Shown: piece by piece, positions 1 through 64,000 of the stretch | How positions within the stretch are numbered: the stretch's first letter is position 1 | How the letters are laid out: each line of letters opens with the position of its first letter | Assembly (NCBI RefSeq): GCF_003334305.1 | Contig: NZ_QOWS01000012.1 | Source of the DNA: Escherichia coli | Lineage (GTDB): Bacteria > Pseudomonadota > Gammaproteobacteria > Enterobacterales > Enterobacteriaceae | Length of the DNA: 64,000 bases | Direction: 5' to 3' (one strand) | Notes under the pieces: generated by a model | The model's database searches: none | Told to the model about the DNA's origin: nothing | The model's input: only the letters and a program-made list of their open reading frames with translations | Made by a program: the position numbers and the translations under genes

Positions 1-19621: not shown

Positions 19622-20251
19622 ATGCTTAAGCCAGACAACCTGCCCGTTACATTTGGCAAAAACGATGTAGAAATTATTGCACGAGAAACACTTTATCGCG
19701 GCTTTTTTTCATTAGATCTTTATAGATTTCGTCATCGTTTATTCAACGGGCAAATGAGTCATGAGGTACGGAGGGAAATTTTTGAGCGCGGTCACGCCGC
19801 AGTCTTGCTACCCTTTGACCCAGTGCGTGATGAAGTTGTGCTGATTGAGCAGATTCGGATTGCCGCATACGACACCAGTGAAACCCCCTGGCTACTGGAG
19901 ATGGTTGCCGGGATGATAGAAGAGGGTGAAAGTGTGGAAGATGTTGCCCGTCGCGAAGCGATTGAAGAGGCGGGACTGATAGTCAAACGGACCAAACCGG
20001 TGTTAAGTTTCCTGGCAAGCCCGGGGGGCACCAGTGAGCGTTCGTCAATTATGGTGGGCGAAGTGGACGCCACGACCGCAAGCGGTATTCATGGTCTGGC
20101 TGATGAAAACGAAGATATTCGCGTTCATGTGGTAAGCCGGGAACAGGCATACCAGTGGGTAGAAGAGGGGAAAATCGACAACGCAGCGTCGGTCATCGCT
20201 TTGCAATGGCTGCAGCTGCATCATCAAGCGTTAAAAAATGAGTGGGCATAA
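19622..20251 (+). CDS. nudF: ADP-ribose pyrophosphatase (Nudix)
   Basis: 209 aa ORF with Nudix box-like [22 protein letters not shown]. Confidence 0.9.
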
Positions 20252-20674
20252 ATGAAGCGTTACACACCTGACTTTCCTGAAATGATGCGCCTGTGCGAGA
20301 TGAACTTTTCACAATTGCGCCGTTTGTTACCGCGCAATGACGCACCCGGCGAAACTGTAAGCTATCAGGTGGCAAACGCACAATATCGGCTGACGATTGT
20401 GGAATCGACCCGATACACTACCCTGGTGACAATAGAACAGACTGCGCCCGCGATCAGTTACTGGAGCCTTCCGTCAATGACGGTGCGTCTGTATCATGAC
20501 GCGATGGTGGCTGAAGTGTGTTCAAGCCAGCAGATTTTTCGCTTCAAAGCGCGGTATGATTATCCTAATAAAAAGTTGCATCAACGCGACGAAAAGCATC
20601 AAATTAACCAGTTTTTAGCGGACTGGTTGCGATACTGTTTAGCACATGGAGCGATGGCGATTCCGGTTTACTAG
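20252..20674 (+). CDS. yqiB: DUF1249 family protein
   Basis: 140 aa ORF abutting the nudF stop. Confidence 0.8.
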
Positions 20675-20698
20675 CGTCGTGAAACCTAAGGACACCAT

Positions 20699-21526
20699 TT
20701 GGAAAGCCTGTTAACCCTTCCTCTGGCTGGTGAGGCCAGAGTCAGGATTTTACAAATTACCGATACTCACCTGTTTGCACAAAAGCACGAAGCCCTGTTA
20801 GGGGTAAACACCTGGGAAAGCTACCAGGCGGTGCTGGAGGCGATTCGTCCACATCAGCACGAATTCGACCTGATTGTCGCGACAGGTGATTTAGCGCAGG
20901 ATCAATCCTCTGCGGCCTATCAGCATTTCGCTGAAGGCATCGCAAGTTTTCGTGCGCCCTGCGTCTGGCTGCCGGGCAACCACGATTTCCAGCCCGCGAT
21001 GTACAGCGCGTTACAGGATGCGGGTATCTCCCCGGCGAAGCGCGTGTTTATTGGTGAGCAATGGCAAATCCTGTTGCTGGATAGCCAGGTGTTTGGCGTG
21101 CCGCACGGTGAGCTGAGCGAGTTTCAGCTTGAGTGGCTGGAACGTAAACTGGCCGATGCGCCAGAACGCCATACGTTGCTGCTGCTGCATCATCATCCGC
21201 TACCTGCGGGTTGTAGTTGGCTTGATCAACACAGCCTGCGTAACGCGGGCGAACTGGATACCGTGCTGGCGAAGTTTCCGCACGTCAAATACTTGCTGTG
21301 CGGTCATATTCATCAGGAGCTGGATCTCGACTGGAACGGTCGCCGCCTGCTGGCAACGCCGTCGACCTGTGTGCAGTTTAAGCCGCACTGTTCCAACTTT
21401 ACGCTGGACACCATCGCGCCCGGCTGGCGTACTCTCGAGTTACATGCTGATGGCACGCTGACCACCGAGGTGCATCGCCTGGCGGACACACGTTTCCAAC
21501 CTGATACCGCTTCAGAAGGCTACTGA
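20699..21526 (+). CDS. cpdA: 3',5'-cyclic AMP phosphodiesterase (calcineurin-like metallophosphoesterase)
   Basis: 275 aa ORF with apparent TTG start; motifs DTH, GDL, GNHD. Confidence 0.9.
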
Positions 21527-22107
21527 TGTCTACGCTTCTTTATTTACACGGTTTCAACAGCTCGCCGCGCTCTGCAAAAGCGAGCTTGTTAAAAAACTGG
21601 CTGGCGGAACATCACCCTGACGTTGAGATGATCATTCCGCAGTTGCCGCCGTATCCTTCCGACGCGGCAGAGCTGCTGGAATCCATTGTCCTGGAACATG
21701 GCGGCGATTCGCTGGGTATTGTCGGTTCGTCACTGGGGGGATATTACGCCACCTGGTTGTCACAATGTTTTATGCTGCCCGCAGTGGTGGTAAACCCGGC
21801 GGTGCGCCCGTTTGAACTGCTGACGGACTATCTCGGTCAGAACGAGAACCCCTACACCGGGCAGCAATATGTGCTAGAGTCACGCCATATTTACGATCTC
21901 AAAGTCATGCAGATTGACCCGCTGGAAGCGCCGGATTTGATCTGGCTGCTGCAACAGACGGGAGATGAAGTGCTGGATTACCGCCAGGCGGTGGCGTACT
22001 ACGCTTCCTGCCGCCAGACTGTCATAGAAGGCGGCAACCACGCATTCACGGGCTTCGAAGATTATTTCAACCCGATCGTCGATTTTCTTGGTCTGCACCA
22101 TCTCTGA
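21526..22107 (+). CDS. yqiA: Esterase YqiA (alpha/beta hydrolase)
   Basis: 193 aa ORF starting at the cpdA stop (overlap); GSSLGG nucleophile elbow. Confidence 0.9.
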
Positions 22108-22132
22108 CGATCAACTCGAATTGCTAACTTAA

Positions 22133-24028
<1,896 letters not shown>

Positions 24029-24072
24029 TAATCTTTACCCGGCAAACATGTGTTTTGCCGGGTTGTCGCTGA

Positions 24073-24942
24073 TTATTTTATTGGGCACAGTTTGTTACGA
24101 TCTGGAAATAGTGTTGCCAGCGAACCAGCCAGAGTTTTCCAGTCCGTAGCCATTTTTTCTGCTTGTGCAGTTGTTATTACTGCACCTTGTTGTTTAATAA
24201 GCTCATCCTCCACTCTGGTATAGTGAATAATGGTAAAATCCGTAGAGGACCATTTATCCTTAGAGAACATCTTCGTCATCGCATGAATGTTTGCTTGCCC
24301 GTCATCGATAAAAACAATCGCGTCATATTTGTTCCCCATTTTATCCAGCATATAATCGAGAATTACGCCTTTATCTTGCCCGGAAGAAAAAAATACCCCC
24401 TGGCTGTACAGCCATGACCGTTTGAGTTTCCCTTTTTCAAAGGGTGGCAAAGTATCCTCTTTCTTCCTGAGTGCGGAAGACGAAAAATCAATGCCGTTTC
24501 GCTTTAATTCCCGCAATGTCGGAAAGAGAGTATCCGGTGCACGGGATGTCAGAGCAAAAGCGGTATGCTTTTGTTGCCACTGTTTTAACATTGTCGGTAA
24601 CTGTGGCTCGGTAAGCTGCATAGGGCTAAGTTCGTAAAGCATACTGATTGTATTTTCATACAGGCAGGGAACTTTTTGCGAGTCATCCGGCTTTAAGGGC
24701 AATTTATCGGTTTACCATTGATACCAGATATCACCGCCAATGCGTGTGCCACTCGTTAATAACGTATTATCAATGTCAAAAACCAATAATATCTTATCGG
24801 ATGGATAGAGAGTTTCCTTTTCGGTGATAATTTTACTGACCGCACTATATTCGCCAGTAACTATATTTTTTACCTGTGCGTAAGATAAAGCTGGCAGAGC
24901 AGAGAGTATCATCCAGAGAATGATTTTAAATTTATTATTCAT
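24073..24942 (-). pseudogene. Secreted HAD-superfamily phosphatase interrupted by one in-frame TAA (24712-24714)
   Basis: ORF 24712-24942 carries signal peptide plus HAD motif I DIDNT; ORF 24073-24702 continues in the same frame with motif IV FIDDGQ; the two are separated only by the stop. Confidence 0.65.
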
Positions 24943-24955
24943 TTTTTATTCCAGA

Positions 24956-25690
24956 TTAGAAAGTATAAGTCAGACCCCAGCGCCAGCGGATTTGGCGATT
25001 ACTTGATGTTTTATCCACACCTTTATAATCCGCAATACTCATATAGGGTATCCACGATCCCATTTTGTACCCTACTTTAAATGATGCGGTATAGTTTTTA
25101 TGGCCATCATTCCAGGTTAAATAACCATTATTGTAATAGACCAGGTTTAACTGATATTGGAAGTTGGTTTTTTGTGGTCGATAGTCGATCCACACATCGT
25201 AACGGCGGTTATTACGATCATCGTTGCCATAACCTTTGGATTTATCGGTAGCTTTATCCATGTCATAACGAAAACGACCCGAAACTTTCCATTCTTTGCT
25301 GAAATCATAACCCGCAGAAAGACCATATTCGTAAGTTGACCAATATTGCGTGGTATCAAGCCAGAACATGGGTTCTAACCAGAATTTTTTGTCATCCAGC
25401 GGCTTAAAGCGGTAAACAACAGATAATCCTGTTCCGTTATTGCCAAATTGTGAGGGGTCCCACTTATCTTTATCACCTTCATCGGTGTTATAGCGTAATT
25501 CTCCCATCAAACCGATACCATTACTAAAAAATGTACCAAATTCAACGCGGTCCGCGTGGGTGCGAGTATCATCAAGATACTCATGACGATAATCAATAAA
25601 TCCATGCGGCTGTTCTGCACAGACTAGTGTAGGTGACAGGCAGGATAACATTGTTATTCCTGCAAGTGATATTTTAAGATAAGAATTCAT
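24956..25690 (-). CDS. KdgM/NanC-family small outer membrane porin (tentative)
   Basis: 244 aa; signal peptide; alternating aromatic/hydrophilic beta-strand pattern; C-terminal ...WGLTYTF. Confidence 0.6.
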   Translation of the reverse strand: MNSYLKISLAGITMLSCLSPTLVCAEQPHGFIDYRHEYLDDTRTHADRVEFGTFFSNGIGLMGELRYNTDEGDKDKWDPSQFGNNGTGLSVVYRFKPLDDKKFWLEPMFWLDTTQYWSTYEYGLSAGYDFSKEWKVSGRFRYDMDKATDKSKGYGNDDRNNRRYDVWIDYRPQKTNFQYQLNLVYYNNGYLTWNDGHKNYTASFKVGYKMGSWIPYMSIADYKGVDKTSSNRQIRWRWGLTYTF

Positions 25691-25785
25691 AATATTCCCT
25701 TTCAGAATAAAATATATTTTTGGTGATCGAATACACCATCTGATGATTCCAGGTATTAGAATGTTTTTTTATCTATAGTTTGACT

Positions 25786-26910
25786 TTAAATTTTAAGTTT
25801 GTTTTCCTTATCAATGAATAGATAAAATTTCGTCTGTTGATGGGGCTGGAAATTATTATCAGATACAAATATTAACGATGTATGCCCATCAATCAGAGGA
25901 CCGAAGGTTACCCCTTCAATACAATCCGCAGAGGAAGTGTAATCAGCAAAATCAATTAATAATTTTTTACTGACGGGTTGTAACGTGGATTTATTGGACC
26001 AATCTTGCAGACTGTCAATATCCTTGATATCGCTGGCAGCAGTTAAATCGACCATATAAACTCTGACAGAGTAATCCCAGTCATTGAACCCAGCACTGAC
26101 GTTTCTGCCGGAACGTTCGATGACCAACAATTGGTGATCATTCAGCGCCAGGACCTCGGATACGCCATTATCATTAATACCGAACTTACTCACTTGCGGA
26201 ACAGGATCAGTAATATAGAGATATTCATGCAATTGCTTTGAAGGTCGACCGTCTGCATCTATAGAAAATTGCAGTAAGCGTGATGTACCTGAATTTATTG
26301 GACTTGCAATAGGCCCATCCTGTTTAAGGCTGCTTTCAACGGCGATAAAAAGTGATTTTCCATCTGGTGTAACTGTCAGGCCCTCCCAGGCGTTGCCGCT
26401 GCGAATACCATTGCTGCTCTCTTTGTCAGAACTAATATTAAATCGAGCAGGAAATAAAGACGTAAAATCTTTCTCCATTACGCCATCGAGAGTGCTCAGA
26501 CGCAGTGGAGCACCTAACTCCGAACTCCATAGTAATGACTTACCATTGTGTGTCAGGGCCAGACCTTCGGCATCCACCGTATTGGTCACGAAAGGCTGCT
26601 GTTTTGCATCAAGCAGTGGACGCTGGTTGAGAAAATTCACTTGCTCAATGCCCCTGGATGATACCTGTATTTTTAGTGTATAAAGACTGGCATCTCCTTC
26701 TTTATTATTGTTTCTGCTATCGTTAATAGCATAGAAAATATTTTTTTTTGCATCAAATGTGATGGCTGATAGCCCCGCGATTGTAACATTGTTCTGTTTT
26801 TCTCCCGTCCGGAAGTTGAACTCACCAGCATAATGAAGAAAACTGTTTGCCTGCGCTGTTGTGCATAACAGCGGTAATGCCAGAAAAATAGCGGCATGTC
26901 TTATTTTCAT
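25786..26910 (-). CDS. Secreted protein, probably beta-propeller; phytase-like/esterase family assignment tentative
   Basis: 374 aa; signal peptide MKIRHAAIFLALPLLCTTAQA; repeated EGL..T.DGKSL-type segments. Confidence 0.55.
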   Translation of the reverse strand: MKIRHAAIFLALPLLCTTAQANSFLHYAGEFNFRTGEKQNNVTIAGLSAITFDAKKNIFYAINDSRNNNKEGDASLYTLKIQVSSRGIEQVNFLNQRPLLDAKQQPFVTNTVDAEGLALTHNGKSLLWSSELGAPLRLSTLDGVMEKDFTSLFPARFNISSDKESSNGIRSGNAWEGLTVTPDGKSLFIAVESSLKQDGPIASPINSGTSRLLQFSIDADGRPSKQLHEYLYITDPVPQVSKFGINDNGVSEVLALNDHQLLVIERSGRNVSAGFNDWDYSVRVYMVDLTAASDIKDIDSLQDWSNKSTLQPVSKKLLIDFADYTSSADCIEGVTFGPLIDGHTSLIFVSDNNFQPHQQTKFYLFIDKENKLKI

Positions 26911-26939
26911 GATATTTACCTTTGTGTATGTATCTGATT

Positions 26940-27854
26940 TTAGTCGTGTTGTGAAAGAAAAAGATTAACTTCCGATGGTGTCGCCAGATGACCTCTGGCA
27001 CCTAATGCAGTAATATTTATTGCTGCAGTGGCAGAAGCAAATTTTAGTGCTTCAATTAAGGGCATGTTTTTTATTAAGCTATAAACAAATGCACCATTAA
27101 AAGTATCTCCAGCGCCAGTGGTATCAATAATGGGAATTGTATAGCTACCTATTTTTACTTGCTCATTGCCTTTGACTGCAATTACTCCCCTAACATCCAG
27201 CGTAACCACGACAGCCTCAAGTTGATACTCGTCTTGTATATCATGCAGAAGTGTAAAATCTGGCTCTGCTGCATAGCCACGAATAAAACCGTCATAATTA
27301 AATATCGCAATATCAGCAAGGTGTAAAATTCTGGCAAGGTGTTCAGGTGTTGCAATGATATGAGGCTCAATATCAACGACAACTTTTGTCATCTGGCTAC
27401 GGGAATATTCGGCCAGCATACGAAATTTCTCGATATCTGCTGGCATCGTATAATAATAACGGCTTTGCGCAATTGCCTGCAGGGCTTTTTCTTTATCCCA
27501 CTCATGATCACTACCAGGCGAGTAAACCAACGTTTTTTCACCTAATTCATCAATAAAGATAATCGCGGTATTGGCAATCAATTCCGGAATTACCTGAACG
27601 AAATCACAATTTACATGATATTTTTTAAATCCATCAAGAATGATCGAGGCTGAATGATCATTGCCCACACATGAAACAGATACCACATTGAGACCCAGTT
27701 GTCCCATCGCACAGGCACTGTTGGCGACTGTGCCGCCAGCTTGTTCACCCAGACGTGTCCCGACCACTTTACCGCCACGAGTGGGGAGTGACGGGATAGA
27801 TAAAAAAATATCTATATTTCCACTGCCTAAAGCGGCGACATCAAATTTCTTCAT
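26940..27854 (-). CDS. PfkB-family carbohydrate kinase
   Basis: Starts MKKFDVAALGSGNIDIF at ATG 27854 with gggaga SD; C-terminal PfkB signature DTTGAGDTFNGAF. Confidence 0.8.
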   Translation of the reverse strand: MKKFDVAALGSGNIDIFLSIPSLPTRGGKVVGTRLGEQAGGTVANSACAMGQLGLNVVSVSCVGNDHSASIILDGFKKYHVNCDFVQVIPELIANTAIIFIDELGEKTLVYSPGSDHEWDKEKALQAIAQSRYYYTMPADIEKFRMLAEYSRSQMTKVVVDIEPHIIATPEHLARILHLADIAIFNYDGFIRGYAAEPDFTLLHDIQDEYQLEAVVVTLDVRGVIAVKGNEQVKIGSYTIPIIDTTGAGDTFNGAFVYSLIKNMPLIEALKFASATAAINITALGARGHLATPSEVNLFLSQHD

Positions 27855-27858
27855 AGTC

Positions 27859-28857
27859 TTATTTCTCCCTATGGCTAACGCGTTGCCCGCCTGCGTCGAC
27901 ATAATCACAACTTAAATGCCAGCACATTTCATATAACCACTGCATGACCAGAAATAAATTGTTGGACTCACTGGCATCAGGTATAAAACTGATTAATTCT
28001 GCTGTCGCTCCCTGTTCAACAATTGCTTTTTGGGTTGCAATGTAAAATGGGTACTCGCGGGATGTAGCTGGCAGTAAAAAATAATGCTGACCGACACCAG
28101 CCTGATGTAAGCGTAATGAATGATAAAATTCTTCCAGTGGAAAGGCTGTCGCACGAATCTGTGGGCCGCAAGAAAGTAAATTGCTCCCCGATATTGCTAG
28201 TCCCCAACTTAAGCCACTCCCCAGAAACGTTATCTCTTTTTGTTGGTAAAAATGGCGCTTCTTTTGCTGCCAGTGCTGATTAATCTGGCTAAATTTCCCT
28301 TCTAAATCCTCTTCAATTTGCAGTGGTGTTAAGCCTGGACATAAGTTTTGCGCTAAGCGCAGGAGGGTATAAAGTGTGACGCTACTACTTTGCGTTGGAA
28401 TACCCTGCTTATTCGCCCATGTATAGAGCATGTTTTCTGTTATTGCGCAAAATGGTGTTCCAGGGCAATTCGTCACACCCAGCACTTGCGCGTTTGAGCA
28501 TACTGCGTGGCTAAGGGCGTCAACGGTCAGTGATGGTCTGCCACTTGCGCTGAGAATAATGATCAACGTTTCTTTCTGATAACGGGTTAAATCAGTCTGA
28601 AGAAAATCCCACGTTTGCAATGCGGAACAAAACAGATGTGTGTATTTCCCCAGCCAGGCGGCGGCACATAGTGCCACCGTCCAGGAGTCGCCCGATCCCA
28701 CTATACAGACGCGTTCAACAGCACGTTTATCGAGCTGAACAGATGAAAAACATTCACCCCAGATAGCTGCCAAATGGCGTAGCGCTGCCGCCGTTGCATT
28801 TATTTCCTCACGAGTTTGCGCTAATGGCATAACAGGAGCACGGGCTGGCATGTTCAT
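27859..28857 (-). CDS. Double SIS-domain sugar-phosphate isomerase/deglycase-like protein (FrlB/AgaS-like)
   Basis: 332 aa; two SIS-like halves (VGSGDS..., ILSASG...; FLGSGLSWG...); start ATG overlaps upstream stop (TAATG); 4 nt before kinase start. Confidence 0.7.
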   Translation of the reverse strand: MNMPARAPVMPLAQTREEINATAAALRHLAAIWGECFSSVQLDKRAVERVCIVGSGDSWTVALCAAAWLGKYTHLFCSALQTWDFLQTDLTRYQKETLIIILSASGRPSLTVDALSHAVCSNAQVLGVTNCPGTPFCAITENMLYTWANKQGIPTQSSSVTLYTLLRLAQNLCPGLTPLQIEEDLEGKFSQINQHWQQKKRHFYQQKEITFLGSGLSWGLAISGSNLLSCGPQIRATAFPLEEFYHSLRLHQAGVGQHYFLLPATSREYPFYIATQKAIVEQGATAELISFIPDASESNNLFLVMQWLYEMCWHLSCDYVDAGGQRVSHREK

Positions 28858-29933
28858 TATTTCTCCTGTGCCTGTACTGCAAGCAATGTCAGACCCGATG
28901 CGATCGCTTCAACATCGAAATCTTTATTATTTACGGCGCGGAAAAAGGCATATTTATCTTCAGGGAGCGCATCAAAACCGCGCCATGCCCCTGCAATTGC
29001 GCCTGCCATCGTAGCGATGCTATCGGTGTCATTGCCAATATTGGCGCAGGCATGGATGGTTTCCCAGGGTTCTCCTTTGCAGTACAGCAATAGACCGATT
29101 GCCGCAGGAATGGATTCATGGGCGGCAACAGAGTTACCAACCAAACCTTCCATTTCTCGCAGACAAGACTCCAGATCATTGGCACGTCTGGCGATGTCCG
29201 CTGCAAGTTGGATGCGCATGGCGATAGATGGCCCTGCTACACATCGTGCATATTGTTTGGCCAGGCGTTCGCCGTAATTCGCTCCCCAGATTGCGGCATC
29301 CAGTAATGATGTGAGCGAGGCTTCTGGTAACATAGCCTGCGATGTCGCTGCAGCGATGGCGCAAGCGCTGGCAATCGCAATATTGGTGTCATGTGAAGGT
29401 AGGCAAGTTATTAACGCCAGGCGACACGCTTTTTCTTTCTTGCCAGGCCAGATCAATCCTGCCGGGGCTACACGCATTCCTGCGCCATTCGTGGTGCCGA
29501 CATTGGGGGCCTGACGAGAAGATGTTCCAATACGCCCAATGGTGTTTGTTGGTCTACCTTCTTTTAGTGCCTTGACGATTTGTTCTGTTGTGGGGCCTTT
29601 ATAATTTGCGTAGGGCTGCATATCGGCCCAACGCAGAAGACAAGCTAACCAGTCATTATTGGTGAAGTTATCAAATCCAGCCTCAATTAACCCTTCTGAA
29701 AACACATACATTTGGCTGGAATCGTCGGTGATAAGTCCTGCAACACCATTTAATGAGCCAGCAAAGGTATCGGCAGGAGGAGAAACAAAGGCATTTAAAA
29801 AACCTCCCCATTGAGTTTTTATTTCATCAATGCTGTAGAGTTCAGTCGCTGCGCCTAATGCATCGCCCATACCTGCGCAGGCTAAAGAACCTAATATTTT
29901 GTTATAAATTACGGCTTGTTCTATTTTGTTCAC
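28857..29933 (-). CDS. ADP-ribosylglycohydrolase-family protein
   Basis: 358 aa; N-terminal GSLACAGMGDALGAATE and C-terminal IGNDTDSIATMAGAIAGA typical of the family. Confidence 0.7.
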   Translation of the reverse strand: MNKIEQAVIYNKILGSLACAGMGDALGAATELYSIDEIKTQWGGFLNAFVSPPADTFAGSLNGVAGLITDDSSQMYVFSEGLIEAGFDNFTNNDWLACLLRWADMQPYANYKGPTTEQIVKALKEGRPTNTIGRIGTSSRQAPNVGTTNGAGMRVAPAGLIWPGKKEKACRLALITCLPSHDTNIAIASACAIAAATSQAMLPEASLTSLLDAAIWGANYGERLAKQYARCVAGPSIAMRIQLAADIARRANDLESCLREMEGLVGNSVAAHESIPAAIGLLLYCKGEPWETIHACANIGNDTDSIATMAGAIAGAWRGFDALPEDKYAFFRAVNNKDFDVEAIASGLTLLAVQAQEK

Positions 29934-29946
29934 AATATTCTCTCTG

Positions 29947-30699
29947 TTACACGCTAAAACTGTCTTTTGTAATTCGTGCTTTGTAGGAGTACCGACTTGC
30001 GGGATAAACCATCTCTACATACTCCATTGGTTTACGTTCCACGGATAACGTGACGCGGGTACAACTTAATACGACGTCATCGGCAGTCAGTTCCAGTAAT
30101 TGACGCTCAAGGGGCGAGGGAAGCCGGGCAGAGATAATCTCCGTTGCTTCTAAAGGTTTAATAGCGAGTTTTTCTTCCAGTAAAATATAGAGCGAACCCG
30201 TCGCCAGCAGCTCTTCCAGAGTTATTTCTTGTCCGTCATTTAACGCAAGCCATGATGTCTGAATACCCAGCGGCGTACTTCCCATATAGCGAATGCGTTT
30301 TATACAGAAAACGGTATGGACATGGATATCAAGTTCGAGATTTTTTCTGATAATATCACTGAGAGGAATATAACCTATTTCAAGAATATTCTGTGCCGGT
30401 ACGCCACCACGAGCCTTAATGTCATCAGTAAAACTATGTAATAAATGATTTTCCCGACTGCGAGCCGGTAATGTAAATGTTCCTTGCCCGTGGACACTAT
30501 GCAGGTATCCGCGTTGTTTCAAACTTTCTATTGCTTTCCGAATTGTTGTTCTGCTGCTTAAAAAATGTTCAGCCAGTTCTCTTTCTGTTGGTATAGCTTT
30601 GCCTTCTTTCCATTCACCGTTATCAATTTTTTTCTTTATTTCATCAAAAATTTCACGATGCTTTAGCTGACCTTTACTGGCTTTATAAATTCTTATCAT
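29947..30699 (-). CDS. GntR/HutC-family transcriptional regulator
   Basis: 250 aa; N-terminal winged-HTH (PTERELAEHFLSSRTTIRKAIESL) and UTRA-like C-terminal domain; first gene of the minus-strand operon. Confidence 0.8.
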   Translation of the reverse strand: MIRIYKASKGQLKHREIFDEIKKKIDNGEWKEGKAIPTERELAEHFLSSRTTIRKAIESLKQRGYLHSVHGQGTFTLPARSRENHLLHSFTDDIKARGGVPAQNILEIGYIPLSDIIRKNLELDIHVHTVFCIKRIRYMGSTPLGIQTSWLALNDGQEITLEELLATGSLYILLEEKLAIKPLEATEIISARLPSPLERQLLELTADDVVLSCTRVTLSVERKPMEYVEMVYPASRYSYKARITKDSFSV

Positions 30700-30717
30700 G
30701 ACAAAGCCTCATTTCAA

Positions 30718-30729
30718 GTGGTTGATACC
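30718..30729. promoter_or_regulatory. Candidate HutC-type operator TGGTTGATACCA upstream of the GntR gene
   Basis: TGGT-N4-ACCA palindrome about 20 bp upstream of the regulator start codon. Confidence 0.35.
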
Positions 30730-30881
30730 AACTTTACATTCTTTTATTTTTATTGCGCAGTATGCTTATTTGTTATCTGTGACATAAAACAGGAAAAACC
30801 ACATTTATTAATAAATATCATGCGGTTAAGTGAAATTGGTTTTTATGTGATGCTGCTCAATATTAACTCAGTGGTTTGTTG

Positions 30882-30893
30882 TGGTATCTACCA
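30882..30893. promoter_or_regulatory. Candidate HutC-type operator TGGTATCTACCA upstream of the symporter gene
   Basis: Second TGGT-N4-ACCA palindrome about 95 bp upstream of the transporter start. Confidence 0.35.
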
Positions 30894-30985
30894 ATGCATT
30901 TATTCTCAATCGTAAAGTTATGTGCTGAATGAGTTCCGATACATTTGTTTTTAATATAATTTCATGTGATTAATGAGTGCTGTGT

Positions 30986-32317
30986 ATGAAACTGACAATA
31001 AATGAAAAGATAGGTTTTGGTGCCGGTGATATGGCCATTGCGATAGTAATGATGTCTTTAGCCATGATCATCACTTATTTTTACACGGATGTATTTGGTC
31101 TGAAACCCGTCGACTTAGGTATTCTGTTATTTTCTGTACGTATTCTTGATGCTGTGATTGATCCAGTTGTGGGAACAATGACAGACATAACGAATACACG
31201 TTGGGGAAAATATCGGCCATGGTTGCTTTTTATGTCAATACCGTTTGGGATAAGCATTTGGTTGATGTTCACCACACCTGATACCGATTATTCAGTTAAG
31301 CTTTTATGGGCCTGGGCTACCTATGTGTTACTTACCTTGACCTATACGTTAATCGCTATTCCTTATGTTTCATTAATCAGCGTTATCACGGATGATCCAC
31401 AAGAGAGATTGAGCGCCAATGGTTATCGTTTTGTTATGACAAAAATTGCCATGTTCGCCGTAACAATTATTGTTCCTTTATCTGCAATGTATCTTGGGAA
31501 GAATAACGTACAACTGGGTTATCAAATAGCAATGGGGACAATGGGTATTCTGGCAACGTGTTTATGCCTGTATTGTTTTTTTAGCGTGAGAGAGCGCATC
31601 TACCATCCAAAACCCAGTCTCGGTATGGCCGCGCAGTTTCGGTTACTGATCAAAAATGATCAATGGCTCATTTTGGGCGCTGTAATTGCGATCATTATGT
31701 TTGGCGGGATTATTCGTAACTCTGTCGCTGCATATTATGCAAAATATTACCTGAGTGGTGGGGATGCTTTAATTTCACCGTTTTTAACTTCAGGCGTGAT
31801 CGCCTCAGTTCTGGCTATGATCGCTTGCACCTGGCTTACTCGTCTCTATGACAAAATAAAAATATTTCGTTATACCCAATTACTGGCGTTCGTGGTGGGT
31901 GGTGCGATGTATTTCGTGCAACCAAATTCTATAGTGCTAGCTTTTACATTTTATATTGTGGTGACTTTCCTGACGGATATCCAGCTTCCCATTTATTGGG
32001 CATCCATTGCTGAGTCCGTGGATTACGGTGAAATGAAAACGGGGCAACGTGTTTCTGGCCTGGCATTTGGCGGGATTCTCTTTTTCCAAAAGTTCGGTAT
32101 GGGGCTGGCAGGGGGCTTTATCGGAATCGCTTTAGCCTATCTGGATTATCAACCAGGCGTAGAACAAACACCACAGGCGCTGTGGGGGATCTGCCTGTTA
32201 ATGACGATCATTCCCGCGATACTTAACCTGCTTACCGGACTCATCATGAGATTTTATCTGATTAATAATGAATATTACGAACAGATAAAAGCACGGTTAC
32301 AAACGGCGGAAGAGTGA
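30986..32317 (+). CDS. GPH-family (MelB/UidB-like) glycoside:cation symporter
   Basis: ~443 aa, ~12 hydrophobic helices; divergent from the GntR operon; GTG at 30977 is an alternative start. Confidence 0.75.
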   Translation: MKLTINEKIGFGAGDMAIAIVMMSLAMIITYFYTDVFGLKPVDLGILLFSVRILDAVIDPVVGTMTDITNTRWGKYRPWLLFMSIPFGISIWLMFTTPDTDYSVKLLWAWATYVLLTLTYTLIAIPYVSLISVITDDPQERLSANGYRFVMTKIAMFAVTIIVPLSAMYLGKNNVQLGYQIAMGTMGILATCLCLYCFFSVRERIYHPKPSLGMAAQFRLLIKNDQWLILGAVIAIIMFGGIIRNSVAAYYAKYYLSGGDALISPFLTSGVIASVLAMIACTWLTRLYDKIKIFRYTQLLAFVVGGAMYFVQPNSIVLAFTFYIVVTFLTDIQLPIYWASIAESVDYGEMKTGQRVSGLAFGGILFFQKFGMGLAGGFIGIALAYLDYQPGVEQTPQALWGICLLMTIIPAILNLLTGLIMRFYLINNEYYEQIKARLQTAEE

Positions 32318-32325
32318 AAATAAAT

Positions 32326-32352
32326 GGCCGGCAAGCAGCACCGGCCTCTTTT
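32326..32352. terminator. Terminator hairpin between convergent symporter gene and ygiN
   Basis: ggccgg-caagcagca-ccggcc followed by tctttt. Confidence 0.6.
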
Positions 32353-32360
32353 CAGAAATA

Positions 32361-32675
32361 TTAAATCCCTGGCTGCAGAATACGAATATTCATCTCCAGC
32401 ACGTCGCCTTTTACGGCTTCGCTGTACGCCTTCATGTGCGGGGTTTGCAGATGCGCTTCAAGATGCGCGATGCTTTCCCACTGCTCAATCATCACGATAG
32501 AATCCGGTGCCATAGACTGGAAACTCACGCCAGCAGCGCAATCCACCATTGGCGCATAGCCGTGGCAACCTTCTTCTTTCAGTACGGTTGGAACGATTTT
32601 AGCAAACTGATCCAATACCGCCTGACGGTGATGTTGACCAGGACGAGTACGGATTTCTGCGATTACGGTAAGCAT
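32361..32675 (-). CDS. ygiN: Quinol monooxygenase
   Basis: 104 aa ORF, ABM-domain size; upstream of mdaB. Confidence 0.9.
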   Translation of the reverse strand: MLTVIAEIRTRPGQHHRQAVLDQFAKIVPTVLKEEGCHGYAPMVDCAAGVSFQSMAPDSIVMIEQWESIAHLEAHLQTPHMKAYSEAVKGDVLEMNIRILQPGI

Positions 32676-32705
32676 GGTTAACTCCTTCTAAAGCCTGAGC
32701 TCTAG

Positions 32706-33287
32706 TTAACCAAAAATTTCCACAAGATGCTTGCGATATTCTTCAGTATAGCGGGGAACATCAGGCATTTTTATCACGTCATTAGCGATAAATGTCGGCA
32801 GCGGTTCCATACCGAGGAATTGGTTTGCTTTATGGAACGGCAGATACACACCGTCAACGCCAACGCCGTGGAAGAACTGATCTTTTTCGGTGAAGGCTTC
32901 CATTGGTGCGTTCCAGGTTAGAGAAAGCATATATTTTTTGCCCTGTACCAGGCCGCCGGAACCGTATTTTTTCGACGGATCTTTGCGGGTACGACCATCG
33001 CTGGCATACAGTGTTCCATGACCTTCGGTGAATACATCATCAATATATTTTTTCACTGTCCACGGCGCGCCCATCCACCAGCCTGGCATCTGCCAGATCA
33101 CCACATCAGCCCAGAGAAAGTTTTGTACTTCCGCTTTGACAACGTAGTCGCTGTCGGCGCGAACGATGCGGACATCATGCCCGAGGTCGCGCAGTGTGCC
33201 ATCCGCGACTTCGGTCAGGGTGTCGTTCAGTTGACCATTGGAGTGGGCGAATTTTTTCGCGCCGTTGATAATCAGGATGTTGCTCAT
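32706..33287 (-). CDS. mdaB: NADPH:quinone oxidoreductase MdaB
   Basis: 193 aa flavodoxin-like ORF. Confidence 0.9.
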   Translation of the reverse strand: MSNILIINGAKKFAHSNGQLNDTLTEVADGTLRDLGHDVRIVRADSDYVVKAEVQNFLWADVVIWQMPGWWMGAPWTVKKYIDDVFTEGHGTLYASDGRTRKDPSKKYGSGGLVQGKKYMLSLTWNAPMEAFTEKDQFFHGVGVDGVYLPFHKANQFLGMEPLPTFIANDVIKMPDVPRYTEEYRKHLVEIFG

Positions 33288-33605
33288 TTTTTAACCTCAA
33301 GGTGAGACGTTTGTCGACTATAGTACGTCACAGAGCGGTACGGTGAAATTAGCAAAATGTGCAAAGTCTTTTGCGAATTTAGCAAAAGTCTGATCTAGCT
33401 CTGACTCACCGATGCAGGATAAATATTTTCTGAAAATGACAATACTGATAGCCATTCCTCATAATTCTTACTCGCACCGGAATAATTTACACGTTTGGTT
33501 CGGTTTTTTTTGGGATTGAAAATATGGCTTTGAATAAGTAAAAGATGAAAATATCAACGTGTCATGTTGATAATTATAAATGGATTTTTATGAGCGTACT
33601 GATAT

Positions 33606-33938
33606 ATGTTAAAGCATAAAATTCAAACAATATTTGAAGCTCTGTTATACATAATGCTTACTTATTGGTTAATAGATGCTTTTTTTGCTTTCAATAAGTA
33701 TGACTGGATGCTTGAGTCGGGAGGCAATATTTGCAGTATACCTTCCGTTTCAGGCGAAGATCGTATATTGCAAGCAATGATTGCAGCATTTTTTCTTCTT
33801 ACGCCACTTATTATTCTTATCTTAAGAAAACTCTTTATGCGGGAAATGTTCGAGTTTTGGGTATATGTATTTTCGCTCGGTATTTGTCTGGTTTGTGGTT
33901 GGTGGCTTTTTTGGGGACGGTTTATATTTTGCTATTAG
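33606..33938 (+). CDS. ygiZ: Inner membrane protein YgiZ
   Basis: 110 aa hydrophobic ORF after an AT-rich upstream region. Confidence 0.75.
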   Translation: MLKHKIQTIFEALLYIMLTYWLIDAFFAFNKYDWMLESGGNICSIPSVSGEDRILQAMIAAFFLLTPLIILILRKLFMREMFEFWVYVFSLGICLVCGWWLFWGRFIFCY

Positions 33939-33983
33939 TAAAATCTATGAGAGTCGTTTTAACGGCTCTCATAGACAGAGAAG

Positions 33984-35333
33984 TTACCAGCTTACCTTCG
34001 CCTCAAATCCACCTTGTTCCGCATTCCCAAATTCAACATTCATGCCATGCAATTTGGCGATTCGCTGGACAATCGATAGCCCAAGCCCGCTGCCGGTAGC
34101 GGTTTGTCCGGGTGGGCGATAGAAGCGTTCGCCAATTCGCGCCAGAGCCTCTGGCGTCACACCGGGGCCGTTATCCCTCACGATGAAATTATCAGCATTC
34201 AGCGTGACGTCTATCACGCTGCCCTGTGGACTGTAGCGCACGGCGTTATCCAGCAAATTTCGCACCAACAAACTTAGCAATAGCGGTTGTCCGGTGCGTT
34301 TGATGCCGTGGGCATTGAGTGTCAGTCGCACGTCAATTTTCGCCTGCTGCGCCGTGTGGTAAATATCCATCACCGACGATTGGAGGAGATCTTCAAGCGG
34401 GATCTCCGCGACGTCCTGAAGGTTATCCAGTGAGTCCAGCCGCGATAGAGTGAGCAGTTGATCAACCAGACGAGTAGCGCGATCGATCCCGTAATGTAAT
34501 TGAAGCAGCGCTTTTTTCCGCGCTTGCGGATCATCGTCAGAAAGCTGCGCAACTTCGGTTTGCACTTTCAGCGCCGTTAACGGGCTACGTAGTTCGTGAG
34601 CTGCGTCGGAGGTAAAGCGTCGTTCACGAACCATCATCGCATGTGTGCGGGCGAACAGTTGATTTAGCGACTCAACCAACGGACGCACTTCGCTGGGTAC
34701 GCCAGTCGCGTTTAGTGGTTTTTCCGAGTCAGGGTCACGCATACGCAGCGCCAGCGCCAGTTTGTTCAGCGGCGCGAGTTCACGACCCAATAGTACCATC
34801 ATGATGATTAACATAATCGGCAGTGCGACCAGCCACGGGATCAATTGCCCGGCAACAATCGCCAGCGCCATGTCTTCACGGTATTCCCATTCCTGACCAA
34901 CAACGATGCGATATTTGCCATCAGGTGAGGTCATCCAGACAAAACGCCATTGATCTTTATCGCCCACCAGTTGCCCGTCAGCAAAACCTTCCCGTTGATA
35001 GCTATAAGGAATATCTTCTCCGTTATCGCCATCGTTAAGGACCATTCTGCCGTCGTGGGTAAAGATGGCAAAGGTCAGCGCATCGTCATCAACATGACCG
35101 TGTTTTAATTTATTTGGCGTCTGTGCCATGCGATCCGCCGCGTTGATTTCGTTGAGATCGAGCGTACTTAACCGCTTGGCAAACAGCATCAGTTGGGTGT
35201 CGAACAATTCATCGACGTTATCCGTTGTTTGTTTCCAGGCGACAAAGCTGGAAAGCAGCCAGGTCACCGAGGCCAGAATTAAAAAGATTAGCGTCAGCCT
35301 GACGCGCAGACTAAGACGTTGGGTAAATTTCAT
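33984..35333 (-). CDS. qseC: Sensor histidine kinase QseC
   Basis: 449 aa; two TM segments, H-box AAHELRSPL, HATPase C-terminus. Confidence 0.95.
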
Positions 35334-35989
35334 TTCTCACCTAATGTGTAGCCAATACCATGCACGGTACGAATAAAATCACTACCGAGTTTGCGTCGCA
35401 GATGATGCACATGCACTTCAACGGCATTACTGGTGACCTCTTCGTCCCAGGTATACAGTTTCTCTTCAATCAGTTTGCGCGGCAGTACCCGACCAGCGTT
35501 ACGCATCAGTAATTCCAGCAGGGCAAATTCTTTTGGTTTCAGTGTTAAGGGTTCGCCAGCCAGCGTGGCGATACGTTTGCCGGGGTCGAGCATGACGTTA
35601 CCGTGGCGCAGCTCGTTGCTGGCCTGGCCGTTGGTTCGGCGCATCAGAGCTTCCAGCCTGGCGGCGACTTCTATCAACGCAAAAGGTTTACACAGATAAT
35701 CGTCAGCTCCCAGACGCAGCCCTTCTACACGTTCCTCCAGCGCATCGCGCGCGGTCAGGATCAGTACCGGCTCACACTGACCTTTTTCTCGCCATTCGCG
35801 CAAAATATCGCGACCATCCATGCCTGGTAAGGTTAAATCCAGGATCACCGCATCATAAGGCGCGCTATAAAGCGCCTCTTTTCCCTGACGACCTTGTGTA
35901 AACCAGTCGACGCTAAAACCCATTTTACTAAGGCCCGTTTTGATGCCGTCGCCAATCAGCATGTCATCTTCTATCAGTAAAATTCGCAT
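35330..35989 (-). CDS. qseB: Response regulator QseB (OmpR family)
   Basis: 219 aa; receiver domain (MRILLIEDD..., DLTLPGMDG) plus winged helix; 4-nt overlap with qseC. Confidence 0.95.
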
Positions 35990-36140
35990 TTTTTCATCCC
36001 TGCGATAACCGTATTTGCTGCCAGTAAACCGTGTTGTAACGCGCTCTGTACAGCACTAAATTTTATTTTTTTCCCTTAAGAAGTTGTTAAGGACTATCTT
36101 GTTAAATGCTCGGAAACAGACATTAAAGGGAGTAATAAAC

Positions 36141-36533
36141 ATGAAAAAATTCGCAGCAGTAATCGCAGTAATGGCCCTGTGCAGCGCACCGGTGATGGCA
36201 GCAGAGCAGGGCGGTTTTTCTGGCCCATCGGCAACGCAAAGTCAGGCCGGAGGATTCCAGGGGCCGAACGGCAGCGTAACGACCGTAGAAAGCGCAAAAT
36301 CCCTGCGTGACGACACCTGGGTAACCCTGCGCGGCAATATCGTTGAACGCATCTCTGACGATCTCTACGTGTTTAAAGATGCCAGCGGTACTATCAATGT
36401 TGATATCGACCACAAACGCTGGAACGGTGTGACGGTGACGCCGAAAGATACGGTTGAGATTCAGGGTGAAGTCGATAAAGACTGGAATTCTGTTGAAATT
36501 GACGTCAAACAGATCCGCAAAGTAAATCCGTAA
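36141..36533 (+). CDS. ygiW: BOF/OB-fold periplasmic stress protein
   Basis: 130-aa product beginning MKKFAAVIAVMALCSAPVMA (signal peptide); divergent from qseBC. Confidence 0.85.
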   Translation: MKKFAAVIAVMALCSAPVMAAEQGGFSGPSATQSQAGGFQGPNGSVTTVESAKSLRDDTWVTLRGNIVERISDDLYVFKDASGTINVDIDHKRWNGVTVTPKDTVEIQGEVDKDWNSVEIDVKQIRKVNP

Positions 36534-36585
36534 TTGTTACCGCTCCCGGGACGCGTTCCCGGGAATAATTTCGCAGGGAGGCAAA

Positions 36586-37068
36586 ATGACAAACCTGACA
36601 CTGGATGTAAACATTATCGATTTCCCATCAATCCCTGTGGCGATGTTGCCGCACCGCTGTAGCCCTGAGTTGCTCAACTACAGTGTGGCGAAATTTATCA
36701 TGTGGCGTAAAGAGACGAGGCTTTCTCCTGTTAACCAAAGCCAGACTTTTGGCGTCGCCTGGGACGACCCTGCCACCACCGCACCGGAAGCGTTTCGCTT
36801 TGATATCTGCGGCAGCGTTAGCGAACCGATTCCCGATAATCGTTATGGTGTGAGCAATGGTGAACTTACCGGTGGACGTTATGCCGTGGCCCGCCACGTT
36901 GGCGAGCTGGACGATATTTCACACACGATATGGGGCATTATTCGCCACTGGCTGCCTGCAAGCGGCGAGAAAATGCGTAAAGCACCGATTCTGTTTCACT
37001 ACACCAATCTTGCCGAAGGGGTGACAGAGCAGCGACTGGAAACGGATGTTTATGTGCCGTTGGCGTGA
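36586..37068 (+). CDS. ygiV: GyrI-like small-molecule-binding domain protein
   Basis: 160 aa ORF downstream of ygiW. Confidence 0.8.
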   Translation: MTNLTLDVNIIDFPSIPVAMLPHRCSPELLNYSVAKFIMWRKETRLSPVNQSQTFGVAWDDPATTAPEAFRFDICGSVSEPIPDNRYGVSNGELTGGRYAVARHVGELDDISHTIWGIIRHWLPASGEKMRKAPILFHYTNLAEGVTEQRLETDVYVPLA

Positions 37069-37613
37069 TGGGGAATCTTTACCGGAGTGTGAGCCAAATC
37101 ACTCGCGATAAGTTTGAGCGAACAATGCCACAGGCGTATTGTTGTTGGGCTTATAATTTCTCCGGTAAGGAATACCATGTATACGCGAAATTTATTATCC
37201 GGTGCGCCGTAAGCCGTCTCGGGGGTATCCATGAGCAAGCCGCACTTATGGCAGGAGGCGCGGGGCACTGGTGGAGACACAGCTAAACTGGGCTGAACCG
37301 TATACTTACAGTCGACTACTTTGATGCTTTAGGCTTCCCTGGACTCGCATAACCTCAACTTCTCGAATCGCCCGGAGCGGACCCCCATGCCGAGTGGTGT
37401 GGCATGGGCGCAACCTTGTGCTGCCCTCTATGCCGATCAAGTCTACAGCAAAGAGTTGTATATCAAGGCACATTGATGCCTTTATCGCCGTCGGAGCACG
37501 TCCGGCGGCGCTATTCACGCTGATCTCCTGTGACTCGACGCGGCAGATAATGTAGTATCTCCGGCAATATTGCCCCTTTGAAGGCTGGCGAATAAGTTGA
37601 GGAATCAGAATTA

Positions 37614-39872
37614 ATGAGCGATATGGCAGAGCGCCTTGCGCTACATGAATTTACGGAAAACGCCTACTTAAACTACTCCATGTACGTGATCATGGACCGT
37701 GCGTTGCCGTTTATTGGCGATGGTCTTAAACCTGTTCAGCGCCGCATTGTGTATGCGATGTCTGAACTGGGCCTGAATGCCAGCGCCAAATTTAAAAAAT
37801 CGGCCCGTACCGTCGGTGACGTACTGGGTAAATACCATCCGCACGGCGATAGCGCCTGTTATGAAGCGATGGTCCTGATGGCGCAGCCGTTCTCTTACCG
37901 TTATCCGCTGGTTGATGGTCAGGGGAACTGGGGCGCGCCGGACGATCCGAAATCGTTCGCGGCAATGCGTTACACCGAATCCCGGTTGTCGAAATATTCC
38001 GAGCTGCTATTGAGCGAGCTGGGGCAGGGGACGGCTGACTGGGTGCCAAACTTCGACGGCACTTTGCAGGAGCCGAAAATGCTGCCTGCTCGTCTGCCAA
38101 ACATTTTGCTTAACGGCACCACCGGTATTGCCGTCGGCATGGCGACCGATATTCCACCGCATAACCTGCGTGAAGTAGCTCAGGCGGCAATCGCATTAAT
38201 CGACCAGCCGAAAACCACGCTCGATCAGCTGCTGGATATCGTGCAGGGGCCGGATTATCCGACTGAAGCGGAAATTATCACTTCGCGCGCCGAGATCCGT
38301 AAAATCTACGAGAACGGACGTGGTTCAGTGCGTATGCGCGCGGTGTGGAAGAAAGAAGATGGCGCGGTGGTTATCAGCGCATTACCGCATCAGGTTTCAG
38401 GTGCGCGCGTACTGGAGCAAATTGCTGCGCAAATGCGCAATAAAAAGCTGCCGATGGTTGACGATCTGCGCGATGAATCTGACCACGAGAACCCGACCCG
38501 TCTGGTGATTGTGCCGCGTTCCAACCGCGTGGATATGGATCAGGTGATGAACCACCTCTTCGCTACCACCGATCTGGAAAAGAGCTATCGCATTAACCTC
38601 AATATGATCGGTCTGGATGGTCGTCCGGCGGTGAAAAACCTGCTGGAAATCCTCTCCGAATGGCTGGTGTTCCGTCGCGATACCGTGCGCCGCCGACTGA
38701 ACTATCGTCTGGAGAAAGTCCTCAAGCGCCTGCATATCCTGGAAGGTTTGCTGGTGGCGTTTCTCAACATCGACGAAGTGATTGAGATCATTCGTAACGA
38801 AGATGAACCGAAACCGGCGCTGATGTCGCGGTTTGGCCTTACGGAAACCCAGGCGGAAGCGATCCTCGAACTGAAACTGCGTCATCTTGCCAAACTGGAA
38901 GAGATGAAGATTCGCGGTGAGCAGAGTGAGCTGGAAAAAGAGCGCGACCAGTTGCAGGGCATTTTGGCTTCCGAGCGTAAAATGAATAACCTGCTGAAGA
39001 AAGAACTGCAGGCAGACGCGCAAGCCTACGGTGACGATCGTCGTTCGCCGTTGCAGGAACGCGAAGAAGCGAAAGCGATGAGCGAGCACGACATGCTGCC
39101 GTCTGAACCTGTCACCATTGTGCTGTCGCAGATGGGTTGGGTACGCAGCGCTAAAGGCCATGATATCGACGCGCCGGGCCTGAATTATAAAGCGGGTGAT
39201 AGCTTCAAAGCGGCGGTGAAAGGTAAGAGCAACCAACCGGTAGTGTTTGTTGATTCCACCGGTCGTAGCTATGCCATCGACCCGATTACGCTGCCGTCGG
39301 CGCGTGGTCAGGGCGAGCCGCTCACCGGCAAATTAACGTTGCCGCCTGGGGCGACCGTTGACCATATGCTGATGGAAAGCGACGATCAGAAACTGCTGAT
39401 GGCTTCCGATGCGGGTTACGGTTTCGTCTGCACCTTTAACGATCTGGTGGCGCGTAACCGTGCAGGTAAGGCTTTGATCACCTTACCGGAAAATGCCCAT
39501 GTTATGCCGCCGGTGGTGATTGAAGATGCTTCCGATATGCTGCTGGCAATCACTCAGGCAGGCCGTATGTTGATGTTCCCGGTAAGCGATCTGCCGCAGC
39601 TGTCGAAGGGCAAAGGCAACAAGATTATCAACATTCCATCGGCAGAAGCCGCGCGTGGAGAAGATGGTCTGGCGCAATTGTACGTTCTGCCGCCGCAAAG
39701 CACGCTGACCATTCATGTTGGGAAACGCAAAATTAAACTGCGCCCGGAAGAGTTACAGAAAGTCACTGGCGAACGTGGACGCCGCGGTACGTTGATGCGC
39801 GGTTTGCAGCGTATCGATCGTGTTGAGATCGACTCTCCTCGCCGTGCCAGCAGCGGTGATAGCGAAGAGTAA
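37614..39872 (+). CDS. parC: DNA topoisomerase IV subunit A
   Basis: 752 aa ORF; type IIA topoisomerase subunit A features (active-site region AAMRYTE). Confidence 0.95.
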
Positions 39873-40104
39873 TATGCCGGGGAGGGCCTGTTTCCTCCCG
39901 CTTGCAAGGAACGCCGGATGAAACGTTAAGTCGTCATCCGGCAGCGTATTCAACCCCCGGAAACGATAAAAATTCCCTTGAAACCGTTGTTTATTCATGC
40001 GTTGCGATTAACAATACGCTTTTCCAGAGAGCGGCTTTTAACAATGCCCTAACCTGATTTCAGGTGACGTACAATGCCAGTCTCTCAGACCTTCAGAGGG
40101 TGTT

Positions 40105-40842
40105 ATGCTATATATCTTTCGTCTTATTATTACCGTGATTTACAGCATCTTAGTCTGTGTATTCGGCTCCATTTACTGCCTTTTCAGCCCGCGTAACCCG
40201 AAACATGTGGCCACCTTTGGGCATATGTTTGGCCGTCTTGCGCCGCTGTTCGGCCTGAAAGTTGAGTGCCGCAAACCTGCAGATGCTGAAAGCTACGGCA
40301 ATGCTATCTATATCGCTAACCACCAGAACAACTATGACATGGTGACAGCATCGAACATTGTGCAACCGCCGACGGTGACGGTAGGTAAAAAGAGCTTGCT
40401 GTGGATCCCCTTCTTCGGGCAGTTGTACTGGTTAACCGGCAACTTATTGATCGACAGAAACAATCGCACTAAAGCTCACGGCACCATTGCGGAAGTCGTG
40501 AATCATTTCAAAAAACGCCGTATTTCCATCTGGATGTTCCCGGAAGGAACCCGCAGCCGTGGTCGCGGCCTGCTACCGTTCAAGACTGGAGCATTTCACG
40601 CGGCAATTGCGGCGAGCGTCCCGATTATTCCCGTGTGCGTCTCTACAACTTCGAATAAGATTAATCTTAATCGACTGCACAACGGTCTGGTGATTGTCGA
40701 AATGCTGCCGCCAATTGACGTCAGTCAGTATGGCAAAGATCAGGTTCGTGAGCTGGCTGCCCATTGTCGTTCGATAATGGAACAAAAAATCGCCGAGCTC
40801 GATAAAGAAGTCGCAGAACGCGAAGCCGCCGGAAAAGTTTAA
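40105..40842 (+). CDS. plsC: 1-acyl-sn-glycerol-3-phosphate acyltransferase
   Basis: 245 aa; acyltransferase motifs NHQNNYD and FPEGTRS. Confidence 0.95.
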   Translation: MLYIFRLIITVIYSILVCVFGSIYCLFSPRNPKHVATFGHMFGRLAPLFGLKVECRKPADAESYGNAIYIANHQNNYDMVTASNIVQPPTVTVGKKSLLWIPFFGQLYWLTGNLLIDRNNRTKAHGTIAEVVNHFKKRRISIWMFPEGTRSRGRGLLPFKTGAFHAAIAASVPIIPVCVSTTSNKINLNRLHNGLVIVEMLPPIDVSQYGKDQVRELAAHCRSIMEQKIAELDKEVAEREAAGKV

Positions 40843-40916
40843 GTCGGCAATCTGTATTTTTGCGGGGAACACTTTCCTGCACGGTATTACTTTAGCCAGT
40901 TTTACATGGAGCAAAT

Positions 40917-64000: not shown

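Follow-up and report, generated by a model that had tools for sequence, protein, structure and literature searches.

A region of about 8.3 kb between parE and ygiN in this Escherichia coli genome contains eight genes that, in our estimation (probability about 0.55), constitute a nonmobile accessory islet encoding envelope-spanning scavenging of a phosphorylated ribofuranoside or nucleotide-like compound, spread by recombination. The eight genes fill the parE-ygiN gap at positions 24029 to 32360 of the window, the 64,000-nucleotide stretch of DNA that we analyzed (Table 1). Gene families and gene order were observed directly, and the biochemical roles are our reading of them. Our literature search returned no paper describing the islet and no experimental work on the cluster or on DUF2608.

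Location, boundaries, and composition

The islet lies between the end of parE at 24028 and the end of the minus-strand ygiN at 32361. The spacer at this site in K-12 MG1655 is only 47 bp and resembles neither islet end, which confirms the absence of these genes from the K-12 site. The GC content of the islet is mostly 0.36 to 0.44 but climbs locally to about 0.52 across the ADP-ribosylglycohydrolase (ARH) gene; the flanks have 0.50 to 0.56. GC3 of the islet genes is 0.32 to 0.43, versus 0.49 to 0.64 in the flanking core (nudF-parE and ygiN-qseB). Thus, composition and codon usage both set the islet apart as AT-richer than its flanks, as the initial annotation had proposed.

That annotation also described bracketing terminator hairpins. 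Both hairpins are real, and the ygiN-side one was called on the minus strand by the terminator scan. The parE-side hairpin, which separates the convergent parE and DUF2608 genes, is stable on either strand (plus, -16.9 kcal/mol, z = -3.7; minus, -16.6 kcal/mol, z = -4.2), but it has no canonical T tract and for this reason was not called. As first reported, there is no integrase or insertion sequence (IS) in the islet and no tRNA within positions 10000 to 45000; direct repeats flanking the islet are also absent, and Rfam had no match in the islet, including the divergent control region.

Table 1. Features of the parE-ygiN islet, in window coordinates
Feature	Position	Strand	Basis
parE-side spacer, stable hairpin 24037-24063	24029..24072		Sequence and fold
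HAD-superfamily phosphatase, secreted (DUF2608, PF11019), pseudogene here	24073..24942	-	Pfam DUF2608 5.8e-60
KdgM-family outer membrane porin, 244 aa	24956..25690	-	Pfam KdgM PF06178 3.6e-30, residues 31-244
"Phytase-like esterase" beta-propeller (PF13449), secreted, 374 aa	25786..26910	-	Pfam 1.3e-67
PfkB-family sugar kinase, ribokinase-like, 304 aa	26940..27854	-	NCBIfam and PDB matches
SIS phosphosugar isomerase/deaminase-like, 332 aa	27859..28857	-	Related to GlmS isomerase domain
ADP-ribosylglycohydrolase (ARH) family, 358 aa	28857..29933	-	PDB match, PF03747 on close homologues
GntR/HutC-type transcription regulator, 250 aa	29947..30699	-	NCBIfam HutC, PhnF
Divergent control region, two predicted HutC-type operators	30700..30985		Alignment and pattern scan
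Predicted operator TGGTTGATACCA	30719-30730		TGGT-N4-ACCA
Predicted operator TGGTATCTACCA	30882-30893		TGGT-N4-ACCA
GPH:cation symporter (glycoside-pentoside-hexuronide), inner membrane, 443 aa	30986..32317	+	TIGR00792, RefSeq start
ygiN-side spacer, bidirectional terminator-like hairpin 32326-32346	32318..32360		Terminator scan and folds

Distribution and origin of the islet

Of 5426 complete E. coli genomes, 409 (7.5%) carry the islet genes, which are therefore accessory, as suspected, rather than found in essentially all E. coli. Exactly four states of the parE-ygiN site occur among these genomes: empty (3268), the fit iron-uptake operon only (1749), the islet only (287), and the islet and fit in tandem (122), counts that close exactly (3268 + 1749 + 287 + 122 = 5426). 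The ygiN..parE interval has been listed as GR22, corresponding to fit (PMC12928451).

Homologous recombination via the conserved flanks, rather than site-specific integration, is the most likely means by which the islet entered and spread within E. coli. We favor this because tRNA, integrase, IS, and direct repeats are all missing, because the boundaries fall at stop codons and terminators, and because divergence is mosaic along the islet and its flanks. In a comparison with a tandem-state strain, dS reaches 0.30 for the GntR gene but is 0.03 to 0.04 for the left islet half, with flanking core genes at 0.11 to 0.15.

We consider it possible, but doubtful, that the islet is instead a remnant of an old parE-islet-fit-ygiN segment from which most lineages deleted one or both modules. 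The 122 tandem genomes are consistent with such an ancestor, as are the junctions: TAATCTT follows the parE stop codon here, and TAATCTT or TAATCCT does so in the tandem and fit-only comparison strains, but not in K-12, and at the ygiN end strains that carry fit have an almost identical hairpin and tail between fit and ygiN, the islet-only terminator equaling that of the fit-ygiN junction. Islet copies from distant lineages differ by 1 to 3%, like core genes, and another enterobacterial contig has the module downstream of parE with a TRAP transporter between. However, an ARH orthologue was found in none of the representatives of other Escherichia species, and the GC3 of the islet is strongly atypical. 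In addition, the dS of the left half is below that of the flanking core, which suggests later spread between lineages, and the fit-only junction contains about 23 unique nucleotides, which a clean deletion from the tandem state would not leave.

Secreted and outer membrane proteins

The families initially assigned to the eight genes were all recovered, with corrections needed for the HAD interruption and for the "double-SIS" protein (see below). The N terminus of the HAD protein, MNNKFKIILWMILSALPALSYA, reads as a signal peptide. Its gene was described as interrupted, and the translation does contain one internal stop (CAA to TAA) at codon 77 (window positions 24712 to 24714), upstream of HAD motifs II to IV. 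The gene is intact in APEC O2-211 and APEC O78, where it encodes 289 aa, and the exact 61-mer with the stop was present in only 1 of 407 genomes carrying that HAD stretch. The interruption is therefore a private nonsense mutation of this strain and not a feature of the islet. With this phosphatase dead, the pathway may be impaired here. Across 26 homologues, the DxDxT, TSR, and DD motifs do not vary, nor does Gln77, and the AF2 model (pLDDT 87.9) best matches the folds of class C acid phosphatases and 5'-nucleotidases, albeit weakly (TM about 0.4).

The KdgM-family gene is labeled "porin" by RefSeq, and KdgM-type porin orthologues occur inside the same module in other genera. The PF13449 protein, modeled as a beta-propeller (pLDDT 89.7) with generic fold matches, is predicted to be a periplasmic phosphoesterase. 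Its Pfam label, "phytase-like," the second secreted phosphatase, and a weak kinase match to IolC (80 bits) would fit a phosphate-scavenging or phytate (inositol phosphate) cluster centered on the two secreted enzymes. We regard such a cluster as very improbable: the islet has no other iol genes, no Pho box evidence, and no phosphate transporter, the regulator is of the GntR/HutC catabolic type, and the propeller resembles solved phytases no more than it does generic propellers. The ARH, SIS, and GPH symporter genes would also be left unexplained.

Predicted cytoplasmic enzymes

No enzyme of the cluster reached an NCBIfam equivalog cutoff; thus, we infer every activity from family and context. 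The best NCBIfam match of the PfkB kinase is ribokinase (142.5 bits, well under the 299.65 cutoff), and in the PDB it is closest to two ribokinases, 4x8f (E = 1e-30) and 1gqt (5e-28). It has the GAGD catalytic motif and an N-terminal GSxNxD, but differs from E. coli RbsK at the positions aligned to the ribose-contacting residues Lys43 and Glu143, so its sugar may not be plain ribose.

For the SIS protein, Pfam supports one significant SIS domain (residues 48 to 152; 5.2e-08) and no second, so the description "double-SIS" comes down to protein length and a GlmS-like alignment (NCBIfam GlmS, 6e-11, residues 42 to 246, far under the cutoff). PDB matches were to 3tbf and 3fkj (about 2e-06). Between E. 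coli lineages, dN/dS is 0.0 to 0.32 across all eight genes, with the SIS gene the highest at about 0.3.

The ARH protein, whose gene shares one base with the SIS gene, is predicted to be a cytoplasmic ribosyl glycohydrolase. Its best PDB match is MJ1187 (1t5j, 2.9e-21), with ARH3 near 3e-10; PF03747 is present on all close homologues, the GDALG..TE, TDD, and NDTD motifs are invariant among 17 orthologues, and K-12 YegU is 31% identical. The only characterized members of the family reverse ADP-ribosylation, and the protein has weak NCBIfam matches to DraG (41.9 bits) and Tri1 (22 bits) as well as that to ARH3. Even so, we give scarcely any credence to a role in reversing protein or nucleic acid ADP-ribosylation (regulation, antitoxin, or DraG- or Tri1-like immunity) with unrelated neighbors. 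The DraG and Tri1 matches are far under their cutoffs (337 and 490 bits), no locus has an ADP-ribosyltransferase or toxin partner, and the gene sits in a tight operon with transport and sugar kinase genes. Moreover, ARH and PfkB occur together in nearly all of about 80 loci surveyed across phyla.

Regulator, predicted operators, and symporter

The GntR regulator is encoded by the first gene of a seven-gene minus-strand operon. NCBIfam matches to HutC (106 bits) and PhnF (95 bits) were both under cutoff, orthologues carry PF00392 and a PF07702 UTRA domain, and identity to YegW/GgaR is 25%. In an alignment of five sequences, two of them E. coli copies and the other three from loci at 79 to 84% ARH amino acid identity, both predicted operators, which are palindromes, are conserved across genera and their surroundings have diverged. 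The pattern TGGTNNNTACCA has 5 matches in the 64 kb, versus 0.24 expected; 3 of these (2 sites) fall in the divergent control region, and the islet contains no further site.

The symporter matches TIGR00792 at 346 bits, over the 231 cutoff, and among its named relatives the YagG subfamily scores highest (359 bits, under its 610 cutoff). Translation could also begin at a GTG at 30977. Since the defining member of the KdgM family is an oligogalacturonate porin and the GPH family counts the glucuronide transporter (a 211-bit match) among its members, the porin and symporter could conceivably feed a KdgK-like kinase with acidic plant glycosides (oligogalacturonides or hexuronides); the kinase has weak matches to KDG kinases (about 55 bits), and several carrier taxa are plant associated. 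This is improbable, in that pectate lyase, KduI/KduD, UxaC, and Eda-type genes are absent from every version of the module, the kinase matches are dominated by ribokinase, and ARH and the two secreted phosphoesterases would be left without a role.

The module in other taxa

The complete eight-gene module recurs in other Enterobacterales, at different chromosomal sites and supplemented by Tsx, purine/uridine phosphorylase, or adenosine deaminase. In Yersinia frederiksenii, it is on a mobilizable plasmid between IS elements and includes XapX and UshA; in Vibrio, it adjoins Tn7-like genes and includes a 5'-nucleotidase, Tsx, and a Bmp-type nucleoside ABC transporter. In Burkholderiales, Rhizobiales, and Azospirillales, the partners of ARH and PfkB are an inosine-uridine nucleoside hydrolase and a Bmp ABC transporter, joined in Burkholderiales by the phytase-like gene. 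A Caldilineaceae genome has ARH amid three nucleoside hydrolases, two GlmS-like SIS genes, and PfkB. Across the surveyed loci, ARH is mostly accompanied by either SIS or nucleoside hydrolase rather than by both, and the gammaproteobacterial version could therefore act on a different compound from the alpha/beta version.

The islet layout parallels the frl and fra loci, which comprise a GntR regulator, transporter, PfkB kinase, SIS protein, and secreted helper enzyme. An equivalent glycation product (Amadori or glycosylamine) pathway would have the kinase phosphorylate an amino-sugar adduct, an SIS deglycase free the sugar phosphate and amine, and ARH hydrolyze the N-glycosylamine form. Family matches of the SIS protein are limited to the GlmS isomerase domain, SIS paralogues of the related Caldilineaceae locus touch the NagB-II and FrlB models, and FrlD is among the weak kinase matches. 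We nevertheless judge this pathway unlikely. The islet SIS protein has no FrlB model match at E <= 1e-3, the kinase is far nearer ribokinase (142 bits) than fructoselysine kinase (44 bits), the recurrent partners are nucleoside specific, and known Amadori pathways give periplasmic phosphatases no role.

Proposed scavenging route

Our preferred reading, uptake of a nucleoside- or riboside-type compound, is based on the neighbors of the module and of ARH (Tsx, Bmp transporter, nucleoside hydrolase, UshA, XapX, and adenosine deaminase), on the ribokinase matches of the kinase, and on the proximity of the symporter to the pentoside-type YagG. An anionic substrate would cross the outer membrane via the KdgM-family porin. 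In the periplasm, the propeller esterase and HAD phosphatase would strip phosphate or phosphodiester groups, a UshA-type 5'-nucleotidase probably replacing the latter in the Yersinia and Vibrio versions. The symporter would bring the neutral glycoside into the cytoplasm, where ARH would cut the ribosyl glycosidic bond and the PfkB kinase would phosphorylate either the freed sugar or the still-uncleaved glycoside. Isomerization, deamination, or deglycation of the phosphosugar by the GlmS-like SIS enzyme may then let it enter central metabolism. The regulator would repress both divergent units via its two operators until a pathway intermediate binds the UTRA domain.

The low dN/dS values and the invariant ARH and HAD catalytic motifs argue that the islet genes are functional. 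The islet is one of two cargo modules that some E. coli lineages have between parE and ygiN, and its gene set points toward nucleoside- or riboside-type chemistry instead of a generic sugar island.

An accessory islet in the parE-ygiN spacer

The gap between parE and ygiN spans 8332 bases in the window and holds eight genes, and E. coli strain A7 carries an identical segment with the same eight genes in its RefSeq annotation. In K-12 MG1655, the spacer is 47 bp long, contains its own hairpin, is unlike either end of the islet, and has none of the eight genes. GC content is 0.36 to 0.44 across most of the islet, with a local rise to ~0.52 at the gene for the ADP-ribosylglycohydrolase-family protein (ARH), versus 0.50 to 0.56 outside. 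GC3 is likewise lower, at 0.32 to 0.43 in the eight islet genes versus 0.49 to 0.64 in nine flanking genes (nudF, yqiB, cpdA, yqiA, parE, ygiN, mdaB, qseC, and qseB).

Features of the parE-ygiN segment, in window coordinates
Feature	Position	Strand	Family evidence or remark
parE	22136-24028	+	Left flank of the islet
Hairpin	24037-24063		Brackets the islet on the parE side
HAD/DUF2608 protein, signal peptide	24073-24942	-	DUF2608 (PF11019), 5.8e-60
Nonsense codon in DUF2608 gene	24712-24714	-	CAA to TAA, codon 77
KdgM porin	24956-25690	-	PF06178, 3.6e-30
Phytase-like protein, signal peptide	25786-26910	-	PF13449 profile match; predicted beta-propeller fold
PfkB kinase	26940-27854	-	Best matches ribokinases, far under equivalog cutoff
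GlmS-like SIS protein	27859-28857	-	One Pfam SIS domain
ARH-family protein	28857-29933	-	Nearest structure MJ1187; presumed di-metal motifs invariant
GntR/HutC regulator	29947-30699	-	HutC-type profile matches
Putative operator TGGTTGATACCA	30719-30730		HutC-type palindrome
Putative operator TGGTATCTACCA	30882-30893		HutC-type palindrome
GPH symporter	30986-32317	+	TIGR00792 above cutoff; nearest YagG subfamily
Hairpin	32326-32346		Brackets the islet on the ygiN side
ygiN	32361-32675	-	Right flank of the islet

The initial annotation had read this segment as an AT-rich accessory island, missing from K-12, bracketed by hairpins, and free of integrase, tRNA, and insertion sequences. All of this held up. 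Both hairpins are present. No tRNA lies within about 14 kb on either side, no flanking direct repeats were found around the islet, the K-12 MG1655 spacer compared with the islet ends shows no target-site duplication, and none of the eight annotated products is a mobility protein. Among the 5426 complete E. coli genomes, 409 (7.5%) have the islet, in every case on the chromosome. The interpretation as an accessory island is supported. It shows absence from relatives and, by GC3, atypical composition, and it lacks the classical marks of a genomic island (tRNA or att site, integrase or transposase, and direct repeats). The term islet at a recombination hotspot suits it better than classical genomic island; among non-mobile metabolic islets at variable sites, it is of an ordinary kind.

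A second small variable spot, mdaB-ygiZ-qseC, lies just downstream (window 33288-33983). There, ygiZ (GC, 0.35) is present in the window and in K-12 and is not annotated in the loci of O157:H7 (L003), APEC O2-211 (L005), and APEC O78 (L006), while strain 25DN (L004) has an Hcp-family gene and a hypothetical gene between mdaB and ygiZ. Between ygiD and ygiC, B2-type strains carry an aryl-sulfate sulfotransferase gene (L004 667-3835; L005 1-1438), accompanied in strain 25DN by dsbL and dsbI; in the O157:H7 locus, this interval is free of genes.

Four states of the spacer and probable exchange of the islet

We counted the states of the spacer with junction-specific queries in the 5426 complete genomes, all of which fall into one of four. 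The spacer is empty, as in K-12, in 3268 genomes, holds only the fit iron-uptake operon in 1749 (1871 fit carriers minus 122 with both), holds only the islet in 287, and holds islet and fit in tandem in 122. The variable region between ygiN and parE is known as GR22, with the fit operon as its published content (PMC12928451). This report on the site was the only relevant one in a full-text literature search, which found no description of the islet, of DUF2608, or of a substrate for the ARH subfamily. The fit operon fills the same spacer in O157:H7 (L003 12460-19652) and in B2-type strains, and in APEC O2-211 (fit at L005 18395-25587), the gene order is parE-islet-fit-ygiN. Like the islet, fit is bounded by terminators, has no mobility genes, is found in only part of the species (1871 of 5426 genomes, ~4.6 times the frequency of the islet), and can share the site with the islet. 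Unlike the islet, it encodes ferrichrome-type iron uptake, with a TonB-dependent receptor, a FecCD-type ABC transporter, and an RpiR regulator. One plasmid database entry (PLSDB NZ_OL790696.1; 4.79 Mb) also carries the islet and appears to be a misfiled chromosome.

The 409 carriers fall into three classes of identity to the window, at least 99.9%, ~98.1%, and ~97.2%. We calculated dS between the window and one tandem-state strain, APEC O2-211. Values are 0.03 to 0.04 from the DUF2608 gene through the PfkB gene, 0.07 to 0.08 for the SIS and ARH genes, 0.14 for the GPH gene, and 0.30 for the GntR gene; parE, mdaB, and qseC have values of 0.11 to 0.15. The GntR gene is only 91.9% identical in the two (L005 15917-16669), versus 97 to 99% for its islet neighbors, and appears to be a patch that recombination brought in from a less closely related donor. 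Because divergence is mosaic and integration machinery is missing, the comparison points to exchange of the islet by homologous recombination via the conserved flanks.

The islet boundaries fall at stop codons and terminators. The hairpin on the ygiN side of the islet-only state has approximately the same sequence as the fit-ygiN hairpin, and the motif TAATC(T/C)T after the parE stop codon is common to the islet and fit-only states and missing in K-12; the fit-only junction has ~23 unique nucleotides. These shared junctions fit equally well with nested deletions from a tandem ancestor and with successive insertions between terminators.

All eight genes have dN/dS values of 0.0 to 0.32 between E. 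coli lineages, and the catalytic motifs of the ARH and HAD proteins are conserved across orthologs. The initial annotation had also described the HAD phosphatase gene as interrupted. The stop codon is real, replacing the invariant Gln77 upstream of HAD motifs II to IV and truncating the gene in the window, but it is not a trait of the islet. Among the 5426 complete genomes, the exact 61-mer containing the stop occurs only in strain A7 from an orangutan (NZ_CP028767.1), which is 100% identical to the window across the whole islet; the other 406 carriers of the DUF2608 stretch differ from it. The window therefore probably stems from strain A7 or one of its clones, and the DUF2608 pseudogene is private. 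Elsewhere, the GPH gene of APEC O78 (L006 9956-11287) has an internal TGA at codon 227, one carrier has an ISVsa5 insertion in its islet (H16), and an IS1-associated remnant in another keeps 15% of it (H30). This indicates scattered, lineage-specific decay.

Gene families and control of the islet

Gaps between the minus-strand genes, from gntR to the DUF2608 gene, are 13, -1, 4, 29, 95, and 13 nt. This tight spacing suggests a seven-gene operon, divergent from the transporter gene. Profile or structure matches agree with the families first named for the porin, propeller, PfkB kinase, ARH, GntR/HutC, and GPH proteins. No islet gene reached a curated equivalog cutoff, so we read function from gene context.

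Domain PF03747 is present on a 98%-identical cluster representative of the ARH protein and on every listed homolog, and the match to MJ1187 has an E value of 2.9e-21. The motifs GDALG..E, TDD, and DTD are invariant in 17 orthologs, placing the protein in the family; from their roles in ARH3 and DraG, we take them to form the di-metal site. To our knowledge, the ARH family is known only for reversing ADP-ribosylation. However, the islet protein scores 41.9 bits against the DraG model (cutoff, 337) and 22 bits against Tri1 (cutoff, 490), both models of protein de-ADP-ribosylases, and such an activity would be at odds with the tight operon context and the conserved pairing with a sugar kinase.

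The kinase scores 142.5 bits against the RbsK equivalog TIGR02152 (cutoff, 299.65) and 129.8 against PRK11142 (cutoff, 341), and is best classed as a PfkB-family member that is ribokinase-like only. Of the two tandem domains of double-SIS GlmS/FrlB/AgaS-type phosphosugar isomerase-deaminases, Pfam detects one in the SIS protein, at residues 48 to 152, with no significant match in the C-terminal half. Its GlmS alignment spans residues 42 to 246 of 332, at 41.5 bits versus a cutoff of 418, and an NCBIfam profile search gave no FrlB or NagB-II match at an E value of 1e-3 or below.

In an alignment of 26 sequences, the DUF2608 motifs D56-x-D58-x-T60, T132-S133, K191, and D213-D214 show no or almost no variation, as expected for a HAD phosphatase. 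The class B/C acid phosphatase domain PF03767 was found on some homologs, yet has an E value of 1.5 on the E. coli protein; the best matches of the predicted fold are class C acid phosphatases, and these are weak (TM score, ~0.36 to 0.40; E value, 3e-4). The other secreted protein belongs, by profile and predicted fold, to the phytase-like esterase family. That Pfam name is the sole basis for reading the islet as a phytate or phosphate-scavenging system.

The porin match covers positions 9 to 222 of the 222-position KdgM model. The symporter scores 346.3 bits against TIGR00792 (cutoff, 231.35) and below cutoff for the YagG, UidB, and MelB equivalogs. A hexuronide or oligogalacturonide system would account for these two families, but it leaves over the ARH protein and the phosphoesterases, and no version of the module that we examined contains a pectin-pathway gene. 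Separately, KdgM porins and phytase-like proteins fall together in one 90%-identity protein cluster, apparently an artifact of the clustering.

The regulator matches the HutC, PhnF, and TreR models over their full length at 86 to 106 bits, in each case under the equivalog cutoff. Its orthologs (74 to 84% identity) have PF00392 and PF07702, the winged helix and UTRA domains of the HutC subfamily. We aligned the divergent control region of two E. coli copies with those of three loci in other Enterobacterales that encode ARH proteins with 79 to 84% identity to that of the window. Conserved islands stand out amid diverged sequence, and the two strongest are HutC-type palindromes (see table). The pattern TGGTNNNTACCA has 5 matches in 64 kb versus 0.24 expected, and 3 of them, at two sites, are in the control region. 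A scan with this pattern found no further operator site inside the islet, including upstream of the porin gene, and the islet, control region included, has no Rfam match to a riboswitch or other known RNA. Acting at these two putative operators, the GntR protein would repress both transcription units.

Related systems and gene neighborhoods

The closest known unit is K-12 yegTUV-yegW (ggaR). Like this unit and Salmonella STM4065-STM4068, the aminoimidazole riboside kinase locus, the islet combines a GntR/HutC repressor, a transporter, an ARH protein, and a PfkB kinase, and the islet kinase matches the Salmonella structure 1tyy at 7e-13. Identities to the K-12 proteins are 31% for ARH and YegU, 22% for the kinase and YegV, and 25% for the regulator and YegW. 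YegT is an MFS protein of the nucleoside:H+ symporter (NHS) type, whereas the islet has a GPH symporter; yegTUV lacks the SIS gene, porin, and secreted phosphoesterases of the islet; and yegTUVW belongs to the gene set of K-12, while 7.5% of genomes have the islet. Because of these low identities and the different transporter family, the islet, which has neither orthologs of these genes nor an NHS-type transporter, is a distant paralogous theme of yegTUVW and not a member. The physiological substrate of yegTUV is likewise not known (PMC10819704).

The ribose utilization (rus) loci of Bacteroidetes combine one or more ribokinases and a transporter with variable ribose-freeing enzymes, among them nucleoside hydrolases and, in some species, ADP-ribosylglycohydrolases (bioRxiv 10.1101/574913). 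Coupling of ribokinase and transporter to riboside-cleaving enzymes is thus common to both, a conceptual parallel through shared families. The rus loci are SusC/D-type polysaccharide utilization loci with different regulators, and lack the KdgM porin, GPH symporter, SIS, phytase-like, and DUF2608 genes.

The frlABCDR (fructoselysine) and fra (fructose-asparagine) loci of E. coli and Salmonella encode a GntR-family regulator, a transporter of their own, a PfkB kinase, and an enzyme of SIS fold whose substrate is the phosphorylated product; fra adds a preprocessing enzyme in the periplasm. The islet shares the first four of these, and a frl/fra-like pathway for Amadori compounds or glycosylamines would have this same architecture. 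However, the SIS protein has no match to the FrlB model, the kinase is ribokinase-like, the islet adds ARH, a porin, and two phosphoesterases, and the partners of the module are nucleoside specific.

In a survey of 79 neighborhood loci from one-genome-per-species collections, ARH almost always adjoins the PfkB kinase. In alpha- and betaproteobacteria, its neighbors are a Bmp ABC transporter and an inosine-uridine nucleoside hydrolase, joined in Burkholderiales by a phytase-like gene. In a Caldilineaceae genome, the genes around ARH encode three nucleoside hydrolases, two GlmS-like SIS proteins, and a PfkB kinase. Across loci L007 to L094, ARH and PfkB are mostly partnered by either SIS or the nucleoside hydrolase, with SIS in gammaproteobacteria, the hydrolase in most alpha- and betaproteobacteria, and both together only in Chloroflexi and Nitrospirillum. 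The neighborhoods point to nucleosides rather than Amadori compounds. Where DUF2608 genes stand alone, in Alteromonas and Vibrio splendidus, their surroundings were uninformative.

No ARH ortholog was found among species representatives of other Escherichia. Complete modules occur at other chromosomal sites in other Enterobacterales, and one enterobacterial contig has the module downstream of parE with a TRAP transporter between them. Enterobacterales versions add Tsx, a purine/uridine phosphorylase, or adenosine deaminase. In the Vibrio version, which adjoins Tn7-like tnsABCDE, a Bmp-type nucleoside ABC transporter replaces the GPH symporter, and a 5'-nucleotidase and Tsx are present. On a 254-kb, MOBP-mobilizable plasmid of Yersinia frederiksenii (NZ_MT039225.1, 129968-139194), the module lies between IS3 and IS6 transposases, adjoins a very large neuraminidase-like gene, and includes XapX and UshA, the latter at the position of DUF2608 in E. 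coli. Because it is found at other sites, beside Tn7-like genes, and on an IS-flanked plasmid stretch, the module is a cassette moving between genera, though nothing mobile remains in E. coli. In Vibrio bivalvicida (L009 13485-21062), tnsABCDE begins ~400 bp past the PfkB gene, and a GlmS-like SIS gene lies two positions upstream.

A proposed scavenging route

From the gene families and their associations, we propose that the islet serves to scavenge a phosphorylated riboside or a compound resembling a nucleotide, a reading to which we give slightly better than even odds (about 0.55). The substrate would enter through the porin, whose family is known for anionic sugars, and would be dephosphorylated in the periplasm. 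The resulting neutral glycoside would be taken up by symport and cleaved by ARH, and the product would then be phosphorylated and isomerized or deaminated.

A more specific and quite improbable extension is that ARH acts in catabolism as a glycosidase on alpha-ribosyl linkages beyond the reach of ordinary nucleoside hydrolases, and that the module feeds on debris of ADP-ribosylation. Candidate linkages would be the ribose-ribose bond found in poly(ADP-ribose) fragments or in cyclic ADP-ribose isomers made by TIR enzymes, or what remains of ADP-ribosylated proteins as ribosyl-amino-acid conjugates. Phosphate would be removed in the periplasm, ARH would cut the alpha-ribosyl bond, and a nucleoside hydrolase or SIS, together with ribokinase, would do the rest. 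If true, this would be the first dedicated bacterial pathway for ADP-ribosylation debris of hosts, plants, or competitors; it would explain why ARH is kept beside conventional nucleoside hydrolases in many phyla and would give a function to orphan yegTUV-type loci.

In other respects an ordinary genomic feature, the islet is of interest for its clean four-state locus and for a widely distributed, ARH-centered orphan pathway. Since the spacer is cleanly empty or occupied by fit, islet, or both, it is a convenient natural system for the swapping of non-mobile metabolic modules by homologous recombination. In the islet, as in some 80 loci spread over many phyla, ARH is wired to genes for nucleoside uptake and ribokinase. 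Identification of the islet substrate could reveal a nutrient niche of the 7.5% of E. coli that carry it, many of them animal and avian isolates, and would give function to a widespread gene set that includes the long-unexplained yegTUV of K-12.

Follow-up and report, generated by a model that had tools for sequence, protein, structure and literature searches.

Class C acid phosphatases are lipoproteins, and the class B and class C enzymes share a motif IV signature of the form GD-x3-4-D. Judged by predicted fold, the class C enzymes are the nearest described counterparts of the product of a gene that is broken in a 64,000-nucleotide stretch of Escherichia coli DNA (hereafter the window). The gene belongs to Pfam DUF2608, a HAD-superfamily family of which the window copy is a truncated null allele. 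It is the last of eight genes in an accessory island between parE and ygiN, and the cytoplasmic half of this island presumably resembles the yegTUV/yegW-type clusters of E. coli. Those clusters encode an MFS nucleoside-type transporter, an ADP-ribosylglycohydrolase-family protein, a PfkB kinase, and a GntR regulator, families that the island shares. Unlike them, the island adds SIS, phytase-like, KdgM, and DUF2608 genes. As a broken gene, the locus differs in nothing of substance from the strain-private pseudogenes that NCBI PGAP places in its 'internal stop' class. A literature search returned no paper on DUF2608, on CP028767, or on the combined domain names of the island.

Over 24,001 bases, aligned in one piece, the window region matches the genome of E. 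coli A7 (NZ_CP028767.1), a strain from orangutan faeces in the USA, with 100% identity. Translated straight through, the minus strand of positions 24073-24942 is one frame of 289 codons, interrupted once, by a stop at codon 77 (Table 1). ORF 24712-24942 encodes 76 aa, beginning with the leader MNNKFKIILWMILSALPALSYA and continuing with ...LLVFDIDNTLL...GGDIWYQW. ORF 24073-24702 is in frame with it (24942 - 24702 = 240, which is divisible by 3), and the premature stop between the two is a TAA in the context tgg TAA acc. Restoring Gln77 gives a protein whose residues 35-275 match Pfam DUF2608 (PF11019), covering model positions 8-238 of 244, with E = 5.8e-60. The shared frame and the DUF2608 match of the restored protein show that the two minus-strand ORFs are halves of one gene and no chance juxtaposition. 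The first-pass annotation had put the leader and DIDNT in ORF 24712-24942 and motifs II-IV in ORF 24073-24702, both in one frame and split solely by the TAA at 24712-24714; all of its coordinates and motif positions are correct, and retranslation finds no second internal stop. The broken gene is already on record, as RefSeq lists AOY58_RS19435 of strain A7 as a pseudogene for a "DUF2608 domain-containing protein" with the remark 'internal stop'. The annotation is thereby tidied: the two ORFs make up a single broken gene, and they are neither a new gene pair nor evidence on the fate of the island.

Table 1. Features of the broken DUF2608 gene, its island neighbours, and independent assemblies that span the premature stop. 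Positions are those of the window.
Feature	Position	Strand	Description
Whole DUF2608/HAD phosphatase pseudogene	24073-24942	-	289 codons plus normal stop, one internal stop
Premature TAA at codon 77, from CAA (Gln)	24712-24714	-	G>A at + strand position 24714
Sec-type signal peptide, residues 1-22	24877-24942	-	MNNKFKIILWMILSALPALSYA, no lipobox cysteine; read from the sequence
HAD motif I, DIDNT (D56 nucleophile, D58)	24763-24777	-	D56, I57, D58, N59, and T60 invariant
Family-specific block GGDIWYQW, residues 69-76	24715-24738	-	directly upstream of the Q77 stop; from the alignment
HAD motif II region, ALTSR	24541-24555	-	S133 and R134 invariant; downstream of the stop; from the alignment
HAD motif III, K191-G192	24367-24372	-	invariant, K191 at 24370-24372; downstream of the stop; from the alignment
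HAD motif IV, FIDDGQAN	24289-24312	-	D213, D214, and N218 invariant; downstream of the stop; from the alignment
KdgM-family outer-membrane porin	24956-25690	-	intact, upstream neighbour; RefSeq WP_001317336.1
Phytase-like esterase with signal peptide	25786-26910	-	intact; WP_000702013.1, identical in relatives; PF13449 in homologous loci
PfkB kinase	26940-27854	-	intact; accession as in relatives
SIS protein	27859-28857	-	intact; accession as in relatives
ADP-ribosylglycohydrolase-family protein	28857-29933	-	intact; accession as in relatives
GntR regulator	29947-30699	-	intact; accession as in relatives
MFS transporter, divergent	30986-32317	+	intact, last island gene before ygiN; WP_000778880.1
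Logan assembly SRR10357279	14712-34942		20,231 bases compared, 100% identity, TAA present
Logan assembly SRR3951615	20144-25260		5,117 bases compared, 100% identity, TAA present
NCBI draft GCA_002476345.1	14073-34642		20,570 bases compared, 100% identity, TAA present

Homologues of the DUF2608 protein number at least 225 at E <= 1e-5. They are mostly gammaproteobacterial and include proteins from marine Alteromonas, Vibrio, and Paraglaciecola. All homologues examined have an N-terminal hydrophobic leader. Across the 21 family members that were aligned, the residues of the four HAD motifs do not vary (DxDxT at residues 56-60, S133 with R134, K191, and D213-D214), and neither do C93 and C286, two cysteines compatible with a disulfide in the periplasm. 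Built from this alignment, a confident AlphaFold model (pLDDT 88.4, pTM 0.84) has the Rossmann-like alpha/beta core of the HAD superfamily. In the model DIDNT 56-60 follows a strand at residues 51-55, and residues 71-77 form a helix just after this motif I strand. The first-pass annotation had described a secreted HAD-superfamily protein, a description borne out by the Pfam assignment, the four invariant motifs, and a predicted fold near that of the class C acid phosphatases. The intact 289-aa protein would most likely be a periplasmic Mg2+-dependent phosphomonoesterase with Asp56 as its nucleophile.

The DUF2608 protein is similar to the class C enzymes in fold, with 13-17% sequence identity to those from Bacillus anthracis (2i33), Pasteurella multocida (3pct), and Sphingobium (7cle). 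It is not a class C member by sequence: PF03767, the class C family, gave E = 1.6 over residues 32-64. The leader, MNNKFKIILWMILSALPALSYA followed by Q, has no lipobox cysteine, the feature that marks the class C lipoproteins, and is of the signal-peptidase-I type. Its motif IV reads DD-x3-N, unlike the class B/C signature, and compared with class C the family has an extra invariant GGDIWYQWQ block and the two invariant cysteines. Class B AphA (1z5g) is a weaker structural match, differs in size, and has no significant sequence or Pfam match to the protein. No sequence relative was found in the PDB at E <= 1. The NCBIfam models for HAD subfamilies (IIIC, IA) scored below their curated cutoffs, TIGR01681 with 23.8 against 35.75 bits and TIGR01509 with 20.8 against 29.4; an NCBIfam search of two neighbouring proteins gave no match.

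To determine which codon is ancestral and how common the stop is, as the first-pass annotation had suggested, orthologues were aligned and alleles compared among strains with the island. Codon 77 is CAA in the intact 289-aa orthologues WP_001060171.1 and WP_001060173.1, in an alignment that includes strains 317 and KS-NP019. Gln77 is invariant across the 21 family members, which come from Escherichia, Klebsiella, Leclercia, Vibrio, Alteromonas, Paraglaciecola, and other genera. It closes the invariant block D71-I-W-Y-Q-W-Q77, before which G69 is invariant and G70 nearly so. A search of the 407 complete E. coli genomes in which the site is present for the 61-mer around the TAA gave an exact match in A7 alone. 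All six close relatives (NCTC9088, A28, DETEC-E601, H15, ECOR29, and NCTC9113) have a G at + strand position 24714, so the A in strain A7 is derived. The nearest relatives of A7 differ from it by about 1 SNP per 10 kb and lack the TAA. In all eight non-A7 complete genomes inspected the gene is intact, as read directly from the codon or from an intact annotated product. The gene of A7 is thus a pseudogene in which an in-frame stop truncates the product and the sense codon CAA is ancestral. The nonsense mutation is recent, as had been proposed, with CAA>TAA in 1 of 407 complete genomes and in none of the nearest relatives.

Of 5,426 complete E. coli genomes, 408 carry the island. Apart from the DUF2608 product, the seven proteins that it encodes in A7 share their accessions with NCTC9088, A28, and ECOR29. 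The families also travel together outside E. coli: a Klebsiella oxytoca locus encodes ADP_ribosyl_GH, SIS, PfkB, Phytase-like, GntR, A_deaminase, KdgM, and DUF2608 proteins, and by Pfam KdgM adjoins DUF2608 in Klebsiella too. The K. oxytoca version has a different gene order and an added adenosine-deaminase-family gene. A promoter and terminator scan around the DUF2608 gene gave nothing above the shuffled background.

These gene families suggest a possible pathway. A phosphorylated compound would enter through the adjacent KdgM porin and be processed in the periplasm by the phytase-like esterase and the DUF2608 phosphatase, with dephosphorylation by the latter preceding uptake by the MFS transporter. 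The ADP-ribosylglycohydrolase-family enzyme, the PfkB kinase, and the SIS protein would then metabolise the imported product under GntR control. In the A7 lineage, one coding-strand C>T transition changed the Gln77 codon from CAA to TAA. A Dcm methylation hotspot was considered as the cause and rejected, since the mutated C, read from the sequence, is outside any CCWGG site. Translation ends after 76 residues, or about 54 once the signal peptide is cleaved. The truncated product keeps motif I alone and loses motifs II-IV, the cap, and both conserved cysteines. Restart products, for example from M101, the start chosen by gene callers, would be without the export signal and the nucleophile. With a 76-residue fragment that has motif I alone and restart products that lack the leader and the Asp nucleophiles, the allele is a null for one presumed periplasmic step. 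As no gene of the string follows the DUF2608 gene, which is convergent with parE, no polar effect on other island genes is expected.

We consider it highly probable that Q77* is a real, recent mutation of the island phosphatase confined to the A7 lineage, giving a null allele whose loss is tolerated or neutral and is no dismantling of the island. The stop is best read as one of a handful of young, unselected private mutations. A7 is then a natural null mutant and a possible control for work on the substrate of the module. The context is more useful than the stop itself: DUF2608 is a widely distributed exported HAD-fold family that travels with a KdgM, phytase-like, kinase, SIS, and ADP-ribosylglycohydrolase set in Escherichia and Klebsiella.

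It is unlikely that loss of the phosphatase is adaptive, with the gene counter-selected in some niches or hosts and Q77* one of several convergent knock-outs. If it were, the gene would be a small example of such loss within an otherwise conserved, uncharacterised periplasmic catabolic module. Independent disruptions do occur elsewhere and speak for this reading. In the lineage of SRR22715083, W73* (TGG>TGA) lies four codons before the A7 stop (L038:9701-10570; 12 further places are similar), and 11 contigs encode the resulting 72-aa product. GCA_902827835.1 has an IS junction with an rve transposase at window position 24690, about codon 84 (L040:849-909, with 7 similar places), and GCA_900482505.1 has a further junction at 24650, about codon 97 (L041:1-119). 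The look-up that revealed these extra disruptions used the 189-aa fragment, which gene callers emit just when the N-terminal third is broken. As the look-up detects only breaks upstream of Met101, the clustering of the disruptions is an ascertainment effect and argues against convergence.

The frequencies and substitution patterns argue the same way. The exact intact protein occurs in 24,585 blocks of the collection compared to 50 for the C-terminal fragment (about 0.2%), Q77* has a single carrier among 407 complete genomes and W73* none, and the gene is intact in every one of the non-A7 complete genomes inspected. Between the alleles of A7 and strain 317, seven codon differences are synonymous and two nonsynonymous. 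The DUF2608 gene is under long-term purifying selection between E. coli alleles, in which synonymous changes dominate, and its catalytic residues do not vary from genus to genus. Unrelated genes of A7, core genes nearby among them, have private lesions that are just as damaging. The hint of counter-selection in the first-pass annotation is therefore unsupported by the allele counts and by these lesions, and we retain the reading of Q77* as a tolerated loss.

Decay of the whole island in A7, with the stop as the first visible step in losing an unused pathway, has a very low probability in our estimate. The island is accessory, as its presence in 408 of the 5,426 complete genomes indicates, and one island-less genome retains a remnant of it. 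This genome, MB06173, keeps 64 bases of the 3' end of the DUF2608 gene beside parE (window 24073-24136), a scar of island loss or of partial deletion. In A7, however, the stop is the sole private change within the island, and NCTC9088, A28, ECOR29, and others have the remaining seven proteins in identical form. Neither of the other two pseudogenes in the window lies in the island; both belong to the core genome. The suggestion made from the sequence alone that the island is decaying thus found no support, as the remaining island proteins share their accessions with relatives and core genes have lesions as well.

We also examined the other private mutations of A7. Compared with NCTC9088 and A28, A7 has eight private SNPs in the 64-kb window (positions 9039, 18312, 24714, 33012, 35776, 36718, 38441, and 46950), seven of them G:C>A:T. 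Five of the eight alter a protein: one is the nonsense change Q77* and four are missense (usher G824V, tolC A369V, qseB R72C, and ygiV G45R). The three synonymous SNPs are in mdaB, parC, and dkgA. Measured against six strains, the six SNPs and the duplication within 24000-48000 are derived in A7. Over 114 kb there are about 13 private point changes, mostly G:C>A:T, and the stop is one of them. That A7 is a hypermutator or was mutagenised was suggested by the 24 kb compared first, where all six private SNPs were G:C>A:T; it was rejected on the adjacent 50 kb, in which the spectrum is more mixed and A7 has five private SNPs against four and three in the two relatives. The terminal branch of A7, about twice the length of those of its relatives, looks unselected, with the AT-biased spectrum that is normal for young mutations.

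Both core-genome pseudogenes are frameshifted. The fimbrial chaperone gene yqiH (window 8241-8989) has a T8>T7 homopolymer deletion at 8616, which A7 has in common with its sister isolate GCA_016671585.1. Seen in both SRR10357279 and GCA_016671585.1, the deletion is real and predates the tolC SNP; the sister isolate has the usher SNP of A7 as well but lacks the one in tolC. The radical-SAM gene ygiQ (42440-44697) has a perfect 38-bp tandem duplication at 43371-43408, edged by the 8-bp direct repeat CGCGCATT and private to A7 among seven strains.

It is extremely improbable that sequencing or assembly produced a false TAA where the strain truly has CAA. An error would account for the presence of the TAA in just one complete genome, and the yqiH frameshift in the same assembly is a change typical of long-read errors. 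Substitution errors are rare in a high-coverage consensus. Against an error, the TAA is found beyond this one assembly, in two Logan assemblies and one NCBI draft, with flanks that are 100% identical and with no branch at the site; two of the three derive from separate SRA runs. Separate genes of 76 aa and 189 aa are called on the contigs of all three. The SRR10357279 contig also has the A7-specific tolC and mdaB SNPs. Its assembly reproduces the T7 homopolymer of yqiH, and its contigs break inside the 38-bp ygiQ duplication, as expected for a repeat that long. The SRR10357279 contigs thus indicate that the reference assembly is accurate at all three gene-breaking lesions. The sequencing error that the first-pass annotation had offered as an alternative is accordingly rejected. 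The three matching assemblies may stem from the reference culture or its DNA, so that they exclude a consensus error without thereby showing that the mutation occurs in the wild. An origin of the mutation in a laboratory stock rather than in the host is possible. Two other matches in the look-up of the 76-aa product (L024 and L026) were discarded as evidence for the stop: their contigs end at codon 76, and the next two bases of L024 mismatch TA.

A bypass of the stop by readthrough, suppression, or recoding, or a natural arrangement of two genes, has next to no probability, as the full-length homologues listed are single proteins of 285-315 aa, all 21 of those aligned run on past codon 77 with none naturally ending there, the split into 76 aa and 189 aa is confined to A7-identical sequences, no suppressor tRNA was found in that the window has no tRNA gene, and UAA is not known to code for selenocysteine or pyrrolysine.

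Further observations concern genes outside the island. The R45 allele of ygiV (36718) is also on 21 contigs, and it was set aside as a marker of A7 because it occurs in lineages without the island. The accession of the qseB R72C allele (35776) is old and low-numbered. These two changes are about 1 kb apart and may represent a short recombination import, not new mutations. A look-up of the V55 allele of ygiB showed it to be common (320 blocks) and did not return the sister isolate GCA_016671585.1. Between ygiV and parC, where K-12 has ygiS and the mqsRA toxin-antitoxin genes, these genes appear to be absent in the A7 lineage, and the gap in A7 and its relatives is about 545 bp (window 37069-37613).

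Follow-up and report, generated by a model that had tools for sequence, protein, structure and literature searches.

The accessory island described here lies within a 64,000-nucleotide stretch of Escherichia coli DNA, which will be referred to as the window. Its features, with the basis of each assignment in parentheses, are as follows.

24029..32360, no strand: whole accessory island, 8.3 kb, flanked by parE and ygiN
24073..24942, minus strand: DUF2608 gene for a putative periplasmic HAD-like phosphatase, a pseudogene here (CAA->TAA at codon 77, Q77*) (sequence, Pfam)
24956..25690, minus strand: KdgM-family outer-membrane channel, 244 aa (~219 aa mature), with C-terminal YTF (Pfam, PDB, alignment)
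25786..26910, minus strand: secreted (periplasmic) PF13449 'phytase-like' beta-propeller, 374 aa, a putative metal-dependent phosphoesterase (Pfam, structure model)
26940..27854, minus strand: cytoplasmic ribokinase-like PfkB kinase (NCBIfam, PDB, DTTGAGD motif)
27859..28857, minus strand: double-SIS-domain protein of a diverged GlmS/FrlB-like subfamily (NCBIfam, PDB)
28857..29933, minus strand: cytoplasmic hydrolase of the ADP-ribosylglycohydrolase (ARH) family (PDB, NCBIfam, motifs)
29947..30699, minus strand: GntR/HutC-subfamily regulator with a UTRA effector domain; its gene opens the minus-strand operon (NCBIfam, Pfam)
30719..30730, no strand: operator-like palindrome TGGTTGATACCA, 20 bp upstream of the regulator start codon
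30882..30893, no strand: operator-like palindrome TGGTATCTACCA, ~93 bp upstream of the symporter gene
30986..32317, plus strand: divergently encoded cation symporter of the GPH (glycoside-pentoside-hexuronide) family, the inner-membrane importer (NCBIfam)

The GC content of the island is 0.40-0.48, compared with 0.53-0.54 in the flanking DNA, and no mobility genes were found between parE and ygiN. It is present in 405-408 of 5,426 complete E. coli genomes (~7.5%, or about one in 13), and every copy is chromosomal. The porin and propeller genes, on which the first-pass annotation had centred, indeed lie on the minus strand 3' of the PfkB kinase gene, and RefSeq lists them with identical coordinates as 'porin' and 'esterase-like activity of phytase family protein'. 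Both are true conserved genes rather than chance open reading frames, since they are intact in 406 E. coli genomes (98.8-100% nucleotide identity) and have orthologues in other genera, with 47-70% identity for the propeller and 34-82% for the porin. In other genera, plasmid-borne or IS-flanked versions of the cluster occur, which suggests a mobile trait for niche adaptation in bacteria associated with the gut, plants and the sea. Among species-representative genomes the cluster is rare, as a scan of their contigs yielded just three further orthologous loci, and our literature search found no description of it. A role in anti-phage defence and the presence of a riboswitch or other known RNA element were both discarded, PADLOC having given no hits and Rfam no match at E<=0.1.

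The assignment of the 244-aa protein to the KdgM family, which also comprises KdgN, NanC and OmpL, was originally suggested by its YTF end and is confirmed by profile and pairwise alignments. Pfam KdgM (PF06178) matches residues 31-244 over its full length (model positions 9-222 of 222, E=3.6e-30), and the closest solved relative is KdgM itself (PDB 4fqe, E=1.4e-11), aligned over the whole mature length (chain residues 3-216). An alignment of the porin with six orthologues and with KdgM runs from end to end and preserves the motifs of the family; conserved R-x-R strand motifs are common to the porin and KdgM, and the orthologues terminate in YTF, YSF or YSW. The N-terminus (...TLVCA-EQPHG, the hyphen marking the presumptive cleavage point) looks by eye like a Sec-type signal peptide. 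A single-sequence AlphaFold model displays 12 strands after this peptide with a pLDDT of only 36, and a 12-stranded barrel receives indirect backing from KdgM, which has 12 strands and aligns with few gaps. A sequence relationship to NanC did not emerge at E<=1, and none of porin, propeller and DUF2608 is covered by an NCBIfam model. Channels of the KdgM family are known for oligogalacturonates and sialic acid; to our knowledge none serves a nucleotide-type substrate.

The neighbouring 374-aa protein had been placed tentatively in the phytase-like/esterase family as a secreted propeller, and this description stands: Pfam PF13449 matches at E=1.3e-67 along practically the entire profile (positions 3-284 of 284), the predicted structure is a confident beta-propeller (pLDDT 91), and a signal peptide can be read from the sequence. 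The conserved acidic residues of PF13449 are present as well; 11 acidic residues are invariant, and Vibrio keeps 24 of 25 invariant residues. Classical beta-propeller phytases (BPP, Pfam 'Phytase', PF02333) were dismissed as a class for this protein, for which no similarity in sequence or structure to the Bacillus-type enzymes was found. Foldseek searches of AFDB50 returned unannotated PF13449 proteins (TM 0.80-0.91), and those of the PDB generic WD40-type and other propellers with low TM scores. Since the best structural neighbours have several differing chemistries and the PDB contains no sequence relative, we base the term phosphoesterase on association: a 42%-identical homologue is flanked by two GDPD genes and genes for a UgpC/MalK-like ATPase and a HAD protein, relatives in AFDB are fused to endonuclease/exonuclease/phosphatase (EEP) domains, and the propeller is obligatorily paired with a phosphatase. 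By these associations the protein is probably a metal-dependent phosphoesterase, although we know of no PF13449 protein close to it with a demonstrated activity. No porin gene was found in any of seven more distant PF13449 loci.

The partner phosphatase is a third member of the envelope module, overlooked in the first-pass annotation. In the window it is represented by the DUF2608 pseudogene, which a single-base nonsense change separates from the uninterrupted allele of E. coli 14EC029, 289 aa in length. The match to Pfam DUF2608 is strong (E=6.6e-60), while that to HAD_2 is weak (E=0.02) and that to Acid_phosphat_B faint; the sequence contains DxDxT (FDIDNTLL) and FIDDG motifs and a visible signal peptide. 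DUF2608 has no PDB relatives and is mentioned in no paper of the literature searched. Each of the 12 related loci encodes exactly one phosphatase of this kind, either DUF2608 (six loci) or a UshA-type 5'-nucleotidase (six loci). Two of the UshA-type enzymes were submitted to the NCBIfam UshA model and score 672 and 745 bits against a curated cut-off of 600, and the 5'-nucleotidases of the clusters also match the NadN model (E=1e-25 to 2e-28). E. coli possesses a chromosomal ushA, and the alternation between DUF2608 and UshA suggests that this gene could stand in for the dead one.

The nonsense mutation, which is also found in RefSeq strain A7, could alternatively mean that the intact reading frames are decaying or hitch-hiking remnants on a horizontally acquired island, the pathway of which no longer works in this strain. 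The restriction of the island to 7.5% of genomes would fit, as would the E. coli version having none of the nucleoside-specific accessory genes (Tsx-family, deaminase, UshA) found elsewhere. We nevertheless regard such decay as very unlikely. The other seven island genes are intact, with 95-100% protein identity between divergent E. coli alleles, the DUF2608 lesion is one recent base change next to which an intact allele persists in 14EC029, and the function lost might be supplied by ushA.

Of the cytoplasmic proteins, the kinase reaches 142 bits with the NCBIfam ribokinase model, below its cut-off of 299.65, and its best PDB matches are the ribokinases 4x8f (E=1.3e-30) and 1gqt (E=5e-28); orthology with the Salmonella AIRs kinase STM4066 was rejected because 1tyy matches at E=7e-13, compared with 1e-30 for ribokinases. 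The SIS protein matches the NCBIfam GlmS isomerase domain at E=6e-11 and PDB 3tbf and 3fkj at E ~2e-6. It has subfamily-specific conserved motifs with an invariant Cys and lacks the presumed catalytic Glu of GlmS. No other protein of the cluster is as well conserved as the ARH hydrolase (65-80% identity across genera), which resembles MJ1187 (E=2.9e-21) and ARH3 (E=3e-10) in the PDB as well as NCBIfam DraG (E=7e-11), and has retained its TDD and DTDS metal-binding motifs. The symporter exceeds the cut-off of NCBIfam TIGR00792 gph (346 against 231 bits), and the usual cargo of GPH symporters are glycosides, not nucleosides. We know of no substrate for the ARH/SIS/PfkB trio.

Comparison of 12 related loci from at least seven genera (Escherichia, Klebsiella, Kosakonia, Enterobacter, Trabulsiella, Yersinia and Vibrio) revealed that the KdgM porin and the PF13449 propeller co-occur in every one. 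In 11 loci the trio of porin, propeller and phosphatase is embedded among genes for a transporter, hydrolase, kinase and SIS enzyme, and the gene set is conserved in all of these; in V. harveyi the trio forms a stand-alone operon. Both arrangements argue for an envelope module, and the intergenic gaps in the window, which measure 13-95 bp and contain no predicted terminator, tie it to its neighbours.

Which compound the module handles is suggested by its variable companions, namely Tsx-family channels (loci L011, L015 and L021), adenosine deaminases, XapX, UshA and a Bmp-type ABC importer. The deaminase-family genes belong to two unrelated lineages, one of which is above the curated cut-off (474 against 459). 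In V. vulnificus the Bmp-type importer takes the place of the GPH symporter, and Bmp proteins bind nucleosides according to an excerpt of PMC7093131. Judged from sequence, Sec-type signal peptides are present on the porin, the propeller, DUF2608, the 5'-nucleotidases and the Tsx-family channel, and absent from the deaminases. Taken together, these genes point to a phosphorylated nucleoside or riboside rather than to the acidic or oligomeric sugar proposed at first. A classical role after the manner of KdgM or NanC, in which the porin would import an acidic sugar or oligosaccharide (oligogalacturonide, sialic acid, sulfosugar) and the propeller would act as an esterase, lyase or mutarotase like NanM or NanS, with no phosphate chemistry involved, accords with the known cargo of the family, but we consider it quite improbable. 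None of the 12 loci contains pectin, uronate, sialate or sulfosugar genes; the accessory genes are all related to nucleosides or nucleotides, every module includes a phosphatase or nucleotidase, and the hydrolase in the cytoplasm belongs to the ADP-ribosyl (ribofuranoside) type. A substrate from capsule or teichoic acid (ribitol-phosphate) was likewise set aside, since the genes for adenosine deaminase, XapX, the Tsx-family channel and the Bmp importer would then have no explanation.

The regulator matches the NCBIfam models HutC, PhnF and TreR (E=1e-24 to 1e-30), and its orthologues possess the Pfam domains GntR and UTRA. Within the window, 12 matches to TGGTRTNKACCA (<=1 mismatch) were counted, compared with 2.55 expected. 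Paired TGGT-N4-ACCA palindromes are found at the promoter regions of all ten enterobacterial loci, and in the divergent promoter region the two sites lie 154-179 bp apart (9/9 non-redundant enterobacterial loci scanned). In Klebsiella, where the porin gene forms a separate operon, the palindromes also precede that operon, and both Vibrio loci have one site 49-69 bp upstream of kdgM. The occurrence of the same palindrome in front of porin and catabolic genes ties the former to the latter and implies a single GntR/HutC regulon with TGGT-N4-ACCA as candidate operator. CRP-like sites score slightly above shuffled sequence.

These promoters also bear on the proposition that the trio mainly frees inorganic phosphate from periplasmic organophosphates, its linkage to catabolism being secondary. 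Excerpts of published work report PF13449 proteins of diatoms and cyanobacteria as induced by phosphate limitation or secreted, one PF13449 homologue resides in the GDPD/Ugp-like cluster mentioned above, the trio stands on its own in V. harveyi, and a phosphatase is part of every version. Pho-box matches in 11 promoter regions, however, were no better than in shuffled sequence, so that control by the Pho regulon was discarded, and even the stand-alone Vibrio operon is preceded by the HutC-type palindrome. Moreover, 11 of the 12 trios accompany a transporter, hydrolase, kinase and SIS enzyme, an arrangement that makes sense only where the organic part of the compound is what the cell is after. 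Phosphate scavenging as the main function is therefore unlikely in our view.

The notion of an outer-membrane entry route and a periplasmic step that serve the adjacent catabolic operon is thus supported by gene-set conservation in 11 loci, the shared palindromes, the short gaps and the operon of V. harveyi. From the protein families, the propeller fold, the export signals, the gene co-occurrence and the operator motifs, we infer a scheme that covers what the channel admits, a phosphoesterase activity of the propeller, the sequence of events and the class of substrate, and we judge it somewhat better than even (roughly 55%): the three-part envelope module would admit and dephosphorylate a phosphorylated nucleoside or riboside for catabolism by the island under a HutC-type repressor. 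The 12-stranded KdgM-type channel would let an anionic compound of this type pass the outer membrane. Once in the periplasm, the compound would lose its phosphate or nucleotide handle to the PF13449 propeller and the second phosphatase, i.e. DUF2608 in E. coli (dead in this strain) or a UshA-type 5'-nucleotidase in other species, and the resulting neutral glycoside could be imported across the inner membrane by the GPH symporter. The ARH-family hydrolase would then cleave the glycoside in the cytoplasm, and the freed pentose would pass to the kinase, which resembles ribokinases, and to the diverged SIS protein. The HutC-type regulator of the island may repress the whole set through the paired TGGT-N4-ACCA operators.

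A narrower version, to which we attach a low probability, sees the island as a dedicated route for eating ribosyl-nucleosides derived from ADP-ribose. Candidate substrates would be phosphoribosyl-AMP or 2'-O-ribosyladenosine from poly(ADP-ribose), products of TIR enzymes (cADPR isomers, pRib-AMP) and ADP-ribosylated conjugates. The channel would take in an anionic nucleotide, the propeller together with UshA or DUF2608 would strip its pyrophosphate or phosphate groups, and the GPH or Bmp-ABC transporter would import the ribosyl-nucleoside; the ARH3-like enzyme could then cut the ribose-ribose or ribose-X bond, and ribokinase and adenosine deaminase would complete the pathway. If true, this would provide the first nucleotide-specific porin of the KdgM family and the first defined activity for PF13449.

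Several known systems share parts of the proposed route from porin to catabolism. The operon nanCMS of the E. coli NanR sialoregulon (NanC porin, NanM mutarotase, NanS esterase) resembles the island in that a KdgM-family porin shares an operon with periplasmic enzymes, and in that the incoming compound is converted in the periplasm to a form taken up by an inner-membrane symporter. NanM, too, is a beta-propeller. It is of the Kelch type, whereas the island propeller belongs to PF13449; similarly, an SGNH esterase corresponds to the HAD/UshA phosphatase of the island, a FadR-type NanR to its HutC-type regulator and NanATEK to its ARH/SIS/PfkB proteins, and sialic acid contrasts with an apparently phosphorylated, nucleoside-like substrate. 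A GntR-superfamily repressor with operators at each promoter controls nanCMS together with the genes of cytoplasmic catabolism (PMC3658417), as is proposed for the island. The oligogalacturonate porins KdgM/KdgN with TogT of Dickeya and Yersinia (KdgR regulon) likewise pair a KdgM-type channel with a GPH symporter. TogT is a member of the GPH family. The KdgM family in Yersinia is treated in an excerpt of PMC5559549. Unlike this system, the island has neither pectinolytic or KDG-pathway genes nor KdgR, and includes phosphatase partners and nucleoside-related accessory genes.

The logic of the proposed periplasmic step has its counterpart in the uptake of NAD by Haemophilus influenzae, which employs the OmpP2 porin, the periplasmic nucleotidase NadN, the class C acid phosphatase e(P4) and PnuC. 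There, too, entry through a porin is followed by trimming by UshA/NadN-family and HAD-superfamily enzymes, and the riboside alone is imported. The Haemophilus genes are scattered and serve cofactor salvage, whereas the island is a cluster with its own channel, propeller, catabolic ARH, kinase and SIS proteins and a single repressor. The idea of the cytoplasmic core recurs in Salmonella stm4065-4068, where a transporter, an ARH-family hydrolase and a PfkB kinase are under the control of a GntR repressor. The same combination is found in E. coli yegTUV-GgaR (PMC10819704). Neither set is orthologous to the island, and both lack the SIS protein and the whole envelope module. Finally, the rus PULs of Bacteroidetes combine outer-membrane uptake with ribokinases and a varying set of enzymes that release ribose, ADP-ribosylglycohydrolases and nucleoside hydrolases among them, and thereby recover ribose from sources such as nucleosides and ADP-ribose (bioRxiv 10.1101/574913). 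They belong to another phylum, have other regulators, use SusC/D-type uptake instead of a KdgM porin and have no reported PF13449 propeller; like the island as interpreted here, they are gene clusters that couple outer-membrane uptake to a ribokinase and ribose-releasing enzymes. The design of a specific porin, periplasmic trimming, a symporter, cytoplasmic catabolism and one repressor is familiar, but the parts list is not. By comparison of the loci, what was an orphan cluster now yields a hypothesis that can be tested, with a defined operator and regulator, an envelope module of three genes and a few candidate substrates.

The convergent genes parE and ygiN lie 8.3 kb apart in the window, within the chromosomal gene order tolC-nudF-yqiB-cpdA-yqiA-parE ... 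ygiN-mdaB-ygiZ-qseCB, and the island between them has a GC content of 0.40-0.48, compared with 0.53-0.54 for its flanks. Its minus strand carries genes for a GntR/HutC regulator, an ADP-ribosylglycohydrolase (ARH)-family enzyme, a double-SIS protein, a ribokinase-like PfkB kinase, a propeller protein (PF13449), a KdgM-family porin and a DUF2608 protein, while the plus strand carries a divergent gene for a GPH-family symporter. The whole stretch occurs in 405 of 5,426 complete E. coli genomes, and the porin and propeller genes in 408, in every case on the chromosome. The features discussed below are:

24073-24942, minus strand: DUF2608 gene, 13 bp 3' of the porin gene, annotated as a pseudogene in RefSeq
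24956-25690, minus strand: KdgM-family porin, 244 aa
25786-26910, minus strand: PF13449 propeller protein, 374 aa
27859-28857, minus strand: SIS protein, GlmS/FrlB-like
30719: candidate operator, 20 bp upstream of the regulator gene
30882: candidate operator, about 93 bp upstream of the symporter gene

The 244-aa and 374-aa reading frames are as the first-pass annotation described them, and its placement of the former in the KdgM family holds: the Pfam KdgM profile matches the whole length of the protein (E=3.6e-30), which ends, as had been claimed, on a C-terminal aromatic residue (YTF). The porin also aligns over its entire mature length with crystallised KdgM of D. dadantii (E=1.4e-11); NanC gave no match to it at E<=1. 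Its N-terminus (...TLVCA/EQPHG) resembles a Sec signal peptide. Aligned with KdgM and six orthologues, the porin displays common blocks (IDYRHEY, R-x-R strands, W-PY and RQ-R-x-R-x-G-x-Y-[ST]-F). By homology, a 12-strand barrel would be expected; single-sequence structure prediction gave a pLDDT of 36.

Immediately beyond the porin, the DUF2608 gene (Pfam E=6.6e-60, with only weak HAD matches) specifies a protein with a signal peptide and, as FDIDNTLL, HAD motif I; this motif marks the product as a putative periplasmic HAD-like phosphatase. In the window the gene is interrupted at codon 77 by a single C to T nonsense change (CAA to TAA, Q77*), and the identical internal stop is found in RefSeq strain A7. 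An intact allele of 289 aa is present in E. coli 14EC029 and, besides the stop, differs from the copy in the window by only 5 bases.

Related loci were gathered through propeller and porin homologues, and their gene content was scored by tblastn. ARH, SIS, PfkB, GntR, propeller and KdgM porin genes are all present in 11 loci, namely those of E. coli (two alleles), Klebsiella oxytoca, two Kosakonia, Enterobacter sp. BIGb0383, Trabulsiella odontotermitis, a Yersinia frederiksenii plasmid, an IS-flanked plasmid, a metagenomic enterobacterial contig (L011) and Vibrio vulnificus. The GPH symporter is found in 10 of the 11, V. vulnificus having a Bmp-family ABC importer instead. When V. harveyi is included, each of the 12 loci possesses exactly one of DUF2608 (6) or a 5'-nucleotidase with a signal peptide or lipoprotein signal (6); two of these nucleotidases scored 672 and 745 bits, above the NCBI curated UshA cut-off of 600. 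In V. harveyi (L022, 9932-12850) the KdgM, PF13449 and DUF2608 genes form an operon by themselves, and no catabolic gene is found within 10 kb of it. The porin and every other cluster gene are missing from seven PF13449 loci of lower similarity (27-42% identity). Taken together, these distributions argue that porin, propeller and periplasmic phosphatase constitute a separable, conserved module. The envelope module is real, and the pairing of porin and propeller originally suggested extends to a trio conserved in 12 of 12 loci.

This module is mobile among Enterobacterales and Vibrio. The entire cluster is plasmid-borne in L010 (CP158823.1) and in Y. frederiksenii (L014, NZ_MT039225.1), flanked by transposase genes (IS6, IS3 and IS21); the stand-alone trio of V. 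harveyi adjoins phage-like AlpA and YagK genes, and the E. coli island is without any mobility gene. In some E. coli genomes (hits H23-H25, H31 and H34) the match to the two-gene region spans 1,954 bases, one short of the full 1,955, and an extra 'hypothetical protein' is annotated there. This points to a 1-bp indel, by which the porin or propeller gene may be disrupted in a minority of strains. A second low-GC stretch of the window (6034-12120, minus strand; GC 0.40-0.42) is an ordinary-looking chaperone-usher fimbrial operon, with genes for a StdB-like usher of 837 aa and a fimbrial-like subunit above the NF007276 cut-off, followed by ribB, zupT and ygiD.

A search for words common to the divergent promoter regions yielded the palindrome TGGT-N4-ACCA, which is paired, 154-179 bp apart, in every enterobacterial locus and which resembles operators of the HutC subfamily, e.g. 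the DasR/NagR dre site. Exact matches are expected about once per 65 kb; the degenerate form has 12 matches in the window against 2.55 expected. In Klebsiella, where the porin belongs to a separate XapX-deaminase-KdgM-DUF2608 operon, that promoter region has a palindrome pair of its own, and in both Vibrio loci a copy is located 49-69 bp upstream of kdgM. The V. harveyi copy, TGGTAGGTACCA, lies 69 bp upstream of the trio with no GntR gene within 10 kb, so that its regulator must be encoded elsewhere. In the window, the kinase-propeller, propeller-porin and porin-DUF2608 gaps measure 29, 95 and 13 bp, and no minus-strand terminator is predicted in them; the simplest reading is therefore a single operon of seven genes, probably co-transcribed, that begins with the gene of its own repressor. 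The propeller-porin gap also contains TGGTGTATTCGATCACCA (25721-25738), about 30 bp upstream of the porin ribosome-binding site, in which 10 bases, not 4, separate the TGGT/ACCA half-sites; this may be a weak hairpin or have arisen by chance. Pho boxes in the promoter regions scored no better than shuffled sequence, CRP-like sites slightly above it. Judging from the shared palindrome, envelope module and catabolic genes are under one predicted regulator, which supports the initial proposal of outer-membrane entry and periplasmic processing for the substrate of the adjacent kinase operon.

As to the chemistry involved, 25 propeller residues are invariant across 48 homologues, and 11 of them are Asp or Glu, as expected of a metal-dependent active site. 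A 42%-identical PF13449 homologue sits among GDPD, UgpC-like and HAD genes, and AFDB relatives are fused to endonuclease/exonuclease/phosphatase domains; both associations lend support to a role of the propeller in phosphoester chemistry. A 442-aa Klebsiella pneumoniae protein (P0043) annotated with SIS (PF01380) and PF13449 domains together is probably the result of a frameshift or deletion joining adjacent cluster genes, not a true fusion.

Pectin, uronate, sialate and sulfosugar genes were found in none of the loci. Their variable genes are all nucleoside- or nucleotide-related: UshA-type nucleotidases, Tsx-family channels (three loci), XapX-domain proteins, deaminases and the Bmp importer, a family that binds nucleosides (PMC7093131). 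Cytoplasmic adenosine-deaminase-family enzymes of two unrelated lineages (26% mutual identity) occur in different genera, the Kosakonia enzyme scoring 474 against a curated adenosine deaminase cut-off of 459. Both lineages are without signal peptides, and a 54-55-aa XapX-domain membrane protein usually adjoins. The deaminase genes are located as follows:

L002, 12434-13567
L004 (Kosakonia), 2329-3348
L010 (plasmid), 2536-3708

The TDD and DTDS metal motifs are preserved in the ARH-family enzyme, which is closest to MJ1187 and ARH3, and the kinase is closest to ribokinases, with a score below the equivalog cut-off. The SIS protein, the least conserved core component (30-49% identity to the L002, L004, L010, L011 and L014 orthologues), looks like a diverged SIS subfamily; all orthologues have the motifs SASGRPS, MPTQS, NLLxCGPQ and LEE[FY]xH[AS]LRL and an invariant Cys where the GlmS isomerase domain has its 'LKE' glutamate. 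Directly downstream of the two Kosakonia clusters (L004, 12792-14093, minus strand; L005), a 433-aa protein has a weak Pfam ART (ADP-ribosyltransferase) match, intriguing beside an ARH-family hydrolase but seen in Kosakonia only.

We propose, as the likeliest mechanism, that the KdgM channel would admit an anionic phosphorylated riboside or nucleotide conjugate, which the propeller and DUF2608 or UshA might trim in the periplasm to a neutral glycoside. After uptake by the GPH symporter or Bmp importer, this glycoside would be cleaved by the ARH-family enzyme, the released pentose phosphorylated and the adenine moiety, where a deaminase is present, deaminated. A substrate derived from ADP-ribose (poly-ADP-ribose fragments, pRib-AMP, cADPR isomers) would fit ARH3-like chemistry and a cytoplasmic deaminase, but is speculative, at a probability of about 15%.

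Several known systems have parts of this design. Porin and GPH symporter are likewise combined in the KdgM-TogT pair of pectinolytic bacteria, and the Haemophilus NAD route (porin, NadN, e(P4), PnuC) trims a nucleotide to the riboside in the periplasm, as proposed here. The closest architectural precedent is E. coli nanCMS, in which a KdgM-family porin is combined with periplasmic sialate-converting enzymes and a GntR-superfamily repressor controls this operon together with nanATEK (PMC3658417). The yegTUV-GgaR system (PMC10819704) and stm4065-4068 have the transporter/ARH/PfkB/GntR core in common with the island, but are not orthologous to it and do not include an envelope module. In Bacteroidetes, rus loci likewise employ ARH enzymes to scavenge ribose. 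PF13449 and DUF2608 are used in none of these systems, and a literature search found no account of the cluster. Not previously described in the literature searched, the island is a variant of a familiar uptake design.

Follow-up and report, generated by a model that had tools for sequence, protein, structure and literature searches.

An accessory island of Escherichia coli that may direct uptake and breakdown of a ribose-linked, nucleoside-like compound

An 8.3-kb accessory island (24073-32317) is inserted between parE and ygiN in the window, the 64,000-nucleotide stretch of E. coli DNA that was analyzed. The spacer between ygiN and parE is 47 bp in strain K-12, whereas 8.3 kb lies there in the query strain. 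The island is low in GC (37-48%) and is carried by 409 of 5426 complete E. coli genomes (about 7%). Comparison of two E. coli lineages gave pN/pS values of 0.00-0.31 for all eight island genes; purifying selection acts on these genes. An Rfam search matched no element, and a literature search found no paper on the island. The sequence-only reading had proposed an operon of four genes, encoding a GntR/HutC-type regulator, an ADP-ribosylglycohydrolase (ARH)-fold enzyme, a sugar isomerase (SIS) protein and a PfkB kinase. These four genes stand, but the functional unit is larger and covers the whole island, adding the divergent transporter and three downstream envelope genes (Table 1). With moderate confidence in the explanation as a whole, we regard the island as horizontally acquired and the four-gene set as the cytoplasmic half of an uptake-and-breakdown island.

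Table 1 Genes and operator-like sites of the island between parE and ygiN
Feature	Position	Strand	Basis or location
DUF2608 protein, HAD-like phosphatase candidate, pseudogene in query strain	24073..24942	-	translation and RefSeq
KdgM-family outer-membrane porin	24956..25690	-	similarity to PF06178 protein
Phytase-like beta-propeller, periplasmic, putative phosphoesterase	25786..26910	-	PF13449 and signal peptide
PfkB kinase, ARH-linked, nucleoside-kinase-like sugar pocket	26940..27854	-	PF00294
SIS protein, two-lobed, phosphosugar isomerase/deaminase-like	27859..28857	-	profile and AF2 model
ADP-ribosylglycohydrolase (ARH)-fold hydrolase, core enzyme	28857..29933	-	PF03747
GntR/HutC-subfamily regulator, presumed repressor	29947..30699	-	Pfam GntR and UTRA
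Operator-like palindrome TGGTTGATACCA	30719..30730		20 nt upstream of gntR
Operator-like palindrome TGGTATCTACCA	30882..30893		93 nt upstream of transporter gene
GPH (glycoside-pentoside-hexuronide):cation symporter	30986..32317	+	divergent; TIGR00792

The four core genes were confirmed to be co-oriented on the minus strand, overlapping by 1 nt at one junction and separated by 4 nt at another. The base common to the ARH stop and the SIS start (GAGAAATAATGAAC) is preceded by a Shine-Dalgarno sequence, AGGAGA, 5 nt upstream of the SIS start, and GGGAGA precedes the kinase ATG beyond the 4-nt gap between SIS and kinase. The ARH gene begins with GTG, 13 nt after gntR. All four starts agree with the RefSeq annotation. 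The profile searches bore out each of the family assignments made earlier, namely GntR/UTRA, PF03747, SIS and PF00294.

The regulator matched the Pfam GntR domain (PF00392, 2.9e-17) at its N-terminal HTH and UTRA (PF07702, 7.5e-23) at its C-terminus. Its top NCBIfam models were HutC (106, cut-off 220), PhnF and TreR, and every one scored below cut-off. Five copies of the palindrome TGGT-N4-ACCA lie in the 64 kb (0.75 expected), a pair of them within the 286-nt spacer between gntR and the transporter gene. Orthologous clusters of Enterobacterales, Vibrio, Burkholderiales, Rhizobiales and Rhodobacterales have the same palindrome in their promoter regions, where sites lie upstream of Tsx, deaminase and TonB receptor genes and of one phytase-like gene. 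These results show TGGT-N4-ACCA to be a predicted operator common to the proteobacterial clusters.

The ARH protein matched PF03747 over the full model (positions 1-287 of 287; 170 bits, E 1.1e-49). Its best matches among solved structures are MJ1187 (E 2.9e-21), for which we know of no substrate, and human ARH3 (ADPRHL2/ADPRS; E 3e-10), an O-glycosidase and the closest characterized relative, although the sequence match to ARH3 spans only residues 148-326. The island enzyme has the same fold, di-metal motifs and GDxLGxxxE catalytic glutamate as both of them. The motifs GDALGAxTE (E31; here GDALGAATE), T69-D70-D71 and N301-D302-T303-D304 are invariant among 24 orthologues. By analogy with ARH3 and DraG, E31 would be the catalytic glutamate and T69-D70-D71 and D302-T303-D304 the di-metal motifs. 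In contrast to that of ARH3, the genomic setting of the island ARH is metabolic rather than signalling.

The SIS protein matched a single SIS domain in Pfam (5e-8), yet its family profile spans both lobes of the GlmS isomerase domain (1moq residues 45-348, E 2e-21), and its AF2 model (pLDDT 90.9) superposed on that domain with a TM score of 0.77-0.80 (Foldseek). The earlier description of a double SIS protein is therefore correct. Profile matches to NagB-II (8e-17) and to the B. subtilis FrlB-like structure 3eua (8e-14) were weaker than that to GlmS. The two-SIS fold, the phosphate-binding Ser/Thr loops (GSGDS at residues 54-58 and SASGRPS at 103-109) and an invariant His246, aligned with GlmS His504, are features held in common with the GlmS isomerase domain and the NagB-II glucosamine-6-phosphate deaminase. 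Unlike GlmS, the island protein has no glutaminase domain, and Cys230 replaces Glu488. Every gamma-proteobacterial orthologue has Cys at this position; Chloroflexi have Glu and Nitrospirillum has Ala. Residues R107, K150, R249 and R326 are invariant and are not features of GlmS. In NCBIfam, the protein scored 41 with the GlmS model (cut-off 418), and no FrlB, FraB or AgaS model matched it.

The kinase matched PF00294 (E 7.7e-43) and has its catalytic motif, GAGDT, at residues 247-251. It fell below the cut-offs of the ribokinase models TIGR02152 (142.5, cut-off 299.65) and NF008353 (129.8, cut-off 341), of the FrlD model NF007321 (44.4, cut-off 247, with the match limited to the C-terminal 76 residues) and of the pseudouridine kinase model (21.6 bits, cut-off 540). 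The NCBIfam scores for FrlD, ribokinase, GlmS and HutC together agree with the earlier claim that the operon is not an already characterized pathway. We take the ribose ligands of RbsK to be residues 14-16, 42-46, 143 and 255. In the alignment, the island kinase retains the equivalents of D16, G41-G42, N46 and GAGD255 and departs from RbsK at K43T, G44V, M140Y, E143P and E190G, so that the full ligand set is not present. Two PfkB orthogroups were found among the clusters. The island kinase is orthologous to the kinase that immediately follows ARH in other phyla, and this ARH-linked group keeps D16, G41-G42, N46 and D255 and invariably carries E143P with K43T or K43P. The second kinase of Burkholderiales has all of the RbsK ribose ligands. 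Because Lys43 and Glu143 are absent while the ribofuranose and catalytic residues are kept, the kinase may act on a riboside, which suggests that phosphorylation of the riboside precedes cleavage by ARH. The basis of this kinase-first order is the aligned residues together with this RbsK ligand set; RbsK has been described as having ten ribose ligands, plus D255 (PMC13432705).

Neighborhoods were surveyed within 9 kb of ARH genes whose products have 40% or more identity to a seed, in 51 species-level loci from several phyla. Family labels were assigned in 65 loci by tblastn with seed proteins. A PfkB kinase lies near ARH in 46 of the 51 loci and Bmp ABC importers in 27-31, although counts for large families such as PfkB, GntR and ABC may include bystanders. 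IU nucleoside hydrolase genes were found in 33 loci, phytase-like genes in 21, SIS genes in 18 and TonB receptor genes in 16. The cluster of Providencia and Kosakonia comprises MFS_2, KdgM, GntR, ARH, SIS, PfkB, phytase-like, UshA and adenosine-deaminase-like genes; that of Vibrio has 5'-nucleotidase, Tsx, GntR, Bmp-ABC, ARH, SIS and PfkB genes; and that of Herbaspirillum has GntR, Bmp-ABC, ARH, PfkB, IU_nuc_hydro and phytase-like genes. The UshA assignment (739 bits, cut-off 600) and that of the deaminase-like gene (217.6 with TIGR01430, cut-off 216.55) exceed their cut-offs. Minimal clusters of importer, ARH and kinase occur in Rhizobium and Mitsuaria, and the four-gene order recurs in other genera.

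The conserved core of the system is thus ARH plus kinase. ARH, which had been read as a replacement for an epimerase or asparaginase, is instead the center of the system, and the comparison of ARH neighborhoods suggested in the sequence-only reading gave nucleoside-type neighbors. The conserved synteny with transporters strongly supports a role in catabolism or salvage. The proposed analogy to Amadori-compound pathways of the frl/fra type fared poorly: the kinase is ribokinase-like, not FrlD-like, SIS is present in a minority of loci, and the neighbors and regulon comprise Bmp ABC, IU nucleoside hydrolase, Tsx, UshA and adenosine-deaminase-like genes. The neighborhood points to a nucleoside-like riboside as the probable substrate rather than to an Amadori sugar. 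Genes for a nucleoside hydrolase, a deaminase, Tsx and a Bmp importer are all absent from the E. coli island, so that the nucleoside link derives from the clusters of its relatives.

The transporter scored 346.2 bits with TIGR00792 (cut-off 231.35), and its start is that of RefSeq; MFS_2 genes hold its place in the clusters of Providencia, Kosakonia, Trabulsiella and Enterobacter. The KdgM-family protein, labeled "porin" in RefSeq, is 34% identical (E 4e-44) to a protein from another locus (L005) with a precomputed PF06178 assignment, and KdgM genes also occur in orthologous clusters. Transporters of the GPH family and KdgM porins are usually associated with glycosides and acidic oligosaccharides, less so with nucleosides. 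The phytase-like gene starts 29 nt downstream of the kinase gene, and its product matched PF13449 at 1.3e-67 and carries an N-terminal signal peptide. Its all-beta AF2 model (pLDDT 89) had no close solved relative (TM at most 0.39), and no characterized relative of the protein was found. A signal peptide, FDIDNT as HAD motif I and, further on, FIDDG can be read in the DUF2608 translation, which is interrupted by an in-frame stop at codon 77; RefSeq likewise records an internal stop. The gene is intact in strain FDAARGOS_1286, and the L009 cluster has an orthologue with a precomputed PF11019 assignment.

Several known systems resemble the island in part. In pseudouridine catabolism, the PfkB kinase YeiC/PsuK phosphorylates the 5'-OH of the riboside and the glycosidase YeiN/PsuG then releases ribose-5-phosphate; the likeness is one of proposed logic only, and PsuG belongs to another fold family than ARH. 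Like the island, the frl (fructoselysine) and Salmonella fra (fructose-asparagine) systems pair a PfkB kinase with a two-lobed SIS protein of the GlmS/FrlB superfamily and have a regulator of the GntR/HutC type. However, the island kinase and SIS protein are not orthologous to FrlD and FrlB, FrlC epimerase and FraE asparaginase are absent, the transporter type differs, and the core enzyme is an ARH in a nucleoside-type context. The E. coli K-12 genes yegTUV, with GgaR (YegW), likewise encode an ARH-fold enzyme and a PfkB kinase together with a transporter and a HutC-type GntR repressor, and YegV also has no equivalents of ribokinase K43 and E143. At 31, 22 and 25% identity between YegU, YegV and YegW and the island ARH, kinase and regulator, respectively, the two systems are distant paralogues rather than orthologues; YegT belongs to the NHS family, and genes for SIS, phytase-like, KdgM and DUF2608 proteins are missing from yegTUV. 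Identity with frl, fra, aga or yegTUV was rejected on these values and on NCBIfam scores far below cut-off. The yegTUV system had been listed earlier as characterized with a known substrate, a mistaken premise, as its gene functions are still without assignment (PMC10819704). The rus loci of Bacteroidetes draw ribose from many kinds of riboside by combining ribokinase-type kinases with importers and with nucleoside hydrolases or ARHs (bioRxiv 10.1101/574913). These loci share ARHs, likewise uncharacterized, with the island but have SusC/D-type genes, other regulators and true ribokinases.

We consider the chances about evenly balanced that the island provides repressor-controlled uptake and breakdown of a ribose-linked, nucleoside-like compound, a substrate class that we infer together with all of the chemical steps; O-ribosyl-adenosine is a speculative candidate. 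The HutC-type repressor would control the island through the two TGGT-N4-ACCA operators of the divergent promoter region. The KdgM porin would let an anionic (phosphorylated) precursor pass the outer membrane into the periplasm, where the phytase-like beta-propeller and the HAD-like DUF2608 protein would remove its phosphate. From family and synteny, the neutral riboside would be taken in by the GPH symporter, or by a Bmp-type ABC importer in other lineages. The pocket residues suggest that the PfkB kinase would then phosphorylate the ribosyl 5-OH with the partner still attached, acting like a nucleoside or pseudouridine kinase and not a ribokinase. The metal-dependent ARH-fold hydrolase would cut the bond at ribose C1, giving ribose-5-phosphate and an aglycone, probably adenine, adenosine or similar. 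The GlmS-like SIS enzyme may carry out aldose-ketose chemistry on a phosphosugar intermediate or by-product. The SIS gene is missing from most orthologous clusters, and its role lies outside what the pathway model explains.

An opposite order of steps, in which ARH frees the sugar from an imported glycoside or riboside, PfkB phosphorylates it and SIS isomerizes or deaminates the sugar phosphate for entry into central metabolism, is unlikely in our estimation. Hydrolase, kinase and isomerase is the classical order, the genes run ARH, SIS, kinase, and SIS would gain an obvious substrate. Ribokinase is still the best kinase model, the NxD, GG and GAGD motifs are present, and the minimal Rhizobium and Mitsuaria clusters also count in favor of such a route. 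Yet the ARH-linked kinases systematically have no K43 and E143, while a true ribokinase in the same clusters has both; in Burkholderiales it is a separate canonical ribokinase encoded beside the ARH-linked kinase. Moreover, in known ARH substrates the ribose that is released bears a phosphate. Deglycation of an Amadori or glycosylamine conjugate, with the kinase acting on the ketoamine, SIS as deglycase and ARH removing an N-linked group, is more doubtful. The HutC-type regulator is of the kind of FrlR and FraR, and the SIS protein belongs to the GlmS/NagB-II/FrlB superfamily, matches the FrlB-like 3eua and keeps the GlmS His504 equivalent. Chloroflexi clusters encode PRAI, an Amadori-rearrangement enzyme, and clusters without SIS have a weakly PRAI-like protein. 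Against deglycation stand the FrlD score and the unmatched FrlB, FraB and AgaS models, the Cys in SIS where a catalytic Glu is expected, the dispensability of SIS (33 of 51 clusters), the nucleoside-type neighbors, and an island that has no amino-acid-type transporter, epimerase or asparaginase.

That the island is a yegTUV/ggaR paralogue acting on ADP-glucose or a different nucleotide sugar, with an effect on glycogen metabolism, seems very improbable. In favor of this reading, GgaR is reported to respond to ADP-glucose in vitro (PMC10819704), both systems have the same architecture, the match of the island ARH to YegU is full length, and KdgM and UshA-type genes would suit an anionic nucleotide-sugar precursor. 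The low kinase and regulator identities and the difference between GPH and NHS transporters argue otherwise, and no link between the island and glucose was found. Least credible, to the point that we give it hardly any weight, is reversal of protein or nucleic-acid ADP-ribosylation in regulation, immunity or anti-phage defense, after the manner of DraG, Tri1 or DarG, with unrelated neighbors. The island enzyme is a PF03747 member with an intact active site and weakly matches the DraG and Tri1 models, but its scores (42 and 22) are far from the NCBIfam cut-offs (337 and 490). PADLOC matched no defense system in the six proteins tested, and no ADP-ribosyltransferase gene lies nearby. In 46 of the 51 species, ARH is instead tightly tied to a kinase and to transporters, with a common operator.

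An 8.3-kb segment of 37-48% GC separates parE from ygiN in this strain, compared with 47 bp in K-12, and was therefore regarded as an accessory island. Among 5426 complete E. coli genomes, 409 (~7.5%) carry the island, on the chromosome in every case. An ORF survey and the RefSeq annotation revealed no integrase ORF in the window, and the only repeats at the island boundaries were short ones at chance level. An Rfam search of 23900-32800 returned no riboswitch or other RNA element, and scans for promoters and terminators gave no more than expected from shuffled sequence. For two E. coli lineages about 3% apart, pN/pS was 0.00-0.31 in all eight island genes.

The sequence-only reading described a unit of four co-oriented genes encoding a GntR/HutC regulator, an ADP-ribosylglycohydrolase-fold protein (ARH), a "double SIS" protein and a PfkB kinase. 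Pfam matches confirmed all four on the minus strand, and the HMM searches upheld the proposed families (PF03747, PF00294, GntR, UTRA and SIS). The tight packing was also borne out: the ARH stop and SIS start codons share one base (TAATG), 4 nt separate SIS from the kinase ATG, and gntR and ARH are 13 nt apart. The unit itself is larger, as four more genes belong to the island.

Island genes and flanking genes, in order of position in the window
Feature	Position	Strand	Evidence
parE	22136-24028		island flank
DUF2608 protein	24073-24942, after porin gene		signal peptide, HAD motifs
KdgM-family porin	after phytase-like gene
phytase-like protein	start 29 nt downstream of kinase		PF13449, E 1e-67; signal peptide
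PfkB kinase	26940-27854	minus	PF00294, E 8e-43
SIS protein	27859-28857	minus	Pfam, single SIS domain; family profile, both GlmS lobes
ARH	28857-29933	minus	PF03747, E 1e-49
GntR/HutC regulator	29947-30699	minus	Pfam GntR and UTRA
GPH symporter	divergent from gntR		346 bits, cut-off 231
ygiN	32361-32675		island flank

Codon 77 of the DUF2608 gene is an in-frame stop in this strain; E. coli FDAARGOS_1286 has an uninterrupted copy (289 aa). Given this stop, the periplasmic arm of the pathway proposed below may be partly disabled here. PDB and NCBIfam searches with the DUF2608 protein gave no match. The phytase-like protein had no match in a PDB sequence search, Foldseek returned only generic beta-propellers (TM at most 0.39), and a literature search found no characterised member.

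In the ARH, the motif GDALGAxTE (E31), T69-D70-D71 and N301-D302-T303-D304 were invariant in 24 orthologues. Its best solved relatives are MJ1187, for which we know of no function, and ARH3, an O-glycosidase. The two-lobed nature of the SIS protein was supported by a family profile spanning both lobes of the GlmS isomerase domain (E 2e-21) and by an AF2 model (pLDDT 90.9) that superposes on that domain with a TM of 0.77-0.80. The phosphate loops and H246, the equivalent of GlmS His504, are conserved, and the position of GlmS Glu488 is occupied by Cys230 in all gamma-proteobacterial orthologues, by Glu in Chloroflexi and by Ala in Nitrospirillum. SIS is the least conserved of the core genes (33% identity to the orthologue at a relative's locus, L009, versus ~72% for the ARH) and has the highest pN/pS of the island genes (0.31). 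Residues 10-11 of the SIS protein are an invariant Met-Pro across phyla, with a hydrophobic residue before them, while the residues further upstream vary in length and sequence. A later start at Met10, prompted by the invariant Met-Pro, was rejected because the preceding residue is hydrophobic in 11 of 11 orthologues and a strong AGGAGA Shine-Dalgarno sequence lies upstream of the annotated ATG.

A conserved protein of ~215-246 aa, to which Pfam gave no confident assignment, was observed in some of the ARH-kinase clusters that lack SIS (L007, 11808-12548, and the related loci L027, L036, L043-L046 and L053). Its C-terminal 'GYSGGI..NV...WIDMESG' is reminiscent of PRAI, and its gene and gntR are often transcribed divergently, the spacer then containing operator sites. 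Assignment of the 246-aa L007 protein as a PRAI was rejected, the similarity being too weak (Pfam E 0.04, hhalign probability 16%).

The E. coli ribokinase RbsK has ten ribose-binding residues, and D255 is catalytic (PMC13432705). Two PfkB orthogroups occur among the clusters, and both were aligned to RbsK. The ligand positions compared are those we take to be listed in UniProt P0A9J6 and seen in structure 1RKD. The second kinase of the Burkholderiales keeps every ribose ligand and is predicted to be a true ribokinase. The ARH-linked kinases, including that of the island, retain D16, G41-G42, N46 and the GAGD255 catalytic motif, and carry E143P, K43T or K43P, M140Y and E190G without exception, with N14 variable; K-12 YegV shows the same losses. 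PfkB nucleoside kinases likewise keep the furanose-diol and catalytic residues and lose residues around the anomeric side. From this nucleoside-kinase-like pattern we infer that the kinase would phosphorylate a ribosyl group still joined to its partner. That it acts before release of the ribosyl group is our working order of events, to which the alignment lends somewhat less than even confidence.

None of the four core proteins scored above any NCBIfam equivalog cut-off: 142 bits for the ribokinase model (cut-off 300), 44 for FrlD (247), 41 for GlmS (418), 106 for HutC (220) and 42 for DraG (337). Identity to the K-12 yegTUV system is 31% for YegU, 22% for YegV and 25% for YegW. As had been proposed, the island is not identical to a characterised pathway. 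A literature search turned up no publication dealing with this cluster; a paper on Salmonella RikA/STM3547 was discarded as a match since it concerns an unrelated locus. PADLOC matched none of six proteins to a defence system.

The 64-kb window contains five copies of the palindrome TGGT-N4-ACCA, where 0.75 would be expected, and two of these sites lie inside the 286-nt spacer between gntR and the transporter gene. Orthologous clusters of Enterobacterales, Vibrio, Burkholderiales, Rhizobiales and Rhodobacterales also carry it, mostly paired, in their regulatory regions, its beta- and alpha-proteobacterial consensus being TGGTACGTACCA; the Chloroflexi and Nitrospirillum loci had no TGGT-N4-ACCA sites. 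Putative operator sites were located upstream of genes for Tsx, a deaminase, TonB receptors and, in one case, a phytase-like protein. A common putative operator thus appears to connect the ARH-kinase core with the envelope and nucleoside genes.

ARH orthologues are widespread (48-85% identity), and annotated contigs of relatives showed three recurring layouts, given here for four lineages. The Providencia and Kosakonia cluster contains an adenosine-deaminase-like gene, MFS_2, KdgM, GntR, ARH, SIS, PfkB, a phytase-like gene and UshA; in Vibrio, 5'-nucleotidase, Tsx, GntR and Bmp-ABC accompany ARH, SIS and PfkB. Herbaspirillum and other Burkholderiales have a TonB receptor, GntR, Bmp-ABC, ARH, PfkB (often two), IU nucleoside hydrolase and a phytase-like gene, and in Chloroflexi the ARH lies amid three or four nucleoside hydrolases, with SIS, PfkB and PRAI. 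UshA clearly passed its cut-off (739 bits, cut-off 600); the adenosine-deaminase-like gene barely passed TIGR01430 (217.6 versus 216.55) and missed NF006848 (263 versus 426). A scan yielded 65 loci, one genome per species, with genes labelled by tblastn using seed proteins, and counts were restricted to the 51 loci whose ARH was at least 40% identical to a seed, with neighbours taken within 9 kb. PfkB kinase was present at 46 of these, IU nucleoside hydrolase at 33, a Bmp ABC importer at 27-31, phytase-like genes at 21, SIS at 18 and a TonB receptor at 16. Importer, ARH and kinase therefore form the constant core; judged by gene content, SIS is accessory to it and the neighbours are of nucleoside type. 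Conservation of the ARH-kinase pair extends from E. coli to Chloroflexi, and the pair adjoins nucleoside importers and hydrolases. Many of the carriers are plant-associated (Herbaspirillum, Kosakonia, Rhizobium, Nitrospirillum). Three loci from marine and sponge Chloroflexi (L008, L025, L056) hold a much expanded version, in which the genes around the ARH encode IU nucleoside hydrolases (three or four paralogues), PfkB kinases (three), SIS proteins (two), a PRAI and an M20 peptidase.

We consider the chances about even that the island belongs to a ribose/nucleoside-centred class of uptake and breakdown systems, in a scheme whose every chemical step is inferred. An anionic ribosyl precursor would enter via KdgM, be dephosphorylated in the periplasm by the phytase-like propeller and the DUF2608 protein, and be imported as a riboside by the GPH symporter. 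The kinase would then phosphorylate the ribosyl 5-OH, and the ARH would cut the C1 bond to give ribose-5-phosphate and an adenine- or adenosine-like aglycone. SIS might carry out a conversion of aldose-ketose type, and the HutC repressor would sense a pathway intermediate. The opposite order, with the hydrolase acting before the kinase, is unlikely; the kinase pocket points to a ribosyl group still joined to its partner. The sequence-only reading proposed a novel catabolic operon with frl/fra-like logic; the novel catabolic operon stands, but the context is ribose/nucleoside-centred instead, and an Amadori or glycosylamine pathway is improbable. A yegTUV-like nucleotide-sugar role is highly improbable at the low identities observed. 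ARH-fold enzymes are known as ADP-ribosylation erasers, and such reversal is scarcely credible here.

More specifically, a dedicated O-ribosyl-adenosine pathway might be encoded by the island and by its relatives at large, the Bmp-ABC and nucleoside-hydrolase versions among them; this reading is speculative and rather unlikely. O-ribosyl-adenosines are the disaccharide nucleosides that remain after full phosphoester hydrolysis of poly(ADP-ribose), of the TIR-domain products 2'cADPR, 3'cADPR and pRib-AMP, and of tRNA Ar(p). Periplasmic phosphoesterases would make ribosyl-adenosine, the kinase would phosphorylate the distal ribose, and the ARH3-like enzyme would split the ribose-ribose O-glycosidic bond to give ribose-5-phosphate and adenosine, with the linked deaminase and nucleoside hydrolase completing the breakdown. 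Such substrates would give a role to each enzyme except SIS. Infected Arabidopsis leaves contain 3'-O-beta-D-ribofuranosyladenosine as a major metabolite (PMC6290457), and this compound has the same linkage as 3'cADPR (bioRxiv 10.1101/2022.05.07.491051).

We read the island as catabolic and under repressor control, with a core enzyme pair that has no precedent; we know of no catabolic role for ARH-fold enzymes. The conserved ARH-kinase pair, its nucleoside neighbours and the proteobacterial operator imply a widespread, still unnamed ribosyl nutrient and, alongside it, a new metabolic use of the ARH fold. The conserved operator and kinase pocket signature make the substrate question directly testable. 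Identity of the substrate would define a strain-variable nutritional trait of these E. coli carriers and give a lead on the long-orphan K-12 genes yegU and yegV, the functions of the yegTUV genes themselves not being established (PMC10819704). A further gain could be an account of how bacteria clear the adenosines with a ribose-ribose linkage that stem from poly(ADP-ribose) or TIR immune signals.

In the FDAARGOS_1286 lineage (~97% nucleotide identity), a TonB-dependent siderophore receptor gene replaces ygiN after the island (8694-8858 of that locus). In the same comparison, pS was 0.25 for gntR, 0.12 for the transporter gene and 0.03-0.07 for the other island genes; the higher divergence and changed flank suggest recombination at the gntR/transporter end. 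E. coli MB06173 retains 15% of the island with an IS1A transposase adjoining, which looks like IS-mediated loss. Another low-GC stretch of the window (6000-13500, 39-43% GC) comprises the yqiGHI fimbrial genes, yqiK and neighbours, is found at least partly in all E. coli genomes and is ordinary. Where the transporter gene and ygiN converge, the spacer has a GC-rich hairpin and, after it, a T-run (32326-32346); this is probably the terminator of ygiN and may act for the transporter gene as well.

Follow-up and report, generated by a model that had tools for sequence, protein, structure and literature searches.

The 64-kb window analysed here, a stretch of 64,000 nucleotides of Escherichia coli chromosome, includes an 8.2-kb accessory island between parE and ygiN that was found in about 408 of 5426 complete E. 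coli genomes (about 7.5%). Within the island, the genes for a GntR/HutC-family regulator and a GPH-family symporter are divergently arranged, and an earlier note on this DNA had pointed to two 12-bp palindromes between them. We asked whether these palindromes are the operators of the adjacent regulator, which promoters they would control, and what the controlled genes may do. No publication dealing specifically with this island or its combination of genes emerged from literature searches.

Gene content of the island

The genes considered here, and one terminator-like element, are the following.

29947-30699, minus strand: GntR/HutC-family regulator gene, 250 aa, first of the minus-strand gene row (Pfam, NCBIfam, solved structures)
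24073-29933, minus strand: genes downstream of the regulator, probably co-transcribed (PGAP of the identical island in strain M8; Pfam of orthologues), comprising the next six entries
28857-29933, minus strand: ADP-ribosylglycohydrolase family
27859-28857, minus strand: SIS protein
26940-27854, minus strand: PfkB kinase
25786-26910, minus strand: exported phytase-like esterase
24956-25690, minus strand: KdgM-family porin
24073-24942, minus strand: DUF2608, with a nonsense codon in this strain
30986-32317, plus strand: GPH-family (MFS_2) cation symporter gene, 443 aa, apparently monocistronic (TIGR00792, Pfam)
32326-32346, listed for the minus strand: GC-rich hairpin followed by UCUUUUC after the transporter stop, terminator-like and common to the convergent ygiN

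The intergenic gaps along the minus-strand row were 13, 0, 4, 29, 95 and 13 nt. The DUF2608 gene encodes a DxDxT motif. Searches of the PDB gave no match for the phytase-like esterase and only weak GlmS-type matches for the SIS protein. On the plus strand, the hairpin behind the transporter folded at -13.9 kcal/mol (z = -2.5).

The assignment of the transporter to the GPH symporters was borne out, with a TIGR00792 (gph) score of 346.2 bits against a family cut-off of 231.35 over essentially the full length (residues 11-442 of the 446-aa ORF) and a Pfam MFS_2 match at 2.6e-97. The protein scored under the cut-off of every named GPH model, including YagG (359.8 vs 610), PRK11462 (288.7 vs 836), the glucuronide transporter UidB (211.8 vs 528) and MelB (196 vs 456). 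The ORF list starts this gene at GTG 30977, and both PGAP and the orthologues place the start at ATG 30986 (ATG-AAA-CT), with a conserved MKL(T/S)I N-terminus.

Paired palindromes in the divergent spacer

With the transporter start at ATG 30986, the regulator/transporter gap covers 30700-30985 and is 286 bp long, one more than the 285 bp given earlier. Both palindromes lie inside it and share the design TGGT-N4-ACCA.

30719-30730: site 1 (O1, proximal), TGGTTGATACCA; extended 18-mer 30716-30733
30882-30893: site 2 (O2, distal), TGGTATCTACCA; extended 18-mer 30879-30896

The earlier note had located site 2 exactly and had placed site 1 one position off, at 30718-30729. It had put one palindrome about 20 bp upstream of the regulator start and the other upstream of the transporter, which agrees with the measured 19 nt between the end of O1 and the regulator ATG (minus strand, A at 30699) and 92 nt between O2 and the conserved transporter ATG. 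The GT-N4-AC geometry follows the rule that GT and AC stand 4 nt apart in HutC sites and 3 nt apart in those of the FadR subfamily (PMC4494728), and comparison of 12 orthologous loci footprinted it.

A motif search, as the earlier note had proposed, placed the design above background, with five copies of TGGT-N4-ACCA in the 64-kb window against 0.75 ± 0.83 expected; at least five copies occurred in 0 of 100 shuffles. The three remaining copies (3143, 22089 and 62244) all fall within long ORFs, so O1 and O2 are the only intergenic copies in the window. A 286-bp stretch would carry about 0.003 copies at the background rate, and the chance of finding two together is therefore roughly 6e-6.

Both palindromes were kept in each of three E. 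coli spacer alleles (100%, 95% and 89% identical), and site 2 of the 89% allele, TGGTATCAACCA, matches the reverse complement of site 1 exactly. A position weight matrix built from the non-E. coli orthologous sites gave the consensus aaTTGGT-N4-ACCAAtt. Across the 64 kb it ranked O2 highest (20.4 bits) and O1 second (18.4 bits), followed by 14.4 bits for the next site, its core being partly circular as the sites had been gathered by exact pattern. The same matrix detected no further operator above 8.7 bits in the island interior, for example before the porin gene.

Conservation across orthologous loci

The comparison set consisted of 12 orthologous loci (164 kb in total) from Enterobacter, Providencia, Leclercia, Kosakonia, Trabulsiella, Vibrio and metagenomes, with regulators 85-50% identical. 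Most were obtained by exact-protein look-ups, and a contig profile search with the regulator alignment yielded four true orthologues and one Streptomyces paralogue, which was left out. These loci are mobile islands in varied chromosomal contexts.

The palindrome was present in all 12 loci. Together they contain 30 exact copies of TGGT-N4-ACCA, of which 25 lie within the few promoter regions of the regulon. The motif tracks promoters even through gene rearrangement. In Leclercia (L015), where the genes are rearranged, the regulator has become separate and has one site 26 bp upstream of it, and the hydrolase/transporter spacer has two; in Vibrio and locus L016, one site precedes the regulator-ABC-hydrolase operon and one lies in the KdgM/Tsx spacer. 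In the spacer alignment (A3), with a mean identity of 51%, the invariant columns were the two palindromes and two blocks resembling CRP boxes. The distance between O1 and O2 was nearly constant, at 162-166 bp in one clade and 177-179 bp in another, in spacers ranging from 263 to 454 bp. The palindrome centre shifts clade by clade along with the regulator.

The regulator and its predicted contacts with DNA and effector

The HutC subfamily is defined by the combination of a GntR domain, an N-terminal winged helix-turn-helix, and a UTRA domain, an effector domain of chorismate-lyase fold. The island regulator has both, GntR (PF00392) at residues 15-75 (E 2.9e-17) and UTRA (PF07702) at residues 97-237 (E 7.5e-23), confirming its description as HutC-type. 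The NCBIfam models HutC, PhnF and TreR matched, each under its equivalog cut-off, and the nearest solved structures were DasR (2e-25) and NagR (7e-20).

In NagR, Arg38, Arg48 and Gly69 make base-specific contacts to G-5, G-4 and G-7 (PMC4333415). In a phmmer alignment to 2wv0/4u0v, these residues align with Arg40, Arg50 and Gly71 of the island regulator, which were conserved in 27, 26 and 22 of 27 aligned family members, respectively; the five others have Lys in place of Gly71. Both arginines together predict two consecutive guanines (PMC4918961). The TGGT half-site holds two consecutive guanines, as the arginine pair predicts.

The residues that clamp the effector phosphate in NagR (Thr90, Arg133, Arg135 and Ser165-Ile166-Tyr167) correspond to Thr91, Arg135, Arg137 and Ser169-Leu170-Tyr171 of the regulator. 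Arg135, Arg137, Ser169, Leu170 and Tyr171 were invariant among the 27 aligned family members, with Thr91 outside this invariant set. Since all of these positions are conserved relative to NagR, the inducer is probably phosphorylated, and a phosphorylated pathway intermediate is the probable candidate. Other pocket residues differ between the regulator and NagR (Gln147/Glu145, Val228/Ala224, Met230/Ser226 and Cys213/Ile209), so the effector is probably neither GlcN-6-P nor GlcNAc-6-P.

Predicted promoters and CRP-like boxes

A simple sigma-70 consensus scan of the spacer gave two weak, ill-placed candidates, no better than those in shuffles, and missed the hexamers described below. Because it yielded nothing usable, the promoters were predicted from conserved hexamers in orthologues aligned on the palindromes.

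30731-30759, minus strand: predicted regulator-operon promoter (-10 TAAAGT at 30731-30736, -35 TGCGCA at 30754-30759, start near 30724), from aligned orthologues
30879-30906, plus strand: predicted transporter promoter (-35 TTGTGG at 30879-30884, 16-nt spacer, -10 TATTCT at 30901-30906, start near 30913), from aligned orthologues
30846-30861: CRP-like box A, TGTGATGCTGCTCAAT, 8/10; centre 34 bp from the O2 centre
30778-30793: CRP-like box B, TGTGACATAAAACAGG, 7/10 to TGTGA-N6-TCACA; centre 61 bp from the O1 centre

In most loci a TAnnnT hexamer adjoins the proximal palindrome (TAAAGT, TAGAGT, TAAGGT, TAACAT, CAATAT), and in most orthologues another lies 8-10 nt downstream of the distal palindrome (TATGCT, TATTGT, TATGGT, TAATCT, TAGCTT, TAGGTT). 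The distance to the transporter start codon varied from about 55 to 180 nt among orthologues. O1 would thus span about -6 to +6 of the predicted regulator-operon promoter, and O2 would lie between the predicted -35 and -10 of the transporter promoter, at about -31 to -20. The hexamers of both predicted promoters are weak. A better -10 hexamer for the transporter, TATAAT at 30955-30960, could be the real promoter and would place O2 at about -80.

Each operator forms a rigid module with one CRP-like box. A box of type A was located 33-34 bp from the distal palindrome in 12 of 12 loci, and its T..GA......TCA columns were invariant in A3. In 11 of 12 spacers the type B box and the proximal palindrome were 61-62 bp apart, and in the rearranged Leclercia spacer 60 bp; the box formed a conserved block in A3. 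Because of these rigid modules, catabolite (CRP) control is probably laid over the repressor switch. With the chosen -10, box A is centred at about -59.5 of the predicted transporter promoter, and box B at about -61.5 of the predicted regulator promoter. In canonical class I activation by cAMP-CRP, the TGTGA-N6-TCACA box is centred near -61.5 of the start. A class II reading, with box A at -41.5, was rejected, as the -10 would then land on GGTATC inside O2. An Rfam search of 30600-31100 for a riboswitch or leader RNA gave no match even at E up to 1.

The proposed switch and alternative explanations

Based on the sequence, fixed geometry, conservation and protein alignments, we consider it very probable that the palindromes are the operators of the adjacent HutC-family repressor, two dre-like sites serving two divergent promoters. 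One regulator dimer would bind each operator, with Arg40 and Arg50 of the recognition helix contacting the two guanines of each TGGT half-site and the wing, through Gly71, inserted into the minor groove, in the manner of NagR and DasR at dre sites. O1 would be centred on the predicted start of the regulator-hydrolase-SIS-kinase(-esterase-porin-DUF2608) row. As the regulator is the first gene of this row, it would be autoregulated through O1, curbing its own synthesis along with that of the enzymes. O2 would occupy the stretch separating the predicted -35 and -10 hexamers of the divergently transcribed, apparently monocistronic GPH gene, and both operator positions would keep RNA polymerase out. 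Each promoter would have its CRP-like box about 60 bp upstream of the predicted start, in class I geometry, and full expression would therefore need both cAMP-CRP and inducer. The inducer is probably an intermediate of the pathway that carries a phosphate, of which the PfkB kinase product is one example.

The same repressor and sites could also act by looping, with the dimers at O1 and O2 cooperating across the 163-bp spacer to shut both promoters jointly. A constant inter-site distance has been taken as a mark of cooperative pairs (Suvorova et al., PMC4494728), and the O1-O2 distance is nearly constant despite the variation in spacer length; extra TGGT half-sites at 30872-30875 and 30837-30840 might help. 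However, the CRP and promoter modules conserved in the DNA between O1 and O2 account for this constancy, the Vibrio and L016 operons carry single sites, and the HutC repressors with solved structures are dimers (PMC4333415). The helical phase also varies, 163-166 bp corresponding to about 15.5 turns of the helix and 177-179 bp to about 17, and looping with a conserved phase was rejected for this reason. We regard looping as unlikely. It is very unlikely that the regulator is an activator or dual regulator recruiting RNA polymerase from these sites, even though some HutC members, NagR of B. thuringiensis among them, activate certain genes (PMC6141813) and O2 would lie upstream, at about -80, if TATAAT 30955-30960 were the promoter. 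O1 overlaps the predicted start and adjoins a conserved hexamer resembling a -10, the spacing of O2 is fixed relative to a conserved TAnnnT hexamer and not to the start codon, and the characterised relatives DasR, NagR and GgaR act as effector-released repressors of catabolic genes.

TGGT/ACCA cores are common to several GntR-family motifs (PMC4494728), and another chromosomal regulator, either a FadR-subfamily factor whose box is TGGT/ACCA, such as PdhR, or a HutC paralogue, might bind the palindromes, the adjacency of the island regulator being coincidental. We find this highly improbable, since the 4-nt spacing is typical of HutC and not of FadR (PMC4494728), the motif travels with the orthologues of this regulator through Enterobacterales and Vibrio on mobile islands in varied contexts, and the site centre changes by clade together with the regulator. 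GgaR (YegW) of K-12 is only 25% identical, and its target spacer is without such a palindrome. It is extremely improbable that the palindromes arose by chance or are purely structural, without any function in regulation; coding DNA does contain such 12-mers, three of them within the window, but the joint chance calculated for the spacer, the invariance of the sites in spacers otherwise 51% identical and their presence in every locus effectively refute this reading.

Substrate and significance

A glycoside, pentoside or hexuronide had been suggested earlier as the substrate. The GPH class on which this rested holds, and the accessory genes narrow the range. Tsx, adenosine deaminase, purine nucleoside phosphorylase (PNP) and 5'-nucleotidase are additionally encoded in orthologous loci, and in two of these loci (L011 and L016) a Bmp-type nucleoside ABC importer replaces the GPH carrier. 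Because of this replacement, the substrate is probably not a classical GPH substrate, and these genes together suggest a nucleoside-like glycoside.

A catabolic route for O-ribosylated adenosine, for example 2'-O-ribosyladenosine, not described before, is one quite unlikely proposal. Poly(ADP-ribose), ADP-ribose adducts or TIR-made cyclic ADP-ribose isomers may be the sources. Good support extends only to a nucleoside-linked substrate in general, the exact compound being conjecture. In such a route, an anion-selective KdgM-type porin would admit a phosphorylated precursor, from which the exported phytase-like esterase and a periplasmic phosphatase (DUF2608 with its DxDxT, or a UshA-like 5'-nucleotidase elsewhere) would strip the phosphates. 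The GPH carrier or the Bmp-type ABC system would import the disaccharide nucleoside, and an ARH3-like hydrolase would cut the ribose-ribose bond. The PfkB and SIS enzymes would feed the sugar to central metabolism, adenosine deaminase and PNP would handle the adenosine, and the repressor would sense a phosphorylated intermediate of the ribosyladenosine route.

As regulation the scheme is conventional, with a local HutC repressor, two operators at divergent promoters and probable CRP co-control, and will not surprise a specialist. Our analysis provides a precise operator motif and a regulon boundary for an uncharacterised island of E. coli, several further Enterobacterales, and Vibrio. The regulator together with O1 and O2 could be used as a reporter in screens for the inducer or substrate, whose identity would illuminate poorly understood clusters of ADP-ribosylglycohydrolase-family and PfkB genes such as yegTUV.

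Comparison with known systems

The proposed switch resembles those of DasR (Streptomyces) and NagR/YvoA (Bacillus), which share the GntR/HutC architecture, a TGGT-N4-ACCA core in a palindrome of roughly 16 bp, and the guanine-reading Arg/Arg pair, wing Gly and phosphate-binding residues that are kept in the island regulator. Both are autoregulated repressors of a catabolic transporter and enzyme set, as the island regulator would be. The dre consensus is a 16-bp sequence with a CTAG/ATAG centre; the island sites match its TGGT/ACCA core and A/T flanks and have TGAT/ATCT at the centre. Among the DasR sites in the PMC4494728 supplement is AGTGGTGTAGACCAAT, identical as a 12-mer to the sites of Kosakonia and L017, TGGTGTAGACCA. 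However, the proteins are not orthologous, the NCBIfam equivalog scores being below cut-off. DasR and NagR regulate GlcNAc/chitin genes; the island regulon has neither nag nor chitin genes, and no nag gene was found in any of the loci examined. The island regulon instead comprises an ADP-ribosylglycohydrolase-family enzyme, SIS protein, PfkB kinase, phytase-like esterase, KdgM porin and GPH carrier. The CRP-like boxes are an addition relative to DasR/NagR and a proteobacterial feature.

The nearest functional analogue is GgaR (YegW) of E. coli K-12, a HutC-family single-target repressor with two binding sites close to the target promoter (PMC10819704). As in the island, the yegTUV system has a repressor beside a nucleoside-type transporter, an ADP-ribosylglycohydrolase-family protein (YegU, 31% identical to the island hydrolase) and a PfkB kinase. 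In contrast to the divergent island regulator, yegW is downstream and convergent, yegTUV lacks SIS, esterase and porin genes, the kinases are 22% identical, and the reported effector of GgaR is ADP-glucose. A shared operator was rejected, as TGGT-N4-ACCA is absent from the fbaB/yegT spacer, which carries direct repeats of GGTATT, and the regulators show the low identity given above.

Like the FadR/HutC divergons described by Suvorova, Korostelev and Gelfand (2015), the island divergon contains its regulator and has two palindromic sites, each near its own operon. It differs in the near-constant inter-site distance arising from the central CRP/promoter module, and fits neither of their classes cleanly. 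The carrier shares the full-length GPH model and Pfam MFS_2 match with the symporters MelB, UidB, YicJ and YagG, and falls under the cut-off of each.

The parE–ygiN island and its variants

The window represents E. coli chromosome, in which an 8.2-kb accessory island lies between parE (ending at 24028) and the genes ygiN, mdaB, ygiZ, qseCB, and parC (from 32361 onward). The transporter start was placed at ATG 30986 on the basis of the PGAP annotation and the conserved MKL(T/S)I N-terminus, so the spacer between the divergent regulator and transporter genes covers 30700-30985 (286 bp). A GC hairpin with a U-run lies directly 3' of the transporter stop.

Genes of the island, with minus-strand genes in order from the ygiN side towards parE
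29947-30699, minus, GntR-family regulator
minus, ADP-ribosylglycohydrolase-family protein
minus, SIS-domain protein
minus, PfkB kinase
minus, exported phytase-like esterase
minus, KdgM-family porin
24073-24942, minus, DUF2608 protein, nearest parE
start ATG 30986, plus, GPH/MFS_2 transporter

The spacer was present in 408 of 5426 complete E. coli genomes, chromosomal in every case, as alleles of ~100%, 95%, and 89% identity. In strain E166, which belongs to the 89–94% allele lineage, the transporter gene and ygiN are separated by an inserted second island (L002 10526-17718), whose genes code for a TonB-dependent siderophore receptor, a FecCD-type ABC system, and an RpiR regulator, making the parE–ygiN gap a recurrent integration spot. 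In strain Z142-3, three IS1 copies degrade the island: the regulator-to-esterase segment is gone, the porin gene is cut short, and the transporter gene has a frameshift, an indication that some lineages can do without the island. The orthologous cluster of Providencia (L014) has Tn3-family transposase and resolvase genes and an IS91-family transposase gene at its flanks, and locus L016 carries an IS110 element between Tsx and the regulator; the cluster seems to move on mobile elements.

Paired palindromes in the spacer

Both TGGT-N4-ACCA palindromes that the earlier note had described in this spacer were found. The transporter-side site, O2 (TGGTATCTACCA, 30882-30893), lies exactly where it had been placed, while the regulator-side site, O1 (TGGTTGATACCA, 30719-30730), is one base to the right of the position given. 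The window contained five such motifs against 0.75 expected, a number reached by none of 100 shuffles. The other three 12-mers (3143, 22089, and 62244) all fall within long ORFs, the copy at 22089 at the 3' end of yqiA just before parE, and are probably chance matches. Both spacer sites were kept in all three E. coli alleles, with O2 of the 89% allele reading as the exact reverse complement of O1.

Orthologues of the regulator form a graded series from 85% to 47% identity. We fetched 12 independent loci with their context (Enterobacter, Providencia, Leclercia, Kosakonia, Trabulsiella, Vibrio europaeus, and metagenomes), of which nine had an exact pair in the regulator's divergent spacer, separated by 163–166 or 177–179 bp. 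Leclercia, where the regulator is apart from the enzymes, has a single site 26 bp upstream of the regulator gene and two more between the hydrolase and transporter genes. Vibrio and L016, which have an ABC system as transporter, carry one site ahead of the operon that begins with the regulator gene and another in the KdgM/Tsx spacer. Overall, 25 of 30 exact matches in the orthologous loci (164 kb in total) were within the few promoter regions of the regulon. The extended consensus was aaTTGGT-N4-ACCAAtt, with the central four bases varying by clade (ATCA/AGAT; GTAC/GTAG; ACGT/TCGG), a pattern that co-evolution of operator and regulator would produce. A PWM trained without any E. coli site ranked O2 and O1 first and second in the 64 kb (20.4 and 18.4 bits; next best 14.4), and its scan found no further strong site in the island. 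The highest-scoring ORF copy (62241-62258) reached 14.4 bits.

CRP-like boxes and predicted promoters

In the spacer alignment (mean identity 51%), the invariant columns were the two palindromes and two CRP-like blocks matching TGTGA-N6-TCACA at 7–9 of 10 positions. The centre of box A (30846-30861) is 33–34 bp from that of the distal palindrome in 12/12 spacers, and the centre of box B (30778-30793) is 61–62 bp from that of the proximal palindrome in 11/12, the exception being the rearranged Leclercia spacer. In palindrome-aligned sequences, a TAnnnT hexamer adjoins the proximal site (E. coli TAAAGT, 30731-30736, minus strand) and a second lies 8–10 nt past the distal site (TATTCT, 30901-30906), at a variable distance (about 55 to 180 nt) from the transporter start codon.

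If these hexamers are read as -10 elements, O1 would span about -6 to +6 and O2 about -31 to -20, with CRP at -61.5 and near -60, respectively; on class I CRP promoters, these predicted locations are the classical ones for a repressor. A simple promoter scan of the spacer did not call these weak hexamer-based promoters. A perfect TATAAT without a good -35 (30955-30960, 26 nt upstream of the transporter ATG), with TATA-like boxes similarly placed in L005 and L009, may be an alternative transporter promoter or a second, operator-distal one.

The spacer matched no RNA family. Further conserved TGGT-containing blocks occur at 30872-30875, 30835-30844, and 30792-30803; they include an (A/T)TGGT half-site 10 bp upstream of O2, shared with E166, L014, and L007, and ATTGGTTTTT and GGAAAAACCACA, which adjoin the two CRP-like boxes on the outside. 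They could be auxiliary half-sites of the kind described by Suvorova et al. or UP-like elements.

Genes under the putative switch

The transporter is a genuine GPH member, as had been proposed, though matching no named one. Orthologous loci keep a core of regulator, hydrolase, SIS protein, PfkB kinase, phytase-like esterase, and KdgM porin, except L006 (regulator, transporter, and Tsx only). They add Tsx, adenosine deaminase, purine nucleoside phosphorylase, or a UshA-like 5'-nucleotidase, and some have a Bmp-type ABC importer in place of GPH. DUF2608, exported by a signal peptide and carrying a HAD-like DIDNT motif (DxDxT), is almost mutually exclusive with the UshA-like enzyme across loci. 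In the window strain, codon 77 of its gene is an in-frame stop (…WYQW*TDK…); strain M8 and the orthologous loci carry the gene intact (289 aa). The nearest characterised solved relative of the island hydrolase is ARH3, and its identity to K-12 YegU is 31%. Gene content and these hydrolase relatives point to a nucleoside-linked glycoside, with a phosphorylated precursor that would be converted to it in the periplasm. As a conjecture, the compound could be a ribosyl-adenosine derived from (poly/cyclic) ADP-ribose, with which all the genes would be consistent.

The regulator and comparison with known systems

The regulator's GntR and UTRA domains place it in the HutC subfamily, and the sites follow the HutC rule of GT and AC 4 nt apart (PMC4494728), in agreement with the HutC-type assignment made earlier; it scored below the cut-off for all named equivalogs. 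The closest solved structures were DasR and NagR. In the NagR–DNA structure, Arg38 and Arg48 read G-5 and G-4, and wing Gly69 contacts G-7 (PMC4333415); these align with Arg40, Arg50, and Gly71 here. According to the DasR paper (PMC4918961), only regulators with both arginines should require two consecutive guanines, which the TGGT half-site has. Each E. coli site combines one GTGGT half with one TTGGT half, resembling the one-sided G-7 of native NagR sites, and the DasR sites in the supplement of PMC4494728 include the exact Kosakonia 12-mer. The representative of the E. coli 90%-identity cluster (P0001) differs from the window regulator only by R50G, at the guanine-reading position of NagR Arg48, so there may be an E. 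coli isolate whose allele is operator-blind and constitutive.

The phosphate ligands of NagR are all kept (Thr91, Arg135, Arg137, and Ser169-Leu170-Tyr171, the last five invariant in 27 sequences) and four sugar-pocket residues differ, so the effector is probably phosphorylated but distinct from GlcN(Ac)-6-P.

In the K-12 fbaB/yegT spacer (L018 2749-2785), three direct GGTATT repeats (AAGGTATTTAAAAGGTATTATTAAGTGGTATTG) just upstream of yegT are candidate sites for GgaR/YegW, of a direct-repeat type like that of NagQ; the main text of the GgaR paper, as searched, gave no palindrome, consensus, or footprint for GgaR. The paired palindromes and their reading as an autoregulated repressor switch are supported in silico. 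Such a locus would work in the manner of DasR/NagR at dre sites and of GgaR at yegTUV, while being orthologous to none of them.

Follow-up and report, generated by a model that had tools for sequence, protein, structure and literature searches.

The interval between ygiV and parC in an Escherichia coli genome lacking mqsRA: very probably a ygiS deletion scar that holds a group II intron fragment

The 545 bp that separate ygiV from parC in the E. coli DNA analyzed here (a stretch of 64 kb, hereafter the window, to whose numbering positions without a locus name refer) are very probably a common, non-functional evolutionary scar. Two unrelated histories would account for them. The mqsRA toxin-antitoxin genes would never have been acquired in the lineage of the window, the mqsRA cassette having entered the ygiV-ygiS intergenic region in a lineage that includes K-12; separately, ygiS, the product of which is the periplasmic substrate-binding protein of an ABC transporter, would have been destroyed, with nucleotides 23-1572 of its 1608 (1550 bp) replaced by 242 bp of foreign DNA. 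The foreign segment would come from a class C group II intron that was already mobile, comprising the 3' end of this intron and 3 nt of its earlier flank. The difference between strains is an ordinary one and largely documented already, it being known from the literature that E. coli strains vary in whether they have mqsRA and ygiS, and nothing supports a new gene or RNA.

A sequence-only reading of the window had placed the end of ygiV at 37068 and the start of parC at 37614, with 545 bp between them, which the ORF list bears out; the short ORFs that it named in the gap (37050-37280 and 37306-37518 on the minus strand, 37065-37286 on the plus strand) are present as mechanical ORFs. It had also reported mqsR, mqsA, and ygiS as absent, and tblastn with the K-12 MqsR, MqsA, and YgiS proteins gave no match at E <= 0.01 anywhere in the 64-kb window, in a search that did find YgiW, YgiV, and ParC. 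The contrast drawn with K-12 is real as well, the K-12-type ygiV-parC interval being 2775 bp long and containing mqsR, mqsA, and ygiS. In the E2865 genome, which is identical over the 545 bp, ygiV is annotated and zero NCBI features lie between ygiV and parC; the NCBI pipeline annotation is empty at the gap in the scar genomes looked at. Sensitive blastn against K-12-type loci (reference locus L003) divided the interval and its borders into the following features:

36586..37068, plus strand: ygiV CDS, the left border; 160-aa ORF with 98.75% identity to K-12 YgiV
37069..37176, plus strand: ancestral ygiV-ygiS intergenic region; junctions compared directly, contiguous in outgroups
37071-37075, plus strand: empty mqsRA site, GGGAA; K-12-type genomes have the 927-bp mqsRA cassette here
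37177..37198, plus strand: first 22 nt of ygiS (ATG + 7 codons), identical to L003 2435-2456
37199..37437, plus strand: decayed group II intron of class C (IIC), its 3'-terminal 239 nt, by maturase and domain V/VI (DV/DVI) homology
37438..37440, plus strand: three orphan bases, CAA, which are not ygiS sequence
37441..37476, plus strand: last 36 nt of ygiS, collinear from L003 4007, with the TGA stop at 37474-37476
37477..37613, plus strand: normal ygiS-parC intergenic region, 137 nt, with a single difference from K-12-type genomes
37614..39872, plus strand: parC CDS, the right border; 752-aa ORF with 100% identity to K-12 ParC

On the left, the window matches K-12 sequence through the ygiV stop, up to 37070, and 37076-37176 corresponds to K-12 sequence downstream of mqsA, i.e., the ygiS upstream region; the 123 bp at 37076-37198 are 100% identical to L003 2334-2456. 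The segment 37199-37440 has no counterpart in K-12. On the right, the block 37435-37700, which contains the ygiS-parC intergenic region, shows 98.9% identity to K-12-type genomes, and, with the 137-nt intergenic region unchanged, parC keeps its upstream sequence intact. The lengths reconcile: 2775 - (927 - 5) - (1550 - 242) = 545. No intact ygiS ORF of ~535 codons is left, only nt 1-22 and nt 1573-1608 of the 1608. The reported absence of ygiS is therefore correct for the intact gene, but the upstream region and both ends of the gene are still there. The description of the interval as unassigned sequence gives way altogether: its match to the 3' end of a known gene, through the last 36 nt of ygiS, is an outcome that the sequence-only reading had itself named as contrary to it, and each base maps either to the ancestral locus or to a catalogued group II intron fragment, E.c.F12.

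The history of the mqsRA site can be followed in related species. A YgiV scan with one genome per species yielded five Escherichia loci; in E. albertii, E. whittamii, and another Escherichia lineage (L014), ygiV is followed directly by ygiS and parC, without mqsRA, and window positions 37070-37198 are contiguous at 94-95% identity. In E. coli itself, 3081 of the 5426 complete genomes, O157:H7 and ST131 included, fully match an 81-nt probe that spans the empty mqsRA site; EDL933 and other O157 genomes lack mqsRA and keep ygiS, and the K-12 arrangement is found in 2298 of the 5426. Because outgroup Escherichia have no mqsRA at the site and the same junction recurs in those 3081 genomes, the mqsRA-free state is ancestral. 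The mqsRA of K-12 is thus a 927-bp insertion replacing 5 nt, and its absence from the window is not a loss. The difference in toxin-antitoxin content that had been read as strain-level thus stands as a difference from K-12, but not as a peculiarity of the strain, the mqsRA-free state being both ancestral and that of the majority. A K-12-centred view is thereby corrected: mqsRA is an insertion present in about 42% of complete E. coli genomes. The inserted cassette (L003 1407-2333) comprises the mqsRA promoter, mqsR, mqsA, and the mqsA terminator. Its borders are sharp: it starts 2 nt past the ygiV stop, and its last base is that of the T-run in the mqsA terminator; no direct or inverted repeats were seen by eye at its ends, and the mechanism of insertion is not apparent.

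Relative to K-12, all three genes are missing, as they would be if a K-12-like ancestor had lost mqsR, mqsA, and ygiS in a single deletion. Such an event would, however, have had to spare the 123 bp from mqsA to ygiS codon 8, which are intact, so that there are at least two separate differences. The mqsRA-free junction is, moreover, contiguous in three outgroup lineages, accompanies an intact ygiS in EDL933 and other O157 genomes, and occurs without the scar in about 1727 genomes (by subtraction, 3081 - 1354). We regard a single deletion as extremely improbable.

The scar itself is widespread. It was found as one collinear piece of 545 bp in 1354 of the 5426 complete E. coli genomes, with 96.7-100% identity among the matches listed, and because so many complete genomes carry it whole, it is a common haplotype and not a product of chance or of assembly. 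Its junctions are identical wherever sampled, both in the 1354 collinear genomes and in two divergent alleles aligned base by base. In sampled scar genomes, at most 123 bp of a 2594-bp mqsRA-ygiS probe were matched anywhere in the genome. On this comparative evidence, the ygiS scar is a derived state, carried by about 25% of complete E. coli genomes, phylogroup B1 among them. A search in distant mode placed the intron piece at the ygiV-parC locus in 1357 E. coli genomes. The 4.8-Mb PLSDB record NZ_OL790696.1, filed as a plasmid, carries the chromosomal ygiV-parC scar at 100% and is evidently a misfiled chromosome.

The foreign segment is identified by its coding and structural features, its left boundary near 37199 being uncertain by about 12 nt. 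A maturase tail at 37200-37352 comprises the last ~50 codons; an in-frame TAA interrupts it at 37284-37286, before the natural stop at 37350-37352. The frame reads LGGIHEQAALMAGGAGHWWRHS, stop, TGLNRILTVDYFDALGFPGLA, stop, and is 49% identical to LtrA, the Cupriavidus maturase, over the last 43 residues of the latter. Domain V follows at 37367-37398 (32 nt, with a CGC triad and a G-U pair), and 2-3 of its pairs are broken in the window copy (two distal-stem mismatches and one basal). Domain VI lies at 37400-37435; its candidate branch point is an unpaired A at 37430, 8 nt before the intron's 3' end. In group II introns generally, domain V is a hairpin of ~32-34 nt that has a catalytic triad and a 2-nt bulge, and the branch-point A of the domain VI that comes next is unpaired and stands 7-8 nt before the 3' end. 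Both hairpins were recovered by alignment and consensus folding of 9 related copies, so the domain V and VI signature of a group II intron is present, though in a relic and not as an active domain. All copies end in ...CTATGCCGAT, and this shared 3' terminus sets the intron end at 37437 (...GCCGAT).

What remains of the intron is confined to this end. Rfam, run on 36400-38000 at E <= 10, gave no match to the ribozyme core D1-D4, which in the full-length relatives (L006, L007, L008, and L011) matches RF02001 and RF01998; left of the relic lies ygiS sequence. The silence of Rfam on domains V and VI says little, no such family being reported for the full-length relatives either (E <= 1). The 54-aa relic peptide has no NCBIfam match, and no reverse transcriptase/maturase was recognized in it, while the proteins of full-length relatives match TIGR04416 at 400 bits. 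Having no D1-D4, no reverse transcriptase, a stop in the maturase tail, and a broken domain V, the relic is, to judge from its sequence, capable of neither splicing nor movement.

Among plasmids, the relic is 83-87% identical to unannotated fragments in E. coli and ~79% identical to the 3' ends of ltrA intron genes of Cupriavidus, Azospirillum, Rhizobium, and Sinorhizobium in the plasmid collection; a near-full-length, decayed copy on pHum4b reaches 91% and reads GAA where the window has the in-frame TAA. A phage collection searched with the relic gave zero matches. An IS end, a MITE, or an IS200/IS605 right end had been considered in view of the hairpin and the right boundary shared with plasmids, and was dropped because the matches are ltrA 3' ends. 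Class C introns have the habit of starting right after stem-loops, and their sites lie after palindromes or intrinsic terminators, usually intergenic and not within coding sequence (PMC3001079). The introns of L006, L007, L008, and L011 begin with GTGCG or GTGTGCG right after a stem-loop, which in the Cupriavidus and Sinorhizobium meliloti introns is followed by a T-run. The relic is accordingly assigned to class C (IIC), an assignment that rests on these full-length relatives and on a published table, the relic's own 5' insertion context having been deleted. An RmInt1-like (class D) origin, suggested by the S. meliloti matches, was rejected, since the full-length relatives, the S. meliloti GR4 copy included, follow terminator-like stem-loops and have a CGC triad, and since the published table gives class C.

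On the E. coli IncHI plasmid pHum4b (L011, NZ_OR724977.1), a frameshifted copy preceded by a stem-loop occupies ~2406-4216 and is missing from the plasmid's gene table. A phage-like plasmid (L006, NZ_LR890336.1), with holin and tail-fiber genes nearby, carries at ~3591-4069 an intron of the same family, apparently without an ORF: it starts with GTGTGCG right after a perfect 10-bp palindrome, shows D1-D4 Rfam matches at 3674-3937 and domains V and VI at ~4001-4069, has no maturase gene between D1-D4 and domain V, and is unannotated, lying between the holin and serine acetyltransferase genes. Two IncF plasmids (L005 4001-4110 and L012 3440-3755) share one intron insertion, which lies ~140-155 bp upstream of sopA and has CGATAAGGTG as its 3' flank in both; the different intron lengths that they keep suggest progressive 5' erosion, and in L012 a 26-aa "group II intron maturase-specific domain-containing protein" is annotated. 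On plasmid pYLMB64a (L004 4001-4131), a fragment of the intron family is cut by IS1 on its left side and adjoins at its 3' end the stop codon of a plasmid-borne bcsC; the same locus has an isrC sRNA match at 1657-1779 (145 bits).

The right junction of the scar bears on how the intron fragment arrived. Seven ygiS alleles from across the genus read GA(T/C) TAT GTC at the position where the window reads GAT CAA GTC, and because all seven have TAT there, CAA is not ygiS sequence. Independent E. coli copies of the intron family have the 3' flanks CAAG, CAAT, CGAT, and CAAA, and the CAA of the window probably represents the start of the 3' flank that the intron had at an earlier site. Taken with the preference of class C introns for palindromes, these two points speak against the intron having homed directly into ygiS at what is now the right junction. 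An intron that retro-inserted in sense near ygiS codon 524, with one later deletion removing its 5' part and most of ygiS, would agree with the shared orientation of relic and ygiS, with the exact intron 3' end preserved beside ygiS sequence, and with the GAT common to the intron end and to the ygiS codon just upstream; it is nevertheless very unlikely, since CAA, and not the TAT of all seven genus alleles, stands between the intron end and the ygiS homology, CAA is the usual 3' flank of the family at other sites, and class C introns go after palindromes in intergenic DNA, not into coding sequence (PMC3001079). A ygiS allele with CAA, of the kind that insertion followed by one deletion would call for, was not present among the seven.

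As the route to the scar we infer, with some preference, illegitimate recombination with intron-bearing mobile DNA, e.g., a plasmid, with a deletion that was either coupled to the recombination or came after it. That a DNA fragment or a 5'-truncated cDNA was captured at a break is a possible but distinctly less probable alternative. The specific case in which a 5'-truncated cDNA of the unspliced intron transcript, with 3 nt of the 3' exon, patched a break in ygiS is unlikely; it would fit three features, namely an intact 3' end with the 5' end gone, 3 nt of donor flank, and possible microhomology at each junction (TAT-AT at the left one, G at the right one), all of which are equally compatible with ordinary illegitimate recombination. 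If true, such a patch would be a bacterial counterpart of endonuclease-independent, deletion-associated retroelement insertion. Intermediates, such as ygiS with a longer insert, were not found, and the order and number of steps are thus those that we infer.

The sequence-only reading had left room for a small protein or sRNA in the gap and had proposed a check of RNA structure. A functional gene of this kind that replaced mqsRA-ygiS might draw on the ORFs of 70-76 codons found on both strands, on the retained ygiS upstream region and ATG, and on the commonness of the haplotype. Yet ORF 37065-37286 on the plus strand is a chimera, in which the region of the ygiV stop and intergenic DNA are joined to a maturase tail taken out of its context, and the stop that closes it is missing from the pHum4b copy, with GAA there and TAA here. 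The two divergent scar alleles differ at 11 of 239 relic sites (4.6%) compared with 0-3.9% in the flanks, a divergence that, qualitatively and for these two alleles, looks neutral; all their differences within the three named ORFs change an amino acid, and the minus-strand ORF 37050-37280 has a stop in one of the two. Domain V has decayed further in the window allele, the other allele keeping ancestral pairs that are lost here. The best Rfam matches in 36400-38000 at E <= 10 were two at chance level (E = 3 and 8.8), far below family thresholds, and 196 of 200 shuffled controls fold better than the relic RNA (z = +1.96). In view of these points, a functional small protein or small RNA in the gap is highly improbable.

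A scan for promoter and terminator consensus gave none above shuffled expectation; the one weak terminator-like hairpin, at 37125-37137, belongs to the ancestral intergenic region. The sequence comparisons thus offer no evidence for a small protein or sRNA in the gap, and its only likely active features are inherited ones: the region upstream of ygiS together with the ygiS start codon, and the intact region upstream of parC. The ygiS ATG opens a relic ORF of 11 codons (37177-37212; MYTRNLLSGAP and a stop), and the surviving upstream region and ATG could give rise to a short relic peptide or a read-through transcript.

Loss of ygiS is not confined to the scar haplotype. In Escherichia sp. MOD1-EC7003 (L013 5481-6062), ygiS residues 155-179, 205-227, and 452-535 are kept, and in Escherichia sp. 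E1V33 (L015 3689-4280), residues 27-86 and 452-535; ygiS was destroyed independently in these two genomes by different internal deletions, with no intron sequence in either. One E. coli locus (L001) has a C-terminally truncated ygiS pseudogene, and in one O121 genome (H131) IS1 has inserted into the mqsRA-ygiS region. The gene looks repeatedly dispensable in Escherichia, and its repeated independent inactivation (the scar, L013, L015, L001, and H131) could conceivably reflect selection against the transporter. A link of MqsR and ygiS to tolerance of the bile salt deoxycholate is the subject of disputed claims (PMC6918082), on which the dispensability of ygiS and its several losses in the genus bear. 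The scar itself has little importance beyond book-keeping; in annotations, the 545 bp need not stay blank but could be given as the remnant of a ygiS pseudogene and a group II intron fragment.

Three known systems can be set beside the interval. With the mqsR-mqsA-ygiS locus of K-12 (b3022-b3020), the window shares ygiW, ygiV, the upstream region and ends of ygiS, the parC upstream region, and parC; K-12 has the 927-bp mqsRA insertion and an intact 1608-nt ygiS, whereas the window has the empty site and a ygiS reduced to 22 + 36 nt. The second is E.c.F12, listed by Leclercq & Cordaux (2012; PMC3522654, Tables S2/S3) as a chromosomal class C fragment of 118 bp, 79% similar to P.s.I1 and common to the B1 strains IAI1, SE11, E24377A, and 55989 as well as to Shigella sonnei, S. 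boydii, and S. flexneri. Its tabulated coordinates in E24377A (NC_009801 3499415-3499532, minus strand) fall between ygiV and parC, where the matching window positions are 37320-37437, so that sequence and locus are both the same. The 118 bp listed there were delimited by nucleotide similarity, whereas the relic extends over ~239 bp once the maturase tail is recognized; the ygiS deletion scar and the 3-nt orphan flank around it are not part of the description given in those tables. As set against the tabulated entry, the fragment is already catalogued, and what is added here is its ~239-nt extent and its setting as filler in a ygiS deletion.

The third comparison is with the class C introns of Cupriavidus pinatubonensis plasmid p1 (ltrA; L007), S. 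meliloti GR4 pRmeGR4d (L008), and pHum4b (L011), to which domains V and VI and the maturase C-terminus of the relic are homologous (79-91% nucleotide and 49% amino acid identity). Like them, the window copy has a domain V with a CGC triad and a G-U pair, and an A left unpaired 8 nt before the 3' end; unlike these introns of ~1.85 kb, it keeps the last ~13%, without D1-D4 and without reverse transcriptase, and it has an in-frame stop, broken domain V pairs, and no preceding palindrome.
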